Shown one piece after another: positions 1 to 64,000 of a DNA stretch of 64,000 nt. The stretch covers positions 78,721 through 142,720 of the forward strand of contig CACOSI010000003.1 in assembly GCA_902629855.1 (NCBI GenBank). The letters are read 5' to 3'. Made by a program: the position numbers and the translations under genes. The first letter of the stretch is position 1, and the number at the start of each line of letters is the position of its first letter. The notes below the pieces were generated by a model. The model worked only from the letters and a program-made list of their open reading frames with translations. It was not told the DNA's origin and made no database searches. This DNA comes from an uncultured Fidelibacterota bacterium (GTDB lineage: Bacteria > Fidelibacterota > Marinisomatia > Marinisomatales > Marinisomataceae).

Positions 1-387
1 TTGGAGCCTCAACTATCTTTAAAAATTGATAATTCATCAAAATCAGCACTTGGAAAAGAGGTTCAAAATCAATTAAATGCTTATTTTAAAGGAAAGCTTA
101 AAAAATTTGATTTACCATTGAATATTTCTGGATCAGACTTTACAAAAAATGCTCTTAATGAAATACAAAAAATACCTTTTGGTAAAACTTCTACTTATAA
201 AAAAATTGCTGAAAAAATTAAAGAACCAAAATCAGCAAGAGCTGTTGGAAGGGTAAGTGGTGCAAATAAAATTCCCATTATAATTCCATGTCATCGCGTT
301 GTAGGAAGTTCTGGAGAACTTGTAGGTTATAGCGGAGGTGGAGGTTTATTATTTAAATCATATTTACAACTTTTGGAGAAAAAATGA
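1..387 (+). CDS. ogt: methylated-DNA-protein-cysteine methyltransferase (5' part probably outside window)
   Basis: Active-site IIIPCHRVV and ARAVG helix; frame open at window edge. Confidence 0.92.
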   Translation: MEPQLSLKIDNSSKSALGKEVQNQLNAYFKGKLKKFDLPLNISGSDFTKNALNEIQKIPFGKTSTYKKIAEKIKEPKSARAVGRVSGANKIPIIIPCHRVVGSSGELVGYSGGGGLLFKSYLQLLEKK

Positions 388-1361
388 TTAAAATTTTAAT
401 ACTATTTATCACTCTAGCATTCGCACAAGAAGACAATAATCATGAGCTTATTTATTTTGAAAGTGCAAATCCATTTTCATTTGAAGAAATTATTACAGAT
501 CTTGATAATCAAGAAAGACAGGAAGTTTTTGGAAAGCTAAAATTACCTAAAAATTTTGATAAAAATTTAAAGTATCCACTAATTATTGGAGTTGCTGGAA
601 GTTTAAACTGGGGTCCTCATCACTTAAAATATTTAGAAATGTATCGTTCATTAGGGTTTGCTACATTTCAATTACAAAGTTTCGATAGTAGAGATGTTCA
701 ATCTACAGTTGGTAGTCAGATAGAAGTTACCTCCGCAATGATGATTCTTGATAGTTACCTTGCTCTTGAAACGTTGTCAAAACATCCAAATATTGATATA
801 AATAGAGCTGGAATAACAGGGTGGAGCTTAGGAGGGACTGTGTCACTGTATTCTGCATGGATGCCTTTAATTAATTCAATTAATAATGGAGAATTTAGAT
901 TTGCTGCTCATTTACCAATTTATCCTGGGTGTTTAGCATATCCTTATCCTGATGAATCTATGATTTTTAGTCAAGCACCAGTACATATTTTGATTGGTGA
1001 GTTGGATGACTGGGTGCCAGCTTATGCATGTACAAATCTTCTTGATAAATTGAATGAAAGCGGGTTACCGCATAATATAGATATTACCATTTATGAAGAT
1101 GCTCATCACTCTTATGATAGAGAAATGGAGTTAACTACAATTGAGCACGGATATACGCTTGGAGATTGTTTCTTTCCAATGAATGATGAAGGTGCATTAT
1201 TTTTAAGTGAATTTTGGAATATTCCGATAAATACTCCTATAAGGCAAAAACTTGCACTGCTAACATGCGCAGGTAGAGGGCCAACAATGGGAGGTAATAA
1301 AGATGCTAGAGAAAAATCATTTAAGTTTTCGGCAGATTTTTTCATAGAAAACCTTAAATAA
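384..1361 (+). CDS. secreted dienelactone hydrolase-family alpha/beta hydrolase
   Basis: Signal peptide, GWSLGG nucleophile elbow, GELDDW, AHHSYD. Confidence 0.75.
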   Translation: MIKILILFITLAFAQEDNNHELIYFESANPFSFEEIITDLDNQERQEVFGKLKLPKNFDKNLKYPLIIGVAGSLNWGPHHLKYLEMYRSLGFATFQLQSFDSRDVQSTVGSQIEVTSAMMILDSYLALETLSKHPNIDINRAGITGWSLGGTVSLYSAWMPLINSINNGEFRFAAHLPIYPGCLAYPYPDESMIFSQAPVHILIGELDDWVPAYACTNLLDKLNESGLPHNIDITIYEDAHHSYDREMELTTIEHGYTLGDCFFPMNDEGALFLSEFWNIPINTPIRQKLALLTCAGRGPTMGGNKDAREKSFKFSADFFIENLK

Positions 1362-1417
1362 AAATTATTTTTTAACTAATAAACATTTTTTCAATTTTTT
1401 ATTATTATTTTAATATT

Positions 1418-3820
1418 ATGTTTTCAAGCAAAAAACCATTTCTATACTTATTGTTCGGTTTATTTTTCGTATTGTATTTAATGTATCAATCAATTTTTTC
1501 TCCGCCAGAAATTCAGTATGAAGGAATTAACAAAAAATTAAAATTAATTGATGATGTAGAAGTTTATTTCGATGATTATGGTGTTCCAAATATATTTGCA
1601 AAAAATGATTCCGATATGTTTAAAGTAGCTGGTTACGTCGGTGCTAGGGATAGATTATTCCAAATGGCCTTTATGAAATATGCATATAAAGGTCAATTAA
1701 GTTTAGTTTTGAATGATACACTTTTTGCTGAGGATAAGTTTCTTAGAACCCTAGGATTTGAAAAAATAGCAGTAAAAACATTAGAAAAAATTCCTCCTGA
1801 GATTATTAAACACTTAGAAGATACATGCGAAGGTATTAATGCTTATTCTCAAGAACTGGAACCAAAAAACTTTCCTTTAGAGTTTAAACTACTGCGCATC
1901 AAAGATTTACCTGTCTTTGAACCATTAGATATTGTTGCTTTATCCACCATGATGGCTTGGGAGCTTCAAGGTGGTTGGGATTCAGAATTATTTTTTGGAG
2001 CAATTAATGAACAGCTTGGCCCAGAATATTTAAATGATATCTTACCGCAATATGATCCAAATTTTGTTACGATTGCTAGTAATGACCTTTTAAAAGAGAG
2101 TTATCAAGATTATTCATCAATAACTAAAAATATTAGAGAAATCATGCATACAGACAGAGATGGTTACGGATCTAATGCTTGGGCCGTCTCAGGTAGTAAA
2201 ACAAGCTCTGGATTGCCATTATTAGCCAATGACCCTCATTTAAGTTACAACTTACCTCCATGGTGGTATGAAATTAGATTACAAAGTGATAATTACGACT
2301 TTGGAGGGTATGGATTATATGGATTTCCTTTACCAGTAATTGGACATAATAAAGATATAGGTTGGGGTTTCACCAATGTTATGACAGATGACATGGATTT
2401 TTATATTGAAACACTCAATGAAGATCAAACAAAATATATGCTTGATGATAAGTGGGTTGACTTAAAAATTGAAGAGGAAGAAATTAATCTTGAATCTGGA
2501 AATAAAAGAAAAATCGTAATTAAATCAACTCACAGAGGACCTATAATCAGCGGAGTTCATAGTGACGCGAAAAACCTTAATAAAGCAATTTCTTTTAGAT
2601 GGACTGAATTTGATGCTTTTGATGAAACCACTGCATTGTTTATGCTTGCTAAAGCTAAAAATTGGCAAGATTTAAATGAGGCTTCAAAGCTTTTTGGTGC
2701 TCCGGGTCAAAATTGGACTTTTGCTGATAAAAATGGAAATATTGGATGGAGACCATCTTCAAAAATTCCTATCAGAAAAAACGCTGAAATGTTAATTCCG
2801 TTTGACGGTAGCACTTCTGAATTTGACTGGAAAGGCTATGTGCCATTTGAAAAAATGCCATTCTTGTACAATCCGCCCAAAGGATACATTTCAAATGGTA
2901 ATAATAAAATTATTAGTGATGATTACCCATTTTATATTTCTCGCTATTGGGCCGATCCTAGCAGAGGAGAACAAATCAAAAGGAGGCTTGAAGAAAAAGA
3001 TTCTTATAACATTGAGGACATGAAATCAATTTTAAATGATATTAATTCTCCGTTTGGAGAGGAATATGCTCCATTATTTATTAAAAATTATTCTGAGGGC
3101 TTTTCTGATGAGGGAGATATAATATTAAATTTATTAAATGATTGGGATGGAGTAGAATCTTTAGACTCATCTGCAGCAGTTGCTTTTCATAGCGTCTATC
3201 TTCATCTGATACAAAATTTATTTCAAGATGAATTATCTAATCTTGGAGAAGACACTGCATTTGATTCATTTTACAGCCTAAAATACATTCGCTCATTGGC
3301 AATTAGGAGAATTCTTGACGGTCAACCTTCTTTGTGGATTGATAATGTTCTTTCAGATAAAAAAGAGAATTTAAATGATATTGTGAATGAGTCTTTTCAT
3401 GATGCTTATAATTTCCTGTCAGAAAATTTAGGAAATCCAAAAGAACTAACTTGGGGCAAAGTTCATCAGGTTACATATAGACATCGATTGGATGGAGATC
3501 CAATTGTTAAAAAATTGATTAATTTTAGTGTGGGTCCCTACCCAATGTCTGGTTCTGGATTCACACCAAGGGCAGCAAGTTATTCTGTTAGTAAGCCATT
3601 TGAAGTTAGAGCAGGATCATCTATGAGGCGAATAATTGATTTTTCTAATTTTGATAATGGTTTGAGCATACTGCCAACTGGACAATCAGGTCAATTCAAC
3701 TCTTTACATTATAAAGATCAAACAGAAAAATATAATAAAGGAGAATTTAAACCATTTAAATTTTCCAAGGAAGCTATCCAGTCAAGCTCACACAGAAAAC
3801 TCATTTTCCAAAGTAAATAA
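1418..3820 (+). CDS. penicillin acylase-family Ntn hydrolase, N-terminal membrane anchor
   Basis: DDYGVPNIFA, DRLFQM, G|SNAWAV autocleavage site, LANDPHL, PTGQSG. Confidence 0.9.
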   Translation: MFSSKKPFLYLLFGLFFVLYLMYQSIFSPPEIQYEGINKKLKLIDDVEVYFDDYGVPNIFAKNDSDMFKVAGYVGARDRLFQMAFMKYAYKGQLSLVLNDTLFAEDKFLRTLGFEKIAVKTLEKIPPEIIKHLEDTCEGINAYSQELEPKNFPLEFKLLRIKDLPVFEPLDIVALSTMMAWELQGGWDSELFFGAINEQLGPEYLNDILPQYDPNFVTIASNDLLKESYQDYSSITKNIREIMHTDRDGYGSNAWAVSGSKTSSGLPLLANDPHLSYNLPPWWYEIRLQSDNYDFGGYGLYGFPLPVIGHNKDIGWGFTNVMTDDMDFYIETLNEDQTKYMLDDKWVDLKIEEEEINLESGNKRKIVIKSTHRGPIISGVHSDAKNLNKAISFRWTEFDAFDETTALFMLAKAKNWQDLNEASKLFGAPGQNWTFADKNGNIGWRPSSKIPIRKNAEMLIPFDGSTSEFDWKGYVPFEKMPFLYNPPKGYISNGNNKIISDDYPFYISRYWADPSRGEQIKRRLEEKDSYNIEDMKSILNDINSPFGEEYAPLFIKNYSEGFSDEGDIILNLLNDWDGVESLDSSAAVAFHSVYLHLIQNLFQDELSNLGEDTAFDSFYSLKYIRSLAIRRILDGQPSLWIDNVLSDKKENLNDIVNESFHDAYNFLSENLGNPKELTWGKVHQVTYRHRLDGDPIVKKLINFSVGPYPMSGSGFTPRAASYSVSKPFEVRAGSSMRRIIDFSNFDNGLSILPTGQSGQFNSLHYKDQTEKYNKGEFKPFKFSKEAIQSSSHRKLIFQSK

Positions 3821-3830
3821 AATATTTATC

Positions 3831-3859
3831 TTGAATACATCTAATTGCATACTTAAACT
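3831..3859 (+). promoter_or_regulatory. sigma70-like promoter of the aro leader
   Basis: TTGAAT (3831-3836), 17-nt spacer, TAAACT (3854-3859); expected +1 falls at about 3866, the leader ATG. Confidence 0.6.
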
Positions 3860-3865
3860 AGGTTA

Positions 3866-3925
3866 ATGAACAATTTTTATAACTTTTATTTTTATTTTGA
3901 AAGAAGGGGGACTGTAGGCGCCTAA
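3866..3925 (+). CDS. Phe/Tyr-rich attenuator leader peptide, MNNFYNFYFYFERRGTVGA
   Basis: Hand translation: ATG 3866 to TAA 3925, 7 of 8 consecutive codons are TTT or TAT; lies upstream of a terminator and Phe/Tyr biosynthesis genes. Confidence 0.88.
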   Translation: MNNFYNFYFYFERRGTVGA

Positions 3926-3957
3926 AGATAAACTTATATTGCAACTACACGAACCCT
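3905..3957 (+). promoter_or_regulatory. putative antiterminator helix of the attenuator
   Basis: AGGG 3905-3908 pairs CCCT 3954-3957, TGTAG 3913-3917 pairs CTACA 3945-3949, GCG 3918-3920 pairs TGC 3940-3942; overlaps the 5' arm of the terminator. Confidence 0.65.
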
Positions 3958-3980
3958 AGCAAAACCCGCTGGGGTTTTTT
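3952..3980 (+). terminator. attenuator intrinsic terminator
   Basis: AACCCTAGC-AAAACCC-GCTGGGGTT stem-loop (one G.U) running into a T6 tract (3975-3980), located before the first structural gene. Confidence 0.85.
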
Positions 3981-3997
3981 GTTATATGGAGGTAATT

Positions 3998-4258
3998 ATG
4001 AATGAAGAAATACTAAAAAAAAGAGAAATTATTGATAGCGTAGATAGTAAAATTTTTGATTTATTACTTGAAAGATTAGATGCTGTCAATTCTATTGGTT
4101 ATTTAAAAAAGCAAGAAGGTTTACCAGTTTTAGATCAAGAAAGAGAAAATGCAATCTATGCAAAAATTGATGCAAAATTCTCAATAGTTGAGTCTTCTTT
4201 TTTAAAGCCAATTTATAGAACAATTATAACCGAATCGAAGAAAGTAGAGGAGTTGTAA
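3998..4258 (+). CDS. monofunctional chorismate mutase (AroQ class, CM_2)
   Basis: REIIDSVDSKIFDLLLER, IGYLKK, VLDQERE, ITESK; start moved to ATG 3998 behind GGAGG. Confidence 0.88.
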   Translation: MNEEILKKREIIDSVDSKIFDLLLERLDAVNSIGYLKKQEGLPVLDQERENAIYAKIDAKFSIVESSFLKPIYRTIITESKKVEEL

Positions 4259-5598
4259 TGACAAAATGGTCAAAAGATTCTTGGAAAGAATTTAAAATAA
4301 AACATATACCGGAATACAAAGATCCAAGGCAACTGGAAAAAGCTTTAAAAAAGTTAGAAGGATTTCCCCCTCTAGTTTTTGCAGGTGAATGTAGAAATTT
4401 AAAAGAAGATTTAGCTAAAGCTACAAATGGTGAAGCATTTTTAGTCCAAGGAGGTGACTGCGCTGAAAGTTTTAAAGAATTTAATGCAAATAATATCAGA
4501 GACACCTTTCGAGTAATTTTACAAATGAGTGCTGTTATCACTGCTAAATTAAAGGTTCCTGTGATCAAGCTTGGAAGAATTGCAGGTCAATTTGCTAAGC
4601 CAAGAACATCTGATCATGAAACAATTAATGGAGAAAGATTAAACAGTTATTACGGTGATTCAATAAATGATATTGAATTTTCAGCTGAAAAACGTGAACC
4701 TAATCCTGCTAGACTTCTTAGAGCATACTCACAATCTGCCTCAACACTAAACCTGTTAAGATCATTCGCGCAAGGGGGATTTGCCAATCTAAGAAAAGTA
4801 AACTCATGGAATATGGGTTTTGTAAAAGCAAGTAAAGAGGGAAAAAAATATGAAAAAATTGCAGCTAAGATTAATGAATATTTAGATTTTATGGATGCTG
4901 TAGGTGTAAATACTTCAAAAGTAATTGATTTAAATACAGTTGAGTTCTTCACAAGCCATGAAGGCTTGCATCTTCCATATGAATCTGCATTAACTCGAGT
5001 TGATTCACTCACTAATGAGGTTTATTGTACTTCAGCACATTTTATATGGATTGGCGATAGAACTCGCTTTATAGATAGTGCACATGTAGAATTTTGTAGA
5101 GGAATAAGCAATCCAATTGGTATCAAGTGTGGCCCAAGTTTGGAACCAAAAGAATTAATAAAAATTATAGAAAAAATTAACCCAGAAAATCAAGCTGGAA
5201 AAATTTCACTAATTTTTAGATATGGTGAAAACAATATAGATAAATATTTACCAAAACTCGTTGATGAAATCATCAAAAATAAGAAAAAAGTTCTGTGGAT
5301 TTCTGATCCTATGCACGGAAATACAGTGAAATCCTCATCAGGCCTAAAAACTCGTGATTTTAATGCTTTACTAAAAGAAACATCAAAGTCTATTAAAATT
5401 TTAAAAAAGAAAGGATGTCATTTAGGAGGAATTCATCTTGAAATGACAGGTCAAAACGTTACTGAGTGCACAGGAGGAATCTATAAACTAGGTGATGATG
5501 ATCTTAATTCAAGATACCATACGCATTGTGACCCAAGATTGAATGCTAATCAAGCGTTAGAGCTCTCTTTCAATATTGCAGAGGAGCTACAAGGTTAA
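4258..5598 (+). CDS. class II DAHP synthase
   Basis: QGGDCAESF, GRIAGQFAKPR, WIGDRTR, DPMHGNT, CDPRLN. Confidence 0.95.
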   Translation: MTKWSKDSWKEFKIKHIPEYKDPRQLEKALKKLEGFPPLVFAGECRNLKEDLAKATNGEAFLVQGGDCAESFKEFNANNIRDTFRVILQMSAVITAKLKVPVIKLGRIAGQFAKPRTSDHETINGERLNSYYGDSINDIEFSAEKREPNPARLLRAYSQSASTLNLLRSFAQGGFANLRKVNSWNMGFVKASKEGKKYEKIAAKINEYLDFMDAVGVNTSKVIDLNTVEFFTSHEGLHLPYESALTRVDSLTNEVYCTSAHFIWIGDRTRFIDSAHVEFCRGISNPIGIKCGPSLEPKELIKIIEKINPENQAGKISLIFRYGENNIDKYLPKLVDEIIKNKKKVLWISDPMHGNTVKSSSGLKTRDFNALLKETSKSIKILKKKGCHLGGIHLEMTGQNVTECTGGIYKLGDDDLNSRYHTHCDPRLNANQALELSFNIAEELQG

Positions 5599-6849
5599 AT
5601 GCTAGTTCAAGGTACATTGCAACTTCCAGGAGATAAATCTATTTCTCATAGAGCAATTATGCTTTCGGCCATAGCTGATGGAGTTAGTTATGTTAAAAAT
5701 TTAAATGATGGAGCTGATCTGCAATCAACAATTAATATTTTAAGGGATTGTGGAGCTTCGATTGATCATAAGGAGGATGAGCTCGTAATAAATGGAAAAA
5801 AACTTCATTCTCCATCCAAAGATCTTGATTGTGGCAATTCAGGCACTACCACTAGACTGGTTGCAGGATTATTAGCTTCTCAAAAATTAACATTCTCATT
5901 AATTGGAGATGAATCATTATCAAAAAGACCAATGAAGCGAATAATTACACCTTTAAAATCAATGGGATGTAAAATTTCCTCAAATAATGGATTATTGCCT
6001 TTGTCAATAGATGCTTCTGATGGCACTAGCGCTATAGACTTTGATATGAAAGTTGCGAGCGCACAGGTGAAATCATGTATACTTTTTTCCGCGTTAGGCG
6101 GAAATAATGTATCAAGTATTAATGAGATTATTCCAACGAGAAATCATTCTGAGATTATGTTAAAAAATATGGGAGCATCAATTGAAAGAGAAGGAAGTAA
6201 AATTATAGTTCATCCGCTTAAATCCAAATTAAAGCCGATTGATATTTCTATACCCTCAGATCCATCTTCAGCCGCCTTTTTTGCTGCTTTAGCAGTCATT
6301 AATAATAATTCAAATTTAAAGTTGACTAATGTATTGCTTAACGAGTCTAGAATTGGATTTGTTGAAGTTCTTAATGAAATGAATTGTTTAATATCAAAAT
6401 CAAATGAATCAATTCACAATGGTGAAAAAGTTGGAGATTTAACTATTAGTTCATCTAATCTTAAAGCAATAGAAATTGAATCAGAAACTATACCATCAAT
6501 TATTGATGAAGTACCAGTACTAGCGGTTGTAGCGGCTTTTGCAAACGGCACAACAGTTTTTAAAAATGTTGAAGAGTTAAAATATAAAGAATGTGATAGA
6601 TTAAGCGCAATTATACATAATCTAGAAGCATTTGGAATCAAGGCATATGAAAAAAATAATGATTTATTTGTCGAGGGTGGTAAGGTAAAAAGAATGCCTA
6701 AAATAACTTCGTTTGATGATCATAGAATTGCTATGGCATTTACAATTTTAAGTCTTACTTCTTTTGAAAAATATGAGCTTGATAATGAGAAATGTGTTGA
6801 TATTTCATTACCAAAATTTTTCAATTATCTTAGTGAGATAACCAAATGA
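5599..6849 (+). CDS. aroA: EPSP synthase
   Basis: LPGDKSISHRA, CGNSGTT, ASAQVKS, KECDRL, DDHRIAM. Confidence 0.96.
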   Translation: MLVQGTLQLPGDKSISHRAIMLSAIADGVSYVKNLNDGADLQSTINILRDCGASIDHKEDELVINGKKLHSPSKDLDCGNSGTTTRLVAGLLASQKLTFSLIGDESLSKRPMKRIITPLKSMGCKISSNNGLLPLSIDASDGTSAIDFDMKVASAQVKSCILFSALGGNNVSSINEIIPTRNHSEIMLKNMGASIEREGSKIIVHPLKSKLKPIDISIPSDPSSAAFFAALAVINNNSNLKLTNVLLNESRIGFVEVLNEMNCLISKSNESIHNGEKVGDLTISSSNLKAIEIESETIPSIIDEVPVLAVVAAFANGTTVFKNVEELKYKECDRLSAIIHNLEAFGIKAYEKNNDLFVEGGKVKRMPKITSFDDHRIAMAFTILSLTSFEKYELDNEKCVDISLPKFFNYLSEITK

Positions 6850-7664
6850 AATTTGCAGTTATAGGAAATCCAATTGATAAAAGTTTAAGCCCTCAGCTTC
6901 ATGAAATTCTTTATGAGAAATTAAATATTTTGAACTGTTCTTTTAAAAAAATTCATTTAGAAAATGATAAACTAGATAATTTTTTTAAAAATGATTTTGA
7001 TTTATTTGATGGAATAAATGTTACAATACCATTTAAAAGTAAAGTAGTAAAATTTTTGAATTCTATTGATAATGAAGCAAAAATTTTAGGTAATGTAAAT
7101 TGTATTTCAAAATCAAATAATATGATTTGTGGATTTAATACTGATAAGTATGGATTTGATATGCTACTAAATAAAAATGAAATAGTTGTTGAGGGAAGTA
7201 GCTGTATTGTTCTTGGGGCTGGATCATCCTCAAAAACAGTAGTTAAATGCTTAATTGACCAAGGAGTTGGTAGGATTATTATAAAAAATAGATCTTTAGA
7301 TAATGCTAGGGATATTAAAAATTTTGCTTATAGCCTTGGATTTAAAAATATTGAGTTATTTAATTTAAATTTTCCCAGTTTTGATATTGCAATCAATACA
7401 ACCCCAATAGGAATGTATAAGGAAGATAAAGACAACTTTTTTCACATACCTGTTGATAAAAACACAACAATTATAGACCTTATTTATACTTCAAAAGAAA
7501 CATTATTTTTGAGAAAATTTGATCAGTGCTCCCAAAAAGTAAATGGTCTTGATATGTTTATTTACCAGGCTTTGAAGTCTATTGAAATTTGGAGAGAAAC
7601 TAACTATAATTTGGATTCACAGATTGAATCTGTGAGAAAACAATTGGAGAATATAAAATGTTAA
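6846..7664 (+). CDS. aroE: shikimate dehydrogenase
   Basis: SLSPQLH, NVTIPFK, NTDKYGF, GAGS, NTTPIGM, GLDMFIYQA. Confidence 0.92.
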   Translation: MKFAVIGNPIDKSLSPQLHEILYEKLNILNCSFKKIHLENDKLDNFFKNDFDLFDGINVTIPFKSKVVKFLNSIDNEAKILGNVNCISKSNNMICGFNTDKYGFDMLLNKNEIVVEGSSCIVLGAGSSSKTVVKCLIDQGVGRIIIKNRSLDNARDIKNFAYSLGFKNIELFNLNFPSFDIAINTTPIGMYKEDKDNFFHIPVDKNTTIIDLIYTSKETLFLRKFDQCSQKVNGLDMFIYQALKSIEIWRETNYNLDSQIESVRKQLENIKC

Positions 7665-8818
7665 AAAAAATATCATACATGACTGCTGGAGAATCACATG
7701 GTAAAGGTTTAATAGGTATTATTGAGGGAATTCCTGCAGGTCTTCTATTGACAGAAGAATATATTGCAATAGACCTTTTAAGAAGGATGCAAGGTCATGG
7801 AAGAGGTGGTAGGATGAAAATTGAAAAAGACTTTGCAGAAATTTTTTCAGGTGTTAGACACGAGAAAACACTTGGTTCTCCAATTTCACTCATAATTAAG
7901 AATTTGGATTGGGTAAATTGGGAGGACAGGATGGCAGTCGGCAAACCTGAAAAAGAACATAAGAAGATTTCTATGCCTCGTCCTGGACATGCTGATTTAG
8001 CTGGTATGATGAAATATGATTTTGATGATTTAAGAAATGTTCTTGAGCGCTCATCTGCAAGGGAAACAGCTATGAGAGTTGCAATAGGCGCTATTTGTAA
8101 AAGACTTTTAGAAGAGGTTGGGATTCTCATTGGCAGTAGAGTTTATCAAATTCATGATATCGTTGATAAAACGCCTGTTTCAGCAAATATGTTATTAAAA
8201 GATTTGAATGATACCGCCGACGCATCTGCTGTTAGATGTCTAGATAAAGATATTGAGGCTAAGATGATTGAAGTAATTGATACTGCAAAGCGTAATGGGG
8301 ACTCTGTTGGTGGATCATTTGAGGTAGTAGCATCAGGATTACCTTATGGCTTAGGCTCATACATAAATGCTGATGGCAAACTACAAGCTCGAATAACTCA
8401 AGCTATGATGTCAGTTAATGCTTTTAAAGGTGTTGAGCTAGGAGCGGGCTTTGCTTCGAGTGCAGCTTTTGGTAGCGAACTTCATGATGAAATACTTCTT
8501 GAAGATAATAAAATTACGCGTTCTAGCAATAATGCCGGAGGTATTGAAGGTGGAATGAGCAATGCTCAACCTATTCATGTAAAAGTAAGTATGAAACCTC
8601 TATCTACTTTAGTTAAACCTTTAAAGTCAATTGATTTAGAGAAAATGGAACCAGTATTAGCTCATAAAGAAAGGACAGATTCGTGTGCTGTTCCAGCAGC
8701 GTCTATTATTGGTGAAAGTATGTTAGCCATTGTTTTAGCAGATGCACTATTAGAAAAATTTGGTGGCGATAGTATAGAACAACTCAAAAAGCACATTAAA
8801 AGTAGTGGAAGATATTAA
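7658..8818 (+). CDS. aroC: chorismate synthase
   Basis: TAGESHG, PRPGHADL, ERSSARETA, NNAGGIEGG. Confidence 0.97.
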   Translation: MLKKISYMTAGESHGKGLIGIIEGIPAGLLLTEEYIAIDLLRRMQGHGRGGRMKIEKDFAEIFSGVRHEKTLGSPISLIIKNLDWVNWEDRMAVGKPEKEHKKISMPRPGHADLAGMMKYDFDDLRNVLERSSARETAMRVAIGAICKRLLEEVGILIGSRVYQIHDIVDKTPVSANMLLKDLNDTADASAVRCLDKDIEAKMIEVIDTAKRNGDSVGGSFEVVASGLPYGLGSYINADGKLQARITQAMMSVNAFKGVELGAGFASSAAFGSELHDEILLEDNKITRSSNNAGGIEGGMSNAQPIHVKVSMKPLSTLVKPLKSIDLEKMEPVLAHKERTDSCAVPAASIIGESMLAIVLADALLEKFGGDSIEQLKKHIKSSGRY

Positions 8819-9314
8819 AAATATTTACATGATTGGCATGATGGGTTCTGGTAAATCGTCCGTTGGAGAACTGTTGTCGAGAAGAATGAGTTGGAAATTT
8901 ATTGATTTTGATCAAGAAATAGAAAATGATGAAAAATGTACAATAAATGAAATTTTTAGCGAGAATGAGAGCAGATTTAGAAAATTAGAAACAAAAAAAA
9001 TTCATGAACTCAAGGACTTCAATAGAACTATTTTTTCGACGGGTGGTGGGATTGTTATGAATAAGAAAAACTATGATTTACTTTCAAATTCATTCTGTAT
9101 TTACTTAAAAACTTCTATCAGCGAAATCTTGAAGCGAATCGAGCAAGATAATTCAAGACCTTTAATTAAAAATAAAAAGTTAGAAACGCTAAATAATATT
9201 GAAAAAGAAAGACAAAACGTATATAGCTCTTTAGCTGATTTAACTATAAATACTGATAACAAATCTATTGATGAAATCTGTAGTATTATTGAGGAAAAAA
9301 TCAATGTCAAATAA
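8805..9314 (+). CDS. aroK: shikimate kinase
   Basis: GMMGSGKS, ESRFRKLE, STGGG, RPL. Confidence 0.93.
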   Translation: MEDIKNIYMIGMMGSGKSSVGELLSRRMSWKFIDFDQEIENDEKCTINEIFSENESRFRKLETKKIHELKDFNRTIFSTGGGIVMNKKNYDLLSNSFCIYLKTSISEILKRIEQDNSRPLIKNKKLETLNNIEKERQNVYSSLADLTINTDNKSIDEICSIIEEKINVK

Positions 9315-10374
9315 AGTAAAAGTTAACTTAGGTAAAGAAAGTTATGACATTTTATTTAGTTCAGACTTTGCACTTTCAATAAAAAATCATGCTGAAAAAG
9401 TTAAGTCTGATTGTTTGATTATTACGCAAAAAAATATTGCTAATTTATTTCAAGAACAGTTTAAAGTACTCCATAATATTGATAATGTTTTTTTTATTTA
9501 TTTAGAAGATGGAGAAAAGGCAAAATCTATTGATTCAATAATGAAGATTTGCAATTATATGTCTGAAAAAAATTTTGATAGATCCTCGAAGATTTTTGCT
9601 GTTGGAGGAGGTGTTGTAGGTGATATTTCTGGATTTGCAGCATCTATTTTTATGAGAGGTATTGACTATTATCAATATCCAACAACTTTGCTAGCGATGA
9701 TAGACTCTTCTGTTGGAGGTAAAACCGGAATTAATTTAGATAAAGGAAAAAATTTAGTCGGAAGAATTTATCAGCCAAAAGAGGTTTTAATTGATACCAT
9801 ATTTTTGTCAACATTGCCAGGTAGACAGTTTAATGCTGCTTTAGCTGAAGCTATAAAGTATGGCTTCATTTATGATAGAGATTTATTTTTCTTAATTAAT
9901 AATAATATTGAAAATATTCTACAAAATAGGTCTATAGAATTAATAAAAAAAATTATAACCAATTGTTGCGAAATTAAAAGTGATATTGTAAGTGAAGATG
10001 TTAATGAAAACGAACTAAGGATGATTCTAAATTTTGGACATACAATTGGTCATGCGCTTGAGGCATATCAAAATTATAAAGAGCTTTTACATGGAGAAGC
10101 TATATTTTATGGTATGAAATGCGCAATAAGCATTTCACATAAAAAAGGTTCATTAAATGAATCAGAATACAATACTTCAATGGAGGTTTTAAATAGATTT
10201 AATCTACCTTTAATCAAAATTCAAGATAAAGAAAAATTAATCGCTTTAATCAAAAATGATAAAAAATTTAGGGAAAAGGAAATAAACTTTATTTTACTTG
10301 ATGAAATAGGAAAAGCTTATATTTCATCGGATATAAAAATGAATGATATTGAAGAAAGCTTGAGTTGCATATGA
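9304..10374 (+). CDS. aroB: 3-dehydroquinate synthase
   Basis: GGGVVGD, PTTLLAMIDSSVGGKT, LNFGHTIGHALE, HGEA; start at ATG 9304. Confidence 0.95.
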   Translation: MSNKVKVNLGKESYDILFSSDFALSIKNHAEKVKSDCLIITQKNIANLFQEQFKVLHNIDNVFFIYLEDGEKAKSIDSIMKICNYMSEKNFDRSSKIFAVGGGVVGDISGFAASIFMRGIDYYQYPTTLLAMIDSSVGGKTGINLDKGKNLVGRIYQPKEVLIDTIFLSTLPGRQFNAALAEAIKYGFIYDRDLFFLINNNIENILQNRSIELIKKIITNCCEIKSDIVSEDVNENELRMILNFGHTIGHALEAYQNYKELLHGEAIFYGMKCAISISHKKGSLNESEYNTSMEVLNRFNLPLIKIQDKEKLIALIKNDKKFREKEINFILLDEIGKAYISSDIKMNDIEESLSCI

Positions 10375-10802
10375 GGATACTAATTATCAATGGCCCAAAC
10401 CTAAATTTATTGGGTGAAAGGGAGACAAATATTTATGGATCAGAAACATTAGATCAAATAAATAATTGGATTTTAAATCACGAACTTTGTAAAGATTTTG
10501 ATATTAAATTTTTTCAATCTAACTCGGAAGGAAAAATAATTGATTTTCTTCATTCAAATAGAAAAAATTCTGACTATTGTTTAATAAATCCTGGAGCATT
10601 AACACATTATTCATATTCCCTAAGGGATGCAATTGTTGCATGCCAAATTCCAACAATAGAGATTCATTTATCAGATATTCATAAAAGAGAAAATTTTAGA
10701 AAGATATCAGTAATTAAGAGCGTTTGTTTAGAGCAGATTTATGGACGAGGAAAAGAAGGTTATATCATTGCTATTAAAAGAATTTTGGAGGAAAAATTAT
10801 GA
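10371..10802 (+). CDS. aroQ: type II 3-dehydroquinate dehydratase
   Basis: NGPNLNLLGERE, NPGALTHYS, EIHLS; ATGA overlap with aroB. Confidence 0.95.
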   Translation: MRILIINGPNLNLLGERETNIYGSETLDQINNWILNHELCKDFDIKFFQSNSEGKIIDFLHSNRKNSDYCLINPGALTHYSYSLRDAIVACQIPTIEIHLSDIHKRENFRKISVIKSVCLEQIYGRGKEGYIIAIKRILEEKL

Positions 10803-11368
10803 TTATTGGTATTCAAGGAATAGAAGGAAGCTTTAGCGAGGAAGCTGCAAAATCTTATTGTAAAAAATTTAACATTGAGAATTTTTCAATCGAATATCTT
10901 GTAAGTTCAATGAATGTGTTAGATCATTTATCAAAAAAATCAATTGATACTGGAGTTTTTGCCATGGAAAATGCTCAAGGTGGAGTTGTTATTGAAAGCG
11001 TTGAAGCACTAGCAAGAAATAATTGTGAAATCATTGATATGTTTTATGTTGAAATCAGCCAAAATTTATTAGCTAAACCTGGAATATCATTGGGTGATAT
11101 TGAAGAAATACATTCCCATGAACAAGCACTAAAGCAGTGTAAAGATTATTTAGCAGAAAAATTTTGGTCAAAGAAGCTTGTTGAGCAGGCAGATACTGCA
11201 AAAGCAGCCCAAGATTTATCTGAAAACAAACTTGATAATAATGTTGCTGTAATTGCTAGTAAGTTTTCAGCAAAAAAATATGGACTACAAATTTTAGAAA
11301 ATGATATACATGATTTAAAGAGAAATCTAACTCTTTTCTTAGCTGTTAAAAGGATAAGTAATGAATAA
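10799..11368 (+). CDS. pheA: prephenate dehydratase, catalytic domain only
   Basis: QGIEGSFSEEA, ENAQGG, SHEQALKQC, NLTLF (TRF-equivalent); ends before any ACT domain. Confidence 0.85.
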   Translation: MIIGIQGIEGSFSEEAAKSYCKKFNIENFSIEYLVSSMNVLDHLSKKSIDTGVFAMENAQGGVVIESVEALARNNCEIIDMFYVEISQNLLAKPGISLGDIEEIHSHEQALKQCKDYLAEKFWSKKLVEQADTAKAAQDLSENKLDNNVAVIASKFSAKKYGLQILENDIHDLKRNLTLFLAVKRISNE

Positions 11369-12074
11369 AGTAAGTATTATTGGTTTTGGAAGGTTTGGAG
11401 CAATGCTTCATTCACTATTATCAAAAGGTTTTGAGGTAGATGTTTATGATAAAAATCCCATTAACAATTCAGATATCAATGAAGTTACTTTAGAAAATGC
11501 TTTATTAAATGAAACAATTTTTATTGCTGTTCCAATAAGAGATTTTGAAGATTTAATAATACAAATATCTGATAAGATTTCAGAAGGTAAGACCATCATC
11601 GATGTTTGTTCGGTAAAAGTATATCCAAAGAAAGTAATGACAGCTAATATTCCGTCAGACGTAGATATAATTGCAACACATCCACTTTTTGGTCCTGATT
11701 CTTTGAAAGATAGTGGATCTGTAATGACAATGGAGTCAGTAAGAGACTCTTATGATAGATATGATTTTTGGAAAAATTATTTTTCAAGTCAAAACATTAT
11801 TATTGAAGAAATTTCTGCAGAAGAACATGATATGATGGCAGCAAAATCTCAAGGTTTAACACATTTTGTTGGTAGAATTATTGATGACTTTGGAACTAGT
11901 CAAACCAGAATTGATACGGAAGGTTACAAGGCCTTACATAAATTAGTTAATCAAACATGCAATGACTCTTGGGAATTATTTGAAGACATTCAAAATTATA
12001 ATCCATATACTAATAAAATGATATCAGAATTGAATGGAAGTTTCAAAAAAATTAGCGAAATTATAGATAAATAA
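11361..12074 (+). CDS. tyrA: prephenate/arogenate dehydrogenase
   Basis: GFGRFG, DVCSVK, HPLFGP, EEHD, SQGLTH. Confidence 0.88.
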   Translation: MNKVSIIGFGRFGAMLHSLLSKGFEVDVYDKNPINNSDINEVTLENALLNETIFIAVPIRDFEDLIIQISDKISEGKTIIDVCSVKVYPKKVMTANIPSDVDIIATHPLFGPDSLKDSGSVMTMESVRDSYDRYDFWKNYFSSQNIIIEEISAEEHDMMAAKSQGLTHFVGRIIDDFGTSQTRIDTEGYKALHKLVNQTCNDSWELFEDIQNYNPYTNKMISELNGSFKKISEIIDK

Positions 12075-12084
12075 CGGAGGGAAA

Positions 12085-12444
12085 ATGGATAATATTTTTA
12101 ACAAAATAAGTATAAGCTTAATAGTTTTAGGAATTGTTTTTTATTTTTTAGCAAGCACTTTTACTGCTTTAATACCATCTATACTTGGTGCATTGATGCA
12201 AATAGTGTTGTTGTTAGGTAGACAATTTCCAAGTTTTCATAAGCATTTTGCTCATGTTAACATGTTAATTTTAGTTTTAGGTATGGGAGCAACATACGGA
12301 TCAGTCATATCAATCTTTGCATATTTATTTAGTGGGACTGAACTGGAAAGACCTTTAGCAACTGTTGAGCAGTTTACTACTTTTATACTTTGTTTAGTTG
12401 GAATGATTATTGGTATAAAATCATTTATTGATGCTAGAAAATAA
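12085..12444 (+). CDS. small 4-TM membrane protein of unknown function
   Basis: Four hydrophobic segments, TALIP and HFAH motifs, GGAGG RBS. Confidence 0.7.
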   Translation: MDNIFNKISISLIVLGIVFYFLASTFTALIPSILGALMQIVLLLGRQFPSFHKHFAHVNMLILVLGMGATYGSVISIFAYLFSGTELERPLATVEQFTTFILCLVGMIIGIKSFIDARK

Positions 12445-12499
12445 ATAGAAACATCCTAACATATTTTTGGTTTAAAATTATATAAACATTGGAGAAGAT

Positions 12500-13000
12500 A
12501 TGAAAATAGTACTACTAGTATTGGTCTTAACATCGTCATTATTTGCTCAATCTGCCGATAAAGAAAAAATTGGCAAAAATCGTATGAAAATGATGCAAGA
12601 AAAAGAAGTTTTTATAATTGCAGCTATGACAAAAGATCTCAATATTTCATCAGAACAGGCTGAAAAATTCTTTCCTATTCACAATGAGTACAAAAAGAAA
12701 TCGGAAGAAGCAAAGTTATCTCATTCAAAACACATTAGAAATTTAAGAGAAGAAGCTAAAAATGATCGTTCTAAATTTGACGTTGATTCGGCTATTGATT
12801 CAAAGCTTAAAATGCAAGGAAAGCTAGCAAGATTGGAGAGTAAGTTTCTAAAAGATACCAAAGGTATTTTAACTGAAGATCAAAGAGTTAAACTTCTTTT
12901 TTTTGAGGAGAGAATGAAAACAAGAATGGCAAAAAATAAATCTGAAAAGAATGCTGAGCTTGAAAAAAGAAATTTTGACAGAAAGAAAAAAAGGAACTAA
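12500..13000 (+). CDS. secreted helical Spy/CpxP-like protein
   Basis: Signal peptide, LNISSEQ and ILTEDQR (LTxEQ-like) repeats. Confidence 0.6.
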   Translation: MKIVLLVLVLTSSLFAQSADKEKIGKNRMKMMQEKEVFIIAAMTKDLNISSEQAEKFFPIHNEYKKKSEEAKLSHSKHIRNLREEAKNDRSKFDVDSAIDSKLKMQGKLARLESKFLKDTKGILTEDQRVKLLFFEERMKTRMAKNKSEKNAELEKRNFDRKKKRN

Positions 13001-13030
13001 TTTTATAAAAATTTATATAGGAAAAATAAA

Positions 13031-13933
13031 ATGAGAAAACTAACAATAATTTTAACGACCTTATTTGTCTTCTATGGATGTGATGATAACATGTCTTACA
13101 TGGGAGATAAAATGATTCCAGACGCCCAACTTATTGAGCTGATTGATGCAGATCCAAATAAATTCGAAATAGATGCAATGGATATGCCTGAATTGACCAA
13201 AAATGTTGTTGATGCAGAATATTATGATTACATGATTATTTCAGCTGAAATATCTCCAGAATATGGATATAAGCTTTCATTAGGTGATATGGCTCTTGAT
13301 GCTGGCGATGTCGCGGGTTTATACTTTGCTAAAGATGGAAGAAAGCTTGGTAGAAAAGATGGTACAGATGACAGAAAAAGACATAAGAAAAGATGTTTTA
13401 GATTTGTATATCCACTAACATTTAGTTTAGGTGAAACATCTTATACCGTGAATGACCATAGTGAATTCAAAGAGGCTATGAAAGCGCATTATGAAGAAAC
13501 TGGTGAGAAACAAAGACCAGCCTATGCTTATCCGATCGAAGTTCAATTTAAAGGTGAAGAAGGAACTGTAGCGATAAATTCTGATGAAGAGTTAAAAGAA
13601 GCTTTTCAAGCCTGCAGAGGTGAACATAATGACAAAAAATGTTTCTCTTTAGGTTTTCCAGTTAGTTTTACTATGCCTGATGGGTCAGTATTAACTGCCG
13701 AAGATGAAGAAGATTTAGAGGAAAAAATGAAAGCCTTTTACGAATCTTATGAAGGTAAGAAGAAAAGACCTAGAGTGATTTATCCAGTAGATCTTGTTTT
13801 TGAGGACGGATCAACTTTAACTGTGAATTCTTTTCAAGAGATGAAACAAGCTTGGAGAGATAACTGCAGAAAAAGAGGCGATGACGATGGTGACGGAGAA
13901 GGTGAAGGCGAAAGTGAAGGAACTAGAGGCTAA
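13031..13933 (+). CDS. lipoprotein with PepSY-like region and four (Y/F)P repeats
   Basis: Lipobox FYGC; repeats CFRFVYP, RPAYAYP, CFSLGFP, RPRVIYP. Confidence 0.65.
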   Translation: MRKLTIILTTLFVFYGCDDNMSYMGDKMIPDAQLIELIDADPNKFEIDAMDMPELTKNVVDAEYYDYMIISAEISPEYGYKLSLGDMALDAGDVAGLYFAKDGRKLGRKDGTDDRKRHKKRCFRFVYPLTFSLGETSYTVNDHSEFKEAMKAHYEETGEKQRPAYAYPIEVQFKGEEGTVAINSDEELKEAFQACRGEHNDKKCFSLGFPVSFTMPDGSVLTAEDEEDLEEKMKAFYESYEGKKKRPRVIYPVDLVFEDGSTLTVNSFQEMKQAWRDNCRKRGDDDGDGEGEGESEGTRG

Positions 13934-13957
13934 AACTTTCAAGTATCAATCTTATTT

Positions 13958-13987
13958 AAAGGGCTACTTATAAAAGTAGCCCTTTTT
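13958..13987. terminator. bidirectional intrinsic terminator
   Basis: AAAGGGCTACTT-ATAA-AAGTAGCCCTTT plus T run between convergent genes. Confidence 0.88.
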
Positions 13988-14194
13988 TCATTCTATTTCT
14001 GTCCAATTTGTTACACCATTTCTTTCTGCTTCACATGAATTTCCATATACTTCTCCATCACAGCCTAAAACTGGATCATAATTTTCAGGGCATACAGCAT
14101 CAGGATTTATTTTACTTTCATCAATGCATGCTTGATCTTGTTTGTCCTCACATGATATTAAAATAAATGCAATAATAATAAGTGATTTTTCCAT
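13988..14194 (-). CDS. Kazal-type domain small lipoprotein
   Basis: Lipobox LISC; CPENYDPVLGCDGEVYGNSCEA Kazal motif. Confidence 0.8.
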   Translation of the reverse strand: MEKSLIIIAFILISCEDKQDQACIDESKINPDAVCPENYDPVLGCDGEVYGNSCEAERNGVTNWTEIE

Positions 14195-14290
14195 AAAGAA
14201 ATATACTTAAAAATTGTATTTACATAAAATTTTATTAAATTGTTTAGCAAGTTTATTTTGACAAAATCTAAAATAAATTAATTAAAATTT

Positions 14291-14363
14291 GGGGCCGTAG
14301 CTCAGTTGGGAGAGCGCATGAATGGCATTCATGAGGTCGTCGGTTCGATCCCGTCCGGCTCCA
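14291..14363 (+). tRNA. tRNA-Ala(GGC)
   Basis: Cloverleaf GGGGCCG/CGGCTCC, G3.U70, anticodon arm CATGA-ATGGCAT-TCATG; CCA not encoded. Confidence 0.97.
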
Positions 14364-14440
14364 CATAAATATTTCTAATGAAATCCTTGTCAATTTTCCC
14401 TAATATATTTAGTTATTAACTATAAAAAGGGGATTTAAAT

Positions 14441-15430
14441 ATGAAATTCAATTATGACTCAATGCCAACTTTAATGTTATTAGCTGCTGGCTTATTTGTG
14501 ATGTTTGCATCACCACCAGTAGTTAACTATGATGAGGTTGAATCAGCTGGAAAGAATATGCCTTTTGATGGAGAAGAAAATCCAGAATATGGTAAGGCAT
14601 TTGTTTTAGAAAGTGATGATTATATGGATAAAGCTTTAGCAATTGCTAATGCTTACACTGAGCTTGACAAAGAAAAACTTCTTTCTTTGATGGTAGACGA
14701 TATGAAGCCATTTGCAGATCAAATGGATGATCAAGAATCTTATTCATGGCGTCCTTGGTCAATGGTGCCATTAAGAAGAGTTGACGATGATGGTGCTTTT
14801 GTTGTTTCTTGGTCTTATGACACATCTGTAGAAAAAAATGGTTCTAAAACTGCAACTCACTATATTGATATATTAAGATTTAATGACGCTGATGAAGGTA
14901 AAATGTCAGGAATTTGGAGTACTTCTAGACCCGATCCTGAAAATAGTGAATATGGTCTTCGTGAGGGCGGAAAATTTGTTGGAAGAGGTGATAACCCATC
15001 TGATTGGTCTGGTAATCCATTTGTCTTTTCAAACAGAGGTGAAGTAGAAAAAATTGAAGCTTTTGTTGAAGCTGCTAATAATTTAGATGCCGATTCCACT
15101 TTAGAATTTTTTACTAACCCATTTACATATAATGATTCCGAAATTTCACATGATAGACTAAGAGAAATATTTGCAGGAAGAAAATCTCAGGAATGGAAAC
15201 CTTGGGCAATGATTCCTGTGAAAATTAAAGATACTGATCCTGAATCAGGAGTAATTGTTTGGTCAGAAGTTAGGGTTGAATCAAATGATGGTGATGTTTA
15301 TGAAGCTGAAGTTTCAGAAACCTATTTCTTTGATTTAGATGGTAAAATCAGTGGTGTTTCACAATACTCTAAAGACTTATCATCGGATGATGATTATGAC
15401 GATGATTCTGATGAAGATTCAGATGATTAA
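14441..15430 (+). CDS. exported protein with two NTF2/SnoaL-like repeats and an acidic tail
   Basis: N-terminal hydrophobic segment; internal repeat SWRPWSMVPL / EWKPWAMIPV; D-rich C-terminus. Confidence 0.55.
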   Translation: MKFNYDSMPTLMLLAAGLFVMFASPPVVNYDEVESAGKNMPFDGEENPEYGKAFVLESDDYMDKALAIANAYTELDKEKLLSLMVDDMKPFADQMDDQESYSWRPWSMVPLRRVDDDGAFVVSWSYDTSVEKNGSKTATHYIDILRFNDADEGKMSGIWSTSRPDPENSEYGLREGGKFVGRGDNPSDWSGNPFVFSNRGEVEKIEAFVEAANNLDADSTLEFFTNPFTYNDSEISHDRLREIFAGRKSQEWKPWAMIPVKIKDTDPESGVIVWSEVRVESNDGDVYEAEVSETYFFDLDGKISGVSQYSKDLSSDDDYDDDSDEDSDD

Positions 15431-15437
15431 TTCCTTT

Positions 15438-15471
15438 CTTCAACTGCTACCTGAAAAGGTAGCAGTTGAAG
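15438..15471. terminator. 15-bp perfect hairpin with GAAA loop between convergent genes
   Basis: CTTCAACTGCTACCT-GAAA-AGGTAGCAGTTGAAG. Confidence 0.8.
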
Positions 15472-15473
15472 TA

Positions 15474-16823
15474 TTAAAAATTGTTTATCAAGGTATTGAT
15501 TCCATCACTATTTTTGATAAGTTCAAAGGAATCAAATAGATCTCCAACTGCAGTATAAGACTTATATGACAACTTATTATTGTCAACGGTTATTACTTGG
15601 AAAAGCTGTTTATCCTGTCCTGATTTGTCTAAAGATATATCGTATTCTTTCCAATCTTTCTTAACGTCATATTGTTTTGGACCACTAACAGAAACAACAT
15701 AAACTGTTCCAGCAGCATCTTTTGTATTAGTACCTGTTGATAAATTGTCTTCAATCAAAGATGATGAGCCTCTAGCATAAGAATGATCGTGACCTTGTAA
15801 AACAAGATCAACTCCATATTTATCAAAAAGTGGTTTCCAAGCTTGACGTCTTTTTGGATTATCTCTTGAAGTTGAAGCAGAAAAAATTGGATGATGAAGA
15901 AAAGCGATTGCCCACTCATGTGGATTATTTTTTAGTGTTTCTTCAAGCCAGATAGTCTGTTCATCAATTTTTTCATTGCTATTTAAAGCAATGAATCTTA
16001 CACCTTGATAATCTATGAAATAACTAGTTTCTGGAAGTGCATCAATTCCATTTTCAGGTAATGTAAATTGGTGATTCCATTGAATGGATAGAGTTTTTTT
16101 TCTTAACGGGATATCTTTATTAAATAAAGGTCTATATTCATGATTACCCGGAATAGCTAAAGAAGGTAAAGTTCTATGAATCCATCCGCCTGCAGCAAAC
16201 CATTCGTGCCATTCTTCTTCATTATGAGCGTCATCAATTAAATCCCCGACATGTATGATAAAATTAGCTTCAGGAGCTTTTTTATATCCTTCTCTTATAA
16301 GTCTAGACCATAAATCATAAATATAATTTTGAGCATCACCAACATAAATGAATGAAAATGGCATATTTGTTTTTTCAGCAGTAGTGAACTGAATCCATTC
16401 GCTCCAAAATTTTCCATCACCAACTCGATATGCATAAGTTGTATTTGGTTCTAAATCTTCAAAAGTTATTGAATGATAATTATGATTTAAATTTTTAAAA
16501 GTCTTTTTAGATGTAAGATAATTATTTACAACATTAGAATACTTAAGATTTGTAGTTTTCGCTTCAATCCTCTTTGCATTAATAACAAATTTTGCATCTG
16601 CTTTTGCGATAGCAATTTCACCAAATCCTGATGTAATTTGCCTGCTTGTTCTCCAAGTAACACTTATCGATGAAGAAGGGTCGCCAGAAAGATTTAATAG
16701 TATATGATCAGGGGTTTGTTTAGGAGCGCTCCATTGTTTAGTAAATTCTGATTTTTCAGGAAAAGATTGGGCAGTGATTATGCTTAGTGAAAGGGCAAAA
16801 ATAAAAAATGCAATTTTTTTCAT
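15474..16823 (-). CDS. secreted purple acid phosphatase-like metallophosphoesterase with FN3-like domain
   Basis: Signal peptide, GDAQ, HVGDLI, GNHE, HHP, QGHDHSY. Confidence 0.88.
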   Translation of the reverse strand: MKKIAFFIFALSLSIITAQSFPEKSEFTKQWSAPKQTPDHILLNLSGDPSSSISVTWRTSRQITSGFGEIAIAKADAKFVINAKRIEAKTTNLKYSNVVNNYLTSKKTFKNLNHNYHSITFEDLEPNTTYAYRVGDGKFWSEWIQFTTAEKTNMPFSFIYVGDAQNYIYDLWSRLIREGYKKAPEANFIIHVGDLIDDAHNEEEWHEWFAAGGWIHRTLPSLAIPGNHEYRPLFNKDIPLRKKTLSIQWNHQFTLPENGIDALPETSYFIDYQGVRFIALNSNEKIDEQTIWLEETLKNNPHEWAIAFLHHPIFSASTSRDNPKRRQAWKPLFDKYGVDLVLQGHDHSYARGSSSLIEDNLSTGTNTKDAAGTVYVVSVSGPKQYDVKKDWKEYDISLDKSGQDKQLFQVITVDNNKLSYKSYTAVGDLFDSFELIKNSDGINTLINNF

Positions 16824-16910
16824 ATAGAAGTATAGTAAATATTTAGTTCATTGCGTAATTAAAAAATATGACATAATTTTCGGCAAATTGTTTGAAAAAA
16901 ACATCAATAA

Positions 16911-17525
16911 ATGAAGACAAAATACATAGCGGTTTTATTAATTTTATTATTAGTGGGGATATATATGTTAAGCAAAGATTCGAAAGAAAAAGTAGCTGTA
17001 ATTTCAACAAAATTTGGAGAAATGGTTATTGAGTTTTACCCCGACGTTGCACCGATGCACGTTGAAAGTTTTATTACTTTAGCAGAAGAGAATTATTTTG
17101 ATGGTACTACTTTTCACAGGGTAATACCAGGATTTGTAATTCAAGGTGGAGATCCAAATTCTAAGCTTGAAAATAGAGCAATTCACGGTACTGGTGGAAG
17201 AGCTGGTAAATTTTTTGGTATTGGAGATAAAGATGATTCATCAACATGGTTAATTCCACAAGAATTCAATGATATTCCTCACGAAAAAGGTATTTTATCC
17301 ATGGCTAGAACAAATGATCCTAACAGTGCTTCAAGCCAATTTTTTATTTGCCATGATAATGCAAGTTTCTTAGACAACAACTATACTGTTTTTGGCAAGG
17401 TGATTAAAGGGTTAGAAGTCATAGATTTAATTGTAAATGTAGAAAAAGACATGAATGATAATCCGTTGGAAAAAGTTGAGATGAAGGTTTTAATTTCTGA
17501 TAAGAGTGAAATTATTGAAGATTAA
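16911..17525 (+). CDS. cyclophilin-type peptidyl-prolyl isomerase with N-terminal anchor
   Basis: FHRVIPGFVIQGGDP, LSMAR, SASSQFFI, YTVFGKV. Confidence 0.93.
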   Translation: MKTKYIAVLLILLLVGIYMLSKDSKEKVAVISTKFGEMVIEFYPDVAPMHVESFITLAEENYFDGTTFHRVIPGFVIQGGDPNSKLENRAIHGTGGRAGKFFGIGDKDDSSTWLIPQEFNDIPHEKGILSMARTNDPNSASSQFFICHDNASFLDNNYTVFGKVIKGLEVIDLIVNVEKDMNDNPLEKVEMKVLISDKSEIIED

Positions 17526-17530
17526 AATGT

Positions 17531-18307
17531 TTAGCTCAATTTCTTAATAGCTTCGTCATATCCCAAATCAATAAGCTCTTTTCCTTTGTGAAAGTCCCAA
17601 CCTTTAAATTGATCAATTGGAGGTTCAATTAATATATCTGGCATTCCATTTTTGAAGCTGAGATGTGTTACATTATTCAAAATAACTTTAGCTGATCTAT
17701 CAATGATGTCGATAATATTATATTTATGTTCTTGTTTTTCGTTTGACTTAAGTCCATAAAGATTTACTGCAATAGTTTTTTCAGCACCCATATTTTTGAT
17801 AGATTCAAGAGGAACTGGGTCTATAAGTCCGCCGTCAAGACATAATTTACCATTAATTTTTATAGGCTTCAAAACTCCTGGAATAGCTATACTTGCTCTT
17901 ATAGCCTGGATTAAATCTCCTGAGTTTGATTCAATTTTCTTGTTATTTATGATATCAGTTGATACAGTCGTTAAGGGAATATTTAATTCTTCAAAAGTGG
18001 AAATATTAGTTATTTCTTTAAAGACTTTAATGACTTCATTACCATTCATTACTGAAAGTTTGGGAAAAATTGGATCAAGCTTGAATAAAACATCTCTCAT
18101 AAAACTTCTTTTATCAAGAATTTCTTCTTCAAATTTTTTAATATTTCCAGATGCATATATTGCTCCTATAAAAGATCCAATACTTGTTCCTGATATATGG
18201 CTAATTTTAATATCCAGCTCATCAATTGCTTTTAAAACGCCAACATGTGCATATCCTCTTGCAGCGCCACCCCCTAAAGCAATTCCAATTTTATAATTTT
18301 TTTTCAT
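17531..18307 (-). CDS. patatin-like phospholipase
   Basis: GGGAARG, GTSIG, DGG. Confidence 0.92.
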   Translation of the reverse strand: MKKNYKIGIALGGGAARGYAHVGVLKAIDELDIKISHISGTSIGSFIGAIYASGNIKKFEEEILDKRSFMRDVLFKLDPIFPKLSVMNGNEVIKVFKEITNISTFEELNIPLTTVSTDIINNKKIESNSGDLIQAIRASIAIPGVLKPIKINGKLCLDGGLIDPVPLESIKNMGAEKTIAVNLYGLKSNEKQEHKYNIIDIIDRSAKVILNNVTHLSFKNGMPDILIEPPIDQFKGWDFHKGKELIDLGYDEAIKKLS

Positions 18308-18364
18308 AATTTTTTTTCCTATAATTAAACCACTATCTAATCAATAAAACAAGGAATATTTACT

Positions 18365-20287
18365 ATGTATTTTAGATCAATAATTTTTATTTTAATCTTT
18401 ATAATGGCATGTTCAGATAATAACAAAGCAGTTTCAAATAGCGATACTAAATCAAGTACAGAAGTACCACTAAGATCAGAAATTGATGCTAAATATAAAT
18501 GGGATATGACTGCTGTCTATCCAACAGAAGAAGCGTGGGAAGAGGACTTAAATTTTGTTAAAGAATTATACCCAGGTATATTAGAATTTAAAGGAAAGCT
18601 TGTTTCATCCCCAGACGTTCTTTTAGAGGCGCTTGAGCTAGACAATAAAATCAACCAAACTTTATGGAAATTATATCATTACGCTTCCAATTCGTCCAAT
18701 GCTGACGTAAGAAATGAAAAGTATCAGGAAATGGTTCAAAGAGTGATAAATACATATGTTAAAATCGGAGAAGTAAGTGCTTTTTTCACTCCTGAAATCC
18801 TCGAAAATGATTATAGCGTTATTGAAAATTTAATGGAGAAAAATGATAAGCTAAAAATTTATGAAAAACAATTCAGGGATTTATATATTTCAAAACCTCA
18901 TATTTTATCAGAAAAAGAAGAAAGAATATTATCAATGGCAGGAAAAATATCTGGAGTTTCTAGCGATGCTTATGATATTATGAGAGCAACTGATTTTGTT
19001 TATCCAACATTTGAAGATGAAAATGGAAATGAATTGACTATGTCTCAAGGAAGATATGGTAAATATACAAAGTCTCCAGATCGAAGAGTAAGGGAGGATA
19101 TGTATAAGGCTTTGTATGTTCCTTTTAAGAGCAATATTAATACTATGTCAGTGCTTATGAAAGGTAATGTTGAAGGACACATTTTTTATGCAAATGCAAG
19201 AGGTTATGATAGTACTCTTGAAGCAAGAATGAAAGCAGATGGAATGTCAACTGAAGTTTACAAGAATCTTGTTAAGAGCGTAAATGATAATTTACAACCT
19301 CTACATAGATGGGCTGAGATTAAGGCTAAATATTTAGGATTAGAAAAAATTAAGCCATTTGATACTTATGCTCCACTTGCTGATTCAACAATAGTGTATA
19401 CATACGAGCAAGCTCAAGATATCATATTAGAAGCACTAGACCCACTACTGCAGTCTAATGAAGCTGAATTGAGAAAATTTACTGAAAAAATGTATAATGA
19501 AAATTTAATTGATGTATTTGAAAGTAAAGGAAAGCAAAGTGGTGCTTACATGTCATCTACATGGGGTCTAGATCCTCGAATTAAACTTAATTTTTCAGGA
19601 ACTTTGGATGATATTTTTACTCTTGCACATGAATTAGGCCACGCATACCATTCCTATTTGAGTCAGAAAAATCAACCATATCCTTACTATGATTATACCA
19701 CATTTAATGCTGAAGCAGCTGCTATTGCAACCGAGGCTCTTTTAATGGATCATTTACTTGCCAACGCGAAAAATGATGAAGAGAAAGCTTTTTTGATTCA
19801 AAACTATATTCAAAGCATTGGATCAACCTACTATAGACAAACCCGTTTTGCAGAGTTTGAACTATTAATTCATGAAGCTGCAGAGAATGGGCAAGTTTTA
19901 ACTGAAGATTTTATTACAGAATCTTTTGGAGAAATGTACAGTAAGTATTGGGGACCTTATATGGAAATAACAGAAGAAGAGGCTTATTCTTGGTCAAGAA
20001 TACCACATTTCTATTACAATTATTATGTTTATACATATGCAACATCTTTCGCTGCAGCTGAAAAAATAGCTGAAAATGTAAGAAAAGATGGCCAAGATGC
20101 TATTGATGATTTTATTGCATATCTATCTACTGGAAGCTCAGATTATCCTGTTGAATTACTAAAAATAGCTGGAGCTGATATGACAACTTCAGAGCCTTTT
20201 GAAGCAGTTTCTAGAAAGATGAATTTTTTAATGGATGAGCTTGAAAAAATTCTTGAAGTAAAATCATTAAACGACGTTGAATCTTAA
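18365..20287 (+). CDS. pepF: oligoendopeptidase F (M3B), predicted lipoprotein
   Basis: KYKWD, TLAHELGHAYH, WSRIPHFY; lipobox IMAC. Confidence 0.92.
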   Translation: MYFRSIIFILIFIMACSDNNKAVSNSDTKSSTEVPLRSEIDAKYKWDMTAVYPTEEAWEEDLNFVKELYPGILEFKGKLVSSPDVLLEALELDNKINQTLWKLYHYASNSSNADVRNEKYQEMVQRVINTYVKIGEVSAFFTPEILENDYSVIENLMEKNDKLKIYEKQFRDLYISKPHILSEKEERILSMAGKISGVSSDAYDIMRATDFVYPTFEDENGNELTMSQGRYGKYTKSPDRRVREDMYKALYVPFKSNINTMSVLMKGNVEGHIFYANARGYDSTLEARMKADGMSTEVYKNLVKSVNDNLQPLHRWAEIKAKYLGLEKIKPFDTYAPLADSTIVYTYEQAQDIILEALDPLLQSNEAELRKFTEKMYNENLIDVFESKGKQSGAYMSSTWGLDPRIKLNFSGTLDDIFTLAHELGHAYHSYLSQKNQPYPYYDYTTFNAEAAAIATEALLMDHLLANAKNDEEKAFLIQNYIQSIGSTYYRQTRFAEFELLIHEAAENGQVLTEDFITESFGEMYSKYWGPYMEITEEEAYSWSRIPHFYYNYYVYTYATSFAAAEKIAENVRKDGQDAIDDFIAYLSTGSSDYPVELLKIAGADMTTSEPFEAVSRKMNFLMDELEKILEVKSLNDVES

Positions 20288-20777
20288 GAGAAAAATTAGA
20301 CAAATCCACTTTTGGATTTCACCGATTGTAATTATTCCTATAATTATTATGGTTTCAAGTGGAATAATGCTGCAGTTAAAGAAGCAATCTAACTGGGTAC
20401 AGCCAAATGTTGAAATAACCTCATCAAGCAAACCTGTTATGCTTCAGGCATATCTCGATGCTGCAAAATCTGTTGAAGAAGCAAATGTTTTTTCCTGGGA
20501 AGATATTGAAAGAATTGATATCAGACCAAACAAGGGGATAGCTAAACTAAAATCAAAAAATAATTGGGAAATTCAAATAGATATCGAAACTGCAGAAATT
20601 TATGCCAAAAATTTTAGGAGATCTGACATTATTGAATCAATTCATGATGGCTCATTCTTTAGCGAGGTAGTGAAGTATGGATGGTTTTTACCTTCAGGTA
20701 TTTTACTGTTGATTTTAAGTTTATCAGGAATTTATATGTTTTTTATTCCTATATTGAAGAGAAGGAATAGGTCATAA
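20277..20777 (+). CDS. PepSY-associated TM helix protein
   Basis: RQIHFW, IESIHDGSFF, LSGIYM. Confidence 0.8.
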   Translation: MNLKRKIRQIHFWISPIVIIPIIIMVSSGIMLQLKKQSNWVQPNVEITSSSKPVMLQAYLDAAKSVEEANVFSWEDIERIDIRPNKGIAKLKSKNNWEIQIDIETAEIYAKNFRRSDIIESIHDGSFFSEVVKYGWFLPSGILLLILSLSGIYMFFIPILKRRNRS

Positions 20778-21890
20778 ATGAAAAAGATTATTTATTTATT
20801 ATTTTTTACAGCTATTGTTGGTCAACAGCCCTCAACTGAAAATATTCAAAATATTTCAATTGTTTCTACTTCAAATGTTTTTTCAGAGTATTATGACTGC
20901 GGTTGTCCAAAAAATCCTTTAGGGGGAATTGCTAGAAAAACATTTTTTTTAAAAAATATGATGTCTGGTAGAGAATCAATTTTAGTTGATGCTGGAAACT
21001 TATTTTTTGATAATAACAAAATTAATCCAGATAATTTATCTCTTGAAAACAAAAAATTTAAAGCTAAAAATTTAGTGAAAACACTTGAATTTACTGGTCA
21101 AAACATTGTCAACATTGGAGCGAATGACTTTAAAGCTGGGGTAGAATTCCTAAAAGGAATAACTAAAAATTCTAAAGTGAACTTTATTTCAGCCAATTTA
21201 TATGACTCTAATAATGAACTTTTATTTAAGCCATATCATATAATCAATAAAGAAAATACTAAAATTGCCTTTATTGGATTAAGTCAGTCAGCAAACAGTA
21301 GAGGGTTAACTAATAAGAATTTTATTGAAGTTGGAAATAAATATGTCAATGAATTAAAAGAAAAAGCTGATATAATTGTAATGTTAGTTAATGTGAGAGA
21401 AGACAATGTCTTGGATCTTTCAAATTCCTTTTCAGATGCAGACTATATTTTCATGAGCGGTTCAACAAGGAGAACGGAACCTAGAAGTAAGCAAAACGAG
21501 AATGGTTCGCTTGTTTATTCAGGAGGAATTCAAGGAAAACATTTAAGCATCTTAGATATTAGGATAAAAGAGCCCCAAAAGGCCATAAATGATGTTTCAG
21601 CCCCTTTTAATCGTTTACAGGAGATAGACTATAGGTTAAACAGACTTCAGGCCAAGGACCCTTCAAAAAGACTTGAAGAAATATATGCTAATCAACCAAA
21701 TGTTCTTTCTTTGATTGAAAAATATCAAAAAGAGGCAACTGAACTTGGTATTTCTTTATCACAATACAGAAACAGAAGCATATTTTTTAGCGTTCCTTTG
21801 TCACCGTCTATTCCTGATGATAAAGAAGTTGCAGCTCTCATTAGTGAAATTGAAGCTGAAGCAAGCTTCTCATTGAAGCATACACATTAA
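20778..21890 (+). CDS. UshA-like calcineurin-fold exported protein with CxC motif
   Basis: Signal peptide, YDCGCPKNPLGGIAR, VDAGN, FISANL; canonical metal ligands partly lost. Confidence 0.7.
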   Translation: MKKIIYLLFFTAIVGQQPSTENIQNISIVSTSNVFSEYYDCGCPKNPLGGIARKTFFLKNMMSGRESILVDAGNLFFDNNKINPDNLSLENKKFKAKNLVKTLEFTGQNIVNIGANDFKAGVEFLKGITKNSKVNFISANLYDSNNELLFKPYHIINKENTKIAFIGLSQSANSRGLTNKNFIEVGNKYVNELKEKADIIVMLVNVREDNVLDLSNSFSDADYIFMSGSTRRTEPRSKQNENGSLVYSGGIQGKHLSILDIRIKEPQKAINDVSAPFNRLQEIDYRLNRLQAKDPSKRLEEIYANQPNVLSLIEKYQKEATELGISLSQYRNRSIFFSVPLSPSIPDDKEVAALISEIEAEASFSLKHTH

Positions 21891-21948
21891 AACTATATTT
21901 TATTTTTTCGTTTGAAAAAGAAATTTTTGTTTTTATTATGACCATATT

Positions 21949-22021
21949 GCGAGTGTAGCTCAGCTGGTAGAGCACAACCTTGCCAAGGTTGGGGTCGCGC
22001 GTTCGAATCGCGTCACTCGCT
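21949..22021 (+). tRNA. tRNA-Gly(GCC)
   Basis: GCGAGTG/CACTCGC acceptor, CAACC-TTGCCAA-GGTTG anticodon arm, U73; CCA not encoded. Confidence 0.97.
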
Positions 22022-22503
22022 CACTTTTTTGTCCAATTAAAGAAACTATCAACTATTCTGCGGTGTACATTCAAGGAGCTTATTTTTAATTCTTTACTTC
22101 TTAAAGCATAATACCACGCAAGTATTTTAATATCTATATGTTTTACCATTATTCCTGAACCGTATCTTTGTGAAACAATATTATTAAACTTTTTTAGATG
22201 ATATTTTATTTTTTCTAAAGATTTAATTTTTAAATCATTTTTTTGACTTTTTTTAAAAAGTAAATAGGTTTCAATGGCATTATTTAAGTTCATTTCTTTT
22301 TTGCCACCGTTTTTGGCTTTGAATGATCTATCAAGCTCTTTTTTTTGTTTTTTACAATCCTCCCATGAAAGGGTAGGGCCAAGCTTTCCAATTGTAATAT
22401 TATAGTATCTTTTTTTATTTTTTAATGGATCAAATGCATAAGTGGAGTACATCACATATCCATCTTCTTTACCATTTCTTTTACGCTTATAAATGCTACT
22501 CAT
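22021..22503 (-). CDS. tyrosine-integrase N-terminal fragment (arm-binding plus core-binding-like domains, no catalytic domain)
   Basis: MSSIYKR start, beta-beta-beta-alpha pattern, SAM-like helices ending SSLNVHRRIVDSFFNW; abuts tRNA 3' end. Confidence 0.6.
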   Translation of the reverse strand: MSSIYKRKRNGKEDGYVMYSTYAFDPLKNKKRYYNITIGKLGPTLSWEDCKKQKKELDRSFKAKNGGKKEMNLNNAIETYLLFKKSQKNDLKIKSLEKIKYHLKKFNNIVSQRYGSGIMVKHIDIKILAWYYALRSKELKISSLNVHRRIVDSFFNWTKK

Positions 22504-22648
22504 AATCAAATTTTGTCACTAATTTATGTAATATAAAAATAAATATAATTATAACACACAAATATTATACACATTTTGTTAATAACTCTTTAAATATAGT
22601 AATAATATAGTTTAGAGATAATTTAAAAATTTTATAAAAGTTTTTTTT

Positions 22649-23104
22649 ATGAAAGAAAATATTGAAATAATTAGTAATAATAGAAAAGCATTTCATAGTT
22701 ATACAATAATTGAAAAGTTTGAAGCTGGGCTAATACTTTACGGCAGTGAAGTTAAAAGTTTAAGGGAAAAAAAACTCAATCTAAAAGAGAGTTTTATAAC
22801 ATTAAATAATAACAGATTTTTTTTAATAAATGCCCATATTAGTCAATATTCTCATGCTGGATTTAACGGACATGATCCGGTAAGAAAAAGGGAGATTCTT
22901 CTCAATAAAAAAGAAATTCATAAGCTCAAAAATGTTGTTGCTCAAAAAGGACTAACTATTGTACCTTTAAAAGCCTACTTTAAGAACGGTATTGCAAAAG
23001 TGGAATTTGCAACCGCTCGAGGAAAAAAAATGTATCAGAAAAAAGAAGCTTTAAAAATCAAAGATTTAGATAGAGAAGCTCGTAGAGAGATAAGAAGAGG
23101 ATAA
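22649..23104 (+). CDS. smpB: SsrA-binding protein
   Basis: NRKAFHSY, EAGLILYGSEVKSLR, GLTIVPL, RGKK. Confidence 0.97.
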   Translation: MKENIEIISNNRKAFHSYTIIEKFEAGLILYGSEVKSLREKKLNLKESFITLNNNRFFLINAHISQYSHAGFNGHDPVRKREILLNKKEIHKLKNVVAQKGLTIVPLKAYFKNGIAKVEFATARGKKMYQKKEALKIKDLDREARREIRRG

Positions 23105-24318
23105 TGAGTTTTTTACCCGTCGATGAACAGCTAGAAATTATTTCTAGGGGAACGGAGGAGGTTATTCCTCTAAATGACCTTAGGAAAAAACTTGAAAAAT
23201 CTATAAAAAATAATAAACCACTGGTCATAAAACTTGGATGTGATCCAAGTAGGCCAGATCTTCATATTGGTCATGGTGTCGTGCTGCAAAAACTTAGAGA
23301 TTTTCAAGATTTAGGACATCAGGCAATATTAGTTATTGGGGATTTCACAGCAATGATTGGAGACCCATCTGATAGAAATAAAACGCGACCTCAACTTACT
23401 TTGGAAGAAGCCAAAGCTAATGCAGAATCATATATTAAACAATCTAAAGTAATACTTGATGTAAAAAATCTTAAAGTGTTATTTAATAGCACTTGGCTTA
23501 ATAAAATGAACTTTCAAGATGTAATTAATTTAAGTAGTAAATATACAGTTGCTCGAATGATTGAAAGAGATGATTTCACAAAAAGATTTGAATCCGAAAT
23601 ACCAATTTCAATGCATGAATTTTTGTATCCATTAGCACAAGCAATGGACTCCGTAGAAATTAAATCTGATGTTGAGCTTGGAGGAACAGATCAAAAATTT
23701 AACTTGTTAGTTGGAAGAGATATTCAAAAAGAACACAATCAAGATCCGCAGTCCATAATAACATTGCCACTTCTTGAGGGTACAGATGGAATCGAAAAAA
23801 TGTCTAAATCCTATGACAATTATATTGCTCTGGACGACTCTGCTGAGGATATGTATGGAAAAATTATGTCGATTAACGACTCAATGATTGAAAAGTACTA
23901 TAAATTAGCAATCTTTGCAGAAAAGAAAAAAGTTTTAGAGGTTAAAAGTTTGCTTAAAGATGATTCAATAAATCCTCGAGACATTAAGAAAGATTTAGCT
24001 AAGGCGCTCGTTGAAAAGTACTATGATGAAAATGCAGCTGAAAAAGCTGAGAAATCGTTTGAAAAAGTTTTTGTTAAGAGAGATAACCCTGATGATATGC
24101 CTGAGGTGGTACTATCCTCTGAAAAATCATTAATTGATTTATTGCTTGGTGAAAATCTAATCTCCAGTAAAGGAGAAGGCAAAAGGCTAATTGCTCAAAA
24201 AGCGATTAAAATTAGTGGTGAGATTTGTGATGATCCAAATAAACTACTTTCTTCGAAAGACAATGGTGCAATAATTAAAGTCGGAAAAAGACGTTTTTTA
24301 AAAATTGTTTCTTCATAA
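23104..24318 (+). CDS. tyrS: tyrosyl-tRNA synthetase
   Basis: HIGH, KMSKS, GGTDQKFN, C-terminal S4 KVGKRRF. Confidence 0.97.
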   Translation: MSFLPVDEQLEIISRGTEEVIPLNDLRKKLEKSIKNNKPLVIKLGCDPSRPDLHIGHGVVLQKLRDFQDLGHQAILVIGDFTAMIGDPSDRNKTRPQLTLEEAKANAESYIKQSKVILDVKNLKVLFNSTWLNKMNFQDVINLSSKYTVARMIERDDFTKRFESEIPISMHEFLYPLAQAMDSVEIKSDVELGGTDQKFNLLVGRDIQKEHNQDPQSIITLPLLEGTDGIEKMSKSYDNYIALDDSAEDMYGKIMSINDSMIEKYYKLAIFAEKKKVLEVKSLLKDDSINPRDIKKDLAKALVEKYYDENAAEKAEKSFEKVFVKRDNPDDMPEVVLSSEKSLIDLLLGENLISSKGEGKRLIAQKAIKISGEICDDPNKLLSSKDNGAIIKVGKRRFLKIVSS

Positions 24319-24392
24319 TTATTTTTTTTGTTACTCAATTTAAATAAATCATATAAATTCAGAAGTTTATAATTAAATGATTTGGAAAATTT

Positions 24393-24722
24393 ATGTCTGA
24401 AAAATCTGTAAAAATTACTGATGAAAACTTTCAAGAGTTAGTTCTTGAGTCTGAAAAACTTGTTATAGTTGATTTTTGGGCTGAATGGTGCGGTCCATGT
24501 AAAGCTCTAGCACCTATTTTAGATAAAATTTGCGATGAATTCGGCGATAAAGTACTTGTAGGTAAGGTAAATGTCGATGAAGTTAAGCAAGCGCCCGTAA
24601 ATTACGGTATTCGCAGTATCCCAACTTTATTATTTTTTCATAATGGAGAAATTGTTAGACAAGAAGTTGGATTACAGTCAGAACAGGCATTAATTGATAG
24701 TGTTAACCAAGTCATAAGTTAA
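24393..24722 (+). CDS. trxA: thioredoxin
   Basis: DFWAEWCGPC, IRSIPT. Confidence 0.97.
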   Translation: MSEKSVKITDENFQELVLESEKLVIVDFWAEWCGPCKALAPILDKICDEFGDKVLVGKVNVDEVKQAPVNYGIRSIPTLLFFHNGEIVRQEVGLQSEQALIDSVNQVIS

Positions 24723-24735
24723 CAATTATTAATAA

Positions 24736-25674
24736 ATGACAGATAAAACTATTCATAAAACAATAATTATTGGTTCAGGTCCTGCAGGTCTAACTGCTGC
24801 AATTTATGCAGGAAGAGCCAACCTCAAACCAATTGTTTTCGAAGGCAATCAGCCCGGAGGACAATTGACAATTACGACTGATGTTGAAAACTTTCCTGGT
24901 TTTCCGGATGGAGTAATGGGTCCTGAAATGATGGATCTTTTTAGAAACCAAGCAAAGAAGTTTGGTGCAGAATGTTTTTTTAAGCATGTAACAAAAGTAG
25001 ATTTTTCTTCAAAGCCCTTTAAAGTATATGTTGGTGATGAAGAATTTTTATCAGAAACTGTTATTTTGTCAACCGGTGCTTCAGCGAGAATGTTGGGTCT
25101 TGAAGCTGAAAAAGATCTAATGGGCTATGGAATAAGTACTTGTGCCACTTGTGACGGATATTTCTTTAAGGATAAAGAAATTGTTGTTGTTGGTGGAGGT
25201 GATTCAGCAATGGAAGAAGCTTCATTTCTTACAAAATTTGCTAAAAAAGTAACAATTATTCATCGAAGAGAAGTTTTTAAAGCTTCCAAAATCATGCTTG
25301 AAAGGGCGAGAAACAACCCCAAAATTGATATAATGGTTAATAAGTCAATTTTAGACATAAAAGGTAATCAAAAAGACGGAGTTTCCAGTATAATCTTGAA
25401 AGATGCAATTGATGGAAAAGAAACCGTTTTTAACTGTGAAGGTGTTTTTTATGGTATAGGACATATTCCTAATACTGACTTTTTAAGCATGTTTCTTGAT
25501 GTTGACGAAAATGGATACATTATTACAAAAGCGGATTCTACACGAACCAATATCGATGGTGTCTTTGCTTGTGGCGATGTTCAAGATAGCCACTACAGGC
25601 AAGCAATTACTGCTGCTGGTTCAGGTTGTATGGCAGCAATAGATGCAGAAAAATTTCTTGAAAATTTAGAATAG
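24736..25674 (+). CDS. trxB: thioredoxin reductase
   Basis: GSGPAG, CATCDG, GGGDSAMEE, YRQAITAAG. Confidence 0.97.
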   Translation: MTDKTIHKTIIIGSGPAGLTAAIYAGRANLKPIVFEGNQPGGQLTITTDVENFPGFPDGVMGPEMMDLFRNQAKKFGAECFFKHVTKVDFSSKPFKVYVGDEEFLSETVILSTGASARMLGLEAEKDLMGYGISTCATCDGYFFKDKEIVVVGGGDSAMEEASFLTKFAKKVTIIHRREVFKASKIMLERARNNPKIDIMVNKSILDIKGNQKDGVSSIILKDAIDGKETVFNCEGVFYGIGHIPNTDFLSMFLDVDENGYIITKADSTRTNIDGVFACGDVQDSHYRQAITAAGSGCMAAIDAEKFLENLE

Positions 25675-25701
25675 TTTATATCTGTCCTTTAGGAGGATAG
25701 A

Positions 25702-26388
25702 ATGGATTTAAAACAGATTTATGATGTAAAAAAGTTAAAGCTTAAATATAAAACAAAAAAAGCTTTAGAAATTAAAACACTCAAATTCCATAATGGCTTG
25801 ATTTACGGTATTTGTGGAAATTTTGGTAGCGGTAAGTCTTCTTTACTAAAAGTACTAGCTGGCAAACAAAAAGAAACAAGCGGTACAGTTCTGTATCAAG
25901 GCAAGAAATTTAAAAGAAGCATTTTTGGTAATATTGTCGAACATAAAGATATTCAATATTTAGATGTTGATTCAATTACGTCCCGTAAAACGGTAAAAAA
26001 ACTAATTTCAGATAATTTTCCTTCCAAGGTCCAGCAGATTAAGTCAAAACATTTTACAATTTTTAATACAGAATCATTGTGGAATACACCAATAAATCAA
26101 CTTTCAGATGGTGAAAAACACTGGCTCAAAACAGTTGTTGGTGTTGAGAAAGATCCAAGAGTTTTGCTTGTGGATGATTATGGTGTTTCATTAGACCCGA
26201 AGAATGAAATAATCTTGAGAAAAAAAATAATCAAAATGAATAATATTCTGGGTACAACTGTCATTTTATCTTCGCAAAATGATTATTTTTTGAAACAATT
26301 TGCAAGTGTTATCATTTATCTTGATAATGGGCACGTCTCAAAAATAAGAAAAGGATTTAAGAAAAAAATTGGTCAAAAAAATCGCTAG
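25702..26388 (+). CDS. degenerate ABC-type ATP-binding protein
   Basis: Walker A GNFGSGKS, LSDGE signature, Walker B VLLVDD, switch SSQN. Confidence 0.75.
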   Translation: MDLKQIYDVKKLKLKYKTKKALEIKTLKFHNGLIYGICGNFGSGKSSLLKVLAGKQKETSGTVLYQGKKFKRSIFGNIVEHKDIQYLDVDSITSRKTVKKLISDNFPSKVQQIKSKHFTIFNTESLWNTPINQLSDGEKHWLKTVVGVEKDPRVLLVDDYGVSLDPKNEIILRKKIIKMNNILGTTVILSSQNDYFLKQFASVIIYLDNGHVSKIRKGFKKKIGQKNR

Positions 26389-27961
26389 GAACTTAAAAAA
26401 ATTATTATTGCTAATTTTTGCTTTAAATCAATTAGATGGTCAAGTAGATAGAAGATTCAACGTATTTGATTGGCAGATAATAGGTGAAAATCAATCTATA
26501 AATTCAGCAACAGAGGGATATCAATTTTTTTATTTTGCTACCTCTGGAAATGGAATTTTAAGATTTAATAAATTTACAAAAAGCTTCGATATTAATTTAA
26601 CTCAAGCACAGGGTATCAAATCTGATATAATTAAGCATGTTTACTTTGATGAATACACTGGAATTTTATGGGCAGTTGGAAACAAAAGTTTAGAGTTTTC
26701 ACAAAATAGAGAGGGAAATTGGATAAATATTAATTTAAGTTCACTTTCAATCAGAAGTTTTGAGGACATTAATGATATCGGGTCCTCAAAAAACTTCATC
26801 TGGATTAGAACTTATCAAGGATTTATAAAATTAGATCATATTAGCGGATCTTTCTTGGGTGTATTTGCATTCCCAGATGAGGATAATATTTATTGGGGAG
26901 ATATTTCTAGAGAAAATCTTACATTTTCAAATTTAGATTTTAGCTCATATTATATTACTGATGGCTGGTTTTTGTCAGGAAAAGGCATCAATGATAATCA
27001 AGGTTTATTTTCAAATTTTAATTCTTTTTTAAGTTCTAAAGATGGGAATTTGAGTTGGTTAACTCTAGATAATGGTTATTTAATGATTATTGATGAATTT
27101 AGTAAAACGGTTTCTCCATTAATTTCCGGAATTGGTTTTACTATTCCATATGCAATTTCTAAAGAAAATTATCAGTGGGTTGCTGGAGCCAGTAACACCA
27201 AAACAAAAGTTATAACCCGACTGGATAACGATTCAAAAGAGGTAAGTTTTTTTAAAAGTTCAGAATATTCCAACTTCTCAAATTCAAATATATTTTCAAG
27301 CCTAATTATCGAAGATGAAATCTGGTTTGGGGGAGATGGTCTAGTTATTGTTTATAACATAAAGAAAGATTTTTTTAGAACCTTAGGTTTTGAAAAAGGA
27401 ATGCCTCAAGGAAGAATAGAAGATCTAAAAAAAATGGGTAGTAATGTATATGCAAGATCAGTCAATGGTGTCGGTGTGATTAATTATAAATCAAAAGAAA
27501 AAGTTTTTTCTCCTATTTCAAATTTTATTTTTAGCAGAAATTTAATTGTAAGGAGTATTGAGCTCCATGAAAATAAAATTAAGTTTGCAACAAATAATGG
27601 CATTTATGAGTTATTAAATGATAATTCAATTGGTATTTCAGACAAAAAAAGCAACTTTACATATTTACTAAAAAACTTTGGTGAAAATCTTTATCGAGTT
27701 GATAATAAGGGAATCTATGTAGACAATGAAAAAATTATAAATTCTGCAGAATATTTTAATGACGAAGTACAGGATATTTTTGTCAAAAACGACATAATTT
27801 ATATTGGAACAAATAATGCTTTGGTAATTTATAATCAAAGTGAAAAATTAGTTGAAAATATATATGATTATAGTTTTTTGAAAAAAATAAATAAGATAGA
27901 TGCAATTGATGAATTTTTGATTTTACTTACATCAAAAGGTTTAGTTAAATTTAAATTATAA
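26369..27961 (+). CDS. exported beta-propeller-like protein
   Basis: Repeated blade-like motifs (YFATSGNGI, IWFGGDGL, YIGTNNAL, TSKGLV); start uncertain. Confidence 0.55.
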   Translation: MVKKIARNLKKLLLLIFALNQLDGQVDRRFNVFDWQIIGENQSINSATEGYQFFYFATSGNGILRFNKFTKSFDINLTQAQGIKSDIIKHVYFDEYTGILWAVGNKSLEFSQNREGNWININLSSLSIRSFEDINDIGSSKNFIWIRTYQGFIKLDHISGSFLGVFAFPDEDNIYWGDISRENLTFSNLDFSSYYITDGWFLSGKGINDNQGLFSNFNSFLSSKDGNLSWLTLDNGYLMIIDEFSKTVSPLISGIGFTIPYAISKENYQWVAGASNTKTKVITRLDNDSKEVSFFKSSEYSNFSNSNIFSSLIIEDEIWFGGDGLVIVYNIKKDFFRTLGFEKGMPQGRIEDLKKMGSNVYARSVNGVGVINYKSKEKVFSPISNFIFSRNLIVRSIELHENKIKFATNNGIYELLNDNSIGISDKKSNFTYLLKNFGENLYRVDNKGIYVDNEKIINSAEYFNDEVQDIFVKNDIIYIGTNNALVIYNQSEKLVENIYDYSFLKKINKIDAIDEFLILLTSKGLVKFKL

Positions 27962-27963
27962 TC

Positions 27964-29187
27964 ATGAAAAAATTATTTCCAATTATACTGCTTTTTAGTT
28001 CATTCATTACTTGTCAAAGCCTGACTTCTAATATTGACTTATATAAATCAAATATTGTCATTATACCAAAAGATAATCAATTAGAAGTAAAAACTTATGT
28101 CGAGATTTTCAACAGAAATTTACAATTTGTGAAGTTTCAAGATGGTTTTAAATCATCTTATGAACTCAAAATAGCAATAATTGATGAAAATGGTAATAGA
28201 ATTAAAGAAAAAACCGTATCTGAGGAAATCATTGTAAATAATTTTTCAGAAACTGTATCACAATCAAATCCTAAAATTATTTCAAATGATTTTATAATAC
28301 CTAAAAAACAATTTTCGGTTAACTTTGCAGTCAAAGATTTAGACACAAAACTTATAGGAAAAAGGCAAAAGAAATTTAATAAAAAACAACTTCCTTTTGA
28401 CGAAGAATTAAAAGTGTATGAACCAATATTTTTCAAGTTTAAAGACGGTGAATGGGGTTTTGATAGTAATAAATATCCATTGTCATCAAATCAAATTGTA
28501 TCAAAAAATAATTTAGTTGAAATGAATCAATTTTTTGAAATGAACAAGGGCGAATATTTTGCAAACTTTTCACTTATTTCTGAAAAAAATGAAATTTGGA
28601 ATGACTCAGTATCTGGAAATAGTGAAGGAGGAGTTGAATCTTTTTCATTTAAAATTCCTATATCTGATGCTGAATCATCAAATCTCAGGCTTAAAGTGCA
28701 ATTGTCCCAAGGAAATAAAAAATCTTCAAAATCATTTGACTTACGCTTGAAAAGAAACTTTATGCTACTTTCATCAGTTAAAAATATTTCCAAGGCTTTG
28801 GATCAAATGAATTATATTTTATCGACAGAGGAAAGAAGGAAGCTAAAAAAGTTAAAATCATCTGAAAAAGAAGATTTTTTCAAAAAAGCTTGGGCAAAAA
28901 GAGACCCCGATGTTACAACAAAAGAAAATGAGTTAATGGTGGAATATTATAAAAGGGTTTCATTTGCTGAAGAAAATTTTTCTAGAGGCACATCCGGAGG
29001 TTGGAGATCTGACATGGGCATGATCTATATTCTTTTTGGAAGGCCAGATGACATATCAAGATCTTTGAATCCTCAGCAAAATATGAATTATGAAAGGTGG
29101 TTTTATTTTAACATTAACGAAGAATTTATTTTTGTTGATGATTTTGGATTTGGAGATTACCGATTAAGGACACCGTTTTTATACTAA
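27964..29187 (+). CDS. GWxTD domain-containing protein
   Basis: W..RDP...T.ENE...EYYKRV.FA..NF, GWRSDMGMIYILFGRPD, ERWFY. Confidence 0.85.
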   Translation: MKKLFPIILLFSSFITCQSLTSNIDLYKSNIVIIPKDNQLEVKTYVEIFNRNLQFVKFQDGFKSSYELKIAIIDENGNRIKEKTVSEEIIVNNFSETVSQSNPKIISNDFIIPKKQFSVNFAVKDLDTKLIGKRQKKFNKKQLPFDEELKVYEPIFFKFKDGEWGFDSNKYPLSSNQIVSKNNLVEMNQFFEMNKGEYFANFSLISEKNEIWNDSVSGNSEGGVESFSFKIPISDAESSNLRLKVQLSQGNKKSSKSFDLRLKRNFMLLSSVKNISKALDQMNYILSTEERRKLKKLKSSEKEDFFKKAWAKRDPDVTTKENELMVEYYKRVSFAEENFSRGTSGGWRSDMGMIYILFGRPDDISRSLNPQQNMNYERWFYFNINEEFIFVDDFGFGDYRLRTPFLY

Positions 29188-29188
29188 A

Positions 29189-29710
29189 ATGAATAAAGAA
29201 AAAGTACTAGAAATTTTAAAAAAATATAAGTCATCATTCTCAAAATCTGAACAATCTTTTGTTGATGAAATCATTAAAAATAAATCTATCAATACAGATG
29301 ATCATTTTGAACTTTTTACAGATGGTGCATGTGAATTTAACAAAAAGCATGAACCAATAAATGCTGGCATAGGCGGAATACTTAAAAATAATGGTAAAGT
29401 CTTGTTTTCTTTTTCAAAAAATATTGGAATTAAGACAAACAATGAGGCAGAATATCTTGCACTTATCGAAGGCCTCCATCTTTGTCAAAAAGAAAATATC
29501 AAATCAATCAACATTTTCTTGGATAGCGAGCTAGTTGTAAAGCAGGTAAATGGAGATTATAAGGTTAAAAATGAGAGAATGGCTGTTTTACATAGGGATG
29601 TTGTAGACATACTAAAAAAATTTAGAGAATTTAATGTTGCACACGTTTATCGAGAAAATAATACTGAGGCAGACAATCTTAGTAAAGAAGCCTTGTTAAA
29701 TAAAAATTAA
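29189..29710 (+). CDS. rnhA: ribonuclease HI-like protein
   Basis: FTDGA, TNNEAEYLAL, DSELVVKQ, RENNTEAD. Confidence 0.85.
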   Translation: MNKEKVLEILKKYKSSFSKSEQSFVDEIIKNKSINTDDHFELFTDGACEFNKKHEPINAGIGGILKNNGKVLFSFSKNIGIKTNNEAEYLALIEGLHLCQKENIKSINIFLDSELVVKQVNGDYKVKNERMAVLHRDVVDILKKFREFNVAHVYRENNTEADNLSKEALLNKN

Positions 29711-29744
29711 TGTTTAATGACAAATATTTTATAAATTATCAGCC

Positions 29745-30785
29745 ATGAGTATTTTTAATTCAATAAAAAATTCAGTCTCTGACAGCTTTAATTGGGTAAG
29801 TGGAGATATTGCGATTGACCTTGGTACTGCAAATACACTTATTTGGCTTTCCGGAAAAGGTATAATAATTAATGAGCCTTCTATCATAGCTAGGTCTACC
29901 AAAACAGGACAAGTACTCGCTGTTGGTAATGAGGCTAAAGAAATGGATGGAAAAACTCATGACGGGATCGAAACTATTCGCCCATTAAGGGACGGAGTTA
30001 TTGCAGATTTCACTGCTGTAGATGAAATGCTTCAAGGATTTATTAGAAAAGTTAATTTAAATAGACTTACCAGACCGAGAATGGTCATTTGTGTCCCATC
30101 TGGTGTTACAGAGGTTGAACGAAGAGCGGTTAGAGATTCTGGAGAAAAACAAGCTGCTAGAGAAGTTTTTCTTGTGGATGAGCCAGTTGCTGCAGCTATT
30201 GGAATTGGGTTAGATATTAGTAAGCCAGTAGGTAATATCATTGTTGATATTGGAGGTGGTACTACCGAAGTAGCAGTTATATCTTTGAATGGCGTTGTTA
30301 CCAAGAAAGCTATTAGAGTTGCTGGAGATGAAATGGACGATGCGATTCAGCACTGGTTTAGAAATGAGCATAAAGTTGAAATTGGTGCCCAAACAGCTGA
30401 ACAGATTAAAATTTCAGTTGGTTCTGCTATGAGAGCTAGGTCAAGAAACATTTTAGTAAAGGGAAGAGATCTTGTTTCTGGAATTCCTAAAACAATTGAT
30501 ATCAGAACGGATGAAATAAGACAAGCACTTAAAGATCCTGTCAAAAGAATTTTGGGTGTTGTAATTGATGCGCTTGAAGATACTCCTCCAGAACTTTCTT
30601 CAGATATTATTGATAGGGGTATTGTCCTTGCTGGAGGCGGTTCCCAACTTAGAGGCCTTGATCAAGTCTTGAGAGAAAAAACAAAAGTACCTGTTAATGT
30701 TGCAGAAGAGCCGCACTTAGCAATCGTAAAAGGCTGTGGTGCAGTAATCGAAGATTTGGAAAAACATAAGCATGTTCTTCTATAA
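29745..30785 (+). CDS. mreB: rod shape-determining protein MreB
   Basis: IDLGTANT, RPLRDGVIADF, DIGGGTTEVA. Confidence 0.97.
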   Translation: MSIFNSIKNSVSDSFNWVSGDIAIDLGTANTLIWLSGKGIIINEPSIIARSTKTGQVLAVGNEAKEMDGKTHDGIETIRPLRDGVIADFTAVDEMLQGFIRKVNLNRLTRPRMVICVPSGVTEVERRAVRDSGEKQAAREVFLVDEPVAAAIGIGLDISKPVGNIIVDIGGGTTEVAVISLNGVVTKKAIRVAGDEMDDAIQHWFRNEHKVEIGAQTAEQIKISVGSAMRARSRNILVKGRDLVSGIPKTIDIRTDEIRQALKDPVKRILGVVIDALEDTPPELSSDIIDRGIVLAGGGSQLRGLDQVLREKTKVPVNVAEEPHLAIVKGCGAVIEDLEKHKHVLL

Positions 30786-30787
30786 AT

Positions 30788-31576
30788 ATGTCTAAAGTCC
30801 CATTAATTTTCAAAGATTATCAAGAAAATATCGTTTTAGCTCTGTGTGTTATTATTTCTTGCATTTTTATTTTTAACAATGACTCTAACTTTATTAAAAA
30901 TACAAAATCCAAATCTGTGGACAAATTTTCTTTTTTGTATGCTCCATTTAATTGGTTAGATAATCAGTTATTTTTGAATAAAAAATTAGAAGTACTTTCT
31001 TCTGAAAATTTAAAATTAAATCTTGAGAATCAAGTTTTGAAAGTTCACGAAACAGAAAATAAAAGGTATCGTGAATTTTTGAATTTTAAGAAGCGAGATA
31101 ATTACATCTTTATGGGAGCAGATGTAATATCTAAAGGAGTAAGTTCAAACATGTCATCTGTGGTTATTGATCGAGGGTTAGAAGATTTCGTAAAAATAAA
31201 TTCTCCAGTTCTTTCTTCAAGAGGTGTTGTAGGTAAAATTACTTCGGTTTCTGCAAACTCATCTGAAGTACAATTAATAAGTGATGTAAATTTCAGATTG
31301 AGTGTAAAAATTGTTCCCGATGAGGTAGAGGGAATTCTTCGTTGGATTCGAGATGATATTTGCGAAATAAATGAGATAAAAAAAATATCTGATATCGAAA
31401 TTGGGGATGTGGTAGTAACATCAAATTTAAGTATTTATTTTCCGCCTAATCTCCCAATTGGAGAAGTAATAAGTATTTTTGAAAAGTCTGATAGTTCAAA
31501 TCGAACGGTTAGATTAAAACTTTTCTCAGATTTAGCAACTTTAAATCAATTATTTATTGTAAACGAGGGTATATAA
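30788..31576 (+). CDS. mreC: MreC
   Basis: TM plus coiled coil, VIDRG, GDVVVTS, PIGEV; synteny. Confidence 0.9.
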   Translation: MSKVPLIFKDYQENIVLALCVIISCIFIFNNDSNFIKNTKSKSVDKFSFLYAPFNWLDNQLFLNKKLEVLSSENLKLNLENQVLKVHETENKRYREFLNFKKRDNYIFMGADVISKGVSSNMSSVVIDRGLEDFVKINSPVLSSRGVVGKITSVSANSSEVQLISDVNFRLSVKIVPDEVEGILRWIRDDICEINEIKKISDIEIGDVVVTSNLSIYFPPNLPIGEVISIFEKSDSSNRTVRLKLFSDLATLNQLFIVNEGI

Positions 31577-31578
31577 AA

Positions 31579-32055
31579 TTGGGCTTTTACTTTAAATTTT
31601 TTCCGTTAGCAGTAATTATTCAACTTATTTTTTCTGAATTGCTAACATTCAATGGTTATCAAGCAAATATCATGCTTTTATTTGTTATTTTATCATCCAT
31701 GCCCCTTGGTAATGCAACTCAATCAACATTTCTAGGCTTCTTTGTTGGTATTTTTACAGATTTTATTTTATTTAGTGGAACTTACGTTGGTGTTTCGAGT
31801 TTAGTCTTCTCAATTTGTGGTTTTTGGGCCTCTAAAGTTAGTTATAATTTTGCCTTCAGGAATTTTGATTTTTATTGGATATCATTAGTACATCTAGGAA
31901 TAGCTATTTATTCACTTTTTAGATATGATTATTTCTTTTTCAATAATTTTGGATTATTTATTGCTAATTGGTTTTTTGTCACTTATTTCACATGTTTTAT
32001 TGGGCTAGTTATAGTTAAGGTATTTTCTTTAAAAGAGGTATTAATAGATGCTTAA
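31579..32055 (+). CDS. mreD: MreD-like membrane protein
   Basis: Hydrophobic, GFFVGIFTD, between mreC and mrdA. Confidence 0.75.
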   Translation: MGFYFKFFPLAVIIQLIFSELLTFNGYQANIMLLFVILSSMPLGNATQSTFLGFFVGIFTDFILFSGTYVGVSSLVFSICGFWASKVSYNFAFRNFDFYWISLVHLGIAIYSLFRYDYFFFNNFGLFIANWFFVTYFTCFIGLVIVKVFSLKEVLIDA

Positions 32056-33823
32056 AATTGATAATAAAGCTGACATTTTTCACTACAGAACATTAATGGC
32101 TATTCTAACTTTTTCTATGTTGTTATTGGTTGGTAGATATTTTCATTTACAGATAATAGAGCATGAAAGATTTTTTTCTAAGTCACAGGTAAATAGAGTA
32201 AAGGCTAAAGCTTCATATGCTCCCAGAGGTTTGATTGTTGATAGAAATGGCGTTGTTATAGTTGAAAATTCTCCTACATACATTTTGACAGTAACACCAT
32301 ATGAAATGAAAAACATTGAAGAGCAATTTGATAAAATATCTAGCATTATTAGTGTACCAATTGAAGAAATAGAAAGAAGATACAAGAAATATTATCGTGG
32401 AAGATTTTTACCAACTGTAATTGCTAAAAATCTATCGTTTGCACAAATCTCTCAAATTGAAGAAATGAAATTAGATTTTCCAGGTGTGCAGTATGAAAGA
32501 TTTGATGAAAGATTATATAATACAGAATTAAATGATATGCATATTCTTGGATACTTAAGAGAACTTGATCGTGAGACAATACCTACACTTGATAAGAGCT
32601 CATTATATCGAGCTGGAGAATTAATTGGATGGCAAGGAGTTGAAAGGGAGTATGAAAAAGAATTAAGATACTCCAAAGGAGTTAATTACATCGAGGTTGA
32701 TACTTATGGAAGAGAAATAGAAAACTTAAATAGTAACAATATTCCAGCATATCCTGGAAAAAACTTAGTTTTAACAATTGATAGTGAATTACAGAAATTC
32801 AGCAGAAATCTTCTTGAAGGAAAAAAAGGCTCAATAATTGTTTCTAAAGTTAATTCCGGTGAAATTTTATCAATTGTAAGTAGTCCTTCATATAATTTAA
32901 GTATTTTTAGAGGAGAAACTTCGAGTAAAGAATGGGAAGAATTAATTGAAAGTGAAGATAAGCCTATTTTAAACCGAAACATTTCAGGCCTTTATCCTCC
33001 AGGTTCGTCTTTCAAAATTGTTACAGCAATAAATTTAATTGAGAAAGGATTGCTTGATCCGGAAGATAATTTGATGTGTGCTGGATCCTACACTCCGCAA
33101 GGCAGTTCAAATACTTTCAATTGTTGGAAAGAAGATGGTCACGGTCTAGTAAACCTTAGAAAAGCCATTTCTGAATCTTGTAACGTTTATTTTTACGAAA
33201 CTGTTCAGCTAATTAAACTAAATGAATGGATTTCAACTGCAAAGAAATTTGGCTTCAATCAATTGACCGAAATTGATTTACCAAATGAGATTGTTGGACT
33301 AATTCCTGATAAAGAGTTTTTTATAGATACATATGGAAGATGGGGTTGGTCAGAGAGGGGTGTTCTACTCAATATGACTTTAGGTCAAGGTGATATTTTA
33401 GTTACACCATTACAATCATTACGTTATATAAATCACATCGCTTCAAAAGGAAAAAATACGGCTAAACTTAAAATTAACCTCAACAAGCCTACAGAATTTT
33501 ATGAACCTATAAATTTATCTGAACAAACTTGGGTGAGGTTATATGATGGTTTGTACGATGTTGTCAATTCTGATGGTGGAAGTGGATGGAGAGCACGCCA
33601 AATAAAGACAGGTATCACTTTATATGGAAAAACAAGTACAGCAGAAAATCCTCATGGCGAACCACATGCATGGTTTAATGGATTTTTTGATCTAAATGGT
33701 GAAAAGTATTCTCTTGTTGTTATGGTTGAAAATGGAGGTGGAGGTGGCGCTGTTGCTTCACCAATAGCTGGAGAATTAGTTAATTTTATAAGCAGTAATA
33801 TTGAATTTTTAGCAAAAAAATAA
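32048..33823 (+). CDS. mrdA: penicillin-binding protein 2
   Basis: APRGLIVDRNG, PGSSFK (SxxK), SCN, KTSTAE. Confidence 0.93.
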   Translation: MLKIDNKADIFHYRTLMAILTFSMLLLVGRYFHLQIIEHERFFSKSQVNRVKAKASYAPRGLIVDRNGVVIVENSPTYILTVTPYEMKNIEEQFDKISSIISVPIEEIERRYKKYYRGRFLPTVIAKNLSFAQISQIEEMKLDFPGVQYERFDERLYNTELNDMHILGYLRELDRETIPTLDKSSLYRAGELIGWQGVEREYEKELRYSKGVNYIEVDTYGREIENLNSNNIPAYPGKNLVLTIDSELQKFSRNLLEGKKGSIIVSKVNSGEILSIVSSPSYNLSIFRGETSSKEWEELIESEDKPILNRNISGLYPPGSSFKIVTAINLIEKGLLDPEDNLMCAGSYTPQGSSNTFNCWKEDGHGLVNLRKAISESCNVYFYETVQLIKLNEWISTAKKFGFNQLTEIDLPNEIVGLIPDKEFFIDTYGRWGWSERGVLLNMTLGQGDILVTPLQSLRYINHIASKGKNTAKLKINLNKPTEFYEPINLSEQTWVRLYDGLYDVVNSDGGSGWRARQIKTGITLYGKTSTAENPHGEPHAWFNGFFDLNGEKYSLVVMVENGGGGGAVASPIAGELVNFISSNIEFLAKK

Positions 33824-33824
33824 A

Positions 33825-35030
33825 ATGATATATGGTTCTATAAATAACGATTTACAGAAACTTTACCTTATCGTTACTTCTTTACTTGTTTTTGGATTAG
33901 TTACTTTGTTTAGCATATCTTCAGACCCATTTTCTTTTAATAGCAGTTTTTCAAGGCAGATAATCTTCATATTATTTTCTCTCTTTATATTTTTTTTACT
34001 AAAAGCTGTTGACATTAAAGCTATTCACGATAATTCCATAACAATTTATTTAATATCAATTTTTGTTTGTTTCATTCCATTTTTTATGCCACCTGTCGAA
34101 AATACATCACGATGGATAGATTTAGGCTTATTTTATATTCAGCCTGCAGAATATTTAAAATGTGCAACAGTAATAGCCATTGCAAAATATTTATCCAACA
34201 ATCAGTTGGCTGTAAAAGATATGAGCACCGTAATTGTTCCAGTTTTAATTGCTTCTTTGTCAGCATTCATTGTATTAAATCAGCCTGATCTAGGTACTTC
34301 AGTAATTATTTTAGTACCAGTCTTACCAATGCTTTTGTGGGCTGGTGTGAATAATTTCACAATTTTCTTAATGATTATTCCATTTATAACAATTATTGCG
34401 GCATCAAACGATTTAGCATTTAATATTTGGGCTTTTTTAATGTTTGTAATGTTTATGTTATTTCAAGGAAAGCTATTAAATAGAATTCTATTATATTTTG
34501 CAAATATATTTGCTGGACTATTGTTTCCTTTTTTTTGGAATAATTTTTTAAACGGTTATCAAAGACAAAGATTCTTAGACTTTTTAAATCCAGATTTGGA
34601 TCCAATGGGTTCATCCTATCATATTATTCAAAGTATTACTGCAATCGGTTCAGGAGGTTTGTTTGGTAAAGGGTGGGGACAAGGGACACAAACTCAACTT
34701 AAATTTTTACCAGTTCAAGAATCAGATTTTATATTATCAGTTATTGCCGAAGAATTTGGTTTTTTAGGAATTTCTTTAATTATGTTTTTATTTTTTATGC
34801 TCATAAAAACATTATTAGATATTGCTTTTAGATGTTCTGATTACTTTTCCAGTTTAGTAATTGTTGGTTTAACATCGATATTGTTTTCGCACATCTTCAT
34901 TAATTCGGCTATGACAATTGGTCTAATGCCAGTAAAAGGTTTACCAACTCCTTTTGTTTCAGCAGGGGGTTCTTTTATGTTGCTTTGTTTTGTAATCTTA
35001 TCTTTAGTATCTAATTTTTCAAAAAATTAA
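33825..35030 (+). CDS. rodA: SEDS protein RodA
   Basis: IQPAEY, QPDLGT, AIGSGG, FLPVQESDFI. Confidence 0.92.
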   Translation: MIYGSINNDLQKLYLIVTSLLVFGLVTLFSISSDPFSFNSSFSRQIIFILFSLFIFFLLKAVDIKAIHDNSITIYLISIFVCFIPFFMPPVENTSRWIDLGLFYIQPAEYLKCATVIAIAKYLSNNQLAVKDMSTVIVPVLIASLSAFIVLNQPDLGTSVIILVPVLPMLLWAGVNNFTIFLMIIPFITIIAASNDLAFNIWAFLMFVMFMLFQGKLLNRILLYFANIFAGLLFPFFWNNFLNGYQRQRFLDFLNPDLDPMGSSYHIIQSITAIGSGGLFGKGWGQGTQTQLKFLPVQESDFILSVIAEEFGFLGISLIMFLFFMLIKTLLDIAFRCSDYFSSLVIVGLTSILFSHIFINSAMTIGLMPVKGLPTPFVSAGGSFMLLCFVILSLVSNFSKN

Positions 35031-35087
35031 TTATTATTGGCAGTTGTAGTTTTGTATCGTATTTACTAAATTGCTTTGCTCAATATC

Positions 35088-35894
35088 ATGAATAAAAAAC
35101 TCTTTTATATCAATAGTGAAATGGAACCATTTGCGTCTGTTTCAGAAAACGCACAAATCTCGGTTGATATTCCCTTGGGTCTTCAAGAAAAAGGTAATGA
35201 TGTCAGATGTCTAATGCCAAAGTATGGTTTCATTAGCGAGAGAAAGTATATTCTTCGAGAAGTTATTAGACTTAAAGAAATACTCTTTGATTTCAATGAT
35301 GTCCACTATCAATGTTCTGCTAAAAGTGCTTTTCTTCCAAAATCTAGACTTCAGGTTTATTTTTTAGAAAATGAAGATTTTTTTGGAGATTTAAATACTC
35401 TTTTATATAAATCTAAAAATGGAAGATATTTATCAGATAATGATACAAGATTTGCATTTTATTGTCTTGCTGCTATCAAAATGCTTCCTAATCTTTTTTG
35501 GTTTCCAAATGTTTTAATTTGTAATGGCTGGACATCTGCGCTTGTACCTTTTTTACTTAAAAACTTATCTACACAGCAAAAAGATTTATCAAAAATAAAA
35601 ACTGTTTTTTTATCAAGCTCATCAAACAGTGACGTTATTTTTGATTCAAAAAATTTACCATTTGACGATGGAACAATTAGTGAGCTAAAATCATTAAATC
35701 TTAATCAAATAGGATGTAAATATGCTGATGCTACTTTACTAGTTGACAATGATGAAAAATTTTCAAATAAAATAATGAAAACAAAAGTATTTAAAGATTC
35801 TAAAACTTGTTCAATGATTGATATAAGTAAAAAAGAGGATGAAAAATCTTCTTTATTACTTGAAAAAATTGAAAAGGTTATTAAAAGCTTATAA
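35088..35894 (+). CDS. glycogen/starch synthase N-terminal-domain-only protein
   Basis: SEMEPF, VRCLMPKYG, EVIRL, DNDTRFAFY, ICNGW; lacks KTGGL and the second GT-B domain. Confidence 0.75.
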   Translation: MNKKLFYINSEMEPFASVSENAQISVDIPLGLQEKGNDVRCLMPKYGFISERKYILREVIRLKEILFDFNDVHYQCSAKSAFLPKSRLQVYFLENEDFFGDLNTLLYKSKNGRYLSDNDTRFAFYCLAAIKMLPNLFWFPNVLICNGWTSALVPFLLKNLSTQQKDLSKIKTVFLSSSSNSDVIFDSKNLPFDDGTISELKSLNLNQIGCKYADATLLVDNDEKFSNKIMKTKVFKDSKTCSMIDISKKEDEKSSLLLEKIEKVIKSL

Positions 35895-35895
35895 T

Positions 35896-37146
35896 ATGTC
35901 TAATAAAAATATCATTTCATTTGTTTTCATTCTTTTTATTTTTGGATTTATAACTTCTTGCAGTGAAGAATCAGTAATCTATTCTGAAGTTGAAATTTCT
36001 GAAGATACCGTAAGAACTTTTTCATTACCATCAAGCAGGAGTAAAGTTTTTCAATCATTCCCCAAAGTAGGTATAGATAGCAAGCTTTATTTTGGAGAAG
36101 TCAAAGGAAACAAAAATCGCTTTTCATTGCTCCAATTAACATTATTTTCAGGAAATCTTCCACCGACAGAAATGTCAGATCTATTAGCTGATTCAATTCA
36201 AATAGATAGTGCAATGGTTTACTTTGAAACAAGCGATTCTCTTGATTTAGCTAATTTTTCTCTACACGCTATTTTGACTGACCAAGAAAGTATTTTTGAT
36301 GAAGATTCAACAAATTATTATAATCTTGATGAGTATTATGATTTTGAAAATAATTCTTTACAGATAAGTGAAGCTATCATAAATAGTGAAAATATTTTAG
36401 CGCCAGATACTACTGGGTTCGATACGTTAAAATTTATGATTCAAGATGAAAATTTAGAAACTTTTAAAGAAAATTTTTTAGACACAAGTTCAAATCCTGC
36501 TCGAACATTGATGATTCGTGAAGATGGTCATTTTTTAAATAGCTTATTTACTTTAGAAAGCCATCAATCAAACAATAGTCCAAAAATGCGTGTATGGTAT
36601 AAGGCTTTTATCGATGAGACAACCACGTTAGATACGTTTATAACATTTTTTTCATTTGAAGATGTAAGTATAATCGAACCTCCTGAAATTGATGAAGATG
36701 ACCCTAATTTTATAACTCTCAATTCAGGATCTGGCTTGAGATCTATTGTTGAATATGACCTAACTTATCTTGATTCTTTACCAAGAAATGCCATTGTTAA
36801 AGATGCAAATTTGATTTTAGATTTTGAAAGTTCAAATTTACTTGAAGATGAAAACTTTAGAGTGGTTGTCGCTGCACTTCAAGATTCAATTTCAGATTGG
36901 AACTTTATTAGTCCAACTGATGAAGACTTTGAATACCAATCTTACAGTGTAAATGCAAATTTTGTTGTTTCTCAAAACCAGGATAATTTTCAGCTTAAAA
37001 TACCTATTGAGGCTTTTTTGCAAGGATACAAAAATGGACTTTTTACAGTAGATGAATTACTACTATATAGTGCAAATACTAATAGTCCATTTGATAAGGT
37101 TAGATTAAATCTAAACTCTATTGAGGTTTTATATGTTGAACCGTAA
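35896..37146 (+). CDS. lipoprotein, DUF4270-like
   Basis: Lipobox ITSC, acidic beta-rich sequence, directly follows the half glycogen synthase as in Bacteroidota (family call by synteny). Confidence 0.45.
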   Translation: MSNKNIISFVFILFIFGFITSCSEESVIYSEVEISEDTVRTFSLPSSRSKVFQSFPKVGIDSKLYFGEVKGNKNRFSLLQLTLFSGNLPPTEMSDLLADSIQIDSAMVYFETSDSLDLANFSLHAILTDQESIFDEDSTNYYNLDEYYDFENNSLQISEAIINSENILAPDTTGFDTLKFMIQDENLETFKENFLDTSSNPARTLMIREDGHFLNSLFTLESHQSNNSPKMRVWYKAFIDETTTLDTFITFFSFEDVSIIEPPEIDEDDPNFITLNSGSGLRSIVEYDLTYLDSLPRNAIVKDANLILDFESSNLLEDENFRVVVAALQDSISDWNFISPTDEDFEYQSYSVNANFVVSQNQDNFQLKIPIEAFLQGYKNGLFTVDELLLYSANTNSPFDKVRLNLNSIEVLYVEP

Positions 37147-38380
37147 AATAGCCTTATTTTTATTTCTTTCATCAATTTATTGTCAAACTTCCCTTAGTGG
37201 ATATGGGTATGGAAATATTGAAAACAATTCAGATTTAAGATCATTTGGCTCAAGTAGTGAATTATTACCTTCTTTTAAAAATAATGTATCTTTAACGAAT
37301 CCTTCGACATGGCATAACCTTCTTTTTACTTATTTAAACACATCATTAAATGTTCAAAGCGCTGAATTTCAGTCAACAACGCAAAATAATTTTTCACTTT
37401 CCTCTGCTAAATTAGTTGTACCATGGAAAGGAAAAATGTCTTTTGGGTTGTCATTTGAACCTTATTTAAACCGTCAATTGACAATTAGTGACTCTACAGC
37501 TACTTCTTATGAATTAGATGATGAAAATTCTTTCGATGTGAGAAGAGAAAGATTTTCTTCCGGCGGACCATCAGTCATCAAGATGAGCTATGGTTATAAA
37601 TTGAATGATAATGAAAGTGTTGGAGTAACTCTTGGAACAATTTTTGGTTCATCAAGATCATCTATAAACCTTATTATTGATGAAGAAAATCACTTACTTC
37701 AATCAAGAGACTATTTCTCGGGAAATGTTGTGGATTTTTATATTTCTAGTAAAAGATTATCTTTTAAAACCAAACCATTAATTTTATCAGCCAATTATCA
37801 TTTTCCAATTAATGGAATTAATGTAGAAAATGATACTTATCAAGCATTTCTTGATTTAAATGATAACAATTATCATGATTTAGATGATTTCCCTGATGTT
37901 GGCCAAGCATTGTTACCTTTGAATTTTAACTTTAAAGATGAAATCTCAATTAACTCGCTAAGATTAGGCGCTGATTATGAATTTAAAAAAAATCATCACT
38001 TACAATTTGAATTGTTAGATTGGAAAGATAATGGAAAGCATATTTCGAACAATTCAGTTGTTCCTGGATACATAAAATCAAGAAGTAAAATAAGTTTTGG
38101 ATTTGCAAGTTTTGTAGATCAGTTTGAAAGAGAAAAAATTAATTATAAAGCTTCTATATTTTTTCAAGATTATGAAGTTAAAAGTCTTGAAAATATTAAT
38201 GAAGTTGGTTTAGGTTTAGGTATTGGGTTTAATTTTGGAATAACAGCAAATCAAATTGATTTTGGCTATCAGTTTATCAATAGAAGTGGCATACATTTGA
38301 TTGATAATGAAAAAATTCAAAACTTTACAATTGGAATTAGTATTGGTGATTTGTGGTTCGTAAAGAGGAGAGAAATTTAA
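37133..38380 (+). CDS. outer membrane beta-barrel protein
   Basis: Signal peptide, SGYGYG and NPS motifs, alternating strands, C-terminal DLWFVKR. Confidence 0.65.
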   Translation: MLNRKIALFLFLSSIYCQTSLSGYGYGNIENNSDLRSFGSSSELLPSFKNNVSLTNPSTWHNLLFTYLNTSLNVQSAEFQSTTQNNFSLSSAKLVVPWKGKMSFGLSFEPYLNRQLTISDSTATSYELDDENSFDVRRERFSSGGPSVIKMSYGYKLNDNESVGVTLGTIFGSSRSSINLIIDEENHLLQSRDYFSGNVVDFYISSKRLSFKTKPLILSANYHFPINGINVENDTYQAFLDLNDNNYHDLDDFPDVGQALLPLNFNFKDEISINSLRLGADYEFKKNHHLQFELLDWKDNGKHISNNSVVPGYIKSRSKISFGFASFVDQFEREKINYKASIFFQDYEVKSLENINEVGLGLGIGFNFGITANQIDFGYQFINRSGIHLIDNEKIQNFTIGISIGDLWFVKRREI

Positions 38381-38398
38381 ATAAATGGAAAATATATC

Positions 38399-39733
38399 AT
38401 GAAAAAATTTATTCTATATATAATATTAATATTGATTACTGTTTCTTCAGCAGATGCACAGTGCAAACGTGGTGAAAAATTAAGAATTACAAATGATGTC
38501 GAAATTAAAATTACAGACTGTAGGGAAGCCACCAGACTTATTTATAATGAAGGTTGGTATCCTTACTCTGTAGAATATGAACAGGAGGATAGATGTCCCC
38601 AATTACTAAGCAGTTCTGCTGAATATTATAGAAGTAGTAATTGGGAGCTAAGTGCCTCATCTTATTCTCAAATGATGGATTTGAGATGCGATCAATGGAA
38701 TTCAGATTTTGTTAATCCTGACGATGTTTACTTATATTGGTCTATAGCTCTTCAAAATCAAGGCAAGTTTGAAGAGTCCGAGTTAGTTTTAATTAAAGGA
38801 TTAGAAGAGTTACCAGATAATACATCTTTGATGGCACGTTTAGCTTACGCATACAAAAAACAGAACAAAATTGATGAAATGATAATTGAATATGAGAGAT
38901 TAATGGATTCAGGTTCTGACGATTTAACATCTCTAATCGACCTTGCAAGGGCTTATGGCCAACAAGGAAGATCTGATGAACAAATCTCTGTATTAAAAAA
39001 GGTTTTAAAAATTGATCCTAATAATTCTTCTGTACAATCTGAATTAGCTAGAGCATATGAAGATTCTGGTGAAGATCCATTGGATATCTTTAAAGCAAGG
39101 TTTGAGGAAAATCCAGATAATGCTTCCTATGCTGTTGAATATGCAGATAAGTTAATGAACAACGGGGATACTTCTGAAGCTATTGATGTTTTAGAGAATA
39201 CTTTGAGCTATAATAGAGATAATAGTATGGTATATATGTCTCTTGGTAAAGCATATAATGATAATTCTGATTTTGAAGATGCAGTTGAGGTTCTTGAAGA
39301 TCTTTTTGAGCTTGACAGAAATAATTTCAGAGTTGCTATGATGGTTTCAGAAAATGGAATTGAAATGGAAGATTTCGAATTAGCATTTGAATGGGCACAA
39401 AAAGCAATGAAAATTTCTAAAAATAATGCCGAATCCTTGGCGCATTTAGGTAATTTGTATTATAAATCAATGCAAACATGTAGAGGTGATAATTTTTCTA
39501 GATCAGATAAAATAGTTGCATCTCTTGCATATGAGTACTTTGGTAAAGCTCAGAAGAAAGGAAATTCAAAATACTTTAAACAGCAGAAGTGGTTAGAAGA
39601 AAATGATGTTTTATTTTCTTACTCTGATTGGTTCATGACGGACAAAGAAATTCAAGCTTCAGGAAAAGTTTCTCCTAGTGGAAGATGTTACGATTGGGTC
39701 TCTGAATCTTTGGCAAAACAATCTGATTGGTAA
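38399..39733 (+). CDS. exported TPR repeat protein
   Basis: Signal peptide and multiple TPR-like helices (LARAY, LKIDPNN, LGKAY). Confidence 0.8.
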
Positions 39734-39734
39734 A

Positions 39735-41027
39735 ATGTCTGTTCTCAAGAAATATGATAAAGAAATCTTTGAAATTATTGGTCGCGAAAAAAGTAGACAA
39801 AATAACTTTCTTGAATTAATAGCTTCTGAGAATTTCACTTCAAAATCCATTCTTGAAGCTACAGGCTCTGAATTAACTAATAAATATGCTGAAGGTTATC
39901 CAGGAAAAAGATATTACGGTGGATGTATCCATGTAGATGAAGCTGAAAATTTAGCTATTAGCAGAGCAAAAGAACTTTTCAAAGCTGATTATGCTAATGT
40001 TCAACCACATTCGGGTTCATCCGCTAATATGGGTGTTTTTCTTGCATTTCTTAACCCAGGCGACTGTATTATGGGTTTAGATCTTAGTCACGGTGGTCAC
40101 TTAACCCACGGTTCAAAAGTAAGTTTTTCTGGACAAATATATAAAGCAGCCACTTTTAGGGTAAAAAAAGATTCTGGTTTGGTTGACTTTGATGATTTAT
40201 TAAAAAAAGCAAAAGAATGTAAACCTAAAATTATAATTTGTGGAGCCAGTGCTTACCCAAGACAGGTTGAATTTGAGAAATTTCGTCAAATTGCAGATGA
40301 AGTTGGCGCTTTTCTCCACGGAGATATTTGCCACAACTCAGGTCTTATTGCTGCAGAAGAGCATCCATCGCCATTTCCTCATTGTCATGTCGTATCAACT
40401 AGCACTCATAAGACTTTAAGAGGTCCAAGAGGAGGTATAATTTTATTAGGAAATGATTATGAAAACCCGTTTGGTTTAGTTGCACCAAAATCAGGAAGAG
40501 TAAAAATGATGTCCGAATTAATCGATGGAGCTGTAATGCCGGGTATACAAGGTGGGCCTCTCATGCACGTAATTGCTGCAAAAGCTGTGGCTTTCAAAGA
40601 AGCTTTAGATTCCTCGTTCAAGAACTATATTAAGAATGTACTTAAAAATGCTAAATGTTTTGCTGATGAGTTCAAAAGCAGAGATTATAATTTAATTTCA
40701 GGAGGAACAGATACACATTTAGTGTTAATAGACCTACAAAATAAAAATATTACTGGAAAAACAGCTGAAATTGCTTTGGATAAAGCTGGAATTACTGCAA
40801 ATAAGAATATGGTTCCTTATGATCCTAAAAGTCCTTTTATTACTAGTGGAATAAGAATAGGTGCTCCAGCTATTACCACTAGAGGAATGGGCACAGATGA
40901 GGTAAAAAATATTGTAAACTTAATAGATATTGTTATCAAAAATCATGAAGATAAAAGTGTAATCAAAAACGTTCGATCACAGGTAAAGGAGCTAACTTCT
41001 GCATTTCCAATCAATGGCAATGAATAA
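39735..41027 (+). CDS. glyA: serine hydroxymethyltransferase
   Basis: [27 protein letters not shown]; start ATG 39735. Confidence 0.98.
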
Positions 41028-41877
41028 GAACTTTCAATCCAAAATTTTTTACATTTTCTTTACTACTATTTTTCTAAACAGTTGTGCAGTCAAAAATGAC
41101 CTCATGGTAGGTTCCGAAATAGTTGAATTCGCATTACCGTTATCTTTTGAATCTCAAAAAAGAAAAATTCAAAAAAATCCTAATAATCAGTTATTCTATT
41201 TAAATGCTGCTAAAAGTAGAGTACAGTTTGCATATGGAATTTTAATTGAAAAAGCTGATCGATTAATGTTTGAAGATTACTATAAGTCAAGAGAATACTA
41301 CAATGAATCTTTAGAGCTTTTTATGATTTCAAAAAATTATTTATTAATTGCTCTTGAGTTAAGACACAGTGACTTTGTTGATAAGATGAAAAATAAAAAA
41401 CAAATTGATTTTGATGAAAAAGATATAGACTATTTATATTGGTTGAGTGGATCAATGGCTGGCACCATCCAGGCGAGTCAGGGAGATCCTAGATATTTAG
41501 TAGATCTATCAAATATTAAGTGGTTAATTGAGAATGCCTATAGTATAAATCCTGATTGGGAGAATGGTTCATTGCACGCTGCGATGATGAGTGTCTATTT
41601 AAATGATCTAAGCGGAAACAAAAATTCAGAAAAATTAGCACTAGAATTTTTTGACAAAGCTGAAAAGGCTGCACAAGGCTTGAATGCATCTATTTATGTT
41701 ACTCTTGCAGAAAATTATGCGGTATCAAAGCAGGACAAAAAGTTTTTTCTCGAGCTTTTAGAGCAAGCAATTAGTATTGATTTAAATAAAAATAAAAAGT
41801 TAAAACAGTCTAATAGACTAGCTCAATCAAGGGCAAAATGGTTAATTACACGAGTAGATGAACTTTTTTATATGTAA
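41020..41877 (+). CDS. TRAP transporter TatT component (helical lipoprotein)
   Basis: Lipobox LNSC, QFAYG, YLYW, AENYA, N..AQ.RA.WL....DELF; directly upstream of dctP. Confidence 0.72.
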
Positions 41878-41886
41878 ATTATTTAA

Positions 41887-42864
41887 ATGAAGACATTTAA
41901 ATCTTTTCTGTTGCTGTTGATTTTTACATCATTTGTTTTTTCAAGGCCAATTATTATTAAACTCGCTACTGTTGCTCCAGAGGGAACTGAATATTACAAT
42001 TTATTGTTTGAAATGGGGCAAAGATGGCAACAAGAAACTAATGGACAAGTTCAATTAAGAATATATCCTAATGGAGTTGTTGGAGGGGAAAGAGACACAA
42101 TAAGAAAAATGCGCGTTGGTCAGATTCAAGCTTCTGCAATGTCATCTATTGGTTTAGCCGAATTAACCGATCAAATTCAAGCTTTTACATTACCGATGGG
42201 ATTCAAGACCTATGATGAAGTTGATAAAGTTAAGGATGTTATGTTTAATGATATTTCTGAAGGTTTATCTCAGAGTGGTTTTAAACTTCTTTTTTTAGTG
42301 GATATCGGCTGGGTTTATTGGTTTTCAAGTAAAGAAATTTCAGTACCTCAAGATTTAAAGGATGCAAAGATATACACAACTGCAGGAGACTATGTAACTG
42401 TTGAATTATTCAGAAAATTTGGTTTTAATGCTGTCCCTGTATCTGAAACTGATATATTAACATCTTTACAAACTGGGATGATAAATAGCATGCAAACAGT
42501 ACCAATTTTATCTCTGAGTTCTGGTTGGTCAGCCTTAATGCCAAATATGTTAGATTTAAAATGGGGAGCATTTGTGGGAGCTGTTATTGTTGATGAAAGA
42601 GTTTGGAGAAAAATTAAACCTGAGTATCAGAAGATAATGATGGATATTGCGCAAGATATTGGTAAAAAATATCAACAAACTGGAAGAGAAACTGAAAAAA
42701 AAGCAATTGAAGCGATGAAATCTTATGGGATGAATATTATTACTCCAACTGATGAAGAAATTAAAATCTGGGATGAATTCAAAGATGAAATTACGCCTGA
42801 TGTGATTGATACTTTTTTATCAGTAGATATTTACAATAAAGTTGTAGATGCAATAAATGAATGA
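41887..42864 (+). CDS. dctP: TRAP substrate-binding protein
   Basis: IKLATVAPEGT, IYPNGVVGGE, KMRVGQ, SLQTGMI. Confidence 0.9.
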   Translation: MKTFKSFLLLLIFTSFVFSRPIIIKLATVAPEGTEYYNLLFEMGQRWQQETNGQVQLRIYPNGVVGGERDTIRKMRVGQIQASAMSSIGLAELTDQIQAFTLPMGFKTYDEVDKVKDVMFNDISEGLSQSGFKLLFLVDIGWVYWFSSKEISVPQDLKDAKIYTTAGDYVTVELFRKFGFNAVPVSETDILTSLQTGMINSMQTVPILSLSSGWSALMPNMLDLKWGAFVGAVIVDERVWRKIKPEYQKIMMDIAQDIGKKYQQTGRETEKKAIEAMKSYGMNIITPTDEEIKIWDEFKDEITPDVIDTFLSVDIYNKVVDAINE

Positions 42865-44653
42865 TTATATAAATAGGTTTGTTAACTATCTTTGTTACTT
42901 TCTCTTTTTTATCATTGTAACATTTCCAGTAATTCAAATTTTATCTAGGTTCTCAAATTTCTTTTCAATACCGGCTTCGCAAGAAATTGTTCAACATATG
43001 ACGCTTTGGATTGGTTTTGTAGGCGCAGTCATAGCTGCACGATCAAATAAATTATTATCAATTGTAAGAGAACCAGTTTTTGATTCCTCTTCAGAATTCA
43101 AATTATCAAAATTTTTAGTTCATATTTTTTCATGTTCTGTAGTTTTTATACTATCCGTTTCTTATCTCAAAATGATTCAAATTAGTTTTCAATATCCAGA
43201 TTATATAGCTCCTTTTATACCATTATGGTTTGCTCAAAGTATTATTCCTCTAGGTTTAATGCTTATATGGTACCAGTTGATAATGACAAGCAGTAGTAAT
43301 TTTAAGTTGAGAACAATTATTTCTTTATTGTCAATTCTTCCGGCCATCATTCTAATATATTGGCAATTTCCTCTTTCAAGCCCGTTTTTATTATGGATGA
43401 AAGTTATTTTTGCAATATCATTACTTGCTTTTGGATTACCGATATTTATTCTACTTGCAGCTCTAGCAATTTTTTTCTTTTTATCAGAACCGAGTGAATG
43501 GGCAACAAACTTTGATTTGATATCAACTATTAGTGATAGTGCTTACAGAATTGTAGTTTCACCAACTTTGGCAGCTATTCCAATTTTTACCCTTGCAGGT
43601 TATCTTTTAGCAGAAAGTAATATATCAGAAAGATTACTTCATTTTTTTAAGTCATGTTTAGGTTGGATACCAGGATCTACTGTTTTAATAGTTGTATTAT
43701 TATGTGCTTTTTTCACAGCTTTAACAGGAGGATCGGGTGTAACTATACTTGCATTAGGCGCAATTCTTTATCCAATATTAATTGAGGATGGCTATTCAAA
43801 AAAATTTTCCTTAGGTTTAATAACAACTGCTGGTTCCATAGGTTTACTTTTTCCACCAAGTTTACCAGCAATCATATATTCTGTGACTGCTGGAATAAAT
43901 CCTTTAGACTTATTTAAACAGGGATTTCTACCCGCAGTATTTCTTTTATTAGTTGTTTTTGTCTACGGTTTACAATCAAAGTCATTTTCATCAAATAAGC
44001 ATGCATTCAACTTCAAAAGTGCTGTTAAATCTATAAAAGAAGCAAGCTGGGAAATTATTATTCCAATTTTAATAATAGCTAGTCTTTTTAGTGGTTTTGC
44101 AACATTGGTAGAGTGTGCAGCGCTATTAGTTTTTTATGTTGTACTCGTTGAAGTTGTCGTTTATAAAGATATCACATTTGAAGAAATTCCAAAAATCATA
44201 ATTAATTGTTCAACTTTAGTTGGAGGTGTATTAATTATTTTAGGGTTTGCAATGGGTTTTACTGGATATTTAGTAGATGCACAAGTTCCTTTAAAGATTC
44301 TACACTTTGTTCAAAGTTCAATATCTTCAAAAATTATTTTTCTACTAGCTTTGAATATTTTGTTATTAATTATTGGATGCATAATGGACGTTTTTTCAGC
44401 TATTATTGTTGTAGTGCCACTCATTGCACCCTTGGCAAGTTACTTTGGAATTGATCCGATTCATCTCGCAATAATATTTATTGCTAACTTAGAATTAGGA
44501 TATATTACCCCTCCAGTTGGAATGAATTTATATTTGTCTTCCTACAGATTTGAAAAGGATATGCCTACAATTTATGCTGCAACCTTGCCTTTCTTTTTTA
44601 TAAGATTAATTGGAGTTTTAATGATTACATATATTCCTTTGTTCTTTTACTGA
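42857..44653 (+). CDS. fused TRAP small and large permease (DctQM)
   Basis: N-terminal DctQ-like helices, AIPIF, GLLFPPS, GYITPPVGMNL. Confidence 0.9.
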   Translation: MNDYINRFVNYLCYFLFFIIVTFPVIQILSRFSNFFSIPASQEIVQHMTLWIGFVGAVIAARSNKLLSIVREPVFDSSSEFKLSKFLVHIFSCSVVFILSVSYLKMIQISFQYPDYIAPFIPLWFAQSIIPLGLMLIWYQLIMTSSSNFKLRTIISLLSILPAIILIYWQFPLSSPFLLWMKVIFAISLLAFGLPIFILLAALAIFFFLSEPSEWATNFDLISTISDSAYRIVVSPTLAAIPIFTLAGYLLAESNISERLLHFFKSCLGWIPGSTVLIVVLLCAFFTALTGGSGVTILALGAILYPILIEDGYSKKFSLGLITTAGSIGLLFPPSLPAIIYSVTAGINPLDLFKQGFLPAVFLLLVVFVYGLQSKSFSSNKHAFNFKSAVKSIKEASWEIIIPILIIASLFSGFATLVECAALLVFYVVLVEVVVYKDITFEEIPKIIINCSTLVGGVLIILGFAMGFTGYLVDAQVPLKILHFVQSSISSKIIFLLALNILLLIIGCIMDVFSAIIVVVPLIAPLASYFGIDPIHLAIIFIANLELGYITPPVGMNLYLSSYRFEKDMPTIYAATLPFFFIRLIGVLMITYIPLFFY

Positions 44654-44676
44654 TTTATAATTATCTTTATTGTATT

Positions 44677-45612
44677 ATGAGAACAAAACACTTAATTCTA
44701 TCAATAATTTTAATGTCACAATTAGCCCTAGCCCAAGGTCAAGCTGGTTCTTTGTTTTTGACAATCAATCCAGGTGCCAGAGCAAACGCAATGGGTGAGG
44801 CTCAAATTGGTGTAGCTAACGATGTTTATGCTACTTACTATAATCCAGCTGGTCTAATGAATCTTTCTAGCAGAGAATTTTCATTTATGCATACTAGCTA
44901 TTTACCAAACCTTGTGGATGATATGTCATATGACTTTCTTACATTTGCTATGCCTTTTCAAGAGGGAAAAGCATTAGGTGGTCATTTCACATATTTAAAC
45001 CTTGGCGATCAAGTTAGTACCGATATTAATGGGAATGAATTAGGATCTTTTTCAAGCTACATGTATGCTCTAAATCTTTCCTATGCTCAAAAAATTGATG
45101 AAACTTCTTCGTTTGGTGTTAATGGTAAATACTTCTATCAAGAATTAGCGGTAATTAATAGTCTAGACGCTTCTGCCGGAAGCTTCGCTGTAGATATTGG
45201 TTATTTCAAGCATAATGCAATGGATAACCCAAATCTAAAATTAGGTGCTGTACTAACAAATCTTGGTCCAGGAGTAAGTTTTGATGATGGTGAAGAAGAT
45301 CCTTTACCAACAAGACTTGGACTAGGAATATCATATCTCGCATTAGAAGGATTAATTAATGTTGCGGCTGATTTAAATTATGAATTAAATGACCAGACAA
45401 TTGTTACAAACTTTGGAGCAGAATATTTCCTTGTTGAGAATTTTTCACTTAGGGCAGGATTCATGAGTGATCCATCTGGAGATCTTAACTATACAACTGT
45501 TGGTTTAGGAGCCGATCTAGGGACGATAGGATTTGACGTTAGCTATGTAATGGGTGGTGATCTTGATCCACATTCTGATATGGTCAGATTCTCATTAAGT
45601 GGTTCGCTCTAG
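44677..45612 (+). CDS. PorV/PorQ-family outer membrane barrel
   Basis: FLTINPGARANAMGEA, YYNPAGL, LPTRLGLG, LRAGF. Confidence 0.8.
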   Translation: MRTKHLILSIILMSQLALAQGQAGSLFLTINPGARANAMGEAQIGVANDVYATYYNPAGLMNLSSREFSFMHTSYLPNLVDDMSYDFLTFAMPFQEGKALGGHFTYLNLGDQVSTDINGNELGSFSSYMYALNLSYAQKIDETSSFGVNGKYFYQELAVINSLDASAGSFAVDIGYFKHNAMDNPNLKLGAVLTNLGPGVSFDDGEEDPLPTRLGLGISYLALEGLINVAADLNYELNDQTIVTNFGAEYFLVENFSLRAGFMSDPSGDLNYTTVGLGADLGTIGFDVSYVMGGDLDPHSDMVRFSLSGSL

Positions 45613-45645
45613 AAATCATCAACAAAGTAGAGGTCATTCATTAGT

Positions 45646-46386
45646 ATGAGAATTTATGCCTTACTATCAGTTTTTATTATTGGTTGTGGTATTTCAAATC
45701 CTTTCGATGATAATATTCCTTACAAGACAAGATTTGATGATGGTTTATCCTTTTTTGAAGATGAAAAATATGTAAAAGCATCACAAGAATTTAATATAAT
45801 AGTTGAAAGGGCCTCTCATACTGACCTCGGAGATGATGCCTTATTTTTTCTTGCAGAGTCTTATTTTCTTAATAAAGATTACGATTTAGCCTTAATAGAA
45901 TTTGAAAAGCTTGTTTCTAGAATGGGTTTTAGTCCATATATTGAAAAATCTAGATGGAGAATATGTGAAACATTAATGTTTTTATCTCCAAACTATTATC
46001 ATGACCAGGATTCTAGCCAAAAAGCAATTGCACAAATTCAGGATTTTTTAGATGATTATCCTAATTCGGAACATTCTAAAGACGCAGACAGTCTTATCGC
46101 AGAGTTAAGAAATAGGCTTGCTGAAAAAAATATGGAAACAGGTAAGCTTTATTTCAAGCTTAAAGCTTACGACTCTGCAATTGTATCATATGAAATTGTT
46201 ATAAATGAATATTACGATTCAAGTTTTGTAAAAAAAGCAAATTTGGAAGTAATAAGATGCCTAGTTTTACAAGGAAAATCAACTGAAGCAAACGATTATT
46301 TAAAAAATATTGAAAACACGAATCAGTCTTTTGTTGATGAAAGTTTTAAAGAAGAAGCTTTAAACATTATAAAAGAAAACTCTTAA
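45646..46386 (+). CDS. bamD: outer membrane assembly lipoprotein BamD
   Basis: Lipobox IIGC, TPRs, DQ....AI..IQ.F...YPNS, LAEK. Confidence 0.85.
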   Translation: MRIYALLSVFIIGCGISNPFDDNIPYKTRFDDGLSFFEDEKYVKASQEFNIIVERASHTDLGDDALFFLAESYFLNKDYDLALIEFEKLVSRMGFSPYIEKSRWRICETLMFLSPNYYHDQDSSQKAIAQIQDFLDDYPNSEHSKDADSLIAELRNRLAEKNMETGKLYFKLKAYDSAIVSYEIVINEYYDSSFVKKANLEVIRCLVLQGKSTEANDYLKNIENTNQSFVDESFKEEALNIIKENS

Positions 46387-46393
46387 GAAAAAA

Positions 46394-46975
46394 ATGAAAA
46401 CATGTATTTTTGGAGGAACTTTTGACCCACCACATATTGGTCATTTGTTAATTGCTCAGACAATTATTGAGTCGGAAAATTTTGATCGTCTAATTTTTTT
46501 ACCTGCATTTTTATCACCAATTAAACAAGGAAGAAAAATATCTCCACCAGAAAAAAGATTAAAAATGTTAAATATGGCTCTATTAAATAACGATAACTTT
46601 GAAATTTCCGATTTTGAAATAAAGAAAGGGGATATTAGCTATACAGTTGATTCGATAGAATATTTTAGTATTGTCAAAAAGATTCAAAAGAAAGATTTAT
46701 ATTTTTTGATGGGTAGTGATACTTTGATGGACTTCCATAATTGGAAAAATCCAAAAAAAATACTTGAAATGTGTAATATTATTGTCGCAACTAGACCTGG
46801 CTTTACTCCAAGCAATATTCCTCAATGGGTTCTAGACAAAGTGCACTTTGCAAATATTCCTCAATTCGAAATCTCTTCAACGAATATTAGAGCTAGGTGG
46901 AGAGAGGATAAAACAATTAGATATATGGTTACAAAAGAAGTTTGGGATTTTATTAACAAAGATGGACTATACTAA
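46394..46975 (+). CDS. nadD: nicotinate-nucleotide adenylyltransferase
   Basis: FGGTFDPPHIGH, SYT, ISSTNIR. Confidence 0.95.
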   Translation: MKTCIFGGTFDPPHIGHLLIAQTIIESENFDRLIFLPAFLSPIKQGRKISPPEKRLKMLNMALLNNDNFEISDFEIKKGDISYTVDSIEYFSIVKKIQKKDLYFLMGSDTLMDFHNWKNPKKILEMCNIIVATRPGFTPSNIPQWVLDKVHFANIPQFEISSTNIRARWREDKTIRYMVTKEVWDFINKDGLY

Positions 46976-47904
46976 TGTTTTCAAGCCTATTTTTTCTAAT
47001 AATTGGATCCTTAGGTTTGTATTTTGGTTCTGAATGGCTCATAAACGGCGCAAAAGACCTTGCTAAGGCTTTAAAAGTATCTGACTTAGTAATTGGCTTA
47101 ACAATTGTATCTATTGGCACATCATTCCCTGAATTAGTTGTAGGTTTGATAAGCGCATTCCAAGGATATACTGATTTTGTTATTGGTAATGTTTTGGGCT
47201 CAAATATAGCAAATATTGGGCTAGCCATTGGACTGCCAGCATTAATATTTAAAATTGAATTTGACTTTAAAAATGCAATAGCTCCTTTTTTATATAATTT
47301 ACTTGCATGTGCAATGCTTTATTTCATTTTATTAGATAATGAAATTGTTGTTTATGAAGCTCAAGCTCTCTTGATGGTATTTTTAATATACATAATTGCA
47401 AGCTTTATGAGACCCAACATAACATCATGTGATGGTGAACTTGAAAATAAAATAATTTCTCCATTACATATTTCAGTATTAAGGATAATAACTGGATCAG
47501 TTATTCTTTATGCTGGTTCTGAGTTATTTGTATCAAATGGTGCAGTGCCTTTAGTAGAAACATTTGGTTTTAATGAAAAGTCCATCGGTATGACTGTTGT
47601 TGCAATAGGAACATCATTACCTGAATTATTTGTCACTATTATGGCACTTTCGAAAAAGGAGGTAGGTATTTCTCTTGGAAATATAATTGGATCAAATATA
47701 TTTAATATTTTGTTTGTTCTATCAACAATCGCCTTAGTATCTCCAATTGAAACAAGTGGAGCAGTATTCGAGTTATTTTTAGGAGTTGGTTTTTTATTAT
47801 CTTTAATGATTTTTATTTATTTTCAAAGAGGATTGAATAAAGCTTCTGCAAGTTTACTATTGATTGCATACATGATTTTCATCTACATACAATTCTATGG
47901 TTGA
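46975..47904 (+). CDS. calcium/sodium antiporter (YrbG family)
   Basis: Twin alpha repeats GTSFPE and GTSLPE, GNVLGSN and GNIIGSN. Confidence 0.92.
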   Translation: MFSSLFFLIIGSLGLYFGSEWLINGAKDLAKALKVSDLVIGLTIVSIGTSFPELVVGLISAFQGYTDFVIGNVLGSNIANIGLAIGLPALIFKIEFDFKNAIAPFLYNLLACAMLYFILLDNEIVVYEAQALLMVFLIYIIASFMRPNITSCDGELENKIISPLHISVLRIITGSVILYAGSELFVSNGAVPLVETFGFNEKSIGMTVVAIGTSLPELFVTIMALSKKEVGISLGNIIGSNIFNILFVLSTIALVSPIETSGAVFELFLGVGFLLSLMIFIYFQRGLNKASASLLLIAYMIFIYIQFYG

Positions 47905-48550
47905 GCTAGAAAACACTAGTTTTAATTACAATAAGGATTCAGGAATTTTCGATATAAATCTTAATATTAAAGATGGTGAATTTTGTTTTCTTGTTGGGCC
48001 AACAGGTTCAGGAAAATCAAGTCTTTTGAAGTTAATATATTTTGATTTAATTCCTGATGATGGTAATGTTAAAGTCTTAGGTTTTTCTTCAAAAAAAACA
48101 AAAAAGAAAAGCATTCATAAACTAAGAAAAAAGATTGGTGTCATCTTTCAAGATTATAAATTGCTTAATCAAAGAACTGTTTATGAAAATATAGCACTTC
48201 CACTTCATATCAATGGTCTTGGAAGAAGTAAAATTAATCCATTGGTAGAAGAGGCCCTTGAATTAACAGATTTGCTAGAATATAAAAATAAATATCCATC
48301 TCAATTATCTGGAGGAGAACAACAAAGAGTTTGTATTGCAAGAGCAATAGTAAAAAATCCTGATATCATACTAGCGGACGAACCAACTGGAAATTTGGAC
48401 CCTACTGCAGCTTACAAAATACTCAAAATTCTTGAGCAAATTAATAAGGAAGGTACTACTGTAATAATGGCTACTCACAATTATAAATTGATTTCAGAAA
48501 AAGAATATAGAGTTATAGAACTCAATGAAGGGGAGTTAATAAGTAAATGA
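47897..48550 (+). CDS. ftsE: cell division ATP-binding protein FtsE
   Basis: GPTGSGKS, IFQDYKLL, LSGGEQQRV, ADEPTGNLD. Confidence 0.92.
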   Translation: MVELENTSFNYNKDSGIFDINLNIKDGEFCFLVGPTGSGKSSLLKLIYFDLIPDDGNVKVLGFSSKKTKKKSIHKLRKKIGVIFQDYKLLNQRTVYENIALPLHINGLGRSKINPLVEEALELTDLLEYKNKYPSQLSGGEQQRVCIARAIVKNPDIILADEPTGNLDPTAAYKILKILEQINKEGTTVIMATHNYKLISEKEYRVIELNEGELISK

Positions 48551-49407
48551 TTGATCAGTTAGCTTTCTTAATTTCAGAGGGATTCAAAAATTTTTTTAGA
48601 AATAAAATTATCAGCTTTTTATGTATTTTAACTATTTTTATAAACTTTTCTTTTTTGGGTTCTCTCTTTGTAATCGGCTACAATACTTCTTCACTGGTAG
48701 ATTTTTTTCGTTCAAAGTATAGTTTTGAAGTCTTTTTTGTTGAAAATGTTGATGAAATATCATATCAAAAAATAATTGATGACCTTGAAAATAAAAATAT
48801 AATATCCTCAATTAATCTTATTGATAAGCAAGAATCAGCTAAAATTTTTAAACAAGAATTTGGGGAAGATGTTGTTGAAATGTTAGGATATAATCCTCTA
48901 CCAATATCTCTGAAGGTTTTCCTAAATGAAAATGATTTTGAATTCGATGTAGTTGATTCATTAATTAAAAATATACAATCAATCGACATTGTTGATGAGG
49001 TAGAATATAGAGGAAAGTATATTGACAGTATTGAGGATAGAATAAATTTAGCAATATTTATCTTTATTATTTTTGTCGTAGCAATTATTTTTCTTTCATT
49101 TCAAATAATTTCTAATACGGTTCGATTATCACTGGCAAGTAGAAAAGACTTCATACAGATTTTGAAATACAATGGAGCTTCAACTCTTTTTATTAAAATT
49201 CCCTTTTTCATTGAATCTTTAATTAACGCAATAATTGGAAGTGCTTTTTCGTATTATTTCGTTAAATATTTATTCATTTTAATAAATTCTTACTTTGATT
49301 TAACAATACAAATTGATAATAATTTATGGATTTGGATTATTGGATTTTCTTCAATAATCGGTTTATATTCATCGAATAATTCAATGAAGAGAAATTTGAA
49401 TGAATAA
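48547..49407 (+). CDS. ftsX: cell division permease FtsX
   Basis: YNPLP, ISNTVRL, GAS..FIKIPF; follows ftsE. Confidence 0.88.
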   Translation: MIDQLAFLISEGFKNFFRNKIISFLCILTIFINFSFLGSLFVIGYNTSSLVDFFRSKYSFEVFFVENVDEISYQKIIDDLENKNIISSINLIDKQESAKIFKQEFGEDVVEMLGYNPLPISLKVFLNENDFEFDVVDSLIKNIQSIDIVDEVEYRGKYIDSIEDRINLAIFIFIIFVVAIIFLSFQIISNTVRLSLASRKDFIQILKYNGASTLFIKIPFFIESLINAIIGSAFSYYFVKYLFILINSYFDLTIQIDNNLWIWIIGFSSIIGLYSSNNSMKRNLNE

Positions 49408-49897
49408 AGATAATAAAAACGGAATTAAAGAAAATAAAAAGCCAAAAAAAGCTAAAAAAGCTACAAAAAAAGATTTAGAGCTTATTATTAAAAGTCTTGA
49501 GGACAAAAACCTTCGCTTACAAGCTGAATTTGATAACTTTAGAAAGAGAAAAGATGTTGAGATTTCTAATTTACTAAAATATGAAGGTAAAAGTTTCATT
49601 TTAGATTTTTTATCCATTCTTGATAATATTAATAGGGGTATTGAATCATATAAAGATGAGGACACTAAGAAAGCTTTATCCATAGTAAAAAATGATTTGT
49701 TGAAAAAATTTAATTCTAGAGAAATCAAAGCTTTTGGAGAAAGTGGTGATGATTTTGATCCTGAGTTACATGAGGCTCTTACAACTACAAATGATAAAAA
49801 AATGGAAGATAATAAGATTGTTGAGGTTTATGAGTCAGGATATATGTACAAAGATATCATTTTAAGACATGCTAAAGTTGTAGTTAATAAAAAATGA
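49400..49897 (+). CDS. grpE: nucleotide exchange factor GrpE
   Basis: RLQAEFDNFRKR, FDPELHEAL, LRHAKVVV. Confidence 0.95.
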   Translation: MNKDNKNGIKENKKPKKAKKATKKDLELIIKSLEDKNLRLQAEFDNFRKRKDVEISNLLKYEGKSFILDFLSILDNINRGIESYKDEDTKKALSIVKNDLLKKFNSREIKAFGESGDDFDPELHEALTTTNDKKMEDNKIVEVYESGYMYKDIILRHAKVVVNKK

Positions 49898-50967
49898 AGG
49901 ACTTTTACGACATATTAGGTGTTCAAAAATCTGCTAATGAAAATGAAATAAAGCGCGCATACAGAAAAATTGCCATGAAATATCATCCGGATAGAAATCC
50001 AGATAATAAAGAGGCAGAAAAAAAATTTAAAGAAGCAGCAGAAGCATACTCAGTTTTAAGCGATTCCTCAAAAAGACAACAATATGATCAATTTGGTCAT
50101 TCAGCTTTTAATGGTATGGGTGGACAATCTGGTTTTAATTCTATGAACATGGATGATATCTTTAGCCAGTTTGGAGATATTTTTGGAGGAAATAATCCTT
50201 TTGAATCCTTTTTTGGTGGAGGAAGATCTTCTTCAAGGCCAAGAGCAGGATCAGATCTAAAAATTAAAATTAAAGTTTCCTACAAAGACATTGTGAATGG
50301 TGGAGAGAAAAAATTAAAAATCAAAAGAATGAAGCTCGCCAATGGAACTACTTTTAAAAATTGCTTAATGTGCGGAGGTTCCGGACAGGTTACAAAAGTA
50401 ACTAATTCATTTTTAGGTCAAATGAGGTCAACATCAATTTGTCCACAATGTAGTGGTTATGGAAAGCAGGTTGAAAATATTCCTCCAGGCGCAGATAGAA
50501 ATGGTATGCTTAAAGCTGAAGAGACAATAAAAATCAAAATTCCTCAAGGCGTTGAAGACGGAAATTATATGACTTTATCACAGCAAGGAAATGAGGATCT
50601 AAATGGTCAAGCAGGAGACCTCTATGTTTTTTTTGAAGAAGAAAGTCATGAATATTTTTCAAGGTATGGAAATGATGTTCTTTTGCAAGTGGTTATTAGT
50701 TATGCGCAGGCAGTCCTAGGAGAAAAAATTGATATACCAACAATTAATGGATCAGCGAAACTTAAAATACCATCAAGTATTCAACCTGGACAAATTCTTA
50801 GAGTTAGAGGAAAAGGGTTTCCATTGATGGGTCAAAAAAATAGAGGTGATCAACTTGTTAAAGTCCAAGTAGATATTCCATCTAAGCTAACAAGTGAAGA
50901 GAAGCAGGCTATTGATACATTATCAAAGATAAAAAAAGAAATAAAATTTCAGAAATTTGAGGATTAA
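49894..50967 (+). CDS. dnaJ: chaperone DnaJ with two CxxCxGxG repeats
   Basis: J-domain HPD, G/F region with DIF motifs, GDLYV, GDQLV. Confidence 0.95.
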   Translation: MKDFYDILGVQKSANENEIKRAYRKIAMKYHPDRNPDNKEAEKKFKEAAEAYSVLSDSSKRQQYDQFGHSAFNGMGGQSGFNSMNMDDIFSQFGDIFGGNNPFESFFGGGRSSSRPRAGSDLKIKIKVSYKDIVNGGEKKLKIKRMKLANGTTFKNCLMCGGSGQVTKVTNSFLGQMRSTSICPQCSGYGKQVENIPPGADRNGMLKAEETIKIKIPQGVEDGNYMTLSQQGNEDLNGQAGDLYVFFEEESHEYFSRYGNDVLLQVVISYAQAVLGEKIDIPTINGSAKLKIPSSIQPGQILRVRGKGFPLMGQKNRGDQLVKVQVDIPSKLTSEEKQAIDTLSKIKKEIKFQKFED

Positions 50968-51013
50968 TATATTGCTATGTTGACGAATTATTGTAAATTC
51001 GATGGAGCCGATC

Positions 51014-51799
51014 ATGGATAAAGTAAAACAAAAATTTTTTAACGATTATTTAGAAGTAATAACTTTTTTCATTCTAATACTTATTCTTCTTGTTATTTAC
51101 ATCCCCAGCTTAGTTTGGGAAGAGGAAGATATGTATAAAGAAGAGAGTAGATTTAGAATGCAAACAGTATACAATGTTGAAAATTTTCATAATATTTTAA
51201 CCGGTTCATATGAACCAGATGGTTCAAAAGCTGTTTCGCTAGTAAACGCAGTAAGAGATTCAGTAATGGCTGATTCAACTTTCTTAGGAGAGCAAATTGT
51301 AAAATTAAATGGTGAAGAATTTATTGTAGATGTACCAAAAGGATTTGATGTTGAGTATGATACAACTTTTGGCTTAAGAAGAGTTTCCAAAGAAACAATC
51401 ATCGATACGACTGTTACGGTTCTGATGATGTCAGAAGAAACAGGTTTAGAGGATACTGTTTATGTTCAAAAAAGAAATTTATTTGATATTCAACAAGACC
51501 CTTTATTTGTTGATGTCATTAATGAATCTACATTTGAGCGTGTTGAAACAATATCCTATTTTGACAGAAGATTTAGGAAAGAAACAAATCCATATAATTT
51601 CGCTTTTCTTCCTGATGAAACTCAGTTTTATTGTCCATTAACTGGGGATCCATATATAATTGAAATTAATGATGAAGGTAATTCAGTAAGAGTTTCAAGC
51701 CCAATTCGTTCATATCGCGATAATAGATACGGTTTCTTTGCTTTAAAAACAAGAAGTCATGGTTATATCATTGATGGAACAAGAAGTTGGGATAATTAA
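51014..51799 (+). CDS. single-TM hypothetical protein with pilin-like N-terminal helix
   Basis: LEVITFFILILILLVIYIP followed by an amphipathic helix ending TGSY; CPLTG. Confidence 0.55.
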   Translation: MDKVKQKFFNDYLEVITFFILILILLVIYIPSLVWEEEDMYKEESRFRMQTVYNVENFHNILTGSYEPDGSKAVSLVNAVRDSVMADSTFLGEQIVKLNGEEFIVDVPKGFDVEYDTTFGLRRVSKETIIDTTVTVLMMSEETGLEDTVYVQKRNLFDIQQDPLFVDVINESTFERVETISYFDRRFRKETNPYNFAFLPDETQFYCPLTGDPYIIEINDEGNSVRVSSPIRSYRDNRYGFFALKTRSHGYIIDGTRSWDN

Positions 51800-51803
51800 T
51801 TGA

Positions 51804-53198
51804 TTGCTTTACTTTTTAATAAATAAAGATTCTTTATCTGTATATCAGAAAATTTCACCAAAAAAATCATTGTCTACTGTTGGTAATGTTAAATTCCATT
51901 CAAAGCTTGATTCTCTGAAAAATAATCCAAAAAAACTTAGTTCGGTAATAGCTAGAGCATTAGATGAAATTAGTGAAAAAATAATTTTTGCTAATAAAAA
52001 AGCAGCAATTGCTATTGATGATAGTTTATTATTTCATTCTCTTACAATTAAATCTAAAAAATTTGATAATATTGATTATCAGATAGAGGAAGAGAACAAA
52101 AATAAATGGTCAGAAAAATGCTCTGAATTCTATTTTGCTTCTGAAAGCAGAAAAGGCTCTAAAAATATTTTTCATAGCGTAAATATTAACCACTTTTTAA
52201 GAGAAAAAATCAAGTTAAACTTTAATAATTTTGGAATAAGAATCGTATACTTTGTGCCAATATCATCAATAATTATTTCAAAAATAAAATCATCACAATA
52301 TGCTGTAAGAAAAAAGGGGAATGTGTATCATATTTTTGGTTTTAATAAAAAATCTTTTAATTATTATGAAGCATGTTTTGCTGGTAAAAGTAAAGGTGTC
52401 AAAACTATTATAAGTCTAGGCGACACTCCAAAGTTCAAGGAAAAAGAATTAATGAAAAATAACCTAAAATTTATTCACTTTAATAAAACAAAAATTTTAG
52501 AGTTTTTTTCAAACATTGTCGAAAAAAAATATATTATTTTGAATTTTGCTTTTTCTTCTGGATTACAAATATTTAATGGAGAGGTTTTAAATAAAAAAAA
52601 TCAAAAAACTTTCAAGAAACCAAAAATTGATTTGAGTTATTTAAAAACACCTGTAGCTGCAATTACATCTTTTTTTGTTCTCATTTTTATACTCAACTCT
52701 TTATCGGACTATAAATTTATGGAGTTTGAAGAAAATGTAAATAACTATGATAAAGAATTTCAGGAAGAAAAACCAATTGAGTTAAGTTTAAGCGATAATG
52801 CTAAAGTTAAATCTTTAACAATTTTGAACAATTTTATGCGACTACTTGAAGAAGAGAATGTTTCAAAAAATGAATCAATTGAAGTTAACGAAAGTACAAT
52901 TGATAATAATTTAAATGATAAAATGATTTTAGATGATTTAACGAATTTCGAAGATATTGAACTTGGGAATTTAATTGGAAATTTTTTTGAAGTTGATAAT
53001 AAGCTCAAGTATAAAATTTTTGATGGTATTTATTTAAATAATCAAGCAAAAAATATTGTTTTTAGATTTGAAGGTTTTTCAAATTTTAAAACTATATCTA
53101 GCCAGCTATCTAAATTGGATAATGCTTATGTTAGAAAAATTACCTTCAATTCTAGTTCTAATCACTTACATATTTATATTTCTTTCGTGGAAAAATGA
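51804..53198 (+). CDS. hypothetical bitopic membrane protein
   Basis: Long ORF, basic N-terminal part, one TM near residue 290, acidic C-terminal part. Confidence 0.55.
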   Translation: MLYFLINKDSLSVYQKISPKKSLSTVGNVKFHSKLDSLKNNPKKLSSVIARALDEISEKIIFANKKAAIAIDDSLLFHSLTIKSKKFDNIDYQIEEENKNKWSEKCSEFYFASESRKGSKNIFHSVNINHFLREKIKLNFNNFGIRIVYFVPISSIIISKIKSSQYAVRKKGNVYHIFGFNKKSFNYYEACFAGKSKGVKTIISLGDTPKFKEKELMKNNLKFIHFNKTKILEFFSNIVEKKYIILNFAFSSGLQIFNGEVLNKKNQKTFKKPKIDLSYLKTPVAAITSFFVLIFILNSLSDYKFMEFEENVNNYDKEFQEEKPIELSLSDNAKVKSLTILNNFMRLLEEENVSKNESIEVNESTIDNNLNDKMILDDLTNFEDIELGNLIGNFFEVDNKLKYKIFDGIYLNNQAKNIVFRFEGFSNFKTISSQLSKLDNAYVRKITFNSSSNHLHIYISFVEK

Positions 53199-53701
53199 AA
53201 ATTTTATCAGGAAAGTTTAAAAATTTTAAAGTAGATATAAGAAAAAATTCATCTTTAAGACCAACAACTTCGATTTGTAGAAAGAGTTTTTTCGATTCAA
53301 TCGGAAGCATAGATGGGCTTAATTTTCTTGATCTTTTTTCAGGATCAGGTGTAAATGGTTTTGAAGCAGCTAGCAGAGGTGCAAAAAAAGTAACTTTTGT
53401 TGAAATTGATGGAAACCATCTCAATTCTATTATTAAAAACGCTAAAAATTTTCCTTATGAAGAGTTTAGTTTTTTTAAAAGAGATGCAAATAGATTTATA
53501 AAGAAAAGCGATAAATATGATATAATTTTTGCTGATCCACCTTATGGACATATAAATATTAAAGAATTTGCGGACGACGCCTTAGAAAAAATTAATCCAA
53601 ACGGCATTTTAGTAGTGGAATGCTCTGAAAAGGAATCCGTTGAAGGATGCGATAAAATTACTAAATTTGGAGATACAAAATTGTTATATTGGAAAAAATG
53701 A
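53195..53701 (+). CDS. rsmD: 16S rRNA m2G966 methyltransferase
   Basis: LRPT, LDLFSGSG, EAASRGA, FADPPY; upstream of coaD. Confidence 0.9.
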   Translation: MKILSGKFKNFKVDIRKNSSLRPTTSICRKSFFDSIGSIDGLNFLDLFSGSGVNGFEAASRGAKKVTFVEIDGNHLNSIIKNAKNFPYEEFSFFKRDANRFIKKSDKYDIIFADPPYGHINIKEFADDALEKINPNGILVVECSEKESVEGCDKITKFGDTKLLYWKK

Positions 53702-54183
53702 AAAGAATAATCTATCCAGGAACTTTTGATCCTATCCACTATGGTCATATTGATATTGCTAGAAGAGCCTCTAAGCTATTTGATGAAGTTTATATGTGCG
53801 TTTCTGACAATCTTCATAAAAATCCATTATTTTCTCATGAAGAAAGAGTCGAAATGATATCAGAGTGTACAAGTGATTTAAAAAACGTTTTCGCGTTTTC
53901 AAATCCTAATAATTTGGTGGTAAAATTTGCAGAAGAAAAAGAAGCAGTTGCTATCATAAGAGGGCTTAGACATGTCAGTGATTTTGAACTTGAATTTCAA
54001 ATGGCTAATGTAAACCATGGTATAAGCGATAAAATTTCAACAATTTTAATGGTTTCAAATGAAAGATTTCTTCACTTAAATTCCACCATAATTAGAGAAT
54101 TAGCAGAATACAAAACGGATTTAAAAAAGTTTGTTCCAGAAAACGTTGAAAAAAGACTGCTTGAAAAGGTAAAGGGTAGATAA
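53698..54183 (+). CDS. coaD: phosphopantetheine adenylyltransferase
   Basis: [26 protein letters not shown]. Confidence 0.95.
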
Positions 54184-55445
54184 TGGCTGAAAAAATTAAA
54201 ATAAAAGATGGGAAGCTGATTGTTTCCGACAACCCTATAATTCCTTTTATTGAAGGTGATGGAATTGGACCAGATATTTGGGCTGCATCAAAAAGAGTTA
54301 TTGACGCTGCTGTCGAACATACATATCATGGTGCAAGAAAAATTGAATGGTTAGAGGTTTTATGTGGAGAAAAATCCTTTAAAGAGTCAGGTGAATGGTT
54401 GCCTGAGCAGACTTTAGACACACTAAGAACCCATCTTGTTGGTCTTAAAGGTCCATTAACCACTCCAATTGGAGGTGGAATTCGTTCATTAAATGTTGCG
54501 CTAAGAAAAGAGTTGGATTTATATGCATGCGTTAGACCAGTTAGATGGTTTAGAGGAACTCCAGCTGCTATTTTGAACCCTCATCGAGTTGATTTTGTTT
54601 TATTTAGAGAAAATACAGAAGATGTTTATGCTGGAATTGAGTTTGAAAATGGTACCGAAGAAGCAAAAAAAATTATTGATTTAATGGAAGATTTTGATCA
54701 AGCAAAAAAAATTAGATTTCCAGAAACTAGTTCGTTCGGATTAAAACCTATCTCTAAGGAAGGTTCTATTAGATTATTTGACGCCGCATTAAACTATGCT
54801 ATAGATAATAATAGAAGATCTGTAACTATCGTACATAAAGGTAATATTATGAAGTTCACGGAGGGATACTTTAAAAAATGGACTTATGCTCATGCTGAAG
54901 AACATTACGGAGATAAAGTATTTACTTGGGCTCAGTATGACAGAATCCAAGATGAGAAAGGGACCGATGCAGCTAATACAGCTCAGAAAAAAGCTATTCT
55001 AGATGGTAAGATAATAATTAAAGATGTTATTGCAGATGCGTTTCTTCAACAAATTCTTCTAAGACCAAACGAATATGACGTAATAGCTACAATGAATTTA
55101 AACGGTGATTATCTATCAGACTCAGCAGCAGCTGCAGTTGGAGGAATTGGAATTGCACCTGGAGCCAATATTAATTATAAAACAGGGCATGCAATCTTTG
55201 AAGCAACTCATGGAACTGCGCCTAAATACGCTGGTCTTGATAAGGTAAATCCATCATCAGTCATATTGTCAGCTGTAATGATGCTAAACTACATCGGATG
55301 GAAAGAAGCGGCTGGTTCAATTGAATATGCGTTAGAAAAGGCAATTTTCAACAAAAAAGTTACTTATGATTTTCATAGATTGATGGAAAATGCAACATTG
55401 CTGAAATGTTCTGAATTTGGCGATGAAATCATCAGTAAATTTTAA
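54183..55445 (+). CDS. icd: isocitrate dehydrogenase (E. coli-type, likely NADP)
   Basis: [40 protein letters not shown]. Confidence 0.96.
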
Positions 55446-55456
55446 TTTCTAAAACC

Positions 55457-56428
55457 ATGTTTATCGACTATGCAAAGATCGAGTTGCAAGCTGGCAACGG
55501 AGGAAAAGGTGCTGTTGCTTTTCATAGAGAAAAATATATCGATAAAGGTGGTCCAAGTGGTGGAGACGGAGGTAGAGGTGGAAATATAGTTTTTTCTACT
55601 AATCCAAACTTACATACCTTACAGGATATTAGATATAGAAGACTTTATAAAGCTAAAAGTGGTCAAGCTGGTGGTTCAAACAAAAAAACTGGTAAGTCTG
55701 GAGAAGACTTAATAATTGAAGTTCCTTGCGGGACTGTTATTAAGGATTTTGAAAACAATACCATTATTAAAGATTTGATTAAAGAAAATCATTCACATAT
55801 AGTTTGCGAAGGTGGAATTGGTGGAAAAGGTAATTATCATTTCAAGTCATCTACGCAACAAACACCCCGATTTTCACAGGAAGGTGAAAAAGGAAAAAGG
55901 CTTATCGTTGAACTGGAATTAAAGGTTTTGGCTGATGTAGGTTTAGTTGGTTTGCCTAATGCAGGAAAATCAACCTTATTGTCCGTTATGACTACAGCAA
56001 AGCCAAAGATAGCTGACTATCCGTTTACAACATTACAGCCTCATTTAGGTATTGTTAAATATGGAGATTATCAGTCATTTGTTATGGCTGATATTCCTGG
56101 TTTAATTGAAGGAGCAAGTGAAGGTAAAGGTCTAGGTCACCAATTTCTAAGACACATAGAGAGAAATAAAATCTTATTATTTTTAATTGATTGTAATGAA
56201 GGAAATCCTCAAAAAACATATGATCAGCTCATTGATGAATTAGGAAATTTCAATAAAAGTTTATTAGACAAAAAAAGACTAATAATTAGAACTAAAATTG
56301 ATACAAATTGCAATGAGATTGAAGAAAATTGGGGTAATTTTGCCGAAGAGTACATTGATATATCTTCAATCAGCAAGGATGGTCTCAATATTTTGAAAGA
56401 TAAATTGGTATCTTTTCTTTCGGCTTAA
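55457..56428 (+). CDS. obgE: GTPase ObgE
   Basis: Gly-rich Obg domain, GLPNAGKS, DYPFTT, DIPG. Confidence 0.97.
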   Translation: MFIDYAKIELQAGNGGKGAVAFHREKYIDKGGPSGGDGGRGGNIVFSTNPNLHTLQDIRYRRLYKAKSGQAGGSNKKTGKSGEDLIIEVPCGTVIKDFENNTIIKDLIKENHSHIVCEGGIGGKGNYHFKSSTQQTPRFSQEGEKGKRLIVELELKVLADVGLVGLPNAGKSTLLSVMTTAKPKIADYPFTTLQPHLGIVKYGDYQSFVMADIPGLIEGASEGKGLGHQFLRHIERNKILLFLIDCNEGNPQKTYDQLIDELGNFNKSLLDKKRLIIRTKIDTNCNEIEENWGNFAEEYIDISSISKDGLNILKDKLVSFLSA

Positions 56429-56458
56429 TTGTTTTGCTGATGTAAATTACATATGCTT

Positions 56459-56545
56459 GGAGAGGTGGCTGAGTGGCTGAAAGCGGCACCCTGCTAAGGT
56501 GTTATACTCGTAAGGGTATCGAGGGTTCGAATCCCTCTCTCTCCG
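56459..56545 (+). tRNA. tRNA-Ser(GCT)
   Basis: GGAGAGG/TCTCTCC acceptor, GCACC-CTGCTAA-GGTGT anticodon arm, long variable arm; CCA not encoded. Confidence 0.97.
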
Positions 56546-56558
56546 CAAAGGTATTAAA

Positions 56559-56642
56559 ATGATTGATAAAGTGTTCAATATTATCGCAATTGGCTTTGTT
56601 GTATTTTTTTTAGTATTTATTTTTCACATAATATTTCAATAA
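56559..56642 (+). CDS. putative 27-aa single-TM small protein
   Basis: MIDKVFNIIAIGFVVFFLVFIFHIIFQ; AAGG upstream; fills the gap between tRNA-Ser and the next gene. Confidence 0.5.
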   Translation: MIDKVFNIIAIGFVVFFLVFIFHIIFQ

Positions 56643-56649
56643 GATAAGA

Positions 56650-57225
56650 ATGAAAAATTTAGTAATAGTTGGCCATCCAGATAAAAACTCATTTTGTTAT
56701 AACGGTATTTTTAAGACAATAATATCCGAGCTTCAAAAAAGTGAAAAACAGCAAATTGAAATTATTGATCTTTATCATGAAGATGAGAGTATTCCAAGAA
56801 AAGACCTCATTAAAAAGTATCAAGATTTAGTTACTTGGTCTGACAGATTATACTTTGTTTCTCCAGTGTGGTGGTTCAGACTTACACCAAAAACTGAAAA
56901 TTTTTTCGATGAAGTATTTACTCCAGAATTTGCTTTTAAATTTATTAACATTACAAAAATTTATGCTATTCCTAAACCTTATCTTAAAAATAAGCAAGTT
57001 AGGACATATATTACTCATGGAGCACCAGCTTTACCTGTAATAACTCTTTACCTAAACTCAGTAAAATTAAGACTTGTTATGGGCGTTTTCTCATTTGTAT
57101 TTGGTTGGAAGTTATCTCTATGGACAAAAACTAAGCAATTTTGGTCAGTTCCTGCTGTAAGTGATAAAAAAAGAAAAAAATACCTACGTACCGTAGCTAG
57201 AGATATCAGAAAAGATGTTCGTTAA
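56650..57225 (+). CDS. flavodoxin-fold NAD(P)H-dependent (quinone) oxidoreductase
   Basis: GHPDKNSF, IDLY, SPVWW, FFDEVF, THGAP. Confidence 0.85.
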   Translation: MKNLVIVGHPDKNSFCYNGIFKTIISELQKSEKQQIEIIDLYHEDESIPRKDLIKKYQDLVTWSDRLYFVSPVWWFRLTPKTENFFDEVFTPEFAFKFINITKIYAIPKPYLKNKQVRTYITHGAPALPVITLYLNSVKLRLVMGVFSFVFGWKLSLWTKTKQFWSVPAVSDKKRKKYLRTVARDIRKDVR

Positions 57226-57238
57226 AAAATTTTAAATT

Positions 57239-57628
57239 ATGTTAGAAAGTATTAACATTCTCTTATCAGGAATTATTGTTGGAATGATAGTTTTTCAATC
57301 AGCCATAATCGCTCCAACAATTTTTACAACTCTTGATGAACAAAACGCTGGAAAGATAATAAGAAATATTTTTCCAAAACTTTTCAAGTTTATTGCTTTT
57401 TTAGGTTTATATATGTTGACCACTCTTATTTTTATCAGTAGTTCTTATAATGAGCAAATTGTTTATGCTTTTACTTTTATTTTTATGACAATTAATTTCT
57501 TAATAATTCCCGCAACAAATAAGAGTAGAGATGAAGGTGATGATAAAAAATTTAAATTTTTACATACAGTGAGCGTTGTTACTACAATGTTAGTGCTAAT
57601 TGCACATTCTTACTTAATTATTTTTTAG
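57239..57628 (+). CDS. DUF4149-like membrane protein
   Basis: IAPTIF, R.IFP, P..N...D......F...H..SV. Confidence 0.7.
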   Translation: MLESINILLSGIIVGMIVFQSAIIAPTIFTTLDEQNAGKIIRNIFPKLFKFIAFLGLYMLTTLIFISSSYNEQIVYAFTFIFMTINFLIIPATNKSRDEGDDKKFKFLHTVSVVTTMLVLIAHSYLIIF

Positions 57629-57636
57629 GAGACAAA

Positions 57637-58188
57637 ATGGCTTTAACATATTCATCAATGCTTCCACTTGGCACAAAAATTCCATCTTTTTCATTAGAAA
57701 ATACTCTAGACGATTCAACATATGATTCAAATATGCTTTCAAATGGAAAAAATTCAGTTATTATGCTGATATGTAATCATTGCCCATATGTTATCCACTA
57801 TCACAATGAGATAGTGAGATTATGGAGGGATTTTGGTACTCAAATCAATTTTATAGCCATCAGCTCAAATGATATTGAAAATTATCCACAAGACAGACCT
57901 GAAAAAATGAAAAAATTATTCAACGATTTAAATATTAATTTTCCATATCTTTTTGATGCAGAACAAAGTGTTGCAAAAAGTTTGATGGCAGAATGTACAC
58001 CCGAATTTTATTTATTTAACAAATCAAGTTCATTGATTTACAGAGGAAGGCTTGATAATTCATCTCCAGGAAAAAACATAAAAATTACAGGTGAAGATTT
58101 ACGAAAAGCCATTGAAGCAGCTTTAAATAATGAAGATTTGATTATCGATCAAAAACCTTCAATGGGCTGTAATATTAAATGGAAATAG
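57637..58188 (+). CDS. thioredoxin-fold AhpC/TSA-like protein
   Basis: CNHCPYV, SSND, CTPEF, YRGRLD, SMGCNIKWK. Confidence 0.88.
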   Translation: MALTYSSMLPLGTKIPSFSLENTLDDSTYDSNMLSNGKNSVIMLICNHCPYVIHYHNEIVRLWRDFGTQINFIAISSNDIENYPQDRPEKMKKLFNDLNINFPYLFDAEQSVAKSLMAECTPEFYLFNKSSSLIYRGRLDNSSPGKNIKITGEDLRKAIEAALNNEDLIIDQKPSMGCNIKWK

Positions 58189-58305
58189 CTACTTTCTGAA
58201 CTTATCTATAATATTTCTTATTAAATCTCTTATTATAATCAATATGATGGACAATATAAAAAAAGCCATCAATGCAATTAGTACTATTTCAATATATTGT
58301 GTCAT
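58189..58305 (-). CDS. putative 38-aa single-TM small protein
   Basis: MTQYIEIVLIALMAFFILSIILIIIRDLIRNIIDKFRK; ATGA overlap with the amidase stop; fills the gap exactly. Confidence 0.6.
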   Translation of the reverse strand: MTQYIEIVLIALMAFFILSIILIIIRDLIRNIIDKFRK

Positions 58306-59705
58306 TTTAGGTTTGGTTTAGGTTGAAAGTTTATAATTTTTTCAGCTGCGTATGCTAGCTCGATGAGTTTTTTATCATCCCATTTCGATCCAATGAATGA
58401 CATTCCAATTGGTAGGTTGTCAATGTAATCAAAAGGGATTGTAATATGTGGATATCCAGCCATTGCTGCATAACTACCATTTACCCAAAATTTATAATTT
58501 GCTATAGCTTCATCATCACCACCATTATGATTTATTGCCCAAGCAGGACTCCAAGATAATCCAACTAATGCATCAATATCATAATTCATAATAAACTCAT
58601 CAATTTCATTTCTAGTTTTCAAAACACGCTTGAGAGCAATCTTATATTCTTCTTCTTGTGAGTCAGTTAAGTTGCTGTCGTAAAAGTGACTTTGATCAAA
58701 ATGTTTTAGAACATCTTCACTATTTTTTTCATTGAATTCGATTAAGCCCTCTAAGGTTTTTATTTCAGAATTAGATGTAGCAAGATAATCTTCCAAACCA
58801 ACTTTGAATTCATATAATAAAACCAACAATTCTTCAGGACCTGGATATTCTCTATTATCTTCAATTTCTACAACTGTAGCACCAGCATTTTGAAGCATTT
58901 CTTTTATGTTTTCAAGCATTAAATTTCCATCTTCATCTTGGCTGCCTGTGGGAAGAAGTCCGAGTTTCTTACCATTTAAAGTTGAACTTTGAAGATTAGA
59001 TGTAAAATCGAAGTCAAAATTTTCCGGTATTAGGGTAGTTGCTTTATCATTAGGATCTTTTCCTGCAATAATTTCTAGAACGCTAGCTGCCATAATAACT
59101 GAATTTGCCATTGGTCCAGCAGTGTCTTGCGTTGATGATATTGGAATAATTCCAGATCTACTAACAAGTCCAACTGTTGGCTTAATTCCAACAATACCAT
59201 TTACAGAAGAAGGGCAGCTTACTGATCCATTTGTTTCTGTACCAATTGAAACGTCAACTAATCCAGTAGCTACAACAACACCTGAACCAGAACTTGATCC
59301 ACATGGAGTACGCATTTCTCCATAAGGATTTATTGTTTGACCGCCCATGCTTGACCATCCGCTAGTTGAAGATGATGAGCGGAAGTTTGCCCATTCTGAT
59401 AAATTTGTTTTTCCAATTACGAAATAACCATTATTAATTAATTTCTCAACAAGAAAAGCATTTTTATCAGGGTAATTATTTTTCATTGCTAAGGATCCAG
59501 CTGTATTTGCAAATCCTTTTACGTCAATATTATCTTTTATAGCAATAGGTTTTAAACCCATTTTTAGGTTCTTCTCAATTTGCTCATTTGAGAGCTTACT
59601 TATATAAATATTATATTTTTTCTCAAGAGTTAAAGATGCATCTTCAGAAGATTGATAACATCCAGATATAAAAAGTAAAGCTAAAATTATATAGGTTTTT
59701 TTCAT
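58302..59705 (-). CDS. amidase signature family lipoprotein
   Basis: IKDNI, GKTNLSEWAN, GSSSGS, GTETNGSV; lipobox ISGC; GAGGA RBS before ATG 59705. Confidence 0.9.
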   Translation of the reverse strand: MKKTYIILALLFISGCYQSSEDASLTLEKKYNIYISKLSNEQIEKNLKMGLKPIAIKDNIDVKGFANTAGSLAMKNNYPDKNAFLVEKLINNGYFVIGKTNLSEWANFRSSSSTSGWSSMGGQTINPYGEMRTPCGSSSGSGVVVATGLVDVSIGTETNGSVSCPSSVNGIVGIKPTVGLVSRSGIIPISSTQDTAGPMANSVIMAASVLEIIAGKDPNDKATTLIPENFDFDFTSNLQSSTLNGKKLGLLPTGSQDEDGNLMLENIKEMLQNAGATVVEIEDNREYPGPEELLVLLYEFKVGLEDYLATSNSEIKTLEGLIEFNEKNSEDVLKHFDQSHFYDSNLTDSQEEEYKIALKRVLKTRNEIDEFIMNYDIDALVGLSWSPAWAINHNGGDDEAIANYKFWVNGSYAAMAGYPHITIPFDYIDNLPIGMSFIGSKWDDKKLIELAYAAEKIINFQPKPNLK

Positions 59706-59720
59706 TTTTTTCCTCATTTT

Positions 59721-59764
59721 TGTAAAGTATACTTGACATTAACTTATGTAAAGCTTACTTTACA
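59721..59764 (+). promoter_or_regulatory. twin palindromic operators overlapping a sigma70 promoter
   Basis: TGTAAAGTATACTTGACA (59721-59738) and TGTAAAGCTTACTTTACA (59747-59764); TTGACA-17 nt-TACTTT embedded. Confidence 0.82.
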
Positions 59765-59797
59765 TTAGTTAATTCGTATTTAATTTAAGGAGTAATA

Positions 59798-60241
59798 ATG
59801 ACTAAAATAACACATAAAGGTTTATGGTTTAAATATTCTTCATTAAGCAAAGAAGATAAAAATACATCCAAGAAACTTTTACTATCTGCTATCCTTAGTG
59901 GCTTTTTCTTTGGGCTAACACTTGATAAACAATCCCTTTTAATGTGGTCAGAAATATTTCATCCTTACCTTTTCTATATTTTACCAGCCATTACATTGAT
60001 TGCTGTCATATTTACAATAAAATACTCTTTTAAATTGTATCAAAATCAAGATGAGTTATATAAAAAATATCATGATTTTTCATTAATGTCAGGTTTTATG
60101 GGCTTTGCTATTTTTGGTCTATTACTAAGTTATATATCTATTTTCGTTGATTACCAACCACAATTTATGGATTATGTTTTATGCTCTATTTTAGGAATGG
60201 GTATTGGTCAAATGTATTTTTATAAAAAATTCTATGAATAA
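59798..60241 (+). CDS. 4-TM membrane protein paired with an XRE regulator
   Basis: Hydrophobic segments, QDEL motif, AAGGAG RBS. Confidence 0.7.
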   Translation: MTKITHKGLWFKYSSLSKEDKNTSKKLLLSAILSGFFFGLTLDKQSLLMWSEIFHPYLFYILPAITLIAVIFTIKYSFKLYQNQDELYKKYHDFSLMSGFMGFAIFGLLLSYISIFVDYQPQFMDYVLCSILGMGIGQMYFYKKFYE

Positions 60242-60438
60242 TGAAAAACAATATTAAAAAACTAAGAAATGAAATGAAGATCAGTCAAAAAGATTTGGCT
60301 GAATCCTTGAGCGTAAGTCGACAAACAATAAATTCTATTGAAACAGGAAAGTTTGATCCTTCATTAACTTTAACTATTAAAATTATACGTTTTTTTAAAA
60401 AAGATATTCAGGAAATATTTATATTTGATGATGAGTAA
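60241..60438 (+). CDS. XRE/Cro helix-turn-helix regulator
   Basis: SQKDLAESLSVSRQTINSIETGKFDPSL. Confidence 0.93.
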   Translation: MKNNIKKLRNEMKISQKDLAESLSVSRQTINSIETGKFDPSLTLTIKIIRFFKKDIQEIFIFDDE

Positions 60439-60838
60439 GTTTTTAATACCTATAATTTTTCTAGCAAATATTCTCAATGGACAAACTGCAACAAGTAATG
60501 GATTAGAATTTAATGCTTTTCATCGAAATACTGATACAAGAACTTACACAGAATATTATGATGACAAGCAAATTAACATAAAAATGATTCGAACCGTAAA
60601 AGGTAGAATGAATCACGGACCTTATAAAGATTTTTATGAAAGTGGTCAAATAAGAACGGATGCAAATTATTACAATGGTGAATTTCATGGTCCATACACT
60701 TTTTATCATGAAAATGGAAAAGTTTACGTTCAAGTTGAATATAAAAAGGGGGATCTAAGTGGAGATGTTGCATTTTATGATGAAAATGGAAAGCTTATTG
60801 AGACCATTAAATACAAAAACGGAAAACCAATAAAGTAA
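60428..60838 (+). CDS. exported MORN-variant repeat protein
   Basis: HGPYKDFYESGQ, HGPYTFYHENGK, FYDENGK repeats; signal peptide. Confidence 0.8.
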   Translation: MMSKFLIPIIFLANILNGQTATSNGLEFNAFHRNTDTRTYTEYYDDKQINIKMIRTVKGRMNHGPYKDFYESGQIRTDANYYNGEFHGPYTFYHENGKVYVQVEYKKGDLSGDVAFYDENGKLIETIKYKNGKPIK

Positions 60839-60848
60839 GGAAAATCAA

Positions 60849-61742
60849 ATGGAACCAAGAATAAAAAATGGATTTGTAAGAGCACTAATTTTTATGCCAA
60901 TGTGGCTAATAATTATGGGTATTGTTCAATCAATTGGAGTTGTACTAATAATGGTAATATCTGGGGTTGATATGGCAAATCCTGATTCTGCTGAAGCTTT
61001 ATTTGGGGATTATAGTTTTGATTCACCAACAATGTTAATTTTAACAGCGTTTTCACTTCTTGGAAGTTTTGCAGCTTTGTGGACTGCAACCAAGTTTATT
61101 GATCGAAAGCCTTTAATGTCTATAGGATTATCTGTGAAAGACAAAGCTAATGAAATGTTTGTGGGTTTAGGCTTCGCTTTAGTATTTATTGGAGGTTTAT
61201 TTTTAATCTTGTGGGCCGCAGGTGCAATTGCTTTTACAGGGTATGTTGGACTAAAGCCTGGAGTTCTTATTGTTAGTATGATGTTATTTATGGCTGCATT
61301 TGATGAAGAGCTAATTTTTAGAGGTTACATCCTTAATAATATGATGGACTCAACAAGCAATAGATGGGTTGCGCTGGCTGGATCATCGTTATTATTTGCA
61401 TTATTACATTCAGGTAATCCAAGTGTATGGAGCACTTGGGTTCCAATGACTGAATTATTTGCAGCAGGATTTATTTTAGGAATCAGTTATACATTCACAA
61501 AAAATTTGTGGTTTCCAACATTTTTTCACTTTGGATGGAATTTTTTTCAAGGACTTTTTGGTTTTGAAATAAGTGGAATTAATGTTGATTCTTGGAAAAT
61601 GATTAGCCATGAAAATACAGGCAATGTTCCTGATGTTGTTTCAGGAGGTGCTTTTGGTATTGAAGGCTCTGTAATTACTTTGTCATGTACCATAATTTGT
61701 ACTTATTTTATCTTTAAGTACTATAATGAACTCGAAAAATAA
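60849..61742 (+). CDS. CPBP (Abi) intramembrane metalloprotease
   Basis: EELIFRG, FALLH, HFGWN, GGAFGIEGS. Confidence 0.9.
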   Translation: MEPRIKNGFVRALIFMPMWLIIMGIVQSIGVVLIMVISGVDMANPDSAEALFGDYSFDSPTMLILTAFSLLGSFAALWTATKFIDRKPLMSIGLSVKDKANEMFVGLGFALVFIGGLFLILWAAGAIAFTGYVGLKPGVLIVSMMLFMAAFDEELIFRGYILNNMMDSTSNRWVALAGSSLLFALLHSGNPSVWSTWVPMTELFAAGFILGISYTFTKNLWFPTFFHFGWNFFQGLFGFEISGINVDSWKMISHENTGNVPDVVSGGAFGIEGSVITLSCTIICTYFIFKYYNELEK

Positions 61743-62298
61743 AATATTTTCACTTTGCATTGCACTTACTTGCTTTGTATTGGCTTATAAGTTTTATCCT
61801 TCAAACAACATACCAGAAGGAATGTTTGAAGACCCTAATACTGGAAAACCAATGTTACTTGGTGAGGTTTTGATTGATGAATTAAAACAAGAACCGTTTT
61901 CAGAATGGTACAATGATGAATTTGATAATTACAATGTAGATTTAGAATTATTATCAGCAATATCAAATCCTGAGCAATATGAATATGAACTTTTTCTTGG
62001 TACCTGGTGCGGAGACAGCAAGAGAGAGGTACCAAGATTAGAAAAGATTTTTAATGCTTTTAATGTACAATTTGAAAAAGTAAAAATTATTGCTGTAGAT
62101 AGAGAAAAAGTTAGCCCAGGAAATGAACAAGAAGGTAAAGATATTCGTTATGTTCCAACATTAATCATTTCTAAAAATAATGTCGAGTTAGGAAGAATAG
62201 TAGAATCCCCATCATCAAAAGAAGCAACATTAGAAAGCGATTTATTTGAAATTTCAGTAGGTATTCCACCATTACCAAATTATTCAGATGAAGATTAG
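61726..62298 (+). CDS. membrane-anchored thioredoxin-like protein (CxxS)
   Basis: GTWCGDS, YVPT, GRIVE. Confidence 0.8.
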   Translation: MNSKNKIFSLCIALTCFVLAYKFYPSNNIPEGMFEDPNTGKPMLLGEVLIDELKQEPFSEWYNDEFDNYNVDLELLSAISNPEQYEYELFLGTWCGDSKREVPRLEKIFNAFNVQFEKVKIIAVDREKVSPGNEQEGKDIRYVPTLIISKNNVELGRIVESPSSKEATLESDLFEISVGIPPLPNYSDED

Positions 62299-63776
62299 CT
62301 AGTTTTTTCTTGAATAAACTTTTCTGATGCACTAAAAATAAGTTCTTTTCTTTCCGGCTTAAGTCTTTCCAAAGCTCTAGGCATTACGGCCAATCTTGGA
62401 TTAGTTTTAAAATAGTCTAAATTATTTTTAATAAAAGACCAATATAATCCATCCACAATATCACACCAAGGTCCTTTTTTGAAATTACTCATTTTCATCA
62501 TATAGCTTGATCCACAAATATAGGGCTTAGTTGAAAAAATTCCACCATCAGCGAATGTTCCCATTCCATATACATTTGGTACCATAACCCATTCTGATGA
62601 ATCAACAAACATTTCCATAAACCATTTATATATTTCATCAGGGTGAATTCCAGATAAATTCATAACATTTGATATAACCATTAATCTATTAATATGGTGG
62701 GTATATCCATGTTTTAAAGTAAGTTTAATCGCATCATCGAGTGGATCGATACCGGTGGTTCCTTCGTACCAATCATTTGTTAATTTTCTATCGTTTTTGA
62801 AAAAATTTTTACCAATTTGATTTTGACTTCTAGTTTGGTAGACACCTCTAATAAATTCTCTCCAACCCATTATTTGTCTTACAAATCCTTCAACTGAGTT
62901 AATTGAAACATTATTTTTTTTACTGAAACTGATAGCTTTTGTAATTACATCTTTTGGTGTTAATAGACCAATGTTTAATAAAGGACTAATAGCTGAATGG
63001 AATAAAAAGCTATGATGTTCATAAATAGCGTCTTCATAAGGACCAAATAGTTCAAACTTTTCAGAAAAAAAATTATCAAGGTAAATTGTCGCATCTTTTC
63101 TCGAAAATGGCACCCAAAATTGTTCACTTAATTCACCAGGGTGATCATTAAAGTTATCTAGAATAAATTTATTAACTGTTTTGAGATGTTTACTTGAGAA
63201 AGTTCGATTTTTAGGAATTTCAAGCCCTTTTGGAATTTTTTTTCTATTTAATTCATCGTAGTTCCATTGACCACCTAAAGGCTGCCCGTTTTCCATTAAA
63301 ATATCAAGCTCTTTTCTAGTTTTTCTGTAAAAGTTCTCAAGAAGAAGAGTTTTTCTATTTTCCTGATAATCATTGAAATAACCTCTATCATGAATAAACA
63401 TCGGTGTTTCAAGTATTTCAAACTCTAATTTCTGTTCTTTCAGAAAAGAAATAAGCACACTTTCAAAATTTTTATCTTCAATTTCAAAGATGTAAATTTT
63501 ATTAGGTTTGATATTTTCAATACTTTTCTGAAGCTTTGTTACATAAGAATCTTTGAATGCATCATTAAAATCTTTGTATGAAACATTATAACCAGAATTA
63601 CTCATTTCATCTTTATATTCTCTCATTGAGGTCAAAAAGAAGGAAATTTTCTTTTTATGGTGCTTTTCGTATGTACACAGCTCAAAATCTTCACTCATAA
63701 ATATGTCAGTAACATCTTCTGGAAAATAAGATTTATCAAATAATTGATTTCCTAGAACAATCAGTAGAGATTTCAT
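62295..63776 (-). CDS. bacterial cryptochrome/(6-4) photolyase family protein (PhrB/CryB-like, Fe-S-less)
   Basis: LGNQL, HHKKK, GGQWNYDELNR, FGPYEDA, RQIMGWREF, HHINRLM, WVMVPNV, KPY. Confidence 0.9.
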   Translation of the reverse strand: MKSLLIVLGNQLFDKSYFPEDVTDIFMSEDFELCTYEKHHKKKISFFLTSMREYKDEMSNSGYNVSYKDFNDAFKDSYVTKLQKSIENIKPNKIYIFEIEDKNFESVLISFLKEQKLEFEILETPMFIHDRGYFNDYQENRKTLLLENFYRKTRKELDILMENGQPLGGQWNYDELNRKKIPKGLEIPKNRTFSSKHLKTVNKFILDNFNDHPGELSEQFWVPFSRKDATIYLDNFFSEKFELFGPYEDAIYEHHSFLFHSAISPLLNIGLLTPKDVITKAISFSKKNNVSINSVEGFVRQIMGWREFIRGVYQTRSQNQIGKNFFKNDRKLTNDWYEGTTGIDPLDDAIKLTLKHGYTHHINRLMVISNVMNLSGIHPDEIYKWFMEMFVDSSEWVMVPNVYGMGTFADGGIFSTKPYICGSSYMMKMSNFKKGPWCDIVDGLYWSFIKNNLDYFKTNPRLAVMPRALERLKPERKELIFSASEKFIQEKTS

Positions 63777-64000
63777 TTATTGTTGACTTTTTTTGTATTC
63801 TTCAGGTGTGAGTGTTTTCATGGTAAGTGCATGTATTTCACCATGCATATACTCGTCGAGAGCTTTGTATACTAGTTGATGTCTTTTTATTAGGGTCATT
63901 CCTTCAAAATCAGGGCTCACAAGCGTCATACTTAGGTGGTAATTGCCTTCAAAAGTTGCATGATTTTCATGTTGAGCAGTATAGTCATAAACATTGATAT
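63777..64000 (-). CDS. bolA: BolA family protein (5' end outside window)
   Basis: Hand translation: HENH..., VSPDFEGMTLIKRHQLVYKAL, IHALTMKTLTPEE; stop abuts the photolyase ATG. Confidence 0.88.
   Translation of the reverse strand, partial: INVYDYTAQHENHATFEGNYHLSMTLVSPDFEGMTLIKRHQLVYKALDEYMHGEIHALTMKTLTPEEYKKSQQ

Follow-up and report, generated by a model that had tools for sequence, protein, structure and literature searches.

What controls the ten-gene operon for phenylalanine and tyrosine biosynthesis that opens with a chorismate mutase (CM) gene near the start of the window (the whole 64,000-nucleotide stretch of DNA analyzed here, in whose numbering all positions are given)? The host belongs to the Marinimicrobia (SAR406), abundant and uncultured ocean bacteria about whose gene regulation, to our knowledge, essentially nothing is known, and it has a streamlined genome of ~1 Mb (the assembly is 0.93 Mb, 31% G+C and 88% complete). 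A preliminary description of this DNA had proposed that a short open reading frame (sORF) rich in Phe and Tyr codons and an intrinsic terminator together form a transcription attenuator upstream of the operon. That model is well supported by our comparison with relatives, through conservation, covariation, folding of masked RNA and a match between leader codons and operon, and we consider it very probable that the element is a ribosome-mediated (leader-peptide) transcription attenuator of the Phe/Tyr biosynthetic operon, whose ten genes would most likely be turned up only when Phe or Tyr runs short.

Read directly from the DNA, the sORF encodes a 19-residue peptide, MNNFYNFYFYFERRGTVGA, in which codons 4-11 (3875-3898) specify Phe, Tyr, Asn, Phe, Tyr, Phe, Tyr, and Phe. 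This candidate regulatory block therefore holds four Phe, three Tyr, and one Asn, with Phe or Tyr at seven of eight consecutive codons, exactly as had been claimed for a 19-codon ORF at this place. Enrichment for codons of the end product in a short 5′ leader ORF is characteristic of leader-peptide attenuators, and the operon encodes both prephenate dehydratase (PDT) and prephenate dehydrogenase (PDH). A Phe/Tyr run by itself is not rare at 31% G+C, as the six frames of the 0.93-Mb genome contain 18 eight-codon windows with at least seven Phe/Tyr codons.

The -10 box of the predicted promoter (Table 1) ends 6 nt 5′ of the sORF ATG, leading us to suspect that the transcript starts at or next to the AUG and that the leader message is probably leaderless. 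A -10-like hexamer lies just 5′ of the start codon in all 29 distinct leader sequences of the genus, with a gap of 5-7 nt as measured by script (8 nt, by eye, in the L016 group), and a search for Shine-Dalgarno-like GGAG, GAGG, or AGGA 5′ of the sORF found none in any of the 29. While the sORF lacks a Shine-Dalgarno sequence, the structural gene has GGAGG; the most likely start of CM is ATG 3998 behind this motif rather than the ATG at 3986 given in the ORF list, and both GGAGG and ATG 3998 are kept in the genus alignment.

Table 1. Features of the leader region and the operon (positions in the window).
Feature	Position	Strand	Details
Predicted sigma-70-type promoter	3831-3859	+	-35 TTGAAT 3831-3836, 17-nt spacer, -10 TAAACT 3854-3859
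Leader sORF	3866-3925	+	ATG 3866, 19 codons, TAA 3923-3925; read from sequence
Antiterminator 5′ strand	3906-3917	+	G-run 3906-3909 plus 3912-3917; inside sORF codons 14-18
Antiterminator 3′ strand	3945-3957	+	From folding; overlaps terminator 5′ arm at 3951 and 3954-3957
Intrinsic terminator	3951-3983	+	Stem 3951-3960/3968-3977, loop 3961-3967, T6 3975-3980, then GTT
Shine-Dalgarno and chorismate mutase gene	3988-4258	+	GGAGG 3988-3992, ATG 3998, 86 aa, AroQ type; PF01817 E 2e-17
Nine further genes, overlapping or abutting	4258-12074	+	Pfam-confirmed
Next strong terminator-like hairpin	13958-13985	+	12 pairs (pattern scan); possible end of transcription unit

As expected of an attenuator, an intrinsic terminator stands between the leader ORF and the first structural gene. 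A pattern scan gives it 10 pairs at 3951-3977, five of them G-C, with a 7-nt loop and a T-run after the stem, and its fold has an energy of about -15.7 kcal/mol; scan and fold together refine the boundaries of 3952-3980 given in the preliminary description. RNA that ends 5′ of the terminator 3′ arm adopts a different fold of about -13 kcal/mol, in which 3906-3909 and 3912-3917 pair with 3954-3957, 3951, and 3945-3949. This antiterminator corresponds to the pairing of 3905-3920 with 3940-3957 that had been suggested to remove the 5′ arm of the terminator. The contested bases (3951 and 3954-3957) are the G-C core of the terminator, and the two helices are mutually exclusive. The stop codon begins 17 nt past the first G of the antiterminator G-run, and on footprint sizes taken from general knowledge the 5′ strand is placed where a ribosome at the stop would cover it, again as in known attenuators. 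Masking, which had been recommended as a check, changed the fold in the predicted sense: with a mask that ends at 3905 or earlier the minimum-energy structure contains the antiterminator, and with one that extends to 3910 or further it contains the full terminator, such that hiding the distal sORF codons switches the RNA to the terminator.

Folding of the leader revealed neither an anti-antiterminator (1:2 helix) nor a clear pause hairpin, and the sole hairpin in the codon block is weak, consists of A-U pairs and does not compete with the antiterminator. These structures are a trait of the E. coli trp paradigm and not of the attenuator class as a whole; as no anti-antiterminator was found in the leader, untranslated RNA should default to read-through, unlike in E. 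coli trp. In this window's version of the element a weaker hairpin at ~3961-3978 (three G-C and four A-U pairs) can coexist with the antiterminator, which may blunt the switch and leave some residual termination. The fold of 3866-3985 is modestly better than those of shuffled sequences (z -1.95), and judged alone, without its relatives, the element is only weakly above chance; it is the conservation and covariation seen in sequence comparison that raise it above this level. An Rfam scan of 3700-4100 with matches considered up to E = 10 returned no T-box and no riboswitch family, and the match to Rfam Phe_leader (RF01859), at 16.9 bits and E = 3 against a gathering score of 55, does not make the element a member of that family.

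Pfam confirmed the identity of all ten genes of the aromatic operon that had been claimed to follow the leader. CM is succeeded by genes for a class-II DAHP synthase (DAHPS), aroA (EPSP synthase), aroE (shikimate dehydrogenase), aroC (chorismate synthase), aroK (shikimate kinase), aroB (DHQ synthase), a type-II dehydroquinase (aroQ), PDT, and PDH (tyrA), and there is no trp gene among them, also as claimed. The prephenate dehydratase lacks an ACT domain. Three ORFs without an assigned function lie at 12085-13933, between tyrA and the next strong hairpin: those of 119 and 166 aa matched no family in Pfam or NCBIfam, and that of 300 aa had a sub-threshold Pfam match to PB1 (E 0.00099; 19.5 bits vs. 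a cut-off of 23.6) and no NCBIfam match. The upstream neighbor of the element is an amidase gene (a penicillin-amidase homolog), with no other terminator of its own before 3951.

The preliminary description had called for a comparison of orthologous loci, and this comparison showed that at least 31 of the 38 genus genomes possess both the Phe/Tyr sORF and the terminator (28 by DNA search and three by covariance model R1); in two of the seven genomes in which the element was not found, the DAHPS gene is cut by a contig end. Among the 29 distinct leader sequences the sORF ATG is invariant, the frame has 18 or 19 codons and indels are of 3 nt only. Each leader has 2-4 Phe and 3-4 Tyr codons, and the reported absence of Trp codons extends to all 29. 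Phe-Tyr swaps and synonymous changes (TTC/TAC variants at 16 of 186 Phe/Tyr codons) are found with the Phe/Tyr block still preserved. The spacing is likewise maintained, with 9-11 nt from the first nucleotide of the last Phe/Tyr codon to the G-run (28/29), 16-18 nt from the first G of the G-run to the stop (28/29) and 55-60 nt from the stop to the end of the T-run. The whole unit also precedes CM where trpA or some other gene takes the place of the amidase upstream.

Compensatory base pairs, for which a search had also been suggested, occur in both helices. All the sequence-level checks listed in the preliminary description gave a positive result. Within the genus, 94.8% of cells in the antiterminator are paired, with two-sided changes in 2 of 10 pairs (slid controls, 29-49% paired), and 98.6% in the terminator, with two-sided changes in 3 of 10 pairs and a loop sequence that varies freely, figures that represent few independent events. 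In the cross-family comparison the paired fraction of cells is 92.3% vs. 29-60% in slid controls, and 8 of 15 pairs (40 cells) have changed on both sides, in an alignment that was fitted to the model and thus leans towards the model's structure. In all 13 leaders from other families, the G-run at the end of the sORF is paired with 4-15 nt of the terminator 5′ arm in the pre-terminator fold. Similarly, for each of 21 representatives, a G-run/terminator-arm duplex of the same type has greater stability than the average of 300 shuffles (z -1.2 to -4.9), and in 15 of them no more than 10 of the 300 shuffles reached this stability. RNAalifold run on a plain MAFFT alignment of the cross-family pre-terminator segments gave no consensus (0 pairs) because the helices are misaligned there.

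Models R1 and R2 define a leader scaffold for the Marinisomatota, which consists of a -10 box followed within a few nucleotides by the start codon, the codon block, a G-run strand at the end of the sORF, a complementary strand that ends in the terminator 5′ arm (core A-A-C-C-C) and a T-run. The element of the window scores 129.8 bits with R1 and 117.2 bits with R2, and so belongs to this scaffold, relatives in other families scoring 34-87 bits. At E <= 0.01, R1 matched 37 of 151 genomes in total; two other families of the order gave weaker matches than the genus, in 8/27 and 6/26 sampled genomes. Fourteen R1 places were inspected: eight precede a trpE-like gene and have sORFs with Trp, Tyr, and Phe codons, three precede prephenate dehydratase and are Phe/Tyr-rich (one with a single Trp), two precede asnB and have runs of six or seven Asn codons, and one is a terminator only. 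The phylum-wide search with R2 (26/151 genomes at E <= 0.001) led to leader sORFs in 18 of 19 inspected places. Leaders with Phe and Tyr codons preceded class-I DAHP synthase, PDT, and PDH (which in one case shares an uninterrupted frame with a following PDT), those before trpE contained Trp, a PALP (CysK-like) enzyme had a leader with five Cys codons, and the leaders of ilvD were rich in Ile, Leu, and Val. Among 13 extra R2 places we found a leader with His codons at hisG and a further Asn leader, the third, at asnB; the other 11 were plain gene-end terminators or nothing. Leaders before PDH elsewhere in the phylum are Tyr-rich. Downstream identities were confirmed with Pfam for ten representatives and for the supraoperon described below; other trpE genes were assigned by N-terminal likeness, by eye. 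The candidate places L170, among the 14 R1 places, and L219, among the 19 R2 places, were false.

The distribution of Trp codons illustrates how leader and operon correspond: by our reading of the printed peptides, they occur in 22 of 22 leaders before trpE vs. 2 of 39 before CM, PDT, PDH, or DAHPS, a contrast to be taken as a pattern and not as a statistic since the relatives are not independent. In a genome of a sister family, a single Trp+Tyr+Phe leader heads a contiguous, Pfam-confirmed trpE-trpD-trpC-trpF-trpB-trpA-PDT-PDH-DAHPS cluster, in which there is no second leader. We found trpE in only 6 of the 38 genus genomes. In these six, a separate sORF with a GTG start precedes trpE and has, by eye, two Trp, one Tyr, and one Phe codon (two of the six were recognized by R2), and the Phe/Tyr leader is situated between trpA and CM. 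A search directly upstream of DAHPS in other families found no Phe/Tyr sORF, a result that is misleading because the leaders there head longer operons and lie 1-8 kb upstream.

Within the host's own genome (88% complete), the searches with R1 and R2 found no second leader, and the protein queries used detected no trpE, asnB, or hisG. Two matches on contig C2, at 119020-119122 (E 0.3) and 101511-101611 (E 0.08), were examined and are not leaders. A generic genome scan for sORFs with an amino-acid run followed by a terminator produced 321 candidates, mostly meaningless, and was dropped.

Taken together, these comparisons suggest that the Phe/Tyr element is one member of what is apparently a homologous, phylum-wide family of probably leaderless attenuators in which the codon block is matched to the operon. 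We are inclined, if with only moderate confidence, to a broader reading, namely that one scaffold has been repeatedly re-coded (Trp+Tyr+Phe, Phe+Tyr, Asn, His, Cys, Ile/Leu/Val) and that the Phe/Tyr leader is its sole survivor in a genus in which 32 of 38 genomes are without trp, serving as an either/or sensor in place of a lost allosteric control. The proposed replacement of allosteric control is based on the PDT being without an ACT domain.

We infer that the element operates as follows. Transcription would start at or next to the AUG of the 19-codon sORF, which a ribosome would then translate. With charged Phe-tRNA and Tyr-tRNA plentiful, the ribosome would reach the stop at 3923 and sit on the antiterminator 5′ strand (3906-3917), the terminator (3951-3977) and its U-run would fold, and RNA polymerase would stop before chorismate mutase. 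Were either charged tRNA scarce, the ribosome would stall in codons 4-11, at least 9 nt upstream of the antiterminator strand, and the free 5′ strand would pair with 3945-3957 and take the G-C core of the terminator, allowing the polymerase to enter the ten genes. The footprint sizes in this model are general knowledge: a ribosome with its A site at the stop (3923) would cover roughly 3905-3935, whereas with the A site on codons 4-10 its edge would be at or before ~3905, leaving the strand free, and on codon 11 two or three of the G residues would be covered. We propose that the response follows an either/or logic, as the Phe and Tyr codons are interleaved.

The locus is also represented in four marine metatranscriptome runs from one study, in which 21-43% of the sampled words of 3300-5300 were present. 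Contigs that bridge the leader and terminator into CM were found in all four runs (3794-4265, 3435-4127, 3934-4445, and 3934-4221) and are compatible with read-through RNA, although contigs give no information on ends, strand, or level and may include DNA. Contigs 3794-4265 and 3435-4127 start 5′ of the predicted promoter, and so read-through from the amidase gene is possible. The two contigs that both start at 3934 may reflect assembly breaks.

Several other explanations of the element deserve consideration. The idea that the amidase gene simply ends in a terminator here and that the AT-rich sORF arose by chance gains something from the 18 Phe/Tyr-rich windows that composition alone yields in this genome and from the amidase gene having no other terminator before 3951. 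We find this scarcely credible, however, as the stretch from the amidase stop to the sORF contains a conserved predicted promoter, and the promoter-like boxes, sORF, and both helices travel together with CM behind trpA or another gene; a unit that stays with CM despite differing upstream genes is not the neighbor's terminator. Somewhat more feasible, but still very improbable, is control of the switch by a factor acting in trans, be it a small ligand, an RNA-binding protein, or an uncharged tRNA of the kind that T-boxes bind, with the sORF being incidental. Alternative helices by themselves are indeed no proof of control by a ribosome. Against this stand the Rfam scan, with neither T-box nor riboswitch up to E = 10, and features expected of a translated frame, namely the invariant start, indels in threes and a stop held 16-18 nt past the G-run. 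Moreover, whether this scaffold has Trp, Asn, His, Cys, or Ile/Leu/Val codons depends on the downstream gene, and a ligand or protein site would not explain codons that follow the downstream gene in this manner.

The remaining alternative accepts ribosome-mediated attenuation and questions only its specificity: the attenuator may effectively sense one amino acid (e.g., Phe), with the other codons being tolerated passengers, which is thinkable as TTT and TAT differ by a single base. The Phe and Tyr codons replace one another freely across the 29 sequences, and there is a precedent in the Phe-Tyr-Phe leader aroR of C. glutamicum, where, according to the available portion of the source, transcription is changed by Phe limitation and not by Tyr availability (PMC11802643). 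Nevertheless, both residues are present in all 29 leaders (Phe 2-4, Tyr 3-4), the operon encodes both PDT and PDH, and elsewhere in the phylum leaders are Tyr-rich before PDH and have Trp added before trpE, all of which argues that codon identity is selected. We consequently hold the sensing of a single amino acid to be unlikely, while giving it more weight than the two preceding explanations, and retain leader-peptide attenuation with sensing of both Phe and Tyr as our preferred reading. The elements, the mutual exclusivity of the helices, their conservation and covariation, and the match of leader codons to operons in relatives are what the comparative analysis demonstrates and what carries this reading.

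If correct, these findings indicate classical ribosome-mediated attenuation in the Marinimicrobia, apparently from leaderless transcripts, with one element of 120 nt probably governing the whole Phe/Tyr pathway of a streamlined genome of ~1 Mb. The element is a regulatory part that is open to testing, as codon swaps should re-program its specificity. The leaders also suggest a rule for annotation, in that leader codons would predict operon function and auxotrophy, an example being the loss of Trp codons together with the trp genes. The more interesting result lies outside this locus, in the phylum-wide attenuator family, which if true is a natural, modular "codon-programmable" attenuator and one in which an Asn-sensing leader before asnB would represent a new specificity. 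The understanding of attenuation itself is unchanged.

That pheA, pheST, and trp operons are attenuated through leader peptides is classical knowledge (PMC11802643). The closest classical kin of the window's element are the E. coli pheL-pheA and trpL-trpEDCBA systems (Rfam Phe_leader, RF01859, and Trp_leader), from which it differs in having mixed Phe and Tyr codons instead of a Phe run, in having no 1:2 anti-antiterminator and in its sORF, which is without a Shine-Dalgarno sequence, lies 6 nt behind a -10 box and is probably leaderless. In addition, it would gate a ten-gene shikimate-Phe-Tyr operon and not pheA alone. E. coli also has multivalent attenuators, the thr leader (Thr, Ile) and the ilvGMEDA leader (Ile, Leu, Val). 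As in these, one leader here would respond to several charged tRNAs for amino acids that depend on the same operon; the amino acids differ, however, and the classical leaders are Shine-Dalgarno-led and have three- or four-segment structures.

The Bacteroidetes and Marinimicrobia both belong to the FCB group. For Flavobacterium psychrophilum, "strong clues" have been noted that amino-acid operons are preceded by leader-peptide attenuators (PMC9723704), and Bacteroides thetaiotaomicron is reported to have sORFs "reminiscent of leader peptides" (PMC7366714). Leaderless regulatory sORFs are described for Actinobacteria in the accessible text on the mycobacterial polycysteine sORFs (10.1101/834739) and Streptomyces lividans (PMC8079986), and, going by a title cited in PMC4046766, C. 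glutamicum has leader peptides that lack a ribosome-binding site (ilvBNC). As far as these sources extend, the likeness lies in an amino-acid-rich sORF at the 5′ end of a transcript that controls downstream genes of the operon, and the differences in the lineage and in the output, which here would be an intrinsic terminator. No RNA element was reported at Phe or Tyr genes in an older survey of Actinobacteria (PMC1262725).

The preliminary description had supposed the element to be undescribed in this lineage. This part stands to the extent that one literature search found no paper linking Marinimicrobia with a leader peptide, though broader surveys (Vitreschak 2004; Lopatovskaya 2010) may list related elements; the type of element, on the other hand, has precedents in aroR and other mixed-codon leaders. 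The aroR leader is located upstream of the DAHP synthase gene aroF of C. glutamicum (PMC4046766, PMC11802643, both in excerpt) and, likened by its description in these excerpts and not by sequence, it resembles the window's element as a mixed Phe/Tyr leader that attenuates an operon opening the aromatic pathway. The two differ in phylum (Marinisomatota vs. Actinobacteria), in the number of regulatory codons (seven here vs. three in aroR, as described there) and in that DAHPS is here preceded by CM and followed by the full pathway. The mechanism is thus well known and has a close functional precedent, and what seems to be new is its occurrence in this phylum.

Within the genus to which the window's genome belongs, trpE is present in only six of the 38 genomes (G005, G046, G020, G011, G016, and G018), where a Trp-containing leader with a GTG start comes after a penicillin-amidase homologue, and the trp operon, the Phe/Tyr leader, and the chorismate mutase gene come next, in that order. 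In the window's genome the Phe/Tyr leader adjoins the amidase gene directly, an arrangement suggestive of a deletion that removed the trp operon together with its leader. The leader sORF of one sister-family genome (G031, locus L181) contains two Trp, three Tyr, and two Phe codons, and the genes behind it are contiguous in the order trpE-trpD-trpC-trpF-trpB-trpA-prephenate dehydratase-prephenate dehydrogenase-class-II DAHP synthase. No second leader was found within this G031 cluster, and the single leader seems to be a sensor of three amino acids that serves an aromatic supraoperon. Coordinates of these and the other features are collected in the table.

The prephenate dehydratase encoded in the window aligns to positions 4-184 of the 284-position NCBIfam profile, and because the match covers only this part, we conclude that the C-terminal ACT regulatory domain is absent. 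Allosteric feedback by Phe may be missing as well, in which case attenuation would be left as the main control. Three ORFs downstream of tyrA may be co-transcribed with the aromatic operon. None had an NCBIfam match or an above-threshold Pfam match, the 300-residue product having only a sub-threshold match to Pfam PB1 (E 0.00099; 19.5 bits vs. the 23.6-bit cut-off).

Inside the leader, a TATAT pentamer is invariant or nearly so across all 29 distinct leader sequences of the genus, while its flanking sequence is variable; neither a role nor a sequence with which it could pair was found. RNA contigs assembled from two different metatranscriptome runs both start at 3934, and it is feasible that this shared start is an assembly break. 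The terminator loop contains CCC in the window's subclade and unrelated sequences in other subclades. Folding of the window's version indicated that this CCC and the terminator 3′ arm could form a smaller hairpin alongside the antiterminator.

The leader at L149 scores on par with those of the window's genus despite lying in a genome assigned to another family (G113); its contig may have been mis-binned, or the leader may have been transferred recently. In G020, an intact leader lies upstream of a DAHP synthase match (L030) that is interrupted in more than one frame by numerous stop codons (16 in the best match) and may be a decaying gene or the product of poor assembly.

Features of the aromatic operon, its leader, and related loci
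Feature	Location	Remarks
TATAT pentamer	window 3935-3939	antiterminator apical region
Alternative smaller hairpin	window 3961-3978	terminator loop CCC and 3′ arm
Prephenate dehydratase, 189 aa	window 10799-11368	
Three ORFs, 119, 166, and 300 aa	window 12085-13933	between tyrA and strong terminator at 13958-13985
GTG-start Trp-containing leader	L175-L180, about 1380-1491	trpE-forward orientation; six trpE-bearing genus genomes
Trp/Tyr/Phe leader and aromatic cluster	L181 (G031:C12:33500-51442), 379-9031	sister-family genome
Leader, other-family genome	L149 (G113:C76:80509-80625)	E 6e-23
Broken DAHP synthase match	L030 (G020:C1:263823-265144)	one genus genome
Asn leader, runs of 6-7 Asn	L168, L174, L188	ahead of asnB (asparagine synthase)
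His-rich sORF	L196	ahead of hisG
Cys leader, five Cys in succession	L212	ahead of PALP/CysK-like enzyme gene
Ile/Leu/Val-rich sORFs	L208, L214	ahead of ilvD

We know of no earlier description of an Asn-run leader ahead of asnB, which is one of the different codon blocks that the terminator/antiterminator scaffold of the Phe/Tyr leader bears in other Marinisomatota.
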